The notes under the pieces are model-generated. The model saw only the letters and a list, made by a program, of their open reading frames with translations, was not told where the DNA came from and did no database searches. A stretch of 63,539 nucleotides of DNA, filler included, from Rhabdomonas costata (taxonomy: Eukaryota): NCBI GenBank assembly GCA_019059605.1. It is 29 parts of 29 records of this genome, joined end to end, with 100 filler letters (N's around TTAATTAATTAA, not from the genome) between each part and the next. Parts side by side here need not be neighbours in the genome. Positions count along the whole stretch, not along the records: positions 30,739 to 32,832 come from JAHMHO010005700.1; positions 32,933 to 35,027 come from JAHMHO010005701.1; positions 35,128 to 37,221 come from JAHMHO010005702.1; 26 more parts are not named here. One strand, written 5' to 3'. Below are positions 1 through 63,539 of the stretch, one piece after another (positions within the stretch are counted from its first letter, which is position 1; each line of letters starts with the position of its first letter). The position numbers and the translations under genes were made by a program.

Positions 1-1596
1 GGGTGGGGGGATGAAAACGCAGGCCTAGTGAAAACTATGACAGTGGACTACCAGAGCATTGCGACTTCGGTGAGGCCTGCGGTGGAGGCTCTCTCGGGAC
101 GAGCCTTCTCGCAGTTCACCGTGTTGTACGGCGGCTGTAAGATAGCGATTGGGCCCCACATCACCCTGCAGGTTCTGCTCTCCCTTCTTCAGACGGACAG
201 AATGTGATGGGTGGCCGACATGGTCACCTGCAGCGCTTTCTTTGAAAACGCTCTGAGCTCGGGATGAACTCACCTTGCTATCAGCCTGATGTTCTGAGTT
301 TGGGTGTAACGTGCTAAACATTCCCGAAGTGGCGTGTCACTCGATCAGGGATGCACTTGATACCATTCTGTGTGACGAGTCCAAACTAGCTGTTGTCGTC
401 TGGATTTTTCCTTCAGGTGCAAGTGTCCGCGACGGAGTTCGTGATTGTCAGTGTGTACAAGGACAGAAAGGGGACGCTGACGGTGTCCGGGGTCACTCCC
501 CCATACTCAAAATATGTGCAAATGCGCTGATGTAGCCCATTTGTAGTTGCGTATCTGCTTCAGCTGATGGCCGGGAGAAGGGTGAGCGTCAAACAGCTCT
601 TGCGTTAAGTTGCGTCAAACTGCTCTTGCTCGGAGCGGAATTTGAGGTATTTCAATGCACCCCTGCAGCGGGAAATGTGTGTTTCTGACTTTTGGTTTCG
701 GTTCGTCTGAGTACGGGAATTTCATCGGGCAGTAATCTGTTTGTTTGGTTTCCTATTCCCAGCTCACCTTTTTCAGCTTCTCTGAAGACCGGCTGAGTTT
801 TCTTTTGATTTCCTCTGTTCCTCTGTTCCTCATTGGGCTCCCTTGGGTGCACATTTGGAAATCTTACTCCGTGCGCTTACTTTTTTCCTTGCAGCTATTT
901 CTGTGTCCCTCTTTTGCGACTGTTATAAATGACCCTTGGCTTTCTTTTTCGCCGGTCCGCATGGCTGTTAACCAGGAAGATCGTAAAGGTGTTGTCAATA
1001 TTCCCCCTTTTTAGAAGAAGCTGAGTGGCCGACGGTGGACAACTAATTGAGATTTATTTCTGCTATGTTGGAACACTGACTGTGTGGAGTGGAGCAGATG
1101 AGGGAATTCAGTGAGAGCTGAGAGCCGCCAGCTTTGAAGATTTTGAAGATGAGCATCCATGCAATTTTTTTCACAGGTCCAAGATCAACGTGACCCTCCC
1201 GACGTCGTTTTTAAGGTCTGTGCTTACTGGGCTGGGGGCAGCAGAAACTATGCACTGGGCTTGTTTTTGGCACTGTGGCTATGTTTGGTTTATGATTGTG
1301 TAGTTACAGTTGTGTGGTCTACGGCGCAGGCGGGTAGGAAGGATGGCGTGAGAAAGGATGGTATTCCCATCCCATTGTTAGCGAATTACTTATTCGTTTC
1401 CCCGTGAAGGTCAATGCTAAAGATGAAACCCCAAGCAATCGAAGCAGTCGTGCCGATGCGCTTTTTCTCTGTTTTCCAGTAAGCGTATTTTCTCAGAGTG
1501 ATTCTGCGTAACAGAGGTAGTGTCGCCTGATTTGTTTATTGGATTCCCCCCGAAGCGTCACCCATACCATCCCTTCACAAGACCAGCCTTTCTTCA

Positions 1597-1732
1597 GAGT
1601 CGCCTGCGCTCACAGAAGAAAGTTGCTGGCATGCTCCGAGGCACCCGCCTTCCTGTTCGGGCGGTGATCAACTACGCCACCCTCGCAAAGGATAACGTTG
1701 CAATGCAGAAGGGGCTGCTGCGCGCGTTGGAA
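1597..1732 (+). CDS. Probable internal exon, unknown protein (SRLRSQKKVAGMLRGTRLPVRAVINYATLAKDNVAMQKGLLRALE)
   Basis: GC-rich open frame ending at a GTGCGT donor. Other short AG..GT exon candidates lie at ~1177-1215 and ~1410-1478. No recognisable domain; boundaries are approximate. Confidence 0.35.
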
Positions 1733-2094
1733 GTGCGTCTGCAGCACCTCCCCCCCTTTTTTCTATGCCTTGCGTTTCTCTTTTCCTTTTAACTTCTTTG
1801 GAACTCGTATTCCACATTTCATTTTTCAAGAGTTTACAATTGCACAATCAACGGTCACGCTCACGTTAAGGCAATGGAAAGCGATACTGGAGAACAAGAG
1901 AACAGGGCTAAGGATGATTGAAGGAAGAGCGGAGGACAGAGAACCTCAATGAGCGGCCGTGTAACGAATGGATTGTCGCCGCTTCGAGGGTAGAGGAAAG
2001 CTGAGATTGACAAGGACTCGTAGTAGTGCTCAGTCAAAAAAATCATTATTTTTGGGGCAACGTCAGTCACAACACGGGGTCTTACAAACCAACC

Positions 2095-2194
2095 NNNNNN
2101 NNNNNNNNNNNNNNNNNNNNNNNNNNNNNNNNNNNNNNTTAATTAATTAANNNNNNNNNNNNNNNNNNNNNNNNNNNNNNNNNNNNNNNNNNNN
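2095..2194. other. Artificial contig linker (first of 28), N-run + TTAATTAATTAA + N-run
   Basis: The same 100-bp spacer recurs about every 2.2 kb (e.g. 4290-4389, 6486-6585, ... 61347-61446). TTAATTAATTAA is a stop in all six frames. Contigs are all ~2.09-2.10 kb, consistent with a size-sorted draft assembly. Confidence 0.98.
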
Positions 2195-2472
2195 GTGTTG
2201 TTTTACTTCGGGTGAAGATCCTGGCTACCTTTACCTTCTGTCCTCGCGTCTCTTTTTGTTGATGTTGTGCGTCATTTCCACCTCGTTCCCGCACCGCTCT
2301 CTTCGGTTTTTGTTTTGGGGGTATATTTTCGGGTACATTGGTGGGCTTCGTTTGGTTGCTTGGTAATTTTCACTGTAGGGTTCAATGCTGTCTCAACCCG
2401 ATGCTAGTCTGTCACACGGGCGCAAGGATTGTCCCGGCTGCTTCGCTCCTCTCCGCTTTCCTTTTCGTACAG

Positions 2473-3574
2473 TACACATACAAGAAAATTAGGATAATGC
2501 CGCAGAGTCCATCGGGTTTCGGGCGACAGGTACCATTAGTGGAGGTACCATTATGTGTTTCGTTCGCAGTTTACCCAACCACTTCCACTTTGGTATTTCT
2601 TTCCCACTCAGCCGCGGCCGTACGGGCGTTTCTATCAGTGCATCTGCATCACCGACTGTTCTTTTTTCCCCAAGGTTTATGAAGTTCTGCGACCCTCGGA
2701 TGAGGGTCGCCTGGACACCCTGAATGAATTCCTACAAGCCGTCAAGGTTTCGTGCCGATCTGGGCGCTCTGCATTGTTGTCATTTCCCCCCTTTTAATCG
2801 CATTGTTTTTTAATTTTCCCGCAGAGGCGCCACAGTAGTCTCTAGAGGTTGGACGTGACAAAGAGGGCCCAATAGTTCCGAAACTGGCGCAGTCATGACT
2901 GGCCCCCGAGTTCAGTTGGAAGGTTACTGAGGAATGCTGAGCGATGGACGCGTGAAGGGGCCGGCACTGAATCTGAATATGGTGAGGCAACTGCAGTTAG
3001 GAAGCGGGGTGGGACATCTGACAAACTGGCAAAAGAGTTAATCGGGACTGTGTGGTTGACAATCATATGCGTTTGGTTTTTGCATCGGTCGTGTCTGTGT
3101 CCTCAATTCTGTAATGTATGGGTTTAAGACTCCTTCGTGCGGGCATCCCCTCTGCTTTCTCGCTCTTCGTGCCAGCATGCCCTCCTCTCATTCACCCACC
3201 CGCCACCCAGATCCCTTATCGGGGTGTCGCGGAGCCATTCCGACAGCCCCATCGCCTGACGGCTGTCTTGCACTTCCGTTCCCATTTCCATTTCACCTGA
3301 GTGGAAATTCTGGCCGTGTTTGGAGCAGATTGTTTCCTAATCTCCACACAACCACAAAACGTTGACCTGCGGGTTTCTCCTGCGCATCCCCTCGCGCACC
3401 CTGTCCTTCGCTTCAACGCGCTGCACTGGATTCCCTCAGCTGCACCAGGAGGGCAACTTCAGTTCAGCGGCGGACTTGTACCGCTCCGTGCTGCAGGCAG
3501 ACCCCTCCGACGCCGTGGCGAGGATTCGCTTGCAGCTCGCGGAGCGGCGGGAATGGGTGGATGTAATTTCATGA
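2473..3574 (+). CDS. 3' exons (2473-2529, 2675-2746, 3440-3574) of a probable class III adenylate/guanylate cyclase, C-terminal TPR-like tail
   Basis: Three phase-0 AG/GT-bounded exons splice to YTYKKIRIMPQSPSGFGRQ-VYEVLRPSDEGRLDTLNEFLQAVK-LHQEGNFSSAADLYRSVLQADPSDAVARIRLQLAERREWVDVIS*. This resembles the 'VYE...F..A..L...G.F..A...Y...L..DP.D.VA' tail that follows many class III cyclase domains. Confidence 0.55.
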
Positions 3575-5141
3575 GTATAATGAAGAACTGTGGGGGCTGT
3601 GTCCCACGGTGTTTCTTTGTAGTGTATTGGAGGTGTAGTGAAGACCCCTTCCGGCCCTTCACGTTTAGACTTGCACTCCATAACTCTGCAGGGTCCCGTC
3701 ACTTCACCCGTGAAGGACATTGCCTCTTGCTCCCTCTGCCTGCCTCTAACGTGGTCATGTCAGAGCTGATGTGAGGGTTTTTTGCAGCTGTACAATCATT
3801 GGCATTGTGCATACCGCGTCTGCCGCGCGTTTATTCAAGCTGAGGTGATATCCGGGCACATTTTTTTCTGCTTCTCGCATGCTTCGTGCGACAGGTATGT
3901 CTTCTTTCTCTGGCTTCTTGTCTTCTTCATGATTTTTTGAATTGTGGTGTCGTTGGAGCGCTAAAGAAGTGCACAATGACGATCAATGCATTTAATGTGT
4001 GCTGCGGTGGTTCGATTTTGGAGTGTGAGCAAGATTCCCCCGTGGCATGAGAAGAATTCACAAAAGCATAATGATTGGCCTCCCCGAACATCTTGCTCGC
4101 CAAAAAGGTTGCTCTAGTTTACACACCAAGTTGTTATTCGAAATGCGAGTTTACCCGAAAATTCTAAAGTTAAAGTAAGTGTAAAACAAATGCGGGAAAT
4201 ATGGACCTCAGAAACGTGAATTTCTGACCTGCAACGGTGAAATCATTGCAGGACTCAACTAGCTTTTCCTTTCAATCCTACAACCAAAANNNNNNNNNNN
4301 NNNNNNNNNNNNNNNNNNNNNNNNNNNNNNNNNTTAATTAATTAANNNNNNNNNNNNNNNNNNNNNNNNNNNNNNNNNNNNNNNNNNNNGTGGTGTTTTC
4401 TTTCGCATCCTCTTTTGTTTTGTACACTTTTTGATTTTCCGCTGACACTCTCTCTTCGTGGTCTTATAGGCCTCCTCCGAGCCCGCCACAGGCAGCGGAC
4501 TGGGAGGAGGCCTATAAGACCACGAAGAGAGAGTGTCAGCGGAAAATCAAAAAGTGTACAAAACAAAAGAGGATGCGAAAGACAACACCCCGGCCCACAC
4601 AAAAATGGAGGTAATATTGAAATGAAGAATCAATGGTGAGCTCGAGCGGGGTGACGACAGATCCGTGCCACAAGGGAGGACAGGGAGAACAAGCTGCTCA
4701 TTGTGCACTGCCATACCGTCGTTGTTAAACCACACCGGCGGCCACACGGGCACAAAAGAATTCACCTGCCTGAACGAAGGCTTCAGTCCGCGTTTGGCCC
4801 ATTGATATCATCAATTCTGACAACACTGTCTTGCTGACCGCAGTGCCCTGTGTGTGTGAGTGATTACTTGGCAGCTTACCTCACCGCACTCCGGGGCGTA
4901 CAAAACTGGTATTTCGCCACTGCCAGCAGCGTTCAGTCAAACTTTTGCCATTCCTGTGACAGTCCCTCAGAAAAGCCTCCATCAGCCCAAGGGAAAAAGT
5001 AAATCTACCCAGACACCACGTTTTTCCAATTAAAAGTCGTGTTTCATGGGAAAGACCCCAAAACGTGAAACAGTATAAAGTATTAGTTGCAGTGAAAGCA
5101 GAGTTTCGGACTGAGCCGTACAGCAGGTATATGGAACACGC

Positions 5142-5803
5142 CTCACTGCGCTCTGCGGCGTACATCACTGGTGTCTTCTTCTCCATGTCCACGGCGTTCA
5201 CGTTAGCCTTGCACTGGATCAGCTTTAGAGCGACATCGGGTTGGTTGTTCAGAATAGCATGGGTCAGCGGTGGCCTGCCCTCGTTGTCCACGATGTCGGG
5301 GTTGGCCTTCAGCTCCAGGAGCTTCACTGTGACCTCAGGCATCCCCTTCTCAATGGCGCAGATCACAGGAGTCTTGCCATCCACACCGTCGCAGGTGTCC
5401 AGGTCGACGGGCTCGCCCAGCAGCTTCTCTACTTCCCTCACAGCGCCCTTCTTGATGTGTCCCAAAAGGGCCACCCCGTTGTTCTCCTGCAGCTTCGCCG
5501 TCTCCGTCAGCGCGACCTCCTCCCTGACTTCGGCAAGCTCGTAGACCTAGAGCCCCGACAACACAACCTACCTAATCGTGGTTACTCTTTGAGCAAAGTC
5601 CCGGGCAACTTTTAGTGTGAGAGGAAAGTGGGAGCCATGAAACGGAAATAACATACCCTCCAACCTCACACAGAAAAAATCCCCTCGCACCACACCTCGA
5701 CGTGGTCCAAGCAATACCCCAGCTCCTGCTCAAAGAACTTTTTCGTCGCCGGGCCGAGCCTGCGGTTGACCTTAAAATATGTGTTCATCTCGTAGAGAAC
5801 TTC
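5142..5803 (-). CDS. Ankyrin-repeat protein, exons 5803-5702 and 5546-~5142
   Basis: Ankyrin motifs DGKTPVICAIEKG, EGRPPLTHAILNN and EKKTPVMYAAE. The two exons join in phase 0 (…GYCLDH|VYELAE…). The 3' donor is either GT at 5146 or GC at 5141. Confidence 0.85.
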
Positions 5804-6644
5804 CTGCATACAGGAACAAGGGGAGCGCGTGGGAGAGTGGGGTGCACGGCTGCCGTGTGTCAGCAGGAAAGTTCCAACAAAACAACCTTGATTTTCGATA
5901 ATTTGTCGATCGAATCATTCAGTTCCGTAAGCGCAACGGCAGCACAGGGTACAAGGTACGGTTGGCACTATCAAGTTGCGAATCGCAGTGCGCCTTGATT
6001 TGCTCCAAGTTTAGCAGTTTGCATTCCTCACTACGCACAAACGGCAAGAAAATCCCAGTTCCCCTTCACAGGAACACAGGAAGAGGAGAGGTTGCCAGTT
6101 TGGCACCCCTCTGCAGGTCGCAAAGAACGCCGACCGCTCGAGGGATGTGAACTCCAACCAATATCACATCAGATGAAAACTTTGCAGTGGCACCTTCTGC
6201 GCCAAAACGATGGGCTGCGGGACTTCTGCACCCTGTTGCCCGGCCTATGCCCCTCGCGGCGACCCAAGCACGAGGAGAATTCCGCCATTGCTCTGCTGAA
6301 ACAGGTTCCGTGCACACCCACCGCCTGAGCATTCCCATCTATCGAAGATGAGGGAGACGTGCGGAGGCGTTTGTATGTATCTAAGGTAGTGAGGGATACT
6401 CGTTCTTTGGGCAGGGCGGACAGCGGAGCGATCTCGTGGCCTCGACTCTGACCCTCGGGCAAAGGAATGAGTATCCCCAACCACCNNNNNNNNNNNNNNN
6501 NNNNNNNNNNNNNNNNNNNNNNNNNNNNNTTAATTAATTAANNNNNNNNNNNNNNNNNNNNNNNNNNNNNNNNNNNNNNNNNNNNGTTTTGGGTGCAACT
6601 CATTTCACCTTTCAGCTCAGTACAGTTCTTCAACAGTTGGCAAA

Positions 6645-7823
6645 ATGAGTTGCACCCAAGGCACGGCTGCACCCGCGGGTGCTCGTCCAGAGAATGCACC
6701 GGCCGGAAAGCAGCTTAAGTGCCTGCAGCCCTTCAAGGGTGCAGGCGGGCTGGTGTACCAGAACCGCCTAGGCCTAGCGCCGCTAACCCGAGGTCGCGCC
6801 CACCCGGACACCGGGTGTGTGCGGGACATTCACGTGACATACTACTCGGAGCGGGCCACAGGGGGATTCATCATCAGCGAGGGGACTGGGATCAGCCGGC
6901 AAGGCCTGGGATGGCACTGCGCGCCCGGCATCTACACCAAGGAGCAGGTCGAGAGCTGGAAGCCAGTCACCCAGGCTGTGCACAAGGTGAAGGGGCTGAT
7001 CTTCTGCCAGCTGTGGCACATGGGCCGTGCTGGGCACTCCGACGTGTTTGGGTCGCAGCCCGTGGCCCCTTCCGCGATCGGCTTGAGCGGGGAGTGCACC
7101 GCGAAGAACGGCGAGAAGAAGCCCTATGAGGTCCCCCATGCCCTGACCGTGGAAGAGATCAAGCAGACCGTCCAGGACTATGCCACCTCAGCGAAAAATG
7201 CGCTAGCTGCGGGGTTTGACGGGGTTCAGGTGCACTCGGCAAATGGCTATCTTCCGGACCAGTTCCTCCAGAGCTGCTCGAACAAGCGCGAGGATGCGTA
7301 CGGGGGCTCCATCGAGAACCGCTTGCGCTTCCTGAAGGAAGTCCTGGAGGCGGTGTGCGCGGCGGTCGGCAAGGAGCGAGTCTGGGTGCGATTTTCACCG
7401 AACGGGGACTTCAACGGGATGGGGTGCGAGGACAACCTGGAAACCTTTGACGCAGCCATCCGCCTGGCGGCCACGATGAAGGTCGGGTGCGTGGAGGTTT
7501 TGGACGGTCTGGCCTTCGGTTTTCACAAGAAGACGGAGCCATACACCATTGAGCGGGTGCGGAAGGTGGTGAAGGAGGGCAACCCGGAAGGAACGACGGC
7601 GGTGTGCGGCAACTGCGGTTACACCCTGGAGACGGCGGAGAAGGCGATCGCGGATGGTCTGGCTGACCTGATCTCCTTCGGGCGCCCGTACATGTCCAAC
7701 CCGGACCTGCCCGAGCGCTTCCGAGACGGTGTTGAACTCGCACCTGTTCCGGAGTATCCCGACTGGTGGAACAAGCGGGACGGCGACGGGTACATCACAT
7801 TCCCGAAGGCGAAGAAGCCGTAG
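6645..7823 (+). CDS. Old yellow enzyme / NADH:flavin oxidoreductase (OPR/NemA-like alkene reductase), complete and intronless
   Basis: 392-aa ORF from ATG to TAG with the classical OYE motifs NRLGLAPLTRGRA, YYSERA..GFIISEG, QLWHMGR, GFDGVQVHSANGYL.DQF, YGGSIENRLRF, DLISFGR.YMSNPDLPER and GYITFP. Confidence 0.96.
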   Translation: MSCTQGTAAPAGARPENAPAGKQLKCLQPFKGAGGLVYQNRLGLAPLTRGRAHPDTGCVRDIHVTYYSERATGGFIISEGTGISRQGLGWHCAPGIYTKEQVESWKPVTQAVHKVKGLIFCQLWHMGRAGHSDVFGSQPVAPSAIGLSGECTAKNGEKKPYEVPHALTVEEIKQTVQDYATSAKNALAAGFDGVQVHSANGYLPDQFLQSCSNKREDAYGGSIENRLRFLKEVLEAVCAAVGKERVWVRFSPNGDFNGMGCEDNLETFDAAIRLAATMKVGCVEVLDGLAFGFHKKTEPYTIERVRKVVKEGNPEGTTAVCGNCGYTLETAEKAIADGLADLISFGRPYMSNPDLPERFRDGVELAPVPEYPDWWNKRDGDGYITFPKAKKP

Positions 7824-9350
7824 GGCGAGACCTAATGAAGTGAAGGATTGGGGAGTTTTTTTGTGTTTCTCGGGCGACTGTTTACTGGTCGCCGCAGCTT
7901 TTTCTTCTGTTAGGTAGCCCTGTGTGTAGTATCATGGACTGTTGCAGCATCCCGGTCAATGATTTCCGGATGGCTCTATTTGTGTGTCTCATTTTGGTTG
8001 TTTTGGGACCGCGTTTTTGAACTGAAGGAAGGTTTCTGGCTGTGTCGCTTGCCTTCACGCTGCGTTCACACGTTGTTGGACGCCTGTGTGTGTGGCTTCT
8101 TTTTCCTTTTGGAAGTGTAGCTGGATGTCCGGTTGCCTTCACGCCGTGCCGTACACCGTCGGCGCCTCGGCCGCACTGCAGGGTAGGGAGGAGACCTGCG
8201 CGATTTGCCTGGTACGCTGGGCAGCCATGGGGTTGTCTGCGGTTACCGCTAAGCTACCTGCGAATTTTTGAATGCGCTCCGGTTAGCGGGCTGGCTTGAT
8301 GCGGTGCCCGTGGTAACTCCAATGGGGTAGGCGATCGCGACCAAGGGTGGTTGTGAGGTGCTTTCTCAACTTTTTCACTTGCCTTGCCTCTACCTTCCAT
8401 CACTTTTTGCTGGACGAGAACGTTTTTAAGCAGATGGTCCTGCCTTAGCAAGGCGGAATTTCAGTCGTTATAGTTAAACCCAACACCCCCGTCCCGATTC
8501 CATTGATGTTTTCACTGCCCATCCTGTTCCCTTCTGCGTGTCGTTAGTTCGGTTGGGGTTCCGGACCCCAAGCATTTGGTCAGGAAGCAACCGCTGAAGC
8601 ACAGTTTGGTCAGGTGCTTCCCTTCCGTGTCAATCTGAATTTCGCGGTGGTATGTCTCTTTTTTCGGGGGCCAAACAGCTANNNNNNNNNNNNNNNNNNN
8701 NNNNNNNNNNNNNNNNNNNNNNNNNTTAATTAATTAANNNNNNNNNNNNNNNNNNNNNNNNNNNNNNNNNNNNNNNNNNNNGGTAGGGGGTGGATTAGAG
8801 CAAAAGAGAATGTGTGCTTTTTGTGTGCGGTATTTCTTGGCCAATTTCGGAAGTGTTGGCTTCTCGCTCTCTGGAAGTTTGTTACTTGTAAATTTTGACA
8901 TCGGGGATTTAACTTCAACATCGCGCAGGCGGCCTCGATCATTCATTAAGCTTGCATCGTAATTTAGAATTGGGTCCGTTTGCTGGGGTTGAATGTGAAG
9001 CCAGAGAGCATTCTGTGGTTACCACAGAAAATATGTCCGTCCTTTTCTTCAGTTCAAGTTCTTCAGTTCACAAAATGCTGAGCATTTTTTGGAACGCTTT
9101 TCATTTGTCCGCTTTTGATGGGTCGCATTAGGCATTGTTTTTGCCAAGGGCCAAAATCATATCCATCCTGGAGAATCGAGGACAGTAATCGACCTCGAAG
9201 CAATAATATTAGTGTAGTTCCTCTTGGCATTTGGTTCGCACATTCCCTGTGCTTATTTTTTTTTAAATATTGCTAGTGCTTTGTCTTGATCTCAAGTTTT
9301 GCGGCAAAACAGTTCCCCTTCCCCCACCACACGAGTAGTGCCCTTCTGGA

Positions 9351-9638
9351 ATGGACCTCCAGGAGATCCTCTCGACAAAACTCCCGGAGGAGGGAGTAAC
9401 CCGAAAGCAGCTGGAGTTCATGAACGAGTTCGGGGCAGCCTACCACATCAGGCATGCCCCGAAGAAGAGGGATTTCGACCCTCGCAAGGTCGCCGCCGTT
9501 GTGATCCACGCCCTGCTGGTGACGCGACGCCATGTCGACCTGTTTCTGCTCCGGCTCCGGAGGTTTCTGCATCGGGTGAAAGTGCTGCAGAGGTGGTTCC
9601 GGCAGTGCCTTCAGAGGCGGGAGCTATCCTTAACGAAG
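9351..9638 (+). CDS. Exon of unknown protein with an IQ-like motif
   Basis: GC3-rich frame ending at AAG|GTTGAT; contains VKVLQRWFRQCLQRR (IQ-like). Confidence 0.5.
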
Positions 9639-10390
9639 GTTGATTCTTTTGCCGACTTTTTTGTTGGCTTTTCCTCATTGCGCAATGATTGAGGCTGCGG
9701 CCAACCTCACAAGACGTTATTACGCTGGCCGTTTGCATACATGCTTCCTCGTTGTGAGGGAGTCCTGATGCAGCACCCATCTATCCTCCTCGGCGGCCTC
9801 TGGACCTGCACCAATCGTCAGGGTCGCTCCGAAAATGAGGGGGGGGGGTATGGCCACTTTCTTCGGCTCAAATCTTTACCCGATTATCTAGGTGTCTTCC
9901 CGCTTGGGCTCCCTGGGACCTGCCCTGTGATGGGTATCATAACTTGAGCTGCACTGGCCGGTTGAGTTTACTGGCAGGTTCGCAGCCTCAGGCAGCATCC
10001 CACCCAGTCATGCATCTTGCAGGCTCCAATTTGGGGGTTTTTTAGGTCCTTTTTGACTTGGCCGCATTTTTTAGGGTGTGTGTGTGTGTGCCCTTTTTGC
10101 AACGTAGCAGGCCTGTGTACTGAGCCTAAGCTTTCCGCCGGGCCTGCATAGCATGCTTAAGGGAACCCATTCATGGTGGCGGGACCGGCGTGGACCGGAA
10201 TGGTTGTGCTTAGATCTGTTCCCACAGGCCTTTTGGGGCTACTTTCACTGTTGGTGGCCTGGTGATCGTGGGGTAATCACGTAAATTGGCACACCGCTAT
10301 CTCCCCAAGTTTGCCAACAGCTGATTTGTCTGTTGGTCTCGGTTTGTCACAGTCACAGGCTCTCTCTCTCCTTTCTTGGCGGGGGACAGC

Positions 10391-10603
10391 GTATTGCGTT
10401 TCTTCCTACCAATAACCGATTGGTCACGATGCCCAAACGATGCCCAAGACGATTTCCTCGATGCCCGGCACGATGCCCGTTATTTTTGACGATGCCCAGC
10501 ATTGCCTAAAGGGTTACAAATAACTAGACCTTATATTAATGCTAGGCATCGTCAAAATAAGGGCAACGTGGTGGGCATCGTACAAAATGCGTTGGGCATC
10601 GTG
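10391..10603. mobile_element. Dispersed palindromic repeat with CGATGCCC motifs (MITE-like), copy 1
   Basis: Closely similar to 15880-16080 on another contig. Five CGATGCCC motifs on the left and four inverted GGGCATCG-like motifs on the right. Confidence 0.75.
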
Positions 10604-11304
10604 TATAATGAGCTCGGTACCTTGCGAAAACAGGCCTCGCCCATCACACGAACGTGAAAAACCAACATTTACGCCACTGAAAGGCCTTCTGTCACGTTAA
10701 AACTTGCCCCTGAAACCTATAATACAGCGTATCTAAGCTGAAAAGCCGCAAAAAGCCTCAAAACCCAGCACCCAGGAAAAAAGTGCATTATTGCATCCAA
10801 AAATAACTACCCATACCTCAGTAGAGTGCTTTCTCTGGGGTCTAGAGCGTACATTTTGAAGTGTGTTACCACAAACANNNNNNNNNNNNNNNNNNNNNNN
10901 NNNNNNNNNNNNNNNNNNNNNTTAATTAATTAANNNNNNNNNNNNNNNNNNNNNNNNNNNNNNNNNNNNNNNNNNNNGCTGTGTTGCGAGGTTTTTTGTG
11001 GCATATGAGGGCACACAATGGACCATGTAATACGCTGAAAGTTGTGACAGCCCAGAAAGTCCGAAATGCGCCACATTCCAGTTTTTAAGCTCAAAAACAG
11101 ATCGATGTCAGATCGATGGACTGACCTCGGGAGTGGAGAGGTGCCTCCCTTCCTCGTCTCGAGATCAACAACATACGTCTGCGGAAATCTGCATTGTGCA
11201 TTCTGTTTGAGTTTGACTCTGTAAAGTGCCTAAAGTTCTTTTTTCTCACGCGAGCCTTGGCTCCCTGACAATTACCTCGACAACATCACCCTCAGCACTC
11301 CTAC

Positions 11305-12133
11305 CTTCTTGAGGTAGTCATCAAACTGGGACAAGGTGCACTCCGACGTCGCCACCATAGACACCGGGGAACCCGACCCAGCCTTTCGTATGGGTATCAC
11401 TGCTGGTAGGGAAAGAATATTGGCACCCCCGGGAAGCTGAGAGGAGTACACCGGCCCAAACGCCATCGAGTCCGAAGTCTGAACAGCCGCCACGTACCAC
11501 ATCTGCAGCACAAAAAAAGAGCAAAGCAGGGAAAACAAAATAGAAATGTGCAAGCAAACCCCAAAAAATTGTTCTAACCATTGTTCGTGCGATTCTAGAT
11601 AGGGGGGGGGGGCAGAAGAAGAGAGTCGTGACATCACAAGGTTAAAAACAACAACTGCACAGCGCAGCAACAGACGCACAAAATTGTCACTTCACCTCAG
11701 TTTTGAGGTGGCAGCGGCGAAATTCTAAGTAGATGATATCAAAAATCTTGCGGGAAAGACTTCTGCTGTATGTTGATGCAAAAAAAATACAATACTGCTC
11801 CCAAGAGCGAAACAATGAAGAGTGACACGACCCTGGGCACGACCCTTAAGGTGGCGTTGAAGCGATAGTTTCGAAAGGTCGCCTCGCTGTATCGGGACAG
11901 CCACGTGTTGTTGCTGATGAGCAACTCTCCCGCCGTGGACTGGGCAGGGAAGGCTGCGTAGCTCCAGTTGGTGAGGCCGATGCTCAGGCTGTAAAAGTAT
12001 CCCGCCCCAGCAGGGTCCGTGTCGATGCCCAGGTACTCCCCGTTGTCCAGGCCGTAGAACATACTGGTAGTCGTAGGATTGTTCACAATGATCGTAAACA
12101 TGGCCCTACGGATGCCCTCGGAAACGGGGCTAC
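11305..12133 (-). CDS. dCache-type extracellular sensor domain, exons 12133-11844 and 11502-11305
   Basis: Splicing the 11503-11843 GT-AG intron gives …YRFNATLR|MWYVAAV…, the dCache_1 'YDPRxRPWY..A'-like motif. Also SMFYGLDNGEYLG, FGPVY and TLSQFDDYLKK. Confidence 0.75.
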
Positions 12134-12878
12134 CTGGGTGTTAAAAAGAAAAGGGCAGATAAACCGGTTGGTAAACTCAAGGGTATTACAATACCACCAT
12201 ATATGGGCCCCTACAGGCCCGTTGTGAGTTGTGATCAGATTATGACACCCTTGCCCAGGTCCTCCGGTGCGGCTCCGTCTCCGGTCCAAGGGGGCCTATA
12301 CCGGAAGTTAACAAGCGAAAACGGTGAAGACTATAGAAGCTAGTGCCCCCCCCCCCAATTTCCAGGTGTCCCCTGACGATTGTTGCAGCTCCGGAGGCCC
12401 GAAGAAGAGGAGAGATGGGAGCTAAATGAAGACCCCCCAGAAGGACAAAGAGAGAATCTCGTATATACGCGAACATTTTCCCCAAATTCCCCCTTAACCC
12501 TACTAACCCTACTAACTAAACCCAACACTGCACTCCCCCGAGCACGGTCGGTGGGTGGTTCGTGGTTTCAATGTGCATAGCGGGTTTCAGGCACCAGGCA
12601 CTGCTTGTGCGGTGGTCGTCGCGACCTGCTGCAACCCTGAAAGTGTCTGAATTGTAGCTGTGGACGGTGGTTATGATTGCGGTTGGTGGTTCGCGGTTCC
12701 GTTCTCGAGTATTCGTTTCTGTCTCAGGTGCAGGTGCGTCAGGCCCCACCCTCTGAAACTGTCCCTGCCCAAGCCCCGCAGCGCTCCCGCTCGCAGAACC
12801 GCTTTGTTAACGTCGGCGGGCGGCAGCTCTACGTTACGAACGCGGGCAGCACTACGACACGGCGCAGCACCATGCCCC

Positions 12879-12917
12879 TGCCGCGCCTGCGGTGCCTACC
12901 ACTGGAGCTGGCAGTGC
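12879..12917 (+). mobile_element. Gag-like zinc knuckle remnant (CRACGAYHWSWQC)
   Basis: Cx2Cx3Hx4C spacing in a broken GC-rich frame, on the strand opposite the dCache gene. Confidence 0.4.
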
Positions 12918-13828
12918 CCAATCCAACTCGCCCGTTTCCAACAACTCCCATGCAACCTCAGCAAAACTCCTCTGTGGGAGGGGGCCCTGTCGTTCAGCCC
13001 ACCTCCCTCTGACACCAACGCACGGGATCCTCTCACACCAGTACCAGACCCCAACCCTCAACCCCTTCCCCCANNNNNNNNNNNNNNNNNNNNNNNNNNN
13101 NNNNNNNNNNNNNNNNNTTAATTAATTAANNNNNNNNNNNNNNNNNNNNNNNNNNNNNNNNNNNNNNNNNNNNGTTGGTGGGGGGCATGCTGCTGTTGCC
13201 TGCAGTGGGCCTGACCCGCTACTGGAGAGCGAAAAACGCCCCGCAGGTGGAGCTCGATTTTTGTTTGTAGCTTCGTTGCAGTTGGGCCCAATTGAACGGG
13301 GATCTGTGACTGCTATTACAACGTTACGGCGTTACGACGCTGTAAGTCGTTCGTTGGAATCGTTAGAACCTTTCGGAAGAGAAGTGAGTTGGGAGATGAG
13401 GCATCTGTGTCCAGTGGCATTTTACCAGGGTTGCTTTGCTAGAGGATGGAGGACGATGCACGCACTCACCTATTTTATCAACGGTGTCTCGAGATCATTG
13501 GGGCTATTTTCACCAAGTTTTTTTCCGCATGTCATGTTTGGTGGTTACCAATGGTAGTCAGAATCGGGAAAATGGTTCTGAAAGTTGATTCCTTTTCTGG
13601 GCCTCGCAGGGGGTTAGAACATGATGTGCTTCATCCCGGAAGTCACCCCCGCACCCTCCACCCCTTGTCTGTTGGTTGCCAGTGGTTACTCTGGTACGCC
13701 TACTCCTCGCTCGGAGTACCACACCCCGCAGTTGGGATGGTTGTGAGAATCGTGAGTGCGTGTGGTTTATCTTCTGTACGTCCACCCATTTCCCTCGCTG
13801 TATATATCTGCTGTTGGCTGCTGCACAG

Positions 13829-15232
13829 GTTGAAGCTCGGGAGGCTCGGAGGGCCGCGCGGGAGGCTAAGATACTAGATTATGCCGGGATTCACCTGCCT
13901 GAGTTCGAAGATGGAGTCCCGGCCAAGAAACCCAGGCAGAAATACAGGCACTCGATGCTCCAGGTGCACCCTTTGCGTTCTTTCCTGTCACGCCGCTCCC
14001 CCTTTTGCCGCGTGTGCTTCTGAATTTGCACCATTTGACTGCACTCAACATAAGATTATCTCTCGGATTAAAAGCTACTAACTAACAGTATATACTCACT
14101 GCCAGATTCGAAGACGGCATTCAGGCACGGCTATATCGCCCTGAAAAAGCATTCTGCAGCCTTGAGCCGCGGAGCGGTCCAAGATTACTGGTGCTTGAGG
14201 GTGGGGTGGAGAGTTGCCCTTGTTCTTGAGGAGAGGTTCTAGCTTTCCCAGTGTTCGAGGGCCGTTGACCAACCCCAAGATGAGGTTATCGGACTCATAA
14301 GGGTTAGTAGGGGGCGATGCAGGTATATTGGGCACCGCCCGGGTTTGGGGTCGGCGTACGTGCTGCAAGATTTCGTTACTGGCCTTGGTGAATCTTGCAT
14401 CGCATTGCTTGTGTGACGAGGAGCAGGATGAGTAATCGGTAGGAGTGCCTAGAATTCGTTCATCGCTCCAGGCCTTTTTTATTTTATGACCTCAGAAGCG
14501 GAGGGTTTCTTTCCCTTTAGATCCTGGTCGCCAGCCTGGTGATCGTGCTTTTCCTGATCTACCCCACGCTGCTGCGTAGCTGTGCGAATATGTTCAAGTG
14601 CCAGGACATTGAAGTGGCCAAGGGGGACGTTCGGTCCTACCTTATCGTGGACATGAGGTGTGCCTTCGCATTACCCATGCGCCGACCACCTTCCTTCGCA
14701 TTCTTGCACGAGGGTTTGGACTGAGGCTGAAGTGCATGTATGATTCGAGAGGTGGACCACTTCACTTCTTTTCCCGTTGGGAATGGTCGCCCCCGCTCAC
14801 AAACACTGTCTTTTAAACCCACCCAATGATGACGGAAAAGTTACCCACCGCAATGTCTTGTGCACTTCGTGTGTGTGCATCCTGATTCCGTGTATTTCCT
14901 GTGTGCGGCTCGGTCGGGTAGCGCTGCGCCAGTCCAAGGGCAACACTCATTCCTTCAGAAAACCATTGTTGGTGTCAAATCGATGCGGAATCGGACGCGC
15001 ACCGCGTTTTCGCGGCGCGTGCCTCGGGTTGGATGCAGGATACACACACCACACACCGCGTGATAGCTCTTTTGTACTTTTTTTCTCGATGTGCATGCTG
15101 TTTTCTGCAGGATTGAGTGCACGGGAGGATACTACCTGTATCAAATGCTCTCCGTGTTGTTCGCGCTGGTGTACGGGCTGGGCATTCCCCTGGCCGCTGT
15201 CTTGGGCGTGTTAATTTATATGCATTTCAGAG
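13829..15232 (+). CDS. Multi-pass membrane protein of a common protist 7TM-like family, exons 13829-13963, 14521-14657, 15111-15232
   Basis: Phase-consistent GT-AG exons giving ILVASLVIVLFLIYPTLLRSCANMFKC…YLIVDMRIEC…LVYGLGIPLAAVL. Confidence 0.75.
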
Positions 15233-15746
15233 GTCCTTCACCTCCTTCACCGCCCCCCCTCCCCAAANNNNNNNNNNNNNNNNNNNNNNNNNNNNNNNNN
15301 NNNNNNNNNNNTTAATTAATTAANNNNNNNNNNNNNNNNNNNNNNNNNNNNNNNNNNNNNNNNNNNNGGTAACGAAGCAACATTTTCCAAAATACTTTGA
15401 ACAACCAAGGTTTTGCCCCCCCCCCTTATCAATGTTGGGTAAGACAGTTTTGCTAACCAACATTGAAAAATGAGGGGGGGGGTGTACAATTCCATTACGG
15501 AAAACGTTGTCTGAAAATGACTTTTTCGCAACGGCGGATTCCCAGCACCTAAACCTCCCGATTTTACCGCCCCCCCCCCAGGGTGGTGACACAGAAGCCT
15601 ACGGCGTCGCTCCGCTCCGTGCTAAACTATGGCGGAAGCACACAAGTAAGGTTGAAAAGAGAGATATTCATGGATTTAAATGGCGATTTTGCGCGAATCA
15701 ACACTGAAAGTGGTAAAAATCGACATTTGGGGGGTTTATCAGAGAC

Positions 15747-15782
15747 AAAATAGCCTAAAATAGCCTAAAATAGCCTAAAATA
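15747..15782. repeat. Tandem repeat (AAAATAGCCT)x3+
   Basis: Directly visible: aaaatagcct aaaatagcct aaaatagcct aaaata. Confidence 0.9.
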
Positions 15783-15879
15783 CCCCGAAAGGTCCTGAAA
15801 TAAGACCTAAAGACGAGAAACGAGGGTAAAACGAACATTAAATTGATATAAACGGAAAAACCAGCCCTAATTATTCACT

Positions 15880-16080
15880 GTATTGCGTTTTCTTCCTACC
15901 AATAACCGATTGGTCACGATGCCCAAACGATGCCCAAGACAATTTCCTCGATACCCAGCACGATGGCCCTTATTTTTGACGATGCCCAGTATTGTGTAAA
16001 GGGTTATAAATAATTAGACCCTTTATAAAAAATGCTGGACTTCGTCAAAATAACGGGCAACGTGGTGGGCATCGTACAAA
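15880..16080. mobile_element. Dispersed palindromic CGATGCCC repeat, copy 2
   Basis: Starts gtattgcgttttcttcctaccaataaccgattggtcacgatgccc, like 10391, and is colinear to gggcatcgtacaaa. Confidence 0.75.
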
Positions 16081-16393
16081 GGGTTCATGTTTCAAAATGT
16101 TTTTGTTTCCCCGTCACGGGATAATTCTCAAGTCAAATGCTATCAGACACAGCCCAGGGGACAGCACTAGGGGAAAATTGCCCCACCGAAGGAAGGTGGG
16201 CAGTTGACATAAAAATCATTACAATCGCAGTTAGTCCAAAGTTGTCCAAGCTATGCCATGCGCAGTGCGGTATGTTCTCACAAGTAGCGCAGCAGTCATG
16301 GGGGTTCCGATCACTGAAAGAAAGGAGAATTCAGAGCATAGGAAGTTTCCGGGAATGCAGAGAAAGCAACCCCCTCAAGGTTCCGGTGCTTGA

Positions 16394-16954
16394 TTACTCC
16401 ACGATTCGGATGACTGCGGGGGTGTACATCGTCACCACCACCACAGCATCCTCGGTGTACCCCAACTGCAGTGGGGACGCCGCGCCGCCCCAAACCGTGG
16501 CCCCATCGACGCTGAATTCCACGGTGCCCCCGGTGGGGTCCTCGGGATTGCTGCGGTCCACGATGACCTGCACTCGAAGCCCGGGCTTCAGCGGGAGTCG
16601 TTCCTTTTCCAAGCGGTTGCCGTTGTGAAAGCGAATGCCATTGCCTATCAAGCACAGCCCAGGGGACCATGCGCTCTCCCCGGGGACCTTGTCCTCGCGC
16701 TGTGGGAGGTCCAGGCACGAGCTTACCGGGGCCAAACCAAAGCATATACCTTCGCCCCCTGTTTCCGTCACGTCAAAGGTGATTACGGTGGGGCCGGGCT
16801 GGCCCATGGAGAGCACAGCAGTGAGGCGCGCGCTGTGCCACTTGCGGTTGGCATCAGAGGCGCTGAGCCGCAGCTCGTCTCTTTGTAGGGTGGCATTGGT
16901 GCGCAGCCGCGGCGCACACCCCGTAGGGCCCTCGGCGAACCGAGGGACTTGCCC
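16394..16954 (-). CDS. Terminal exon with a SPRY/B30.2-like domain
   Basis: Acceptor ctctcag|GGG at 16954, open to TAA. Beta-rich SPRY pattern: FDVTE..GICFGLA…PG…G.RFHNG…LKPGLRVQVIVD…GTVEFSVDG. Confidence 0.7.
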   Translation of the reverse strand, partial: GQVPRFAEGPTGCAPRLRTNATLQRDELRLSASDANRKWHSARLTAVLSMGQPGPTVITFDVTETGGEGICFGLAPVSSCLDLPQREDKVPGESAWSPGLCLIGNGIRFHNGNRLEKERLPLKPGLRVQVIVDRSNPEDPTGGTVEFSVDGATVWGGAASPLQLGYTEDAVVVVTMYTPAVIRIVE

Positions 16955-18039
16955 CTGAGAGCAGCAAAAATAACAAAAAGCGGCTATAAACAGCAAGTGT
17001 GGGACATGCAAAGAGGTCACCGACCCGTGGTGGCAAGCAAACCAGGCAGCAAACCAGTGAGGCATGACATAATCATCTTCAGTGTCCAAGGGGACGTGTG
17101 AACGTTATTTACATCCGCCCAACACACCTGCCCATCCCCTTCGATTTGTCCTTTGCGCATCGAGGCAATGTCCTTCCCCTCTTATGACTGTTTGCTTTTT
17201 GCGCTTTTACTCCGCAACTCGGAACTTCTTCACCGCGCAAGTCTTGGTTTTTGTCAATCTCCTCTTTTTTTGCCGCTCCTCGCACGTTTCCTTTTCGAAA
17301 AAACCTTCTCGTTGTCATCCGAATGGTGTTGCCTTTATCCACTTACCCCAAAGAAAAGTGTTCAGTAGTACCATGCCTTCCATTCTAACAACTTTCGCTT
17401 CCTCACCATTTGGTTGGTTCCAGCCATATCCTCTGCCCTGTCATTCATCAATTGCACCCAACACANNNNNNNNNNNNNNNNNNNNNNNNNNNNNNNNNNN
17501 NNNNNNNNNTTAATTAATTAANNNNNNNNNNNNNNNNNNNNNNNNNNNNNNNNNNNNNNNNNNNNGTTGTTGTGGCAAACATATGAAAATGTGTGGCCGG
17601 GAGAAAACGCACGTAGGAAGAAGGCACGCCCTCAAGAAGAGTTCCGGGAATTTGTTGGTGTCTGTGAAACTCTCTCCTGAGGAAAGGGTTGCGGACTCAT
17701 CTGACCGAAACTGAAACTTTTGGCAGAAAATGGTGGTGCCAATGACTAAGGATGAGGAGGATGAGGAGGATGGCAGATTCAGCGCTGGAACCGAGTACAC
17801 CGCATTTTCAGTCCAGGTCAGGAAAATAGGTGTCAAAGGTCACAACAATGCGAAATCACTGCAAACATTTTCCGGCTGAAACATCAGTGGGAAGGAAATC
17901 GTAAGTGACAGGGATTCGGGTTAGGGTCAGGGAAAAAAAGAAAAAAAAGACGGCTTATTATTATTATTAATTATGAAGGTTTCAAAAGTGTTTCATCATT
18001 TAGTGGTGGAATTACCCAGCCCTCCCTCACCCCTTGTAC

Positions 18040-19438
18040 CTTGCCAAAGGTCAGGACTCGGCGCAGAAAGTCCAGGTTAGCATTCGCAAGAGCCTCCGCC
18101 ATTCCCGCTGCTTTGGGCCTCTGTGGGGTGACTGCAGAAGGAAGGTTGCGGCACAGCGCCGCGGCGACGCCGCTGTGGTTGCGCGCGAACGCGAGGTCCG
18201 CCGCAGTGTGCCCCGACGCGCTCTCCAAGGACAAGTCCGCACCTGAAGGGAACCACCAAACACACATACAAAGTCAAAGACGTTGTATGCAGACAATTCC
18301 CTAAACCAAAACTCATTAACTTGGTGCAATTCATCGAACCCTTCCGACGGCATGGTGCCGTGGCACGCTTCGGCTTTCTTCTTTCGAACAGAACACGGCA
18401 GCCTCTGGAAGGAACGTATCTAAGACGTACAGTGCACCACCTCGCAGTCCAATACCCGGAACAGCCAGAAGGGACAGCATACACACGCTTCTACTCCTGA
18501 GGCACGTCCTAGTGCGCCAATAGGCCGTAACCACTGCGGGCAGTCACCTTTGGAGATCAGTAGCTCCACGAGCTCGAGGTGCCCATTGGCCGCGGCGCAC
18601 ATCAGAGGGGTCAGTCCCGCCGCAGTTTGCGCATTGATGTCCGCCCCTGCGAGAAGCAGGGTCCAAAAATCTCCAAAAATTCATACAGCACCGGTGCGGT
18701 AAATCTAGCCCCATTCAGTCAAATCATTGCTTACATTACTTATGGGGTGCATTTTAACCCATTGCAGTCGGAAACTAACATCAATATGCCATCACATCGC
18801 GGCATCAACCGCCCGCACTAACCTCTGCCCCAAATGAATGTGCGCCATTCGTTCGGCAAAGTTCGAAAACGTTCAGCCGTTCAAAGTTCAACGTACCCCC
18901 GTTTACAACGTACTTGCACATCGCACGTCTGCTCGCAGCGGCGCAGTTTGTCAGGATGACTGCACAGCCTCAAGCACAACTGCTCACATTGCAAAGCGGG
19001 TCACAGAAGCAGGACCCACGGACACCTAGCTCATGGATGTATGTATACCAAGCACGCGCGCGCGCTGACAGGAAACCTCTCTCGAGCAACAGCTCGACGG
19101 CGAGGATTTTGCCGGCGGTGCAGCAGTGATGTAGCGCGGTGCACCCATGACTGTCTGTATCACTGACCTGATCACAAAAGGGGCAGCCGAAAGAAGGCAT
19201 GTCCTCAAAAGGAAAGCTACCCAGGTCTGCTGCAGACAAACTTGGAGCAGATGCGGAAACAAAATGAGAGCGAGGCAGGGAAGCGAGGAGTGCCTGGCAG
19301 CGACGAAGTCCAAACCTTCCGTCCGGCGTCCAGAAGCTTCCGCATCAGGTCCAGGTCGCCCAGAGCCGCAGCGTTGGGCAGCGTACCGGTGACCTCCGGC
19401 ACGGCCACCGGCTTGCGCTTCACACGGGAGGTGGCCAT
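18040..19438 (-). CDS. Ankyrin-repeat protein, 5' exons 19438-19316, 19167-19077, 18646-18548, 18242-18040
   Basis: All junctions are GT-AG and phase-consistent. Motifs [46 protein letters not shown] and SGHTAADLA. Confidence 0.92.
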
Positions 19439-20952
19439 TCACAGAATCCACTACCCAACACTTCCCTCGAAACCACAATCAAAGAGAAAGCTGGACACCC
19501 TGTGGAAAGGCATGGATAGGTACAACAATGTATCTATAGATGGACTCACCAGCGGAAACATCAGACTGCAGAAGGGATTATCCTGAGACAGGGACGGATG
19601 TCCAATAGAAGGTTGAAGTGCTGATCCTGCTCCTTCAGTAAATGAAACACACAAACCCCACNNNNNNNNNNNNNNNNNNNNNNNNNNNNNNNNNNNNNNN
19701 NNNNNTTAATTAATTAANNNNNNNNNNNNNNNNNNNNNNNNNNNNNNNNNNNNNNNNNNNNGTTGTTGTTTCATTGGCTTGTTTTTGTCCTGCGTCTCTA
19801 GGATTTCAGCGGACAATTGCACTTCTAACATTCTCGCTATCAAACACTTCTAGTCCTAAAATTCCACCACACATGGCTGATTGACTGATCAGCTCGTCCA
19901 ATGCGTTCAGTGCAAAGCCAAACCCTTCAAGTTCCAGTAGCAGCTTGTGGTAATTTTATGGGTTTTTTGCGTGTGGTCCATACGATTGTGTACTCCGTTT
20001 ACGCTGTTTCCTGTTTTTTACTAGGGGATGCTCTGATTGTTGTCTTCGGGCAGCAGTTCCTGTGCCCCCGCTATGCAACCATTCTTGCGCTGAACTGTGC
20101 GCTGCAAATCCAGAGCCGCTTTGGCACATACAAGGTTACGGTTCCGGGCAAGGCTGGCGCAGGTACGTCTGTTCTTTGCCAGTCGACTGGCTTCGAACTA
20201 TTTTTTTTAATTGGACCCTGTATGCGCACAAGCAATGGCTTCTTGATATGCATCGCCCGTGGGTCTGCGTCAGTTTGAGAAATCTGCCACTTTGTGAGCT
20301 CTCTGTTTTGTGTGCACTGCATCCCAAATGTATGTTTTGTCATCCGCGAAATATGAACGTGTGGAAATGTCCATGACCCGGTCTGTGTTGCACATTTCTT
20401 GCCAGCAAGAAATGGCTTCGTTTATTGGCGCTCGTTGGGCTGCATCAGCTTTGAGAACGCCAACACTTTTGCGAGCTGTGCGGATGCACCTCGTGTGTGC
20501 TGCACTGCATTTCACAATGTTACTTACTGCGCTGTGTCTGGTAGGTGCATTGGTGAATGTAAGAAGGATGCAAAAAGTTAAGTAAAAATCCACTCCAGAA
20601 AAATGGAAAAAAGTAAGCAAGAAACCACCGAACTTCTGAAGCATCCTGGTTAGGTTCAGAGGAGTTTTGTCAGCGTTTCGCCAAAACCTTGGCCTGGTTT
20701 CCTGGTTGGTTTCAATGAGGTTTAGTCCGCGTTTCGCCTTCGCTTTTAGACGAGGAGCTGGAGCTGGCGCTGCACATTGGCCTGGCCTACGGGCGAATGA
20801 CGTCAATGGCTGTGGGTGGCGTGGGAGACCACTGGCACCGCGTGATTGCCGGGGAACCGTTCACCCAACTTTCTGTCGGTTTCTGCGTTGCGCACAGTTA
20901 TTTTTGCTCAGACTGCTGTACTGATGCATTCACTGTATTTGGCTTCATTTCG

Positions 20953-21229
20953 CTACACTGCTTGGTGCACAGCAGATTTTTTCTCACTTCTCTTTCTGAG
21001 TTTTTTTTTGAGCTTCTGGGGGGCCGACACTTTGACTAGCCCTGGAAAGGCCTCCTCGAAGTTCCGCTCTTCCCCCACCGTTCGGCAGGGGGGAGCCGCC
21101 GGCGGCACAGCGGGTGGGGCCGGGGAGCTGTCCTGAAGCTTCGGCCTCTCGGAGCTGCTCACCTCCTCCCTACCGAAGGAGTTAAACGTGAACGCCATTG
21201 AGGTCACCGTGCTGCCCAAGAGACTCTTC
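20953..21229 (-). CDS. Probable terminal exon, unknown Pro-rich protein with a basic tail
   Basis: Polypyrimidine tract plus CAG acceptor, GC-rich open frame to TAG. Confidence 0.45.
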
Positions 21230-21762
21230 TGCAGGCAGCTACCAGGGTCTTCCCTCCCAAAGGAAGGAAACAAGTCTGAGAAGGGAAGAAAGGAAGATGT
21301 CCCAAAACGATTCGGGGGATGAAACGACGCAACGCTAGTACTTACAAAAACCCCGAACATTAGCCCTAAACAAAACCCCAAAGAGATGAGTGTGAGTGGA
21401 CGTGCCAAATACCACATGCTTCACACCCCTGCAAGGATTTCTCGCCACAGAGGTGGCACGGACACGTGCAGGCGGCGAGTGGCCTGTTGTCTTGAGTTGA
21501 GCCGGCACCCCACGTCTGATAACAGTATCTCACGAAACCCCATTTAGCTCCATACCTGAGGAAACGTTGTCATGCGGTAGGATACCAAAATATAAGTGCA
21601 GTGAGTGCACAGAGAGCGGAGTGTGGTGCACCAAAAAGCATGAGAATGAAAGTGGGGAGCCGAGAGGGTAACTTATAACAGTAGTTCTTTTGGACACAAC
21701 TATCGGACGCACGCTTGTTTGGTTAGGGGTTTTTCTTTTCATCCATGCTCTCCTTCACGTAT

Positions 21763-21838
21763 GTGCGTGTGTGTGTGTGTGTGTGTGCGTGTGTGTGTGT
21801 GTGTGCGTGTGCGTGTGCGTGTGCGTGTGCGTGTGTGC
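21763..21838. repeat. (GT)n/(GTGTGC)n microsatellite
   Basis: Directly visible. Similar (CA)n tracts lie at ~41107-41138, ~42881-42906 and ~47836-47908. Confidence 0.95.
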
Positions 21839-21973
21839 GGGGGCGGGGGGGCGGGCGGGNNNNNNNNNNNNNNNNNNNNNNNNNNNNNNNNNNNNNNNNN
21901 NNNTTAATTAATTAANNNNNNNNNNNNNNNNNNNNNNNNNNNNNNNNNNNNNNNNNNNNGTTTTTTTTGCTGT

Positions 21974-24054
21974 TTGAACCGCGAGAACATCCGCCTGCTT
22001 CTTTCGTTGCATACGTACTGGAATGCCACTGCAGACGACTGGTGTTTAAAGTTAAACCTGATTTCGAGAGAGCCAAGTCATCCTCTTCCACCTCCACCTG
22101 AACCGTTTTACGAGACTCCTCCCCATGGTTTACACCATCAGAATGTAAATACGGTTTACACTCTGGAAAGCCGTTCCAACCTCGTCTGCTACGTTGGATC
22201 AGCTGAAAATGTCTTCAGAAGATTTCAACAGCACAATGCCAAGAGGCTCCGCGGATCAGGACTGGGTAATGAGAGCCTGCATTTTGGGTTTCGGCCTACA
22301 GTGTCGAGACTGTTCTTCGACACAAGCCTGCAACCACACACATCCATTTTTTGAATGGCTTCGTCTTGCTCGCTCTATGGTAGAAGAAGAAAACTCCACT
22401 GGAATTGTTCCGCTGTCGACAATTCTCTTGTGACTTTTCTGTGTATTGAGCCTGTTTTCGACAGTGGCTGTGGGTGCCAGCTTACTATTTTCTCCTTAAC
22501 CTCATCCAAAAAGCTAAAGTTGACTCCCATAGTCTTACTGTCTTTGGCCATCTTTCATTTAATTTACAATTCAAGAAAGCATGCAATCACTCCGGCGGAT
22601 TTCCGCGTGGAAAAATGTGCGCGCGCAAAAATGAGTTTGATAACAAAAACGTGAATGCTGATGTAATCCGCAAATGCACGTCTTTCCCCTGTGCATATGA
22701 AGTTACTCACATTTTTCCACCGCGCACACGCCAGAGATAGAGGTTCAAGTCTTCCTGTTTTAAACGTTGTACGTCCCATTTAATGGATTTTCCCTTTGCC
22801 ACAGACAAGACTTTCATGGATTCTTTTCAGAGTTAGCGGCACGTCCGAACTGGAAAAGAGTGATTTCTACCGGTTTTGCAACTTGCCCTGGGGACTGGAA
22901 TCTGTTTCAGGGCTCCAGATGAACTTTTGAAAATTTTGACATTTTTCCGCCTGGAGCGTGGTTTGAACAAGAGACACTGTAAAAAACGCCTTTGGCGAGC
23001 AAGGGGCTTAACAACTAGGGTATATTTGGAAACTTGTAGCTGCAGTTCCATGGTAGGCCCGCACGTACCACCAGGGAAGAAAAACCGATTTTTCAGATCC
23101 TTACCTTTTTTGCTTACCGTCCTTTGTGGGGACCCTCCACAACTCGTGGCATCATCGCCTGCCCCAGTGGACAAACCAACTAGGTGCGTTGAAAGCAATA
23201 TGGGATTTGAACCTGCGCTGTCAGATATGCTAAACACTGCCTAATAACGCAACTATTGCTAATACTGAGATAAAGAAGCTATACGCAGAATTTCTGATCA
23301 CCTTTTCACAATCACCTCATTTGTGTGTTCATGAGCATCATATCTAGTAGGTTTTGCTTGCACAGAAGATTTTAGAATCAAAGTTTTTACTCCGCATGCT
23401 CGTGGAAACCCATTCTGCTGGGTTCCAGTCTGCATTACCACAATTTCTCGGTCATGCTGCAAAATCTCAAAATCCGCACGAACAGCACTGCCACTAATGT
23501 GTCCAGGAACCGTTCTTTTGTGTGGTGGGGGTTGGTGGTGAGGTTTCATCTTCTCGACCGACATGGTGGGGTGCGAGGTTTAAAACATTGGGAGTTGCGA
23601 GTAGATGGTAGAGGACAATTTAACAGTTTGTACGCGCCGCGTCTCAACATCTGTTCTTCCAATACTGCAAATTCATATATTCTTGCAGACAGAGCCATTC
23701 ACGGATGGGGGCTCACACACAAACACTAAAAGAACCTTTTGGACCAAACTTTTCGGCTTTTTTGGATGAAAAAAGGCCATGATGAGGTTCAGGAAGTGTT
23801 TTAGTTGCGTTTCACGTTACCAAAAGAGGTAGTGGGGATGAATGGGGCCACACTTCCGCTGCATGAATCCAATACCATCACTGAGACAAGGAAAAATTTC
23901 GCGCTTGCTGGGATTTAACGGTTTCCTGGCCTGATTAGACTTTACAGTGAGCTTCCAGAGGGCATAACTCAATATATTCGAGGAGAAACATGGCACTTGA
24001 GGTGCAAAACCACTTTTATTTTGCATCCTGTAGTGAAGGAGAAATCAAAACTCA
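21974..24054 (+). mobile_element. Decayed Penelope-like retroelement: GIY-YIG endonuclease followed by RT/thumb remnants
   Basis: GIY-YIG: VYTLES…YVGSAENVFRRFQQHN (22154-22237). RT-like remnants in order across shifting frames: TLPNNATIANTEIKKLY (23234-23284), GLVVRFHL (~23530), RW(V)ED (23603-23616), FLD (23759-23767), SRYQK (23812-23826), HFRCMNP…ISRLL (from 23851). Confidence 0.65.
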
Positions 24055-24154
24055 NNNNNNNNNNNNNNNNNNNNNNNNNNNNNNNNNNNNNNNNNNNNTT
24101 AATTAATTAANNNNNNNNNNNNNNNNNNNNNNNNNNNNNNNNNNNNNNNNNNNN

Positions 24155-24500
24155 CCTTGAGCAGTTTGACAGGTGTGTTTGGGAACAGTAGCCCTTTGTG
24201 AAACTGCGACACGTATGCTGGAATCATTCCAACTCCATGGCTATCGTGACCTTTCAGATTAGCTTCAACCTAAAAACAAAGGAACAACGCTCAGATCGGA
24301 AAAAACCTTCGGAGAAGGAACAAAAAGAGCAAGTGCACTTCTGCACATTCACAAACCAGATGCTCAGCCACAACGGCAGCTTCTTCACTTTCGCTTCCTG
24401 TTGCACGAACGATGGTTTCCGTCACCCGCAGCAGGGAAGCAGGAGTCAGGGTGCGGACGCCTGAAGCGCCTCTGAGCATCCATATGTTTCGGAAAAACAT
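24155..24500 (-). CDS. ybiC: Malate/L-lactate dehydrogenase (Ldh_2) family, YbiC/HcxB-like, 5' exons 24500-24357 and 24269-24155
   Basis: Removing the 87-nt GT-AG intron gives …ATGSESEEAAVVAEHL|VEANLKGHDSHGVGMIPAYV…, with the family-diagnostic GHDSHG motif. Confidence 0.88.
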
Positions 24501-25711
24501 GTCTTAAAACGAGCCACCCTGAACGCAGACGGGCGGCCTTCAGTGGAAGGAGAGAACCAGAGGGAAGCGTTGGGCTCTGGTCCGTCCCAGCGTTCCGTTT
24601 TTTCCCAGCGTTGTTCTAAACCCTACACAACACGCGTTTGTACCTCACTCCGTTTTCATGCCGTTTTGTGACTGCTATCACTTTTGAAAAGGTGATAGCG
24701 GACGCGGAAATTCCCCCTGGAATTGTGCCAGCTGCATCCTGAGGCTTCTATTTCAAGTTTCTCCATGACGCGCTTTCGAGGTGGACTGCCGAGGCATGCG
24801 AGCGCAGGAGTCACATCCGGGCTATCTTGGCATCTTTGCATCCCATGTCTCACTTCAGTCAACATCAGCCTCAGCGACATGACTCCGAGAGGACTGCGAG
24901 GGATCATGAGCGCAGGGCGGGATTTAGCACCACAGATGCGGTGATGTCGGTCTCCTCCACCTCCATTATGCCCACTGCCACATTCGAATGCTACAATTTC
25001 TGAAAATACCTTACCCTACCTACCCACAAACGTTCAAAAGAGATCCAGGACAAAAATCATTGTCGGCGAAACGCCTCCCCTTACATCGCAACCAACAACC
25101 AAGATTTGCAAACTCAAGAATGCGGACTTCGAACAAGAGAACCCAAGATCACCCCGCAACACAACCGAACCCAACACGTCCGACACACCGGCCGGCCTCC
25201 GCCTTCAAATACAAGAATGGGAGTTGTCGCAACTGGCGGTGAAGGGCAATTGTAACAGGTCCTTCCTGCCAAATCCCAGCAAGGAAAAGTCCTTAGCAAT
25301 CGCTCCCGTCGTCGAAGCCCAAAATTATTGACCTGTGAAAATTTCATTGCATTTACAACAATAGGCACCCTCCTCCAGTGAGATTAAAAAGAAAACTGTC
25401 TTTTTCAGACTCCAAAAGACGATAGCTATGACATAAGCGACGATAGCGCACGCAAAATGGTAACAGAATAGAATGTCAGGCAGAAAAGGGGGCTCGTGTT
25501 TTCGCAATTGCTTGTTGAAGTGCTCGAACACTGTTATTCCATATTCCGGACTATTCGCGCTTGAACAAAAATCCACCTGGAACCTGCCATAGACAAGGAG
25601 AAGGAGGAACAGAAAAAGAAGGAGAAACAACCAAAGCTCCTTCTCGTGTCAGGTCGAGTCAGGAAAATGCACCACAAGAAAGCAGGAGGCTTGAATGTTT
25701 CCAGATAAAGT

Positions 25712-26156
25712 CACACCGGCAGAGGAACGTTGAAATCCATCTCACCAGCTTCGTCGCCCCACCTTCCCTGGTCCTTGGCAGCCTGCTCGCCCATTTCTTC
25801 AGGGGAAGACGTCTTGCAAGAGCTCCAGGCATTGGGTCCTAATAGAAATACCGAGGGGTGCAGGGCAGAAGGAGACGCTGGAAAAAAAGATATGCATCAC
25901 AACAGAAGTACAAACCTCCGGGAAACAGCTTAACCTCCCCGGAGGGGGCAGACTGAGCACTTCCGATAGTTTGGCGGGTCAGCTCTTTCTTTTCAGGCGC
26001 CCCGGGTTTTGAAGGCGCCTTGAAGACTTGAAACCTTCCCCGGTTAATCTGAAGTGGGATGCTCTGCGGTCGTTGCGGCTGCTGCTGCTGCTGTTGCTGC
26101 TGAAAACGTTGGGATATGTTGACATTCGCGAATCGTCCTTGAACAGGAGCTTCACT
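25712..26156 (-). CDS. Exons of an unknown polyQ-containing protein
   Basis: Acceptor tcgaacag|AGT; frame SEAPVQGRFANVNISQRFQQQQQQQQPQ…PSGE|gttaag. Likely next exon TSSPEEMG…RWGDEAGEMDFNVPLP. Boundaries approximate. Confidence 0.45.
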
Positions 26157-28799
26157 CTGTTCGAAACAAAGAAGCAACACATACCGGGAATCGCGAATGT
26201 CAACATATCCCAACGTTTTCAGCAGCAACAGCAGCAGCAGCAGCCCCAANNNNNNNNNNNNNNNNNNNNNNNNNNNNNNNNNNNNNNNNNNNNTTAATTA
26301 ATTAANNNNNNNNNNNNNNNNNNNNNNNNNNNNNNNNNNNNNNNNNNNNTTCCCGCACACAGCCTTCATTACGGATATTGCCCGTGCCACATCGAAGCGA
26401 GAGTCGGGATTTGGTATCCAAAAGCGACCTAAATTCAGCAACCTTTTCTGGGATACGCCGAAGCTTCCCGATGTGCCTGTGCCATCATTATTATTATTGT
26501 AGGTTTTGGCTTCTGACTTTTAAATATCAGCATATCCCTCTCTGTCTCCTTCTGTCGTCATCTCTTCTCATTATTCTACTCCTATTATCTATTATCAAAT
26601 GGCTCCCTCCTCTTTGCCTTACGTCGCAGTTTGGGTTGCCGTGCACCCGCAGTCCTCACGCTCACGGGAGGGGGGGGTACGGATGCGAGATGAAAGGGGA
26701 AGTGAGTACAGCTGAAGGAGGGACACCCACTCATGGTGCACAGAGCGAGCGCAACGGCGAAAGGCATTCACGTCTTGCACCTTGACTTTCCCCAAGGCAG
26801 GCATGATGGCAGACACCCTTCGAGCTAGGGAAGAAGCCTTCCAAACGTCATCTCAGTAAATGGATTCACAGCACATTCGAGGGAGGACCAGGGACCGGGA
26901 ACGTTGTACAAGAGTCGCCTGAGAAGGAGGGATGTCCCCGCTCCACCGGCACTGGAAGCGCAGGGTTTGGGGGAGAGGAAGGCGACTGTGAGTAGTAGTA
27001 GGAATTTTCAAGGCGGTTGGGCGGGGAAGGTGTCTTGTACCATTCTTGTGTGTGGACCGGGGACAGAAACCGGCCGCGCGTGACGTTTTACTACAATGTC
27101 ATGTGCAGGTTTTGTTTCTACTGAAGACGTCCCCTTTTGCTCTTTCTTTCGGGTGAGACGAAAGAGCAACCGCCACAGAAAAGGCAGCTGCCACGCGCAT
27201 TTTGATGTCTTCTGCACGAATGGATGGGGCATTACGTACCAATGGGACGACGGGAAAGGGTAAGCCTCTGAGAGCAAGGAAGTGGCGCTTCAAGCAGGGG
27301 TACCGTGCACTGCCGCTGAACCCACACCACCATCGGCCACCGCTCCTCATCAACGGTCTCCTTGCCAAAGGGTCGGACCTGTGGGAACACAGTGACAGAG
27401 CATGTACAGCGGGGATCCACTCCACCCCCACGTGAGGGTTTGATGTGAGGTGTTGGTGTCATCAAGCATCAACGTCGCTGGCACATAGAAATGAAGGGGA
27501 AAAAGCCCTGAACGACGAGTGTTGTCGTCGTTACATGGCGATGAGAAAAAGAGGAGTAAAGCGGCACATGGGCCCAAAAAAAACGAATCTGAAATTAATA
27601 CGTCATCTGGCCTTCTAAAACGATAGAACAGCTCCTTCACACAGCTAAGGCTCATGCTGGCACTCACAAAACACAGAGAAGATCACCAGGCAACAACGGA
27701 AATACAACGGGCAATACGCGTACTGCTAACCAAAGCAAAGCTGCTCCGGCATAAGGGGTATGGGTTGGGGTTGTCATCATCAGGAAGAGTAAAAGAGTGC
27801 GGGTTAGAGATTCGCCCTCACCCAAAGTTTAAAGTGCACAAAATATTCAAAAGCAGTGCAGTCAATTCAGCTTCCCTTACGACGTGCTATGTTTCCCCTT
27901 TCACCCAGTGTCCATCCCGCTGGAGTACCATGCAGCACATGGGGAAGGCAGGGGAAGGCTGGCAGCACCATGCTCTGCAGCACTGGCAGAGGCAGCGCAA
28001 GCAGCTGGTTGGTCAGGACCTCGGGAAAGTCGTCATGAACAGTGGGCTTCACCGGGTCCAGGGCGAGCCGACTGAGCTGCACTCCGGAGACAGAAACTGT
28101 GCAATGAGATAAGCACTAGACCACCCCAGGGGAAAGCGACCACACTGGCAGTGCACGTGGAGACCGACTACCACCAAGCAAACCCATTGATTTACCTACT
28201 CTTGAATATTGAATACAGCGGCAAAATGAAAAGCAGGAAGAAATTTATGCACATTTTCAGGCTAAGACTGCCATCGATCTGGTCACATTGGGAACTGACA
28301 GACATAGGCACAACCGTACCCATACGCATGTACCGAAAGGTTCCACTGTGCTCGCCGGGGCGGGGCTACGGGGTGTGCAGATCGGGACGCTGTCCAGGGA
28401 CCGGTCACTCCTTGCCGAGACTGAGCAGCCAGAAACAAACAACCNNNNNNNNNNNNNNNNNNNNNNNNNNNNNNNNNNNNNNNNNNNNTTAATTAATTAA
28501 NNNNNNNNNNNNNNNNNNNNNNNNNNNNNNNNNNNNNNNNNNNNTGAGAACATCCAACACAGTCAAGTTCGGAGCGTCAGTGCTGTTGTTGTTTCTCTCA
28601 GCTTCTTCGTCCCTGGGTGAGAGCATTATTCGAAAACGCAGCGGACCAGCATCGATGCTGCCCGTCGCACTTTGTGCAGATCAAACTGGTGTGTAGGTGT
28701 GTGTGTGTGGCTGAAAGCGAACCTGGGGCTTGTGCATGCAGTGTGCGGCTAAGAGTGCTTTATTTGCTGTCTTTTTCTTCTTTTTGGCGTCTGTCTCAG

Positions 28800-28892
28800 G
28801 TCGAATTTAAGGGACAAAGCCTAGCTACCGGTGCTGTTCATGACGGGGACTGCTCGGTGACCGTGACCTTCGGGGCCCAAGCCCTGAAATAG
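28800..28892 (+). CDS. Probable short terminal exon (VEFKGQSLATGAVHDGDCSVTVTFGAQALK*)
   Basis: Polypyrimidine tract plus tctcag acceptor, open to TAG. Confidence 0.4.
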   Translation, partial: VEFKGQSLATGAVHDGDCSVTVTFGAQALK

Positions 28893-31039
28893 TATGGCGT
28901 GCAGTCCCATTGGTTCTGGGCAGGATAGGGTTGAATTGAACTCCGGTTCGAATGGAACTAGATTTGAGCACACACGGAACTGTGAACCCGCCCGGCATTA
29001 CTGAAAGAAGCCCGAGCTTCGTCTTCAACTCCGAGTTGAATTTTTTGAGGTTCTTGTTTCGATAATTTTCAGGGATAACTCTCAACTTTGATGTTTTTGC
29101 TGTATTTACCACTTGGCATTTTCAGAACTCTCCCCGAGTGAACTTTGAGCAAATCAGATTGAGCTTTGCTTTGAAGGTTGAAGTTGAATGGAAATGAACT
29201 TTGAGTCGGCTTGGGAACAGTGACGCCGCAGCAGGGGTTTGGGAAATGTCCACACATGCTTCACCAGGTTTTAAATTCACTTCACTGTTAATATTCCTTG
29301 TTAGTGTCCCCCATGCCTCATGTTTTTTCAACAGTGTGAGCGAAAAAATTTGCCCCACGCCGTGGGCCACGTGCGCAGTGCTGCGGGGCATGCTCGTACG
29401 GCTGGGGGAGTGCACGCTTTGCTCGGGACCTCCGCCCTCTCTTATAATACACCAACTTCTCAGCCACTTTGCCAGCACTGCCCAGGTTTTCCCGCCCCAA
29501 TTTTTCGCCTCGAGCTTCTCTTGAGCGGGGTCCTTCATGTGTGTGCGGCTTCTCCGAGCGACGTAGTGGGGTTCAAGAACTGGGGCAGTTTTTTTTTTGC
29601 ATACCCTTGGTCCCTGGTTGGTGAGTCCGTTGACGTTGACGGCTTTTTCCTTTTCCACGAGAAAATAACCTATGGAACCGAAGTTTCTTTTCCCTTTCTT
29701 TGGAGGGGGGACCACAAGAAAAAATATGTAAAAATCTGGCGAATTCCTCCACTCCCTTTCTGTCCCTGGAGGCTCGGTAGTAACTGCCTTAACTGCAAAA
29801 CATAGAAATGGTTGCATTTAGACACTTTCAGCTCCTTCACTGAGGGGAAACTGGTGTATTCCTGACCTTTGCCAACAGCAAAATAATTGAACTTTGGTAT
29901 GCTTCACCTTCCAGGCTGACGGGACGTCTCTGAAGAGTTGCTCTTATTTTTGCAGATGTTAGCGCTTGGCGATCCCCCTCCACTGGAACTTCCTCTTCTT
30001 CCTCGAGCCCTTGAGTGCACTGAATCAGCCATGATGGAAGGTTCCTGCTTTGTAAGCAGGCAATTTTAGCGGTGCTTTTCTTTCCTGGCGGATTTGTAGC
30101 CTGCCCTGGGATAGCGGCCTTGAAATGTGGGAAGGTCCGAACCTTGCACAAGCCCTTCAACATACAAAAGAATTTTTTTGTGAGGTTTACGGGGAATTTT
30201 TTATTGGATGGGGACTGATTCCGATGCAGCCGCAGTCTGTGACAAACACTTTTGGTTTCACACTACTGGCTGCTCCCCACCCCCAACGGGTGCCCACAAG
30301 GCATGGACAAGGCACCACACAGTTGGTAGGCGACGCGTATCCACAGGCAGGAACGTTTGCGCTGACCATTCCCTTGCACGCACAGGGACTCCTCCAGAAC
30401 GGGACTTCATTCCCTCCCGAGAGATGGGCTCCCCCACCGCGTTTCTGCGGCTGTTCAAGGGGGCTCCAGCCACACTTCCTTCCTTGCAGAAGAGAGCAGC
30501 AGAGCAGCAGCAGCAGAAATCAGAGGACGGGGGCCCCCTTCCAGCTGACTGCCATGCAGAGGTCGCCCATTTTCCCCCGCTCAGGCTTTTAAAGAAAAGT
30601 ATTTTCGACGCGCAGACACACACAAAGTGCTGCTACATNNNNNNNNNNNNNNNNNNNNNNNNNNNNNNNNNNNNNNNNNNNNTTAATTAATTAANNNNNN
30701 NNNNNNNNNNNNNNNNNNNNNNNNNNNNNNNNNNNNNNGTTGGGGGCGACGGCTTGGAAGACCACGAATACGAGAGGAATGAAGAGAATCACCTGCCGCG
30801 AATGTGGCAGATTGGGTTTCTTCATACGGTTGGACTTACGGTTGGACTTAGTCAACTGCACTTCTGTTTAGCCACGCATTGCACCAGCACGCAATTCGTG
30901 AAGGGCGAAGGCTAGCCGCCCTTGAGCAGGAAACGCTAGAGGGTATGGAGGCGAACAAAAGCGTGGGGCGGGCTCCCTTTGGAATACATCTGCGCAGTGC
31001 AGCTCAGGAATAACGCAGGGACAGGCGGACTATATATAC

Positions 31040-32611
31040 CGGGCGCTTGACCAGCTCCGGCTCAGAGGCCGAGGGCAGGACAGTGTTGAGCCTCTCCGCG
31101 GTGCGGGGGGACCGTGTTCCACGGGAATGCTTCCGGGACAGCGGGGCCGCCTTCAGAAGCTCCTGGGTGCACCGAGGAGTCCCGACGCCCTCCAGGTCCG
31201 AGATAGCGCTGGATGCGCACCGCCCGATCTGCTGCACCCACCGACAGGCCAGGCAAGAGCTCTCTTCCAGGGGTTTGCGAAGGGCAACTCTAACGAGCAC
31301 CCAGCTGACCCTTCTCTCAAAATATCTCGGCTTATACCATCACAAGCAATTTGTATTTTTTTTTGGGGGGGGGGGAGGCGTTAAACGTCTAGCACCGCCA
31401 AACGTTTAGCACTGCTGATCGGTCATAAATTTCCATCTCCCCCTGAAAATAAAGTAATCCTACCTTGCTGAATCAAATGCGAGGCAATTGACGAAGTGCA
31501 CTAAAATAACATTTCCAGAAATGTGTCCGCACGTAGCACTGTTCAGCACGCAGCGAAGGGAAGGCAAAGGAGGAGCGCAACCCCGTTGCCGCGAAAAACT
31601 TGTATAGTAAACTGCCGTCAATCCAATTTCAAAGCATAAACAATTGAATCACTTCAAAGCATTCACAGTCACTTTAAGCACAGAAAATTTGAACAGGAGC
31701 AAGCGGGAAGGGGTGCTTTTGATACGCGTTAATTTACAGAAAAATAATTTGTGATATTCCATAACAGGGACGAATTATCACCACCAGACCTCAGTTGTGA
31801 CGGAAAATTTCAAGGTTCTACCCATTCTGTGCAAACTGAGCTCTTTCTCCATTTGCTGCCAAAAATGTATTAGGCTAGAATAGTGCAAAAAAAAATGCGT
31901 CCCGGAAGTATACGGGCATCGGACGGTGACGTTTGTCCCTTTCAACTCAATTCCTCAAGCAATTAAAGGGTGTCGAGCAACGGGAAAAAAACAATCGGGA
32001 AGAGCCTGGGGAGAACCTGGTGAGTGTCCTTCATCGACTGCACGGAGGGCTTTGTCTCCACCCCCACAGGCTCCTCCCCATCCACAGACTCGTCGTCGCT
32101 GCGAAGATGCTGCGAGCGCGTGGAAATCAAAAAATCTCGCGCAGGCGCAGGTGGAGGACTGCAGAAACAGCCCTGTCGAAGAGCAGAGTTCTCTATTCGA
32201 AGGCGGTGGACTCCAGGAAACCAGATCGCTGGTAACTGAGTGGTGGGATTGTCCTCGGCACTTCCAAACAGTGTGAAATGCACGGGGGCCTTACGCGCCG
32301 CAGATGTTGAGCAATGCTAATGCAGCAGGGACACAGAAGTGCGTGGACGATGGGGCGATTTCAGAAACCAGACCGCACAAATTCGAGAACCCTTGCCATC
32401 GCGACAGCTGGGAACCGTCTTCCCGAATGAACTTCAGAGCAAATATAACAGCAAAGCGTAGATTTAATTTGGAAGGACAAGCCAGTTTGCAAAGGAAGGC
32501 TCAGAGCCGCAAAGTGTGCCACACCTGCAGCACAGCCTGAGGGATGTACTTGCGGACCTCAGTGAGGTTCCGGTAGATCTTCAGGCAGGACTGCTGCGTT
32601 GGGGTGGGGTT
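31040..32611 (-). CDS. Probable receptor adenylate cyclase linker region, exons 32611-32525, 32109-32017, 31228-31040
   Basis: Three phase-0 GT-AG exons. NPTPTQQSCLKIYRNLTEVRKYIPQAVL resembles the 'L..YR.Y(V/L)P..VL' signalling helix that precedes class III cyclase domains, and is followed by a low-complexity spacer. Confidence 0.55.
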
Positions 32612-33177
32612 CTGCAATAAAACATCCCAATAGCCGAACTTCTCGAGAACAACAACCAAGATGTGAGACTGCGTGGAGCATGGAGCCACCGGGATAGGTG
32701 TGGGGAGTATGCACAAAGTAAATCACCGCAAGGGATCCAGAGAGGGGTTGGTGGTCAATACAGACAGGACATACTCTAAAGGCTTAAGACTTCTGACGTC
32801 ATAGAAAGGCCGCCTCCTTTGCTCCAAAAACCNNNNNNNNNNNNNNNNNNNNNNNNNNNNNNNNNNNNNNNNNNNNTTAATTAATTAANNNNNNNNNNNN
32901 NNNNNNNNNNNNNNNNNNNNNNNNNNNNNNNNCTTGCGACAGTTGAAAAAGTGCTGAAGTTGTCTACTGTTTCATACAATATTATTCAGCATGAAACTCG
33001 CAAGTTGTTGGAGGAAACACAAGAAAAACTCGTCACCACTCCAGAAAGATCCTAAAGAGGAACTTTATAAGGAAAATCCCACAGAGAAAGCTCCTGACGA
33101 AGAATATCCTGACGAGGAAGATCCTGATGAGGAAGATTCTGCAGAGGAACTTCATGAGGAATACGATGTAATATCAC

Positions 33178-33591
33178 ATGAATGATAATCAGTTATATAC
33201 AATTAATCTTGACACAAGACATGTAGATTATGGTAATAAAATCAATTCAATCATCAATCAATAATTAAATCAACGTATATTAGCATTAAGTAAAACATCA
33301 CCGTTGTATGTATTTTTTTACATAAAAAAGAGTAATTATCTTATATTAATTGTTGATGATATTAATCCTAAAATAGCTGATTCAATAAGAGAAAAATTTC
33401 ATAAGATTGAAATATTTTTAGAACGAGAATTTATGTTAAATATTGTTGATCATGTACTTGTACCTCAACATATTCTATTATCAGATAAAGAAAGCCAACA
33501 AATAATGAAAGAATATAACATAATATATGAGACGTCGTATCATTCTTTGTCCTTTATATTTCTGAAAATAACAGAACATGTTAGATGTTAA
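33178..33591 (+). pseudogene. RPB5: Decayed RNA polymerase subunit Rpb5, giant-virus (Mimiviridae)-like
   Basis: Frame from 33178: MNDNQLYTINLD…NQ*LNQRILALSKTSPLYVFF…LILIVDDINPK…IEIFLEREFMLNIVDHVLVPQHILLSDKESQQIMKEYNI. Rpb5 signature N+..H.LVP.H..L. In-frame TAA at 33262-33264; the C-terminal LP.I...DP motif is missing. Very AT-rich and intronless. Confidence 0.82.
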
Positions 33592-33600
33592 GCAGATCTA

Positions 33601-33633
33601 AGACTTAATAAAAGCACGTTTTTATTAACGTCT
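33601..33633. terminator. AT-rich hairpin downstream of the Rpb5 remnant
   Basis: agac-ttaataaaa…ttttattaa-c-gtct forms a stem-loop, consistent with the mimivirus hairpin termination rule. Confidence 0.4.
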
Positions 33634-33767
33634 ACATCTTTATTCTATATCTTTAATAGCATTTATATCTTTCTTCATCGTTTTATAAAGACGAAGTATT
33701 AGTTCTCTTCTATAGAAGTTTACTAACTACTTGTGTATGTATGTATATTTGTCATTTACATTTTATA

Positions 33768-33775
33768 AAAATTGA
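33768..33775 (+). promoter_or_regulatory. AAAATTGA motif (Mimiviridae early-promoter consensus)
   Basis: Exact octamer in AT-rich intergenic DNA ~160 bp upstream of the ATG at 33938. Confidence 0.45.
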
Positions 33776-33937
33776 AAATGTTTTTGTTTGTCTTGACCCA
33801 TTAAGTCTAAACTAATCACCTTACGACGATCTAAGGATCTAAGAAGATCTCCGTCTTCTTTCCCTGTCTTTCGCTTAGCTTTTATCACAATACAACGAAG
33901 ATCCACTTACTTCGCGCCTGCCATCACTATCCCAACC

Positions 33938-34314
33938 ATGACGGTCACCATGACCGCAACTGCTGTGGAAACTCGCAAGAATTACCTCGTAGGTGTCTGC
34001 CGTTGTGGAACCACGACTTCGAACGGCAAAGGCTTTTGTCGCGATTGCTTTGACAAAGTACAGTCTCCGAAATGCGGAAAGGACAAAAGAGTACCCCGCG
34101 CACAGTGGCACGTGTTAATTGCACATTAAAGCGCCGACAATATGCGACATCTGTGCATGCCAGGGAAGCGCATACGCGCTTCTTGCTCGCGCATACTGAA
34201 GAAGAGCGACTGGCTTGTTTGGAACAAATTTCCGCAAAAATGGCGGAAGTCAATCAGCTGAGCCGTCGATTGTTGCGCCGTCGGAGCCAGCTTGAAGACG
34301 AACAGTCGTCGTAA
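33938..34314 (+). pseudogene. Frameshifted small Cys-rich/helical ORF (CRC..8..CRDC)
   Basis: ORFs 33938-34129 and 34072-34314 join into one ~125-aa frame if a single T is restored at ~34126 (…VLIAH/LKRRQYATS…). Confidence 0.5.
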
Positions 34315-34370
34315 GGTCGATTCGGTGCAAGCCATCTTCCTCTCTCGTCTTCCTTCCTTCGTTGTCTCTC

Positions 34371-34853
34371 TAGACGATCTTCTTGCTTTGCCTCTTCCCC
34401 TTCCCTTAGAAGCTTTGCTACTTGACATTATATACGTACGTACACTTCTACTGTATTGTGTTTCTGTTCGTTAAAAATATTTAATGAACAAAAACATATT
34501 TATTGACCACAACAAAGACACATAACGTTTTCGCTTTGATTACTTCTACTCTGTATTTAAATGTATATTTTTCCATTTCATATCATCCACATTTGCAACG
34601 TTTACCTTTTTATATACAGAAGTATCACATTCTTGTTCATGTGAAAAAAACAAGATCTATAATTGGCTGTTCTCTACTTGCTTCATCGCAAGTTCAGAAC
34701 CGCCACTTGAACAAAGACGGATCTTTGGTTCCTTCTTCCTCCATTCTCTTCCTTCTGCCTTTTAGACGCTTTACTACTTGACTATATACGTACGTACGCT
34801 GCTACTGCATTGTGTTTTCGCTCATCAAAAACATTAAATGAATAAAAACATAT
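34371..34853. repeat. Diverged direct repeat pair (~34371-34499 and ~34713-34853)
   Basis: Shared core: ttaga.gcttt.ctacttgac…tatacgtacgtac.ct.ctactg.attgtgttt…aaaa.a.t.aatgaa.aaaaacatat. Confidence 0.8.
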
Positions 34854-35155
34854 GTATGTATAGAATATCATATATACTTTATAAAACTCCTGAAACAACA
34901 GGAAACTCCTGAAAAACAGAGACGACAACAAATCGAGGGGCAAAATGTAACCCATGTGAATTCCGCCTTTTTTTTCATTGAAAATCTCCAAAATGGACAA
35001 TAATTCTGTATCTCGTTACCCCCCACCNNNNNNNNNNNNNNNNNNNNNNNNNNNNNNNNNNNNNNNNNNNNTTAATTAATTAANNNNNNNNNNNNNNNNN
35101 NNNNNNNNNNNNNNNNNNNNNNNNNNNTGTTTGGGCGCCTCAAGGGCAGGAGGCC

Positions 35156-35951
35156 TCAGCTTCGGTCTGAACAATTGGGGGTCGGTGAGGCAGGGATGAA
35201 GGGAAGGAATTCGGCAGGGCATTTCCTCTGCTTTCCTTTTAATCGTGCTAAGGAAGAGACATTGACAGATTGACCTTAAACTGCAGCATAGAATTTTTTC
35301 TGGGAAAGCAATTGCTCAATCAGAGAGCATGGCGAACGTGGTCACGGGGTATTTGCACGCACACCAAACAAAGAACTGCAAGGTCCCAGGGCCCATGTAA
35401 ACATGAAAAAGCTTCGGAAAAAATAAAATAAGGCTTGTAACACCCCAAAACCAAGAAAATACCATGTGACGTTTCGAGCAGATTTTCGTTTGCCATATTG
35501 CGATGTGCTGGTTAAATACGCCCAGTTCAAAGAGTAGCCCGATATAGAAGAGGGGGAAACCCTCACCGAAATTCCTGAACTCCCTGGAAGAAAAGGCCAA
35601 GATCTCAAAAGATGCAGACCTCCCGGCATCCTATACAATCACCCTCCCCCTAAAATCTAAGTATGAAGAGCACCTCGACTCTGCAGCCTTGCTGCCAGCC
35701 CCCTTTCGCTTCGCCGCGAGGTCCACAAAGGCCCCCGTGGAATTCTCCCAAGACGCCGGAGGTGCGGTGTCTGGGGCGGGGGCCACCCCGCCCCCTGTGG
35801 GGCTGTGACTCGCAGCCGGAGTCTGCTTTGCTCTGGGCTTTCCTCCTGAGGGCTTGGCTGGCTTTGCGGCGGGAGAGGAGCCCGACTCCAGCCCATGGCC
35901 ACGGAGGAACTGCTCACACCACACCTGGTCCTTGGCGGTGACGTGAGGCAT
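35156..35951 (-). CDS. Small unknown gene, exons 35951-35674, 35583-35567 (17 nt), 35247-35156
   Basis: ATG start, phase-consistent GT-AG junctions (phase 2 then 1), TGA stop; ~128 aa with no known domain. Confidence 0.55.
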
Positions 35952-38900
35952 TTCGGCTCGCGTTTAGAGCTCTAATGTTTGGAGCACGGAACTGTCAAAT
36001 AATTAGGGTGAACAGGAACTGCCCCTCGAAACCGTTTTTTCGGAAGCTCCCCTGTGCGCGGGATTCGCCAGACCAGGCAGTGCTGCAACTTCCGCTCACA
36101 GATGCATGTTAATAATGGCACAGGCCAACACAAACCCGCACTTCGAACATTCTACTCCATTAATGTTGAAACCCCGACCCGCGGTACACCTCGGATGACT
36201 CACTTACCGGCACTTCCTCTCTCCATGAGAAGAAACAAAAGGGGAGGGAGGGGGGGCCGAAAGAAAAGATCGGACGCCCCCGTCACATCTCAAGTGCAAA
36301 TGTGTGCTAAAATTATGTGCTAAAGTATTTCGTGAAAAGAAAAGAATAGCCTCTTACCTCGGCACTTACGACGGCTTGAGCAGCAAGTACCACGGCCCAG
36401 CTGCAGAGCGCCCTGCTCAAGATGCGCGCTGACGTGCCATACTGACCACATCTTCTCACACGGATTAGAGCTGATGCGAAGCACAAAGACAAACTCAAAA
36501 CAAAGGGTCCCGGAAGTCGATCAGGCCTCCCCAAAGAAGCAGCTTGGACTGCTCGTTCCCCAATATCCGTTAATAGGCACTTGTATGTGGGTGAAAAGTT
36601 GAGTTAAACGACAGAAATACTTTTTTTTTGCTTTACCATTTTACAACAACAGATCAACACCTGAGCTGGGTGAATGGCACCATAATTCTGGCCTACCCTC
36701 TTCTTTTTCCCTCCCTTATTCTAAGAAAAGGCAAAGAATGGTGGTGGCAGATCACTCGCCACCATATTTGCAGTGGTCGAAAAGTACGCCTCCCTGAAAG
36801 TCCACCCCACTCCACTCCCGCCTTCCTTGAAGCACGTCGAAGGGCAAAGCTTGCACTTCAACCCAGCATACAGAGTTGGAGCAAGAGTAGGAGGGACCAG
36901 AATGCCGTGAGCTGATTTCAAAAAATCATAATGTTCACACGCATCGAAATGAAAAAAGGACGCCTCAAAATCGATACAAGAGACGAGGTTTCCAAATGTC
37001 TTCCAAGCCATGGGCTCGAAGGACTCCCGCAATCATACACGCAGAAAACAAAAACGAAATCCCAAGAGAATTGGCTTCCTTCCTCACCCTTGCTCCAACT
37101 CTGTATGCTGGGTCGAAGGGCAAAGCTTGCACTTCAACCCAGCATACAGAGTTGGAGCAAGAGTAGGAGGGACCAGAATGCCGTGAGCTGATTTCAAAAA
37201 ATCATAATGTTCACACACAACNNNNNNNNNNNNNNNNNNNNNNNNNNNNNNNNNNNNNNNNNNNNTTAATTAATTAANNNNNNNNNNNNNNNNNNNNNNN
37301 NNNNNNNNNNNNNNNNNNNNNTGTGTGGGTAAACAACGGGGAATCAGAGAATAAATTTTCAAAATGATAAGTTTTGTCACGTTCTCGACTTGGGTGTGGT
37401 GCTGGATGCGTGGCCAGTAGCAGTTGAGAATTTTGGAGTAGAAGCTGAAAACTGCTGCCGTAAAAAAAACGCCTGCGGCTTGGCTATGAGCTTGTGTAAA
37501 AGAAAAGCATCAGAGTTGGTCTAAGCGATGGCATTGCCGCGTGTTGGCATGTGTTTATGTCATACAATTGCGCCAATAATTGGCAATGAAATTGCAAGTT
37601 GGAAACAACCGCCGTGCCAGCTGATCGGTGTTTGTATAATGTTACCAGCTACAGCCTTTATGTTTGGAAAAACGTAGTAGAAGTAGAGCACTGGGTTTGG
37701 TGCCACATGTCGCGGCCAGGTTTGCAGCCTCACGACTTATGCTTCACCAGGCGTATAACTCTGGCTTCACTGGTCTCGTTGTTCAGCAGTATCACTACTA
37801 TGCACTTACATTGTGTGTCAACACGACCTTGCGTCCGATAGCAGGAGTACAAGCTAAGAATTGGAAGTGGTTACGAGCTTTGCAAGGAAACCTGGTGACT
37901 TAACTTCTGCGGGAGCGCTGCCGCGATCTCTGCGTATTCAGCGTGGCTTTTCTGGTGCAGCTTTTGATTGGAATTACGCAAAAGTACAGCCAGAAGCAAA
38001 AGTACATCCACACCGCAGTTCACCACAAAAGCGGCAACAGCTGCATTAAAAAACTATACCACACTCTGAATTTTGAGCCGGCATTTCCGTCTCCAAAATT
38101 TGCCACATTCAACCTTAATAACAAAAAGACAAAGTAATAAAAACTGGTCCAAAAAACGTTCAAAAACCATCCTTCAATAAATTCGATTTTCAGTGCTATT
38201 TTCCAAACCTGCGTCATGCAACGTGCCTTCGTGGCTTTCAACTTTCTTCTTTTCGTTTTTAATTGGAGCTAATTTAGTACTTTGGCGGCATTCTTGTTTC
38301 CTCGGCTCCGCCTTGGACTCCCGCTGTCCCTCTGCTCTTCAATCTCTGAGTTTCGATCCTGTGATGTAGCCGCTGGCCGGTGCTTCGCGGCCTGAACCAG
38401 CACCCTGTCTGCTTCTACTCGTTCCGTTGCATGTCTTGCCTTCCGTTGTGGTTCCATGGCTCCACACGCAATCATTTTTGAAAAATGCCCGCCACTGCTT
38501 GTCCTCTAAGCTCACAGCTTAAAGCGGAGTTCTCAAGCCATGTTCTTAGCGTTTTTTTCAGCGCTCTACAGCGCTTGCATTTCCAACGCTCACCTGCTGC
38601 GCACTTTTCTCCTCTCAGATGTCAAATTCTTAGATGGTCTTATGTGTATTTTCGGCAGTTTTACAACGTCAACGCTTATGCTCACAACTTGAGAATAATT
38701 GCTAAATTCAGATTCAGATTCAGAGTTAATTTTTCATATTTCATTTGCCTTTCTTAAACGCATGCTCTTATGATTCTGTTCTGCTGCCGTTTTTCACCTT
38801 CAGCGCTTCTGCTCCCAAATGGAAATTCCTCTAAACGCTCTCACAGTATCTGCAAAAGCTCAGATCTGTGGTGGTCAGCAAGTGCAACAGTTGCTTTCTA

Positions 38901-39878
38901 CAAAACCACTGATCCTGTAGGGAAACACATGAAATAAACTCTACCGCCCATTTGTCATTCTAAACAAAATTGACGTCACAAACATCTTTTGTTTTCAAAC
39001 GCAAGACATGTATTAAGCCGTTACACTTTCCTTGATGTGGCGTAGAAGTATTCCACACGGAGAGGCCTCTCCTTCTGTTCACTCAATAAAAACGTATAAC
39101 ACAATGCAAGTATCAATTGCTGCCACAGCACTACTGTATTAATAACAAAGCAATAGGAGAGGTGCAACGTGGTACGCTGCAAAACCAAAAGTTACAAAAC
39201 AATGCTATTAATTTTTGATACATTTCACAAAATAATGTCTCCGACTTCACCAGAAGAAACTGAAACTGAAAAAACACAAAATTCATATCCAAAGGTGTTC
39301 TGCAACAAACAAACAGTATAATGATTAGCGAAAATATGGGAAGGTGAAACAAGAAGATTTGTTTCATTTTGGCAGCGTAAAGTGAAGCACTGCAGATAAT
39401 GACACCAACCCCCACNNNNNNNNNNNNNNNNNNNNNNNNNNNNNNNNNNNNNNNNNNNNTTAATTAATTAANNNNNNNNNNNNNNNNNNNNNNNNNNNNN
39501 NNNNNNNNNNNNNNNGAGAGAAAAGTAACTTCAATGGGATGCGGTTGAACGAATGAGGGGGAAGAAAGAAAGTTGGAGGCAGGAGCGACGTTATTGTGAA
39601 AAACGGCGTGCGTGCTTGTAAGTGTAGAATATGTTTAGAAGAAGATGTTTAGAGGCAGGTTTCCTTTTCGTACGGCTTTCACCTCACCTAAGAAAAGCAG
39701 AATACTTCAGGGTACCAAACCTGCAGAGTGAAAACGCAGGAATGTCATATCGAAAGAAAGGCAGTTCGGTTTTCTGCATTGCTCGCAGTTCTATAAAGTT
39801 CTAACATCGTGCTTCCAGTAAGACAAACCGTGCTTAAATCGGGGGGAGAAAGCGGCAAAGGGGATGTGAGCAGTGTGG

Positions 39879-39911
39879 GCTGTCAAGCTGTCAAGCTGTC
39901 AAGCTGTCAAG
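39879..39911. repeat. (GCTGTCAA)x4 tandem repeat
   Basis: Directly visible. Confidence 0.9.
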
Positions 39912-40093
39912 AGTAGAAAAGGGGAAGGCCGTGAAAGTTAGGGGATTTGGAGGACTGGACGAATGTGGAGACTCGGCAGGGGACAAAACCATCTGACTTT
40001 TCTTTTTGTAAATCTGAACTAAAGCTCAGCTATCTTCCTTCACCGTTTTTGGCTCCCGGCCCTCTGCCGACCCGCTGCACAGCGGCCAACGAC

Positions 40094-40517
40094 ATGACGG
40101 ACGTGATGGAAAGGATGCAAGGCCTGCGCCCCTCTCGTGACCTTCGGTGCGAAGACATGGATAGCGTCGAGACGAACTCCTCTGGAGGGCTCAACGGCAG
40201 GCTCTCCTGCGCCGCGGTCGTCCCCATTCTCGGCCCGAACCCCACAGAGCTCACCTGCTCCTCCGCGGCTTCGGAGGAAACCACTCGAGCACTGCACCAC
40301 CCGTGCAGCAGCAGTAGCAGCAGTGCCTGCAATTCGGCACGTGAGGTGCCCATGGAGGTGCGCGAGGAGGGGCAGGACGTGGTGCATCCCGTGGCCCCCT
40401 CCAGGGCGGCCGCCGAGAGCGAGAATGTGGGCACAAAGTTCCTGCAGTGTGTCACTGCCCTGGTGGAGATGGGGTTCAGCCAGGCCCAGGCCCGCGGGGC
40501 CCTGCTAAAGGCCGGAG
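40094..40517 (+). CDS. Exon of a UBA-domain protein
   Basis: VTALVEMGFSQAQARGALLKAGG matches the UBA 'L..MGF....A..AL' signature; donor GGA G|gtctgc. Start uncertain. Confidence 0.8.
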
Positions 40518-41063
40518 GTCTGCTCGGTGGTGGTGGGTATGGTATGCCGAAATGCATCTGGGTCGTTTAGTGTTTCGGAGGATGCCGTTCTACCGGTTTG
40601 TTGTGAATTGACGGAAATGGCTACTCTCTTATTGTGAAGTGCTCTGTTTGCCGCGAGTTAGGGAAGGGGACACCTGTGGGAATAGTAATGCTCGCCGGTC
40701 CTCTGTATGATGACCTCTGTCCGATTTTCGTGTTGGGGATGCCGCTGTCTTTTGACGCTGGTTCTGCTTCTTTGTTGGTGATGATGACTTCAGGAAGTAT
40801 GGAGGTTGCAGTGGCTCGCCTGTGCTCCCGGGAGGAACCCATCTCGGAGCGCCGTGGTGAGGCGTGGCCGCTAACCAGCGGGGGAAGGGTCGACCAGGCC
40901 GGTGGATTTGGCGGGAGATTTGTGCGCGGAGACAATGCCCCGGTTTGACCTCCGCCCCCACCACGCTTCAACCGCCGCTTCCTGCTCCGCAGCCGGAAAC
41001 GCTTCGCCGTAGAGCGAAGGTGGGGGTGGCGGAGTTATGACCCCGAAATTCAACTCTTCGCAT

Positions 41064-41608
41064 TTACGGGCTACGGTCTTTGTATGGAGTTTGACACTGC
41101 CGATTTACACACACACACACACACACAAACACACACACCCCTTCCGCTTTTTTTAGACCGCTGGAAGTCTTTCTCTTCGTTCTGTGTTCCATTTCTTTGT
41201 TTTGTTTTCTGAAGGACTGGTCTGGGGGCGGATGGGGCCCGAACTCGGGGGGCTGGGCCAGCTCCACTTCCACGTCTACCTCGTCCTCCTCTGCTGCTGG
41301 AACTTGTTCCTCCTCCTCGTCTTCCCAACCTTACTCTGCCGCCTGCGATGGCCCATCTTATTCCTCCACAACCCCGCCACCTGGGCTCGTCGCTTCCACC
41401 ACCACAACAACCCTCTCTTCCTCAACCACCGGCCCTTCCTTCGCCTCCTCTTCCCTGCAGCCCACTGTGATTGACTCAGTAGTCTCTGAGGTGACCAGCC
41501 CACCCCAGCCTCTGCTTCGCCTCCGAGAACCGGCCGGCCAGCCTACACCCAGCCCGCCGGCGAAATCGGGGGGCTCCAACCCCCTCCATCGTTCTCCAGA
41601 AAGACCTC
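41064..41608 (-). pseudogene. Acidic Glu/Val-rich frame interrupted by two in-frame TAA
   Basis: …EEEAKEGPVVEEERVV…GVVEE*DGPSQAAE*GWEDEEEEQVPAAEEDEVDVEVE…; stops at 41358-41360 and 41331-41333. Confidence 0.4.
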
Positions 41609-43256
41609 NNNNNNNNNNNNNNNNNNNNNNNNNNNNNNNNNNNNNNNNNNNNTTAATTAATTAANNNNNNNNNNNNNNNNNNNNNNNNNNNNNNNNNNNN
41701 NNNNNNNNTGTGGTTTTTTTATCCGGATCATTTGCTCCGAACTTGCCCGGGTGTTCTCTGGGCACCAAGGGCCGATCTTGGTGTATCCGCCGGGGTTGCC
41801 CGTGATGTGCCTTGAATGCCGGGCTTTGCCGATTTGGTGCAACCTCAAGGTTTGTCCAGGGGTTGGGTGTTGTGTGGGAGGGGTGTGGCGACCATGTCCG
41901 CTTCCTTCCTTGGGGTTGGAAAAACTGCTGGGCCCGGGGTGGTTTTGTTTGCCGGAGTTGGAAGGGCCCGAACGCCGGGGCCCGCTTTGTGATCTAGGTG
42001 GCTCGGTGGCGTGGGTGTGATCGAACACCTGTGAGTGTGCAATTTCCAGGTGCCGCTTTTCTTTTCCCCTTCCACACCCTTCCTTGATCTTCTTGATCTC
42101 CTTGCTTGTCGGCGGCCTTTTTCTTGATGGGCTGCTTCGTCCCGCCAGCCGGCGGTCCATCCGAATACAAACTCATTTCTCTTTCCTTCCGGCGGGCCCA
42201 TATCCCACCGACGCTGTTCCAGGCACACCGCGACCGGAGGCTGTTATCTGTATGGGGCATTGTTTGCGCTTTTTTTTTGGTCGTTTAACACCCGGGGGTC
42301 CGAATTTTATCTTGTGCGTTGGCCTTTGCCATCTGTGCCGGGCATTCCCGTTGAAGCAACCGCCGTTTGTGAAAGCGAAAATCGAAAAAGCAATGCGGGC
42401 AAAAGCCGTCCGCTTGAACCGCCCCGCCCTTAGAAAAAAGAGCCAAAACCACACCAATGAAAATCTTTGAAGGAAGACGGACATCAAAGTTCAAAGCGGA
42501 GACCGCGGCAAACATCAGATTTAGACCCAAAATTCGATGCGAAACCAGGCACGGAACCCACCATTCTATCAACAACAGCGACCGATATTCAGCGTTAATA
42601 AAAATACGACCCACCCAAAAAAACATGGAAGACGGTGCCGACGGTGTGTCACAGCAATCAATATGCGACGCCGTGGGGGCAGCGTGGTCTGAACGTTCAT
42701 CCTAGACTTTGAAAGGGGAAGCGGCGAAGGAAAGGAGTCAGCTGTCAGCCCTTCTTGCCCTGGCCGAGGACAAAAGAAAAGAAGGCTGGTGATACGGGAC
42801 ACCAATTTAGTGCGCAACGGCCAAGAAGATTAATGCGGAGGGTCACGTTTTTGTTTACGCTTTTGAACATGACCGCAGAAACACACACACACACACACAC
42901 ACACACGTGAGCTACGATCCGTATGCCCCAAAATACCGCTCGAAGCCGCTTTCAATCAACCCAAGACGGAACTGTCACTAACCTGCGGTCCCTAAGCCAA
43001 AGAAGAGTACCGGCAACCCAGTAGATATCGGTCATTCGGGTACTGCTGGTATTTGCCATTGTAACATCCAGTTGTGTTTGCGAGGCTTGTGCATACTGGA
43101 ATATCTGCCTGTTGCACACTGCGTCAGTAGATGCAGATGCTCATCTCCGCCACCACATACCTCAGCGCGTCTCCTTGTAATGCGAAGCTGCCACACAGCA
43201 AGCGAGTACACAAACAGCTGTGAGTGCCACCTTCACAAAAAAAGCACTGTTTTTTC

Positions 43257-43409
43257 TCACCACCCGTCATGGAACGAGTTTCTCGAGGAAGAGCGGGAGT
43301 AGGATCCTCCCCTACCTCCGCTGGAGCCGCGCCATCTTCCTCCGCGGCGGCCACGCGAGTCATTTCCCTCAAAGTCACTTTCTCGCATCCGCAGCAGTTC
43401 CTCGGGAAC
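43257..43409 (-). CDS. Terminal exon, likely DEAD-box RNA helicase (DBP2/Ded1-type) RGG tail
   Basis: gacag|VPEELLRMRESDFEGNDSRGRRGGRWRGSSGGRGGSYSRSSSRNSFHDGW*; 'VP.EL..M' followed by an RGG tail. Confidence 0.6.
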   Translation of the reverse strand, partial: VPEELLRMRESDFEGNDSRGRRGGRWRGSSGGRGGSYSRSSSRNSFHDGW

Positions 43410-44125
43410 CTGTCAGACGAACGGTTGAACAAAATCCACATCAGCACCCACATTTACACGACAAAAGCCAAGGGAAAAACCCAGACTGATCACAGGCCTG
43501 CCTTCAAACAATACTTCCCCTTGGAGCAATATGAAAAATGCGCTACCCTCGATTCTCAACCCTCGCCGCTACTTTTAAACGGTAACTTTCAGCTTAACCA
43601 CATCAATCAAACTCAAATATCCTAGCACCACTGAGCAGAGCTCAGTCTTCGCCCCCTCGCCCCCACATCCCTGGGTGTCTCCACTGTGGTGGTCTACGTC
43701 CCGAACCCCTGAAGCCACCACACCCCATATACCATATACCATATCCGACGCCCTTTCTTTCCTCACATCTTTCGGCCCTTCCCTTTTTCAACACCACAAA
43801 CCANNNNNNNNNNNNNNNNNNNNNNNNNNNNNNNNNNNNNNNNNNNNTTAATTAATTAANNNNNNNNNNNNNNNNNNNNNNNNNNNNNNNNNNNNNNNNN
43901 NNNGGTGGTGGTGAAACACACAAGAGCAGTCCAGCGAAAGAGAGAGATGACCTTACACACCACAGACCACAGACCACGGAACCACATTCAATGGAGCGCC
44001 AACCCCAAAAGGAGTAGGACAACGAAAAGGATGACACTCACGTCAGAAAGCACGAGGCGGACAAAGGTGAAAAAGGGGACTTAACGCAGGGAAGACGAGG
44101 TAGGGGCAGGCAGGGTTGATGCCAC

Positions 44126-45077
44126 GTTGACCGTTCGCACCACGTCGTACACGGAGCCGGAGTTGCCCACAGGTACGGCGGTGAAATCGAACGTGCTGCG
44201 AGGAAAGGCAATCAAAACAACAAAAGACGAGCAGTGAGCAGCAAAGGTGCCAAATAACAAACGGGGGGGGGAACCGTAACTGGTGGTTACAATGGCAACA
44301 TTAACACTTCATTCAGTTCCCCAACCCCAGGCCACGCTCCGCCTTGGTCGCCCGCTCAACCTTCACCACACGTGACGAGTACAATCCCCTCCCCTCCCCC
44401 AAGACCCTTTGGACCCTGGAAAGACCCAAATGGAAGGAACACGGAAAATTTAGGAAGGTGGCGTGTTATGTGCGAATGACACGGGAGATCGATAGCCGCA
44501 CATCCACGTCGTTGTTTTCAATGCACCTGCACCGAATCCGACTTCCGAGCATGGAATGGGATGGGGTCGCGTTTTTTTGAGGGAGAAAAACCAAAATCAG
44601 CAGAATCAGGAGCGTGCAATGGTTTGGGCTTGTACGTAGAGTCAGGCAACTTCAACGGCTAGAATCCACATTCTACCACTCTGGTCTTGCTCAGGGAACA
44701 TGCGTGATGGTGAAGGCAACTGTGGCCCGAACCCCACCCGCACCTCCACCCTCACCTCTTCCCCAAATGAAGCCGAAGCACGGGAAACGGCTGAACGCTG
44801 GTCCTTGCACTGCCAGTCACTTCCATTTTTGGCGGCCTCTTCCCCTGCGAGGGCCAGCAGGTGTCATGGGTGAAATCAAAGGGTGCCCCATCGCGAAAGA
44901 GTCTTGTTCAGCTGCGATGCTTGATGTGACTGCTGAGAAAGGTCGCACACACATGCAGGCACACCCGGCAGGGTTGTTGGGATGGAGGTATATGTACCCC
45001 GGGAGGCTGGAGGACGGGGGCCGGGCCGCCGCGGCTGCCACCGCGCCGAAGCGCTTCAGCGGACCACCCTCTTCCCA
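44126..45077 (-). CDS. Two exons (45077-44965, 44195-44126) of an unknown protein
   Basis: Phase-2 GT-AG join gives …LPGYIYLHPNNPAG|TFDFTAVPVGNSGSVYDVVRTVN. Confidence 0.55.
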
Positions 45078-46354
45078 CTGAAACCTCCCGCCTGCCTCGG
45101 GACCCTATAACCGAAGGCGGGTGACATAGAATTGGGAGGAAACCGGTCAATCATCAAGTCCTGGTGAAGGAAGGAACCTAGGCACTCGTATTCTTCTTGA
45201 GTTCCTACCTAAAACCTTTACTGAAGGGGACTTCTGTAACGCCTCAGACCCATCCGCCACTTAAGCAACCTGACTGCAGAAAAAACCTGCCAAAATGCCT
45301 TCTTTCGAGAGAGAGAGAGAGAGGGTCTCAAAAGCAAAAAAGAGTCGAAAAGCGCTTTCAAAAGGGCGTCTTGCGCGTTTAGTGTAAACGCCTAACTGGA
45401 TGCTAATGCTGATCTTTCTGCAATGAAACGGCCGGGAGGCAGGGAAAAATATGAAGCAACCTAAAAGTAAAGAACAATTGATGTACAAGTGCGTGAGAAA
45501 TGGGGGCGCACCGAAAACATGGCGCGCTTGCTCTTCGGTTGGGCTGCTGGGCCGGAGTCTCGAGGAGAAGCTGAGCGAGGCAACCCCTTCCTCTTGCACA
45601 CAAGCACATATTTTGCTCGCAAATCAAACTGACTTTGATTTCACTGTGCGTGGAGCATTGAGACACAGGCTTGCTTTTCCTGGCTTTCAAACCATCCAAA
45701 AAAAAGCAGAAAAGCATCAAGGCTTCGTGAGGGTATCAAACCTGCAAGGTGAAAATATAGGAAACCATCCGCGTTGTTCCCTTGCGTTCCTCCTTGTAAA
45801 ATCTATATGTTTGGTGCGGACTGCAAGAACTTTTCCGGCGCAGTGCTGTGACTTTGTTCAGTTGTTCACCTGCCAATTTCCACCACCGTGTCGCAGTATG
45901 GGGATCTGCCAAGAGATCAACACTTGAAGTGATGAATCTCTATTCTTTTCGGTGTAATCACAAGAAAGTGCAGAAGCAGGAACGCACCCCAAAACNNNNN
46001 NNNNNNNNNNNNNNNNNNNNNNNNNNNNNNNNNNNNNNNTTAATTAATTAANNNNNNNNNNNNNNNNNNNNNNNNNNNNNNNNNNNNNNNNNNNNGGGTG
46101 GGGGTGGCACCGAAAGGGTTTGTGTGTGGATTTGAGGAGGTGCGACCCAGAATGTCTGGACTCGGACAGGTCGCAGCTACTAGGCTACTCTCCTCGTGGC
46201 CTGCCCTGCTTTTCTGCATCGAGATTTTTGAGAGACCATCAAGAGAGAGATACTCGAAAGCATACCTCCATGCATCCCAAATCAAGCGGTCGGTGCGGTC
46301 GATGAGACCGCAAGCGTCATCCACACAGACACACACCGTCTACCCCACAGGGTC

Positions 46355-48022
46355 TCAAAGGACCCAGTCGACTGCGGCTGGGATGGACTGAGTCGGCGGA
46401 TGACGGGAAGCTCGCCTAGGTTGTGATTATGCTCAGCGGTAAGTGTGGGAGGCCCCCCCCCCCAGCCTCTCTGTATGCTGACACCTTGGTGGGCTTCCAC
46501 TTTAGCTCACGGGCCAGAGTGGAGTTCGGAGTGAGGTGAAGGATGAAGAACTCTCGCACCGCCCGAAAGAACGAGCCCGGGCGCTGCGAGCCGTGGTCCC
46601 CAGCAACCCGAAGCGCGAGGTAGTCCCCTGCAGGGCCCAAGATAGAAGAAAACAGTGTCGGAATAGGGGGGGAGGTGACCGCAACCTGGTGCTGAACCAC
46701 CCGACCCGCCCATCCCAACTGAGTGTCAAACTGCCGAAATCAGACCAATCTTTCATCCCCAATATTCCTGGTTTGGAACTTGCTCCGTGGTTGGGTATGG
46801 TTTGGTCAAACGCTTTTGTTAATTTCGCAGTCTGTTCCACGTTGCGCTTCTATTCTGTTACCCCTCTCCAATCCTGCCACTGCAAACTCAGCATCGCTCA
46901 ATTCGGTACCTTTCGATCAGCAAAACGGAACCGTTCCCATCTTGTTTGACTTTCCTGCGTCTCAAGTCGGTAAAATCAAAAGCCACCGAGTCAGCGGTGT
47001 GGACTTGGTACCCGCAGTGTGCGGAGGTGGGGAGGCGGGGTGCACCTGCCCACACTCGAGCCAAGGCCTCGTGATGAGAGATCGAGATAAAATCATCCCC
47101 CGTCGCGTGGGCCAGCACGCAGGGCACCATACACCTCCGGGCATATTCCTCCGTGTTCAGTTGCTGCAAGAGGGCAGATGTTCGAGAAAACGCATGAGCC
47201 GTACGGTGACAGCACACGAGGAACACACATATACACACCCACAAATTCACACACTCGCACTTTCGTACAGGTCTTTTTTGCCTCTAGCGGCATTACCCGC
47301 TTCTCGGGGTAGGAATCACCCCTCTGGTGCAGGGCGGAACCACATGGCGTATTAAACCGCGATTCTAGGGACCCCCAACCCACTGCGCTTGCCCAGTCTG
47401 TCTCTCTTCGACTCAACTTCTGCCTGGGATCCTTAGGTCAATTTCTTCATACCACGAAGAGCCCCAATCGTGGCGCCGTCCCTGGCGCTCTCCGTGGCGC
47501 TCTTCGCCAAAGCACGGGACTTCGGGTCCTTTTAGAGCTTATCTGCTGCTGGCTTTCCGCTTTCGCAGATCTCGAACACTCACGCACGCACGCACGCACG
47601 CACCCCACCCCACCCCACATTCACAGTCAGGTGCAAAGGGAAGGTACGGGTACTGTCTAACGCGCTGGTCTCGCTCAGGCACGATAGTGAAGGTACCAAT
47701 GGCCCCACCCAATCATGACTTCCCTTGTGAAAAATTGGGGCCAGCAGGAGCGTGGTTGGGGACAAGGGTTGCATCAGCACACGATAGACCGGAGTCTCGT
47801 TCAGTAGCGAACGTACACATTCCACTGTGAACAGTCTCACACATACACACATGCGCGCGCGCGCGCAAACACACACACACATACATACATACACACACAC
47901 ACACACACCCGGATGTCGAAGTGAGCGCGCTGCTGGATTCCTCTGCGGATCTGCCCAGCCGCCAGGCTGACCAGGCCCTCCGGGATCCACTTCTTTCGTG
48001 ACTTCACCAGGTCAACCATAAC
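46355..48022 (-). CDS. Alpha/beta hydrolase (YqkD/ABHD-like) C-terminal half, exons 48022-47909, 47163-47046, 46627-46485, 46387-46355
   Basis: Phase-consistent exons giving IRRGIQQRAHFDIR…VPCVLAHATGDDFISISHH…AG…GDHGSQR, which supplies the catalytic Asp and His motifs. Confidence 0.88.
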
Positions 48023-48286
48023 CTGTGAAGCCGGTGGCAGAAGGAAGCTGGGGGAAGTTGGAAGGAAATAGGGCTAGTAGGGGGCAGCGTCCCAAACCGC
48101 ACGTTGCCACACAGGAAACAAACTTACTGAATGCACACCAACAGACGGAAACGTACATTCAGAAATATAAATAGGCCCCCAACCACNNNNNNNNNNNNNN
48201 NNNNNNNNNNNNNNNNNNNNNNNNNNNNNNTTAATTAATTAANNNNNNNNNNNNNNNNNNNNNNNNNNNNNNNNNNNNNNNNNNNN

Positions 48287-49755
48287 GTTTGTTTGTGCTA
48301 CTCTCCGGGGTGGGTCTCCGCGGTGGACTGGGCGCGGCGCCGCGGGCAGGCCTCCCCCACGAAGCAGCCGCAGATCACCATGCCCTCCCCGAGCCCCAAC
48401 AGCAGCCCCTGAGGGACATTAACGAACGGTGTGTTTCGGCGTACCGCTCTCCGCTTGCAATGCGGTGTATGTGTGGGCAGGTGTGAGGGGCATCAAGCAA
48501 CGGTATGTGCTTGTTTATTTTTTTTCCGATGCGGCCGTGTCGCAGGCCCGCATTCCTCCCGAGGGCTATTTGTTTTGCGGGATTGCGGGACCACTGCCGC
48601 AGACGCAAGCAAACCTTTGCTGAGGGGAGGGTGATGGCTAGGAGGTTCCGCGTTGGGAGGTTCTGCTCCACGTTGTGAAGAGGGAAGGTCATGTGGACCA
48701 AAACTATCCATGAGGGCAAAATCTTGGCTTAAAAACCACATTATTTTGCATTGCTCTTCATTTTTATTTGCATTTTTTTGCATCCCTTTTTTTTGTGTCG
48801 GCCGGTTGCATGATTTGTCCCCACTCCCCTGCCAAACGAAAATGATTCTTCAAATTGGCTGCAACAGTGAAGTAAGGACGAACCGGTTTTTGTTGTGTGT
48901 TGTGTGTTGCGTTCCCCTTGAAAAGTGGTACGGTGCGTTTAATTGAAAGAATTTGTATACTGAAGTGTACTTCAAGTTCGGACTAGAAACGGCAATAGTT
49001 TGTAGCATGAAATGCGAATGGAGCCAACTCATTCACGTAATGGGGAAACTGTATGCGAGAAGTCAGATGAGGGATGAAGCCAAAGCACACCTGGGTTCTT
49101 TTGTGCATACGGCATGTAGAGTTGAAATTTTGTTTACGTTTACGACGATGAATAGATGTTGTAATTGGGGTTGTGGTGAAAGATTGTTTTTAAAATTTTT
49201 GAGTGTGGAAGTATAAGAAGAAAATTATGGTCTCAAGTTTGGTTGCACGAAAAGTATCCCAATGAAATGAAAATTTTGCACTGTTCGGGACACCATAGGC
49301 GCGAAAATATGTTTTAGTAAATGGCAATTGATGCTCTAACATCAATTATTTTCAAAGGAAAATTGGAATTCATAGATATATATCTTTCTCAATTTTATCC
49401 TTGTCTCCTTCAACTGACCATCTGTTTGTTTGGATTCTGGTCATTTCTTAACATATGTCAAATAGCACAGCGGTGATTCGCACGGAAACGATTCGAACGC
49501 TCGCTGATGACACAAAGACCTCCCGAACAACGGTGCATGAAGTGGGGGTGGGTACAGTGGGGGCCGTGTTCGGGAGGGTGCGCACAACCACCAATATGTA
49601 GACATCTTCACCCATGTTTTTGGATAGAGGCTTTTCGCAACTCGAAAAGTCCATGCTAGTTGTTTTTTTGCGCAGGGGCCGGCTTGACTCTGTCTCATCT
49701 TCGATGGCCTTGGTGACTGCGACGTTCAACAGATGCTCTGGGATGGACTTATAGC
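48287..49755 (+). CDS. Probable 3' exons of an unknown protein (~48287-48428, 48603-48659, 49676-49755)
   Basis: Phase-consistent GT-AG joins: …PLRDINER|RKQTFAEGRVMARRFRVGR|GRLDSV…GMDL*. Boundaries approximate. Confidence 0.4.
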
Positions 49756-51949
49756 TTTGAAGAGAGAACGGCTGTGCGTGTGCTGCAATCCTACATAGTC
49801 TCTGTTCCGCCTCCCTTCCCTTTGGAAGACGGAGGCGGTGTACTTTACCTTTCGTTTACACGGGACACTTTTCACCTTACGGGTTCGCGGTGTCCCGGGG
49901 ACTTTGCTGAAGAGCGACGGGATTATTTTCGGGCCTGAAGCCGCCGTGGGCCGAACGTTGTTTCCAACCAACAAGAAAAGGCGCCTGACGGGTTGCCCTG
50001 GTGGCGATGTACGTCGAAATGAAGCATGCACACTGAACCACTGAATCGGCCCCCTTGGTTTATTTTGTCCTTCACCGTAAAGCGGCGTTTTACCGTTTAA
50101 CCAGTGGGGGGGTAGGACAGGGGAAGGGGTCGGAGAAAAGAGGTCATAATGACTGTGAGGGATGGTTAGATTCTGAGAAATTTTCAGAATTCAGGATGGT
50201 CCGAACGAAAAAATGTTGACGTGTCGGTGAGTTGCGACCCTTTTTGGAATGAAGGTTTCTTCGAAAACTCCCGTCGACTGTAAAGCGCCGAATGCACCGG
50301 GGCGCAGCCTCGTTTGTAACACAGGCACCCCAGGGCAAGCGCGGCCTCCTGGAAAGCGCTGGAAACATTTCACACACACNNNNNNNNNNNNNNNNNNNNN
50401 NNNNNNNNNNNNNNNNNNNNNNNTTAATTAATTAANNNNNNNNNNNNNNNNNNNNNNNNNNNNNNNNNNNNNNNNNNNNGTGGTTGTGGTTTGTGTTGGT
50501 TGCCTTCGTTGTGTTCTGGGTTCCTTTGCTAGTAGTATCAACTCATGCCTTTTACTCTATGCGTATTCTGCGCATGATTTTGTGCGTGATTGCGGGTACA
50601 TAGAGATTCCACAATCACAGACTACACTACTGTGAGAATGCCAGCTAATTTCACAGAATACGCATAGAGTAAAAGGCATGAGTTGATACTACTACGCATA
50701 TGAGCCCAGATACAGAAAGCTTCAAACACAAATGTGGGAATACTGCGAAGTGGAGGTCGCCTAGACCGACACCTCTAGTAAATGGAACCCAGAAGTACAA
50801 TACCATAATGAGAGATCCAGACCACAATTCCTCCAGCCAACCTACACATCACCAGGTACCAATCAGAGTGTTGTGTTGGAGTGGCGGCAAATACGTGTGG
50901 TGCCTGTACTCTGAAACCCCAACATTATACACTACTCATGCTACTCTTTCGCTACGCTACTGAACAAACAAGTTACATAAAAATCCGATAAATACAGATA
51001 TTTGTAGGGAAGAAACGTGCATAGGATAGGGACTTTTTCCAAGAGCCGATCCGCAGGAAAACATTGAAATCTATGTTTTCTTGTTTTGTGATTCCACTTG
51101 ATTATTACTAATCTTGCAAATGATGGTTTAATCCAACCCGAGCAAGCTCCAAACCATAGCAGAACACAAAAATGTAGATTCCATTACATAATTGCGCCAA
51201 AACTCTAAGATTCAGTATACAATACCATTAATAACAGCAAATCTGGTTCATACAGAGTGGCCTTGTCGTTTCTGTATATAACATACATTTCAGCAATGGC
51301 CACAAAAAGGCAAAGTGTAATTGGGCTTTATGGAGCTGGTGGTGTGACAAGCGCACCTTTGCTTTAAATCGCTTTCCTTTGAATGCTACGTATATAACCA
51401 CGTTTCAGGTGTTTTTTTGTTTGAACCACCACAACAAAATCTTAAGAATTCATCGCCAAAACAATCCTCTGTTCACAGGTCGTGCGAATAAAATTGTGGT
51501 ACATATGTGATGGATTTGAAGTAGAAGATAAGTGAAATTAAAAATCTAAATTACACAGAAAATGGCTATAAATTATAGGCTGGTTTTGGGATACTGATTT
51601 TGAATACGGTGGTGGACAGTTCGGTGCTCACTGGAGTTTCCTCTGGACGACACACAATCCTTGGCACACACTTAGATTGTTGGTACCTCAGTAAACGGCT
51701 CAGAACGTAGTGGAATGAATGAGCACGAACAAATATGTATAAAACAGAGGTGAAATACGCGTTTGGTCTGCTGCCATGATAATTAGTACCACGATAACAA
51801 TTCACAAGCGTATTTAATTTGCTCCAAAGCACAAACAAAAACGTTCCCACCACTTAAAAAAATCACAAAAGCCAGCCATTAAGTACATATCACTTCAGGA
51901 GATCCGAAACCGCGGCGCCTTGCATCTACATGCGGAAATTACCTTAAAA

Positions 51950-52233
51950 CAGACCACTGATGGCATTCCGCAAAAGAGTTGCGATGTTTATGTGCCACTG
52001 CTGCTTCAAAAGGACCGCTGCTGTGTGGCCATTTATACATTCTGCTCTGTGGTAAGCATTGACTCCATATAAAGGATATGAATATTGAACGCCGTATCAT
52101 GGATAGTGGTGCAAAAAGTGGGGTTCATTGACTTAACAACGGTTTTTACTTTCAGAAGATTTGACACAGCGGAGCTCTGGTCACATGCAGCGGCGTAGTG
52201 GAGTGTGATCGCATTAAATTTGTTTATCCTCAA
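51950..52233 (-). pseudogene. Decayed ankyrin-repeat sequence
   Basis: ITLHYAAACDQSSAVSNLL, TTIHDTAFNIH and NGHTA remnants with stops and frameshifts in AT-rich DNA. Confidence 0.45.
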
Positions 52234-52672
52234 ATTTTGTTCTTAAATACAACGCCAAGACCAAACATTTACCGGAATTTTCACGCAAATCAACAGTAGA
52301 AACCCAAAACATCTTGTATTTACACAAAACGCCACTACTCTATACTTCAAAAACGTCCTCTGTAACATCGAAGCAATAGACCATGGCGCATTTTGATAGT
52401 GTACCAAATATGAAAACATGAATATATTCAAATATGAATATAGCATTGGTTTGATAAAATTGGAGAAGTGTAAACGTTTCAAAAATTTGTTCCTCATTGT
52501 GATTTATTAAACTGTTTCGTCGTAGATTTGGTTTAGGCTTGTTTTAAGTTTATGACATTGTGACTGCTGTTTNNNNNNNNNNNNNNNNNNNNNNNNNNNN
52601 NNNNNNNNNNNNNNNNTTAATTAATTAANNNNNNNNNNNNNNNNNNNNNNNNNNNNNNNNNNNNNNNNNNNN

Positions 52673-54359
52673 AGATACCCTGCGGTGCTGTACAGGGGCT
52701 CCGCATTAGGGGCCTGGGAGTCGCAGTCCGTGCCCGAAACCACGCGGGCCACATCCAGACCTACCCCAGGCTGCAGCCCAGGCCCGCTGAAGGTAAACGT
52801 CTGGTTCGTGCAGCCAGCCTGAGGGAGAGAGAGAATGCAAACACAGGCAATTGTCCTTCCCGCCTTGAAACGAACGCCGTCCTTCTCGCCGTGAAAGCGT
52901 TTGGAGATCGGCCGAGTATTTTCAGGCTCTTCCTGGTCTCCTTTGAAATATGTTGAAATGTAAATGAACTACGATGGAAAACCAGATGTGGATATCAACG
53001 GAAAACCAACAACTCGGAAAGAAAAAGCAGGAAGCGTTGGTGCAAGCACAAGGGGTGCAAGCACAAGCAGCGTGTAAGGGTAGACTCAAAGGGTCGCTGT
53101 CCCCCAACACCGTGAACCATGGCTGGTCCATGACCGCATACCACATTTTTAGTTCCTCTGTTCTTGGACTGTCTCCTATTGATGGATGGATGGTTTATCT
53201 CGGGTGCCAAGGCCAGACGCGGTGCGGGGGGAACCACCCCTCCCATCTTGCACCCACAACCCAGCATTGGTTCGTTTTGCTGCGTCAGTACCTTTTATTC
53301 CGAAAACTGTTGTGTCACGTTCGCGATCCATCGTTAACGGAGGAGGGAGGGGGTCGAGTTCAAGAATGTGCCCGCAGCCCGCAGAAAGGAGGGCAGGGAC
53401 GTGAAACCAATGGTTTCCACATACCACTAGCGTAGTATTCCAACTGTACCCCGAGGGCCCACAGACGTTCAGCAAGGACATCGCCACGAAGCCTCCTCCG
53501 GCCGCCTTGTAGCACACCACGAAGGTTCCCCCTCTCTGGAAGGTGGTGTTGTACCGCGCGGAAGTTCCCCCGCTGCCGAAGAGAAAGTTGGTGTTCCCGC
53601 TCTGCAGGGTCTCAGGGATGCTAGCGGAGCAGTTCCAGACCCCACCCGCCGACAGGGGGACGATCCGGACCTGATCCCAATTGGGACCCGTCACCAGAGC
53701 ATTCCCGGTGAAGTTCAGGACGACCGGGATCCCCGTGGGCACGCATGAGGCGTTGGTCCGTAGCGGGGTGCTGAAGTTGGTGGAGTTCGGCCCGGTGACG
53801 TTCAGCGCCGGAAGCTGCACCGTGCTGCAGTTGGCCGCGGTGTAGCACACGGAGAGCGAGGGGAAGCCGAGTAGGAAGGTCGTCTGGATGGTCGCCATGG
53901 TGCCCCCGTTGGAGACGGTGACTGTCTGGGGAACCGGAGCCAGCTGGGGGATCACCACGTATGGCTTGACGTAGCAGCTGTTGCCGTAGATGATGTCGAT
54001 GTGGTCGGAGGCCTGCAGGCCTGTGCCCAGGACGGTCACGGTAACGGGAACGCCGGTGGGCGGGGGGTTTGGGCTGGCGGTGTAGTTCGCCGCGCCGACC
54101 AGCACAAGAACCGGGGAGACCGCAACAAAGCCCCCTCCGACGATCTGGTAGCACACCCCGTAGATCCCACCCTGGGTCACGGTAGTGTTATAGACCGTGC
54201 GGGAGGCGTTGGTGCGGTCGGGCTGGAGGTTACTGCGGAAGTTGCTGGAGTTGGTGCCAGGGGCGCTCGTGAAGGCGCCCTGGGCTATCTTCATGCAGCT
54301 GCTGGGGTCGGCGACCAGATACACGGTGTCCCCCAAGGGCCCAGAGGAAAGCCCCAGGC
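52673..54359 (-). CDS. Large extracellular protein with ~105-aa Ig-like repeats, exons 54359-53428 and 52818-52673
   Basis: Recurrent unit G.GL….D.V.(L/I)V….C…T.…G.(Y/F).VCY….GG.F; many N-x-S/T sites; phase-0 GT-AG join. Confidence 0.82.
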
Positions 54360-55488
54360 CTAAACAGGAGCGGAGTGGGACAGGGAACAGTCCGGCATTC
54401 CTACCAAACCGACTCTTTGGTCCAAATTGCAGCACATTCAGGAGTTCTTGCGAATGAAGCTGTCCAGCCAAGGGCAGCAGGAAGTTGAAGACTTTCTACT
54501 TTGACTTTGGGAAAGTTGTGTCTGTTTTCCAACGGGTGGCACTGCACAGAAGCAAAGACGTGGGTTGCAATACAAAAGCAAAGCAAGAAGATATACAATG
54601 CTTGCTTACCTTCATTCCTGCACCGCATCCTAATTTTGCGATCTTCCTTCCGAACAGGGGTGCACAAACAGATGTCCGTTGTGGTACATCGCCTGCTAAA
54701 GTTAGAGCGGCAGTACGTGAGAGAGCTTCCCATGAGAGACCAACCACACAGAGGGGGGGGGGGGGNNNNNNNNNNNNNNNNNNNNNNNNNNNNNNNNNNN
54801 NNNNNNNNNTTAATTAATTAANNNNNNNNNNNNNNNNNNNNNNNNNNNNNNNNNNNNNNNNNNNNCCTGGGCTTCCTGGGCACGGGCAGGGGCTGGCGTG
54901 CGCGCCTGCCTCGGGGCTGTCGATGTTTGTGAACCTGAACGCGACGGTGTGCAACGACACGGTGAACTTCCCTGGGAGCAACTGCAAGTGTGCTGTGCAT
55001 TTCGGTTTGCCTTGGTGTTGTCCCTCTGTAATCTTCTGTATTCCTGTTTAATGCTAATGTCGCCGAGGTGTAGATGAGCCCGCTTTGCCGTCTTTTTGAG
55101 AGAGTAGTGCTCCTTTTTTCCTTTCGGAACACAGTGCGAGGTTTTATTCGCTGCCGAAATGCAGAGGCGAATAATTGCAAGTATGCTATTTCTGCAGATA
55201 GCAAAGGCTACCTCAGCCATATTAAAGCAGGTGCCCCAGCATATTTGCGAAAGCATTCCGTAAACATTGATTCTCGTTGCTGTCTGCGACAGTCTGCGTG
55301 GTTGCGTCTTTTTTCGGGTTTGCCCTGATTATCGAGATGCAGAGGAAAATCCTGCTTTTCGTCAGAGAGCAGAGCTGCTGTCGCTGTGTGAGTAGTGCAG
55401 TTAGAAATTAGAAAGAATGGGGGTTGTGGATGTGTTTTTTATTCTGCTTTCGGCGTTGCTCTGGAGCTGTTCATCTCCTGGATCGCAG

Positions 55489-56360
55489 CCTGGTGGGGTC
55501 GGAGACTTACCTGAACAATCCCACCACTCTGATGCCGATGTGGAACCGATTGATGGTGTTCAAGCCCAACGGCGACTCCATGATCAACCCCGGGATGCTC
55601 AATGGGGCGTACTCCCGAGCCCTTAGCTCGGGGTGGCGGTCGAGCGCGGCCAACCTGTTCAACCCAGGTCACTTCCCTCACTCTCGATGCAAACGGTCCC
55701 ATGGCCTATAGTTATCAAGGCCAATTATCTTGCGCCCTTCCCCCCTCCCTCCCCTCCCGCATTTGGTCTCTTTCATTTTCTGGTCTCTCACTCAATTGAA
55801 TATCTCTTGTGGTGGCGAGCTGAAAGTGATTATGCATGCATCGCGTGGAATTTGGTAAATGCGCGACCATGTGTATTGGTGGTTACCCCGACTCGTACCC
55901 CGACTCGACTGTCACTATCCATGCGGCCTTTCGATTCCTTATATAGTCTTGAAGTTGAAGTCTTTTCCGCTTTCTTGAGAAAACCTCTTGTACAGTTCGC
56001 GCATTCATGGAAATTCAGGGACGTGGGATTGCAGGGTACTCGGACATCTACTTCACCCCCACCACTCCGATCTTCCTCATCCTGGAGGTCAACGTGTGCG
56101 TCGTGAGCGGCCCCGGGGGCAGCTGTGTGGGGCAGCTGGGGAAGGACCTTCTGCTGAAGTTCCTGGGGGAGTTCCTGCACAACCTGGTGACGCAGAGCAG
56201 CCTGCTTTCGAAGGGGGGCCGGGCGTTCAGCTATGAGACCACGGGGAACCTTACGGGAGCGAGCCACGGGGCGATCTTCACGGCGGGATCGGACGGGAGC
56301 CTGACGCGACTGGCGGTGTGGCAGAGCAACGACAGCACGACGGCGGTGGCTGGGGAGCTT
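55489..56360 (+). CDS. dCache-type sensor domain, exons 55489-55667 and 56035-56360
   Basis: Phase-1 join gives GWRSSAANLFNPGYSDIYF…CVGQLGKDLLLKFLGEFLHNL…GGRAFSYETTGNLTGAS, the dCache_1 'S.PY…G..G.D+.L..L..FL…G.AF..D..G.L' pattern. Confidence 0.72.
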
Positions 56361-57059
56361 GTGCGGCAAAGCCTTGGCCTTCCACTCACTGTGGGCCCCC
56401 TGGGTGTGCTTGTGTGTCTCTGCTATGCGTCGGAGGCTCTTTTTTTGGGCTTCCTCCTTCGTTTCCTCCCCTCTGTTCTCCTTTGTTGTGATATGTTGGG
56501 TGCTTTTGTTCAATGGGAACACCTTCTTCAAAAATCTGGAATGCCCGCCCACGTCCGATCCCTGGTCAGTTCTTGCTTCTCTCAGAGCTCTTCATTGTGC
56601 TGGTTTGGGTGGTAAATGTGAGAACCCTCCTCCCACCAACAGGTACACCAACAGGGAGACCATGAATACCACAACGCACAGCACCAGAGCAGACGCAGCA
56701 ACACCAGCCACTACCTGCGACACCAACGCTGAGACCATTAGCCATGACACCAAGAGTAACGGCACGACACCAACCAGAGCCAAGATCCACAACAAAGCAG
56801 CCAACAACCCCAACACTCAACCCCAACACCAACAGTGAGACCAAGAACACCAGACCAGGCACAACAACAGCAGACTCGCCGAATCACAGACCAGCCAACC
56901 ACACCAACGCGATGAAACGGTGAAGAACACAGCTCAACACAACGACAGACCAACAAACCNNNNNNNNNNNNNNNNNNNNNNNNNNNNNNNNNNNNNNNNN
57001 NNNTTAATTAATTAANNNNNNNNNNNNNNNNNNNNNNNNNNNNNNNNNNNNNNNNNNNN

Positions 57060-57901
57060 TTTGGGGGGGAGGCAGCGCGAGGAGGAGGCCAAGCAGAAGC
57101 TGCTGGTGCCTGCTTGTGCGTGCATTGCTCGCTCGGCGAAGTTCCGAGCAATGAGAGCGAATTTTTTCTCGTCACACGGTCGCTTTGATTCGCACCCGTA
57201 CACCTCCCCCTTTACGGAGTCAATCCTCCTGGGTTTTCGCAGTAGTGCCAAAAAAAAACTTCGCAAGCCCTAAACCACCTGGAAAGCCATGATGATTGTT
57301 GATGGGAGTCCAACGGGTGGATAAGGAAATTTAAGGCAGAGCATTGCGAGTATGGGAGTATGGGAGTAGCCACATCCAAACTGGGAAAGGGGGATCAGTG
57401 TGCCCTCTGAGTGTGAGTGTGAGGGGATAATAATAATAATATGCTACGACACCAGATTGTACGATGCAGCACGGTACATGAGCCCCCAAGAATAGAAAAG
57501 GCTGCGTGTGGCGCCCTTTCCCCACGTCTTTGCACCCGAGGACATCAACGGCACCTCTGCGCGGCGGTATTTCAACCACACCAAGCCCACCCCTTAGCTT
57601 ACAGAAAGTCAAACCCCCAGGGCCGCGTACCTTGCCCGTGTGCTTATTATTATTTTTCACGTCTGCACCTCGAAATTTCAGTCGCGAGGATGGGAATTTA
57701 AATAGTTGGTGATTGCATTGAGATGCAGCACGTGTGAAGTGTGTGAAGTGAGGCTTGACATTTTGGGTTTGCCCTCCTTCTCCCAGACTAACTCTACTAC
57801 GGTCGCCTCCTGTTTTTCAGGAAGAAGAGGAGCGGAAGCGGCTTGAGGAGGAGGAGGCTCGAAAGAAGAAGAAGAGGCGGCCAAAGCCTGAGAAGAAGTA
57901 A
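57060..57901 (+). CDS. Last exons (~57060-57105, 57821-57901) of an E/R/K-rich helical protein
   Basis: QREEEAKQKLL|EEEERKRLEEEEARKKKKRRPKPEKK*, GT-AG bounded. Confidence 0.6.
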
Positions 57902-60183
57902 AGGCAAAGAGAGCGAGATTGACAGAGGGTGACGGGTGCACAAGCTCGAGTGTAGAACGATGCGTTCTCTCAGAGAGAAGAGCTCGACGATTTGGATTTC
58001 CATTTCCATTCTATACAGTCTTGCTTTCTTCAGGTTGCCCTACCCCCCCACCACCACCTTTCCAAGGAGTCAAATTGCATCCATGTATGCATCTTTCCTG
58101 TTGCATGTGCCCAGTGGTGATGGGTGTTTTGTTTTTAGTCCTGGGGGACGGTCCTGAAGGAAACCCGAGGTGATTGTCGGGAATGTTGAGTGTTGCATCT
58201 CACCTTTCTTTTCAGCAATTCCTTCTCAGCATGGGAGACCCGTGGTTTGTCTCAGACGCACACGCGGCTGTGTAGCTTCCATTCAGCTTCGCTTTTCGAG
58301 TTGGAGCAGCAGGTGGTTTTTGGCATGGAATGGAGGTACAGAATCAAATTCGCCGGCGGGATCGTGTTTCAGGCCAGGAATTTCATTTCTGTCGTTTCTG
58401 CCCTACATACTGCATCACACACTCACAAGAACCGTACACATAGATTAGGAGACAAATGGATAAGCAGAGATCGGCACGGTTGACAACAGCATGCGCAACA
58501 TCATCACTTACAGACACACTCCATAACCACCTATCGACATCACAAGCATCCAGAGCACAACCAAGCTCACCCAACCCACGAATAGATCACCATAGCCCAT
58601 CACACACATACACCATTTCCTACATGCCCAACACCACTTACATCAGTAACAACACCACAAGAGGGACAACACACACACACACACTATGATACACACATAC
58701 AAATACGCTACACCTACACCAACCCACACCAGCCCACTACCAGAGCACCACCAGCACCAGCACTAGCACCAGCACCAGCACATATACACCATCACATTCG
58801 CACACTACCCTAACCAAATCACACCATGCATAACTTGAAGTTACAGACCGCATACGCTCCCAACCCACATAGCCCATCACATACACACAAGCCCCAGCAC
58901 AACACCCAACCCACGTCATACCAAACCAGATAAACCCAACGCAACAAACACATAGACATCCTCACACTCCCCGAATCCAGAACGACGAAAGACCGACAAA
59001 TAGAATCAAACCAAGAGAACCACGCACAGATCGGGGCTGAAATGGTCTGCTTAAGAACCTCGCGGGAAGCCACCACCACCGCGAGCGAGCCAAGGTGGCG
59101 TCAAGGCGGCGCAGCCGTGGCAACACGGCCCGCCCCAAGAAAGACAAAAAAACNNNNNNNNNNNNNNNNNNNNNNNNNNNNNNNNNNNNNNNNNNNNTTA
59201 ATTAATTAANNNNNNNNNNNNNNNNNNNNNNNNNNNNNNNNNNNNNNNNNNNNGAAGAGAATGCGCTTCGTTCTCCCTGCCGTAGGTCTGCAGCATACAT
59301 TTCTCCTTTTTCCGCTGAAGTGTGTATTTTGCCGCGCTTTAGGCATACACAATTGTTTTCGATACTTCTGGGATGGCACGTTGCAAACTGCGAAGTCAAA
59401 GAAGAAAATAAATTTCAGCACAGGCCTAAGCGTGATTACAATTCTCTCGCTGTTTTGTGCAGTTGAAGACTTTAATCGATAAATACGGGCAGTTCCGTGA
59501 GTCGAATGCTGTGGATTCATCTTGTCCACATGGTGTGTTGGTTTGGGGAGAGGGGTGAGTGCGAGGTTGCCGCTTGAGCTTCCCACTATCTCTTCACTGT
59601 GTTTTAAGTCCGATACTTGAAGGAAGCCCCTGTGTCATGGAAATGGGGAAGGTAGGAAGTAGTATGCAGTCTACTGTGTTTCCTTTTTCCGTTCGTTGTT
59701 TGCAGAGTCCATGGACATGGCTTTTGGAGGGAGCGTAGTTCGTGACGCGGAGTGGGAGCGCACGTACCAGGACCTTTTTGAGAGGCATAGCCTGATTCTC
59801 CTGGAGTCCGATGCCCTGCGGATTGCCGCCGCCGGCCTTATTAGCGGCGGCTGCGTGAATGCTGTTCTGTTTGCCGAGCACTGCCTGCATTGGGCTTCAG
59901 AACGGTGTGCCTCTACGAACAAACAACAACAACTTATGGTATGCCTCTCCCAGAGATCGCAAATCCGATTTATGTGGTGGATGGGGCGGGGGGGTTCTCT
60001 TGCGGTGGGATTGCTTTGTCTTTGGCGTTGTCTGCTCTGAGCGTCGAGCATGCTTTATGATCTCTGTGGGGCAAGGGGTTTTAAGTTGGTGCTGTCACAG
60101 TTTTCCTAACCCTTTCAAATGATATCGTTAATACCAAGTCATTTTATGTTGTCATTTGTATCTTGGGCCGATCTGTTTTCTAG

Positions 60184-61307
60184 ACCAACCGTGTCCGGTG
60201 ATCGAAGTATTTCGTGACTGCCTCGAAGAGCATGTCGATCACCAGAACCAGTTCCTCAAAAACCTGTGCTTTGCTGCCAAGACGATTCTTGGTAATCCTC
60301 TGCACAGGCGGTTCGCAAACCAATCTCACCCGTCACATTTACTCTCTCCCACCCTCAGGTATCCAGAAAATGTGCTGGCGGTGGCCACCTGTCGGTGGTG
60401 GACTGCAGGGGAGGAGGACCCCGCCCGCCTGGCACCGTACCGCGTCATCAACAACGCGCTGCGGCCCTCGGGGCGGAAGACAGCCGCCTCACTGGATCTC
60501 GTTATGCCCGCAGTTTGCCTGCTGACTTGGGCCCTGGAGAGCCTTCCACGCACCCCAGAGCTGGCTCGGAAACCCACCGATGTGTACCGTGTGCTGCCGT
60601 GACTGTTTCCGAGCCCTCAGGCGTACGACCCCAAGACCCACTTCCACGAGGGCACCGTCATTGCCACGTATGACTTCCGCGCCGCTAGCCGGTCCCTGGC
60701 CATTGCAGCAAACCCGAACTTCTCAAAACCTCGTTGGGTGGGCGAGGAGATGCAGGACAAAAGCCATTTCCTGCTTATAGCAGATTTGCTTCCTGGGATC
60801 GATCTGGATGAAATCTACACTGCCGCGGCTTCCGCACCCAGCCGGCGCTGTGGGCATATTGAGGGCACCAGCTATGACTACGAATTGTGTGAGTCTTCTT
60901 CTGCCGAGCCTCCTGGGGAGCAGAATCAAGGTGGCTCAGCACTGGCTCCCAAGGAGATTCTTTTGTCCAGTGTGGTCAGTGGGGGCGTGGTGCGGGCCTT
61001 CTCCACATGCAACTTCTGCACGCACTTTGTAATTGAGAAAGCAGTGGTGCCCTATGTAGCCCCGCTGAGCTACTTCCCTGAGGAGGACGAGGTGCTATTC
61101 TCGCCGCTGTCCCGGTTTCTGGTGCGGGAGGTGGAGTGCAACTTCCCCAGGAACCCGGACAAGGTCACACTCACGTTTCTAAACCCTGCGGTACGGGAGG
61201 GCATTGCCGCTGTTGTTGCTGAGTCGTTCCCGTTGGTCGCCTCGGGAAGTGTTGCGTCTGGAGGCCACCGGAACCCCCTCCTTCCCACTTTGCCCACGAC
61301 ATTGTAG
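60184..61307 (+). CDS. NAD:arginine-type ADP-ribosyltransferase (R-S-ExE) domain with one in-frame TGA (60600-60602)
   Basis: ORFs 60156-60602 and 60738-61307 share a frame that is open between them: YRVINNALR…ALESLP…VYRVLP*LFPSP..YDPKTHF..G…YDFRAAS…FVIE…LSYFPEEDEVLFSPLSRFLV. A probable upstream exon lies at ~59706-59854. Confidence 0.8.
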
Positions 61308-62003
61308 GATAAGTTCGGAGGCTAGGAACAAGGAACGTTGGTTTTTNNNNNNNNNNNNNNNNNNNNNNNNNNNNNNNNNNNNNNNNNNNNTTAATTAATT
61401 AANNNNNNNNNNNNNNNNNNNNNNNNNNNNNNNNNNNNNNNNNNNNTGTGGTGTGTGACTGAGCTGAAGAAAGCTTAAGACAAAGCTTCTGAAGCCCTGG
61501 CCTTCATCTGCGACAGGGCCACGTCGCTTTCACCTCTCAACACCCTTTCCAGACACAGAGCCTCGTCCCGTTTTGGCAGTACGGTTTCGAAAGCCCACAT
61601 AAGTGGGAAAGACTGGGGCTGGAATTCTCATTTACGACTTGTACGGGGGCACGAGCACGAGCCCTCTGAGCGCGTCCAAAAAGGGACGCGGAGGGGGGGG
61701 CTGTCGTGACACTGTCGTGCTGCAGTGAGCTTGTGCAGTGTGTTTCTCGCTCTGTGTTCTTGCTTTTGCTTTGCTTTTCTCATGCGCACCCTACCTTGAA
61801 AAGGCGTGCGGGAGTGCTGTAGGGGAAGACTGTTCCTTGCTGAAGGGGCATTATGAGGGTTATGAGGGTGCGCAAGTGTCAAACCCAAACGCACAGGGAA
61901 TGCATTCAGTTCCAGCCAAGCAATGCCCACACCCTCTTCTGCACTGGACGAACACACAGCTCCGGTTAAAGCGCGGGAATTATGCAGAAGAGGGAAGCTT
62001 TAC

Positions 62004-63211
62004 CTGGAGCTGTGCTCTGCGCCGAGGGGTACGTTTCCACCACGACACTGAGCTCACCCTTCACTAAACCTTCCAAAGCGAGAGAGTAAAAGAAGCTTCA
62101 ACAAGGCAAAGACCTCACCACGACTACATCACACATCTCAGAAAATGCATCTTCTTTGCACGAAATGAAAGTGCGAGAAAAGAATAGTGTAATAGGCCAA
62201 CGCTATATAATCAAACCCATCATTCCAATCATACTGACCCCGCCCCACCTCACGTGTACACAACACAGCAGACAACGCTGTTCAAGACCAAATTCCTTCT
62301 CCCGTGCTGTCGTGATCCCTCTCCTTCAATAATAGAGAATGCGGTTCCCGGGAGAGGCGTGCATTGGGTGACTTGCGCTGAGACAGCGGTTGCGAGCAAC
62401 CATCGAAGTCGTCCGCTGCTGCAGTGGCGGTCAGGGAGAGGGAAACCCACCCCGCCCACGGCCAAACCACTCCGCAGTGCCGGACCCGCGCCCGCAGCAG
62501 GCCAGACACCCCTTCCCCTCCCGCGGCGCGCCCGTGCTCCTCAAAGTGCGCACGAACAACCCTACCCCGCGCGGCATGGCCTGTGACACAAAGCATTCCA
62601 TTCCATACAAAAAATACATTACACACGAAACAAAAAACCACAACAACCGTTGCGCAGACTTGCCTGAAACATTCCACTGTGATTGTAACAGAATCTGCTA
62701 TAATTGAGCATAAAGACCTAAAGAAACGACATCAATGAGCCACCTCCCGACCCAAATCATAATTGTCCGAAAAAAACTTTTGGACCCACACACCCTGCAA
62801 ACAATACTAAAGCTTCATATCAAATTCTCTGTCTCGGAAATCTCATTGCCCACCACCAAGGTTAGTTAGTATTCGTTTGTTTGTTAATAGTAGTTAGACG
62901 AGGCCTCCAGAATACAACTGATCATTAAAATTGCACCCAAACATGAAATTAAGGACCGCGCCCTCATTCATTCACCCTGCCATCTGTGTCGCATGTTAGC
63001 TGCCCCTTCCCCCTCCTCTGAAGCCTAAAATTCAGCGCAAACTCAAACGGGTAGGCACCGTTGAGGATGGTGATGTTCACGACGTGGGGGCTTCCGGTGT
63101 GGAAAAGGGGCTGTGCGCAGTAGGGCCACATCCCAGGACAGACGTCGAGCCACAGCCGCCGCGGCACCAGACTGACGTGAGGCTCGTACTGCGCGGCCAA
63201 CTCAACCGCAC
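62004..63211 (-). CDS. MBTPS1: Site-1 protease (SKI-1/S1P subtilisin) homologue, exons 63211-63059, 62580-62401, 62069-62004
   Basis: Spliced: YEPHVSLVP..L.LDVCPGMWPYCAQPLFHTGSPHVVNITILNG…GRVV…VVWPWAGWVSLSL…DFDGLVKGELSVVV. This matches the S1P signatures CP.MWPYC.QP, N.TILNG and WPW.G. Confidence 0.9.
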
Positions 63212-63539
63212 CTGACCGCACGTGCGCATTCTTTTGGGCGACGTAACCGTTCGGCTGTGCAAAACATCTTTCACCTTTCATCTTTCACTAACGTGGACTA
63301 TTGTCAACACTGGGTTTTAGCGAGTAATTATCACTAGGTTGGTGACAGCGCCCGGGAGGCTTGGACGTATTGCCTAGCCTTCAGAACGATTCAGAACGAT
63401 GACCAGTTTTTCATCCCGAGTGTTAGTGTAACTGTGCCAGCGCTCTCGAAATAAGTATCATTAACTGGAGTTAGGTGAGGCAAATAGAAGGCTTAGAGAG
63501 AAAGCAATTTAGGGTTCATCAGCCTCAAAAACAAAACAC

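Follow-up and report, generated by a model that had tools for sequence, protein, structure and literature searches.

A giant-virus-type Rpb5 gene fragment in the Rhabdomonas costata assembly as a candidate endogenous viral relic

Whether a short piece of low-GC DNA in the genome assembly of Rhabdomonas costata (GCA_019059605.1) is a trace of past giant-virus infection is the question raised by positions 32933-35027 of the window, the term used here for the whole stretch of DNA analysed (63,539 nucleotides), in which 29 contigs of ~2.1 kb each are joined via N/TTAATTAATTAA spacers. These positions form one separate contig of 2095 bp, with N runs and spacers at both limits, and an earlier note made from the sequence had interpreted it as a decaying integrated viral segment carrying a broken Rpb5 gene.

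Identity and disablement of the Rpb5 fragment

The feature at issue is an internal Rpb5 fragment of giant-virus type at 33178-33522 on the plus strand, comprising 115 codons at 22.3% GC and corresponding to positions ~53-164 of a protein of ~210 residues. A phmmer search of 1.84 billion representatives returned 168 matches at E<=1e-3, the best of which (E 5.8e-17, 42% identity) aligned query residues 2-116 with positions 53-164 of 210. Family membership was also obtained from Pfam, where PF01191 (RNA_pol_Rpb5_C) scored 29.1 bits against a gathering cut-off of 23.5, with fragment residues 88-116 placed on profile positions 2-30 of 73; the complete 73-position domain is not found in an open frame, as the match is confined to positions 2-30 and a TAA stands in frame. 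Pfam RNA_pol_Rpb5_N had no match to the fragment at E<=1. Within its span, the fragment retains all six invariant columns of an alignment of its relatives (A1, 26 rows). No match was returned by a word-indexed protein search with the fragment, by tblastn against a phage collection, or by IMG/VR scans with single queries (the fragment and the phmmer hits P0002 and P0004); in the Atlas, the 86 residues downstream of the stop retrieved nothing but meaningless matches, at 0.76.

The internal TAA reported in the earlier note is present at 33262-33264 (plus strand, codon 29 of the fragment), in a column that is hydrophobic (F/I/L/V) among the relatives. The reported loss of the C-terminus was confirmed as well, with ~45 residues absent and no trace of them in six frames of the contig; to this can be added an N-terminal truncation of ~52 residues, a feature not described before. 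On the minus strand, a candidate inverted copy of the C-terminus (33655-33770) gave negative scores and was dismissed as noise. The several disablements originally proposed therefore amount to one stop and two truncations, but only one of them is a point disablement, and the frame is otherwise well kept. Because a single stop occurs in 115 codons, compared with an average of 11.3 in shuffled sequences (one stop or fewer in 0 of 2000 shuffles), the preservation of the Rpb5 frame lies far beyond chance, and since the rest of the frame is nearly stop-free, the loss of function would be recent in point-mutation terms. The missing residues include most of the conserved C-terminal domain. The fragment is probably unable to make a working subunit and presumably has no function of its own.

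Viral and cellular affinity

When an alignment of six phmmer hits (A2) was scanned on IMG/VR, 17 loci with 32-54% identity were recovered, lying on contigs of 20-30% GC and up to 481 kb, several of which are named GVMAG. These reference contigs are giant viruses, the NCLDV major capsid protein (PF04451) being detected in two of three searchable records among five selected loci, and the contig of locus L001 also encodes Rpb6, topoisomerase IA and a kinase. The Atlas clusters nearest the top phmmer hit, P0002, are likewise Nucleocytoviricota Rpb5. The giant-virus proteins (L001-L017) share with the fragment both the PF01191 family and the type of N-domain, and tblastx against L001/L002 gave 41% identity over 85 residues. 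However, they are encoded by complete genes of ~200-260 aa (in L004 when read through a stop near the end), whereas the fragment covers only positions ~53-164, carries one nonsense codon and has no viral neighbours. Scanning metagenomes with an alignment of the nearest sub-clade (A3) brought up no relative.

The suggestion that the N-terminal half looks more viral than cellular was borne out at the level of giant viruses, as the viral-type profile scored 67.6 bits on the N-domain part alone and the cellular-like profile 14.9. Over the whole fragment the two profiles gave 108.0 and 64.3 bits, respectively, a difference of +43.7. In leave-one-out comparisons, viral-type sequences gave 24.9 to 92.2, a range that includes this difference, and cellular-like sequences gave -91.5 to -25.3, which does not include it. 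Solved cellular Rpb5 chains from Pol I/II/III structures (e.g., 7eu0_E and 29tk_E) reached at most 32.8 bits and aligned only from about residue 55 onward, covering the linker and the first part of the C-domain (~55-119). A profile built from the fragment's relatives matched the ASFV RPB5 homolog weakly (43.6 bits) and plant Rpb5 at 127 bits.

The tree of the translated fragment that the earlier note had called for points in the same direction. It comprised 88 rows and 114 columns, including 15 distinct IMG/VR rows and 21 rows labelled cellular-like, a label checked against solved cellular Rpb5 for two of the 21 and otherwise given to rows that aligned only partly with the viral set. The cellular-like rows fell on one side (UFboot 98, SH-aLRT 30, 100% of 200 bootstrap trees), and the fragment was placed opposite them together with all 15 distinct IMG/VR rows. 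Forcing the fragment to group with the cellular-like rows lowered the log-likelihood by 39.35 and gave an AU p of 0.0595, which does not formally reject that placement. Taken with the profile scores, these relationships support assignment of the fragment to Rpb5 of giant-virus (Nucleocytoviricota) type, with the AU test falling short of rejecting a cellular placement.

That near miss is one of the points in favour of a cellular origin, in which the fragment would be an Rpb5 exon of an AT-rich eukaryote, such as a ciliate reading TAA as Gln, and would be neither viral nor broken. The frame is indeed open under table 6, and the two truncations could represent exon boundaries. Nevertheless, the +43.7 bits lean toward the viral type, P0147 and other cellular-like rows that are AT-rich score plainly as cellular, and the tree places the fragment on the viral side. 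The TAA occupies a hydrophobic rather than a polar column, the six other Gln codons of the fragment are all CAA or CAG, and no Rpb5 C-terminus follows downstream in any frame. The ciliate code in particular is disfavoured by the hydrophobic column and the viral affinity, and a cellular exon is considered very improbable.

Composition and other contents of the contig

At 36.3% GC, the contig has the lowest value of the 29 (others 39.7-58.4%, pooled 51.6%), which agrees with its earlier description as AT-rich; the description does not hold uniformly, however, since the contig is a composition mosaic. The 5' flank has 40% GC, positions 33178-33830 have 22-27%, and positions 33831-34430 have 50%. 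The AT-rich block at 33178-33830 (~650 bp) is thus bounded by sequence of 40-52% GC, and a further AT-rich stretch, with 32% GC, lies outside the viral block at 34431-34730. None of 2184 windows of 150 bp in the other 28 contigs has a GC content of <=25%. The Markov score of the AT-rich block (-2.054) is below the host minimum (-2.038), while four of the five other segments of the contig, at -1.963 to -1.981, fall among the values of the other contigs; the 600-bp GC-rich segment, at -1.998, lies just below their 5th percentile (-1.994). This is a weak test, as the host model is nearly uniform. By GC, and by this weak Markov test, the flanks fall inside the range of the other contigs or at its lower margin. 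Two other low-GC contigs, at 37322-39415 and 50480-52572, contain no long ORFs and nothing viral, and Rfam had no match within the window.

Upstream of the fragment, a segment at 33019-33177 (plus strand, 40% GC) continues the Rpb5 frame and contains an in-frame TAA at 33169-33171. Compared with the N-terminal helices of Rpb5, it scored 8.2 bits alone, a value reached by 3 of 1000 shuffles, and the reversed sequence scored 5.5; this signal, weak and driven by composition, makes an N-terminal remnant at this site a doubtful candidate. In another frame the segment lies inside an acidic ORF of 64 aa (32991-33185), and it contains a degenerate tandem repeat of ~15 nt (33043-33161, five copies in register, 63-81% identity). 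Immediately downstream of the fragment, where Rpb5 similarity ends abruptly, lies an AT-rich non-coding block (33523-33830, 26.6% GC) in which each frame has 6-12 stops per 102 codons and which gave no Pfam match at family cut-off.

The second, frameshifted ORF of the earlier note corresponds to two overlapping plus-strand ORFs in different frames, neither of which has a significant family match. The first (33938-34129, 63 aa) contains a CxC...CxxC motif, lies in the ~50% GC segment and has no family above cut-off (best DZR, 14.7 bits versus 27.3); the second, of 80 aa (34072-34314), has no significant family match, and a search for relatives with 34072-34311 found none. Further downstream, a direct repeat of ~125 nt, in which a pyrimidine-rich tract leads into an AT-rich tail, is present on the plus strand at 34380-34505 and again at 34730-34860 (98 nt at 83.7% by blastn) and is not seen elsewhere in the window. 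The rest of the contig matched none of the 17 viral loci and no other Pfam family above cut-off. The early-promoter motif of mimivirus is AAAATTGA, which occurs once in the contig and three times in the window against 4.0 expected, and so gives no signal. Scans for bacterial-type promoters and terminators are irrelevant to a eukaryote or a giant virus.

Origin of the fragment and parallels in other genomes

The most likely reading of 33178-33522, held with middling confidence, is an eroded endogenous giant-virus Rpb5 relic in a eukaryotic genome. Giant-virus DNA would have entered such a genome, rearrangement or deletion would then have removed both ends of the Rpb5 gene, and one codon for a hydrophobic residue would have mutated to TAA. 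The integration would presumably have taken place in the organism from which the other contigs come, with the events probably in this order. A sharp composition step at 33178 coincides with the start of strong Rpb5 similarity, and the earlier statement that no host junction is visible was accordingly too strong, as this step, where the viral-type piece starts, is a candidate junction. A giant endogenous viral element (GEVE) is recognised by several NCLDV hallmark genes in a contiguous region, and the present 2.1-kb contig has one fragment. That it holds only a single viral gene fragment and has no sequence in common with the remaining 28 (no blastn match better than E 0.1) counts against a relic.

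The same step also suits an assembly or library chimera, in which a stretch of ~350-650 bp, derived from a free giant virus or a virus-infected contaminant, became joined to unrelated DNA, the truncations being artefacts and the TAA either a sequencing error or real. Such a join would place the change in composition at the very point where strong similarity begins; with contigs of ~2.1 kb, the assembly is highly fragmented, and nothing is common to this contig and the others. The well-preserved frame, with one stop instead of the 11.3 expected, fits the chimeric join of a live virus read too, and to that extent tells against a relic. Yet similarity ends at 33522 without any change in composition, and the next 300 bp are AT-rich, full of stops and devoid of an Rpb5 C-terminus, so that a second breakpoint is needed inside the AT-rich block and a simple two-piece chimera is insufficient. 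The in-frame TAA also requires a separate explanation. A chimera is therefore regarded as a serious but unlikely explanation.

It is more doubtful still that the whole contig derives from another organism, for example a contaminating eukaryote whose genes are GC-rich and whose spacers are AT-rich, and carries a real relic. This would account for a GC content lower than that of any other contig, the AT-rich stretch outside the viral block, the lack of sequence common to other contigs, and a local ~125-nt repeat not seen on the others. On the other hand, the flanks, in a weak test, score inside the range of the other contigs or at its lower margin, and 58.6 kb is too small a genome sample to expect shared repeats.

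Returning to the relic as the preferred reading, a 345-bp dead fragment alone opens no new question, and its main practical value is as a prompt to look through the full assembly for AT-rich contigs carrying giant-virus markers and for contamination. If integrated, it would be one more trace left in a protist genome by past infection with giant viruses and may hint at a viral lineage other than that described in Euglena. To our knowledge, Bodo saltans virus is the only known giant virus of discobans. It seems improbable that, more specifically, a mimivirus-like giant virus (Imitervirales-type) left the fragment as a true relic in the genome of a euglenid; were this so, it would represent a second euglenid viral lineage besides the Asfuvirales-type GEVEs of Euglena gracilis (2025) and would mean that euglenids have been infected by relatives of Bodo saltans virus.

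Relics of this sort are a known kind of viral footprint in eukaryotic genomes, and NCLDV fossils in plant and fungal genomes are the subject of PMC4083422 and PMC7017919. In Euglena gracilis, according to PMC12455990, eroded GEVEs of 25-37% GC occur in a euglenid genome of 51% GC; they span 86-311 kb, contain many hallmark genes and belong to Asfuvirales. They resemble the present case in combining low-GC viral sequence, a background of ~51% GC and erosion, and the 36.3% of the contig is within their 25-37% range. They differ in size and content, 86-311 kb with many hallmark genes contrasting with one 345-bp fragment, in affinity, the match of the relatives' profile to the ASFV RPB5 homolog being weak, and in that integration here is putative. 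The pooled GC content of the window, 51.6%, compares with the ~51% given for E. gracilis in PMC12455990.

Composition of the contig and its Rpb5 frame

The window (1-63539) consists of 29 contigs of 2091-2098 bp, ordered by size and separated by 28 spacers (N runs around TTAATTAATTAA); it is not a single locus, and features are not to be read over the spacers. Positions 32933-35027 are exactly one of these contigs, and its GC content of 36.3% is the lowest among the 29 (39.7-58.4% in the other 28, pooled 51.6%). The AT-richness pointed out in the earlier note therefore holds for the contig as a whole, but composition is uneven, ranging by segment from 22% to 50% GC: 40% in the 5' flank (32933-33177), 22% in the Rpb5 stretch (33178-33522, + strand), 27% in the AT-rich stretch that follows (33523-33830), 50% in a GC-richer segment (33831-34430) and 32-36% in the remaining sequence beyond 34430. 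All 2184 of the 150-bp windows taken from the other 28 contigs exceed 25% GC. Under a third-order Markov model trained on those 28 contigs, a weak test because the model is nearly uniform, the AT-rich block (33178-33830) scores -2.054 and -2.055, below their minimum of -2.038, while the contig's other segments (-1.963 to -1.998) fall within the host range or at its lower limit. No sequence common to the contig and the other 28 was found. It seems improbable that the contig comes from another organism.

The frame translated from 33178-33591 contains a single TAA, at 33262-33264. Read through this stop, it gives a 29.1-bit match to Pfam RNA_pol_Rpb5_C (cut-off 23.5), confined to residues 88-116, which correspond to profile positions 2-30 of 73. 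A phmmer search of 1.84 billion representative proteins returned 168 matches at E<=1e-3, of which 18 reach E<=1e-10; the best of them (E 5.8e-17, 42% identity) aligns residues 2-116 of the fragment with 53-164 of a 210-residue protein, and the Rpb5 piece is therefore internal. When the contig was translated in all six frames, each stop set to X, and compared with a profile of 66 full-length relatives, the missing C-terminus turned up nowhere, and all other matches in that run had negative scores. An Rpb5 frame with an internal TAA and a lost C-terminus, as first proposed, is thus borne out, although the loss extends beyond the ~45 C-terminal residues to ~52 N-terminal residues that had been overlooked.

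The frame is real coding sequence rather than a chance opening: its 115 codons contain one stop, whereas shuffled versions average 11.3 (none of 2000 has one or fewer) and the remaining two + frames contain 13 and 18. Since relatives have F, I, L or V in the column facing the TAA, and CAA or CAG is used for Gln at six other positions of the piece, the TAA is better explained as a hydrophobic codon hit by a nonsense mutation than as a sign of a ciliate-type code. With a stop in its frame, the N-terminal helices missing and the conserved C-terminal domain mostly gone, the gene fragment cannot be functional.

Viral or cellular affinity of the Rpb5 fragment

The top matches of the fragment are K/N/I-rich metagenome proteins of ~210 residues. 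Alignment of six of them led to 17 loci in IMG/VR, several named GVMAG, on contigs of up to 481 kb with 20-30% GC around the match and match identities of 32-54%. The NCLDV major capsid family PF04451 has seven matches in each of two of the three viral records searched, one of the two being a 1.3-Mb giant-virus bin, and at one locus (L001) Rpb5 is accompanied by genes for Rpb6, a type IA topoisomerase and a protein kinase. Atlas neighbours of the top match, P0002, fall in clusters labelled Nucleocytoviricota Rpb5 (scores 0.95-0.96), and most of the 150 matches listed align full length to IMG/VR proteins at ~32-66% identity (one at 99%). As side observations, the Rpb6 and Rpb5 genes of L001 (4156-4842 and 9998-10660) lie ~5 kb apart with the topoisomerase and kinase between them, and in G001, the record of locus L005, capsid paralogues are packed with unusual density, seven PF04451 matches occupying ~28 kb (C1:10187-38107) of a single 168-kb viral contig.

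The cellular-like set comprises 21 of the matches listed, most aligning to the viral set only in part and a few chosen for weak alignment to it or for non-AT-rich composition; the label was checked against solved Rpb5 for two of the 21 (P0134 and P0149, which match plant and animal structures full length at 161-189 bits) and assigned by inference for the other 19. The tree, limited to 114 kept columns covered by the fragment, held 88 rows: the query with its stop as X, 15 IMG/VR proteins (the 17 minus two duplicates), the 21 cellular-like rows and 51 others, namely matches among P0002-P0060 of at least 180 aa; seven shorter matches and all from P0061 on outside the cellular list were excluded.

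In the careful tree, with which the quick tree agrees, a branch sets the 21 cellular-like rows apart from the query (UFboot 98, SH-aLRT 30; recovered in 100% of 200 bootstrap trees), and the nearest rows are P0002, P0007, P0008 and P0004. Grouping the query with the cellular-like rows lowers the log-likelihood by 39.35, which the AU test brings near rejection but short of it (p 0.0595). In an independent check, a profile built from 66 viral-type rows gives the fragment 108.0 bits and one built from 19 cellular-like rows gives it 64.3; this difference of +43.7 lies inside the leave-one-out range of the viral-type rows (24.9 to 92.2) and outside that of the cellular-like rows (-91.5 to -25.3), AT-rich ones included. 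The N-domain part accounts for 67.6 versus 14.9 bits, whereas the short C-domain part hardly discriminates (59.9 versus 51.0). Among solved cellular Rpb5 chains the best score is 32.8 bits, with no alignment before ~residue 55, and the relatives' profile matches the ASFV RPB5 homolog weakly (43.6 bits), compared with 127 bits for plant Rpb5. The viral rather than cellular affinity suggested in the earlier note is upheld by tree side and profile difference, and the sequence comparisons indicate that the Rpb5 piece is of giant-virus type; a cellular AT-rich Rpb5 exon, which the AU test alone falls short of rejecting, is very improbable.

Origin of the fragment and known elements

The Rpb5 similarity begins at a sharp composition step (33178) and ends at 33522, within the AT-rich block. 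This requires two breakpoints or more, which suits rearranged, eroded viral DNA in a eukaryotic genome better than a chimera of just two pieces. That the frame is almost intact implies little point-mutation decay so far; it also keeps in play an assembly chimera with live-virus DNA, which nevertheless appears rather unlikely. An endogenous giant-virus relic, rearranged and eroded in a eukaryotic genome, has about an even chance of being correct.

NCLDV footprints are a well-documented feature of eukaryotic genomes, to which the fragment possibly adds one case. The closest known case is Euglena gracilis, for which PMC12455990 describes eight giant endogenous viral elements of 86-311 kb, placed in Asfuvirales, with 25-37% GC in a ~51% GC genome and eroded by transposons and duplications. 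Literature searches listed no mimivirus-type element from any euglenid.

Remaining sequence of the contig and other contigs

Low-complexity noise aside, the contig has tblastx matches to the 17 viral loci only at 33235-33522. Between 33523 and 33830 every frame contains 6-12 stops per 102 codons, and no Pfam match rises above cut-off. Upstream, 33019-33177 in the Rpb5 frame would encode an R/K/I/L-rich peptide with weak profile similarity to the N-terminal helices of Rpb5; including it raises the score by 6.7 bits (matched in 7 of 300 shuffles), and alone it scores 8.2 bits (reached by 3 of 1000), the reversed peptide still giving 5.5. Within it lies a degenerate 15-nt tandem repeat of 40% GC (33043-33161), whose translation is acidic and PDEE-rich in one frame and RKIL-rich in the Rpb5 frame.

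What had been taken for a second, frameshifted ORF resolves into two overlapping ORFs of 63 and 80 aa, neither with a family match above cut-off; no relatives of the 80-aa ORF were found. Directly 3' of the latter is the first copy of a ~125-nt direct repeat (34380-34505 and 34730-34860, ~80% identity), in which TATATACGTACGTAC separates a leading pyrimidine-rich tract from an AT-rich tail; it may have arisen by duplication of a 3' region or may be a small repeat element. A bacterial-type scan of 32933-35027 counted six terminator-like hairpins against 0.9 expected from shuffles, an excess that is probably a by-product of mosaic composition.

Elsewhere in the window, an intron-free 411-aa ORF on a 58% GC contig (6588-7820, +) is a clear NADH:flavin oxidoreductase of the old yellow enzyme family (PF00724, 252.6 bits), and 4884-5546 (-) carries an ankyrin-repeat ORF (Ank_2, 53.6 bits). 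A 439-aa open frame at 53179-54495 (-), in which no Pfam family was found, is N-x-S/T-rich and internally repetitive and may encode a protein that the main organism secretes or displays on its surface.
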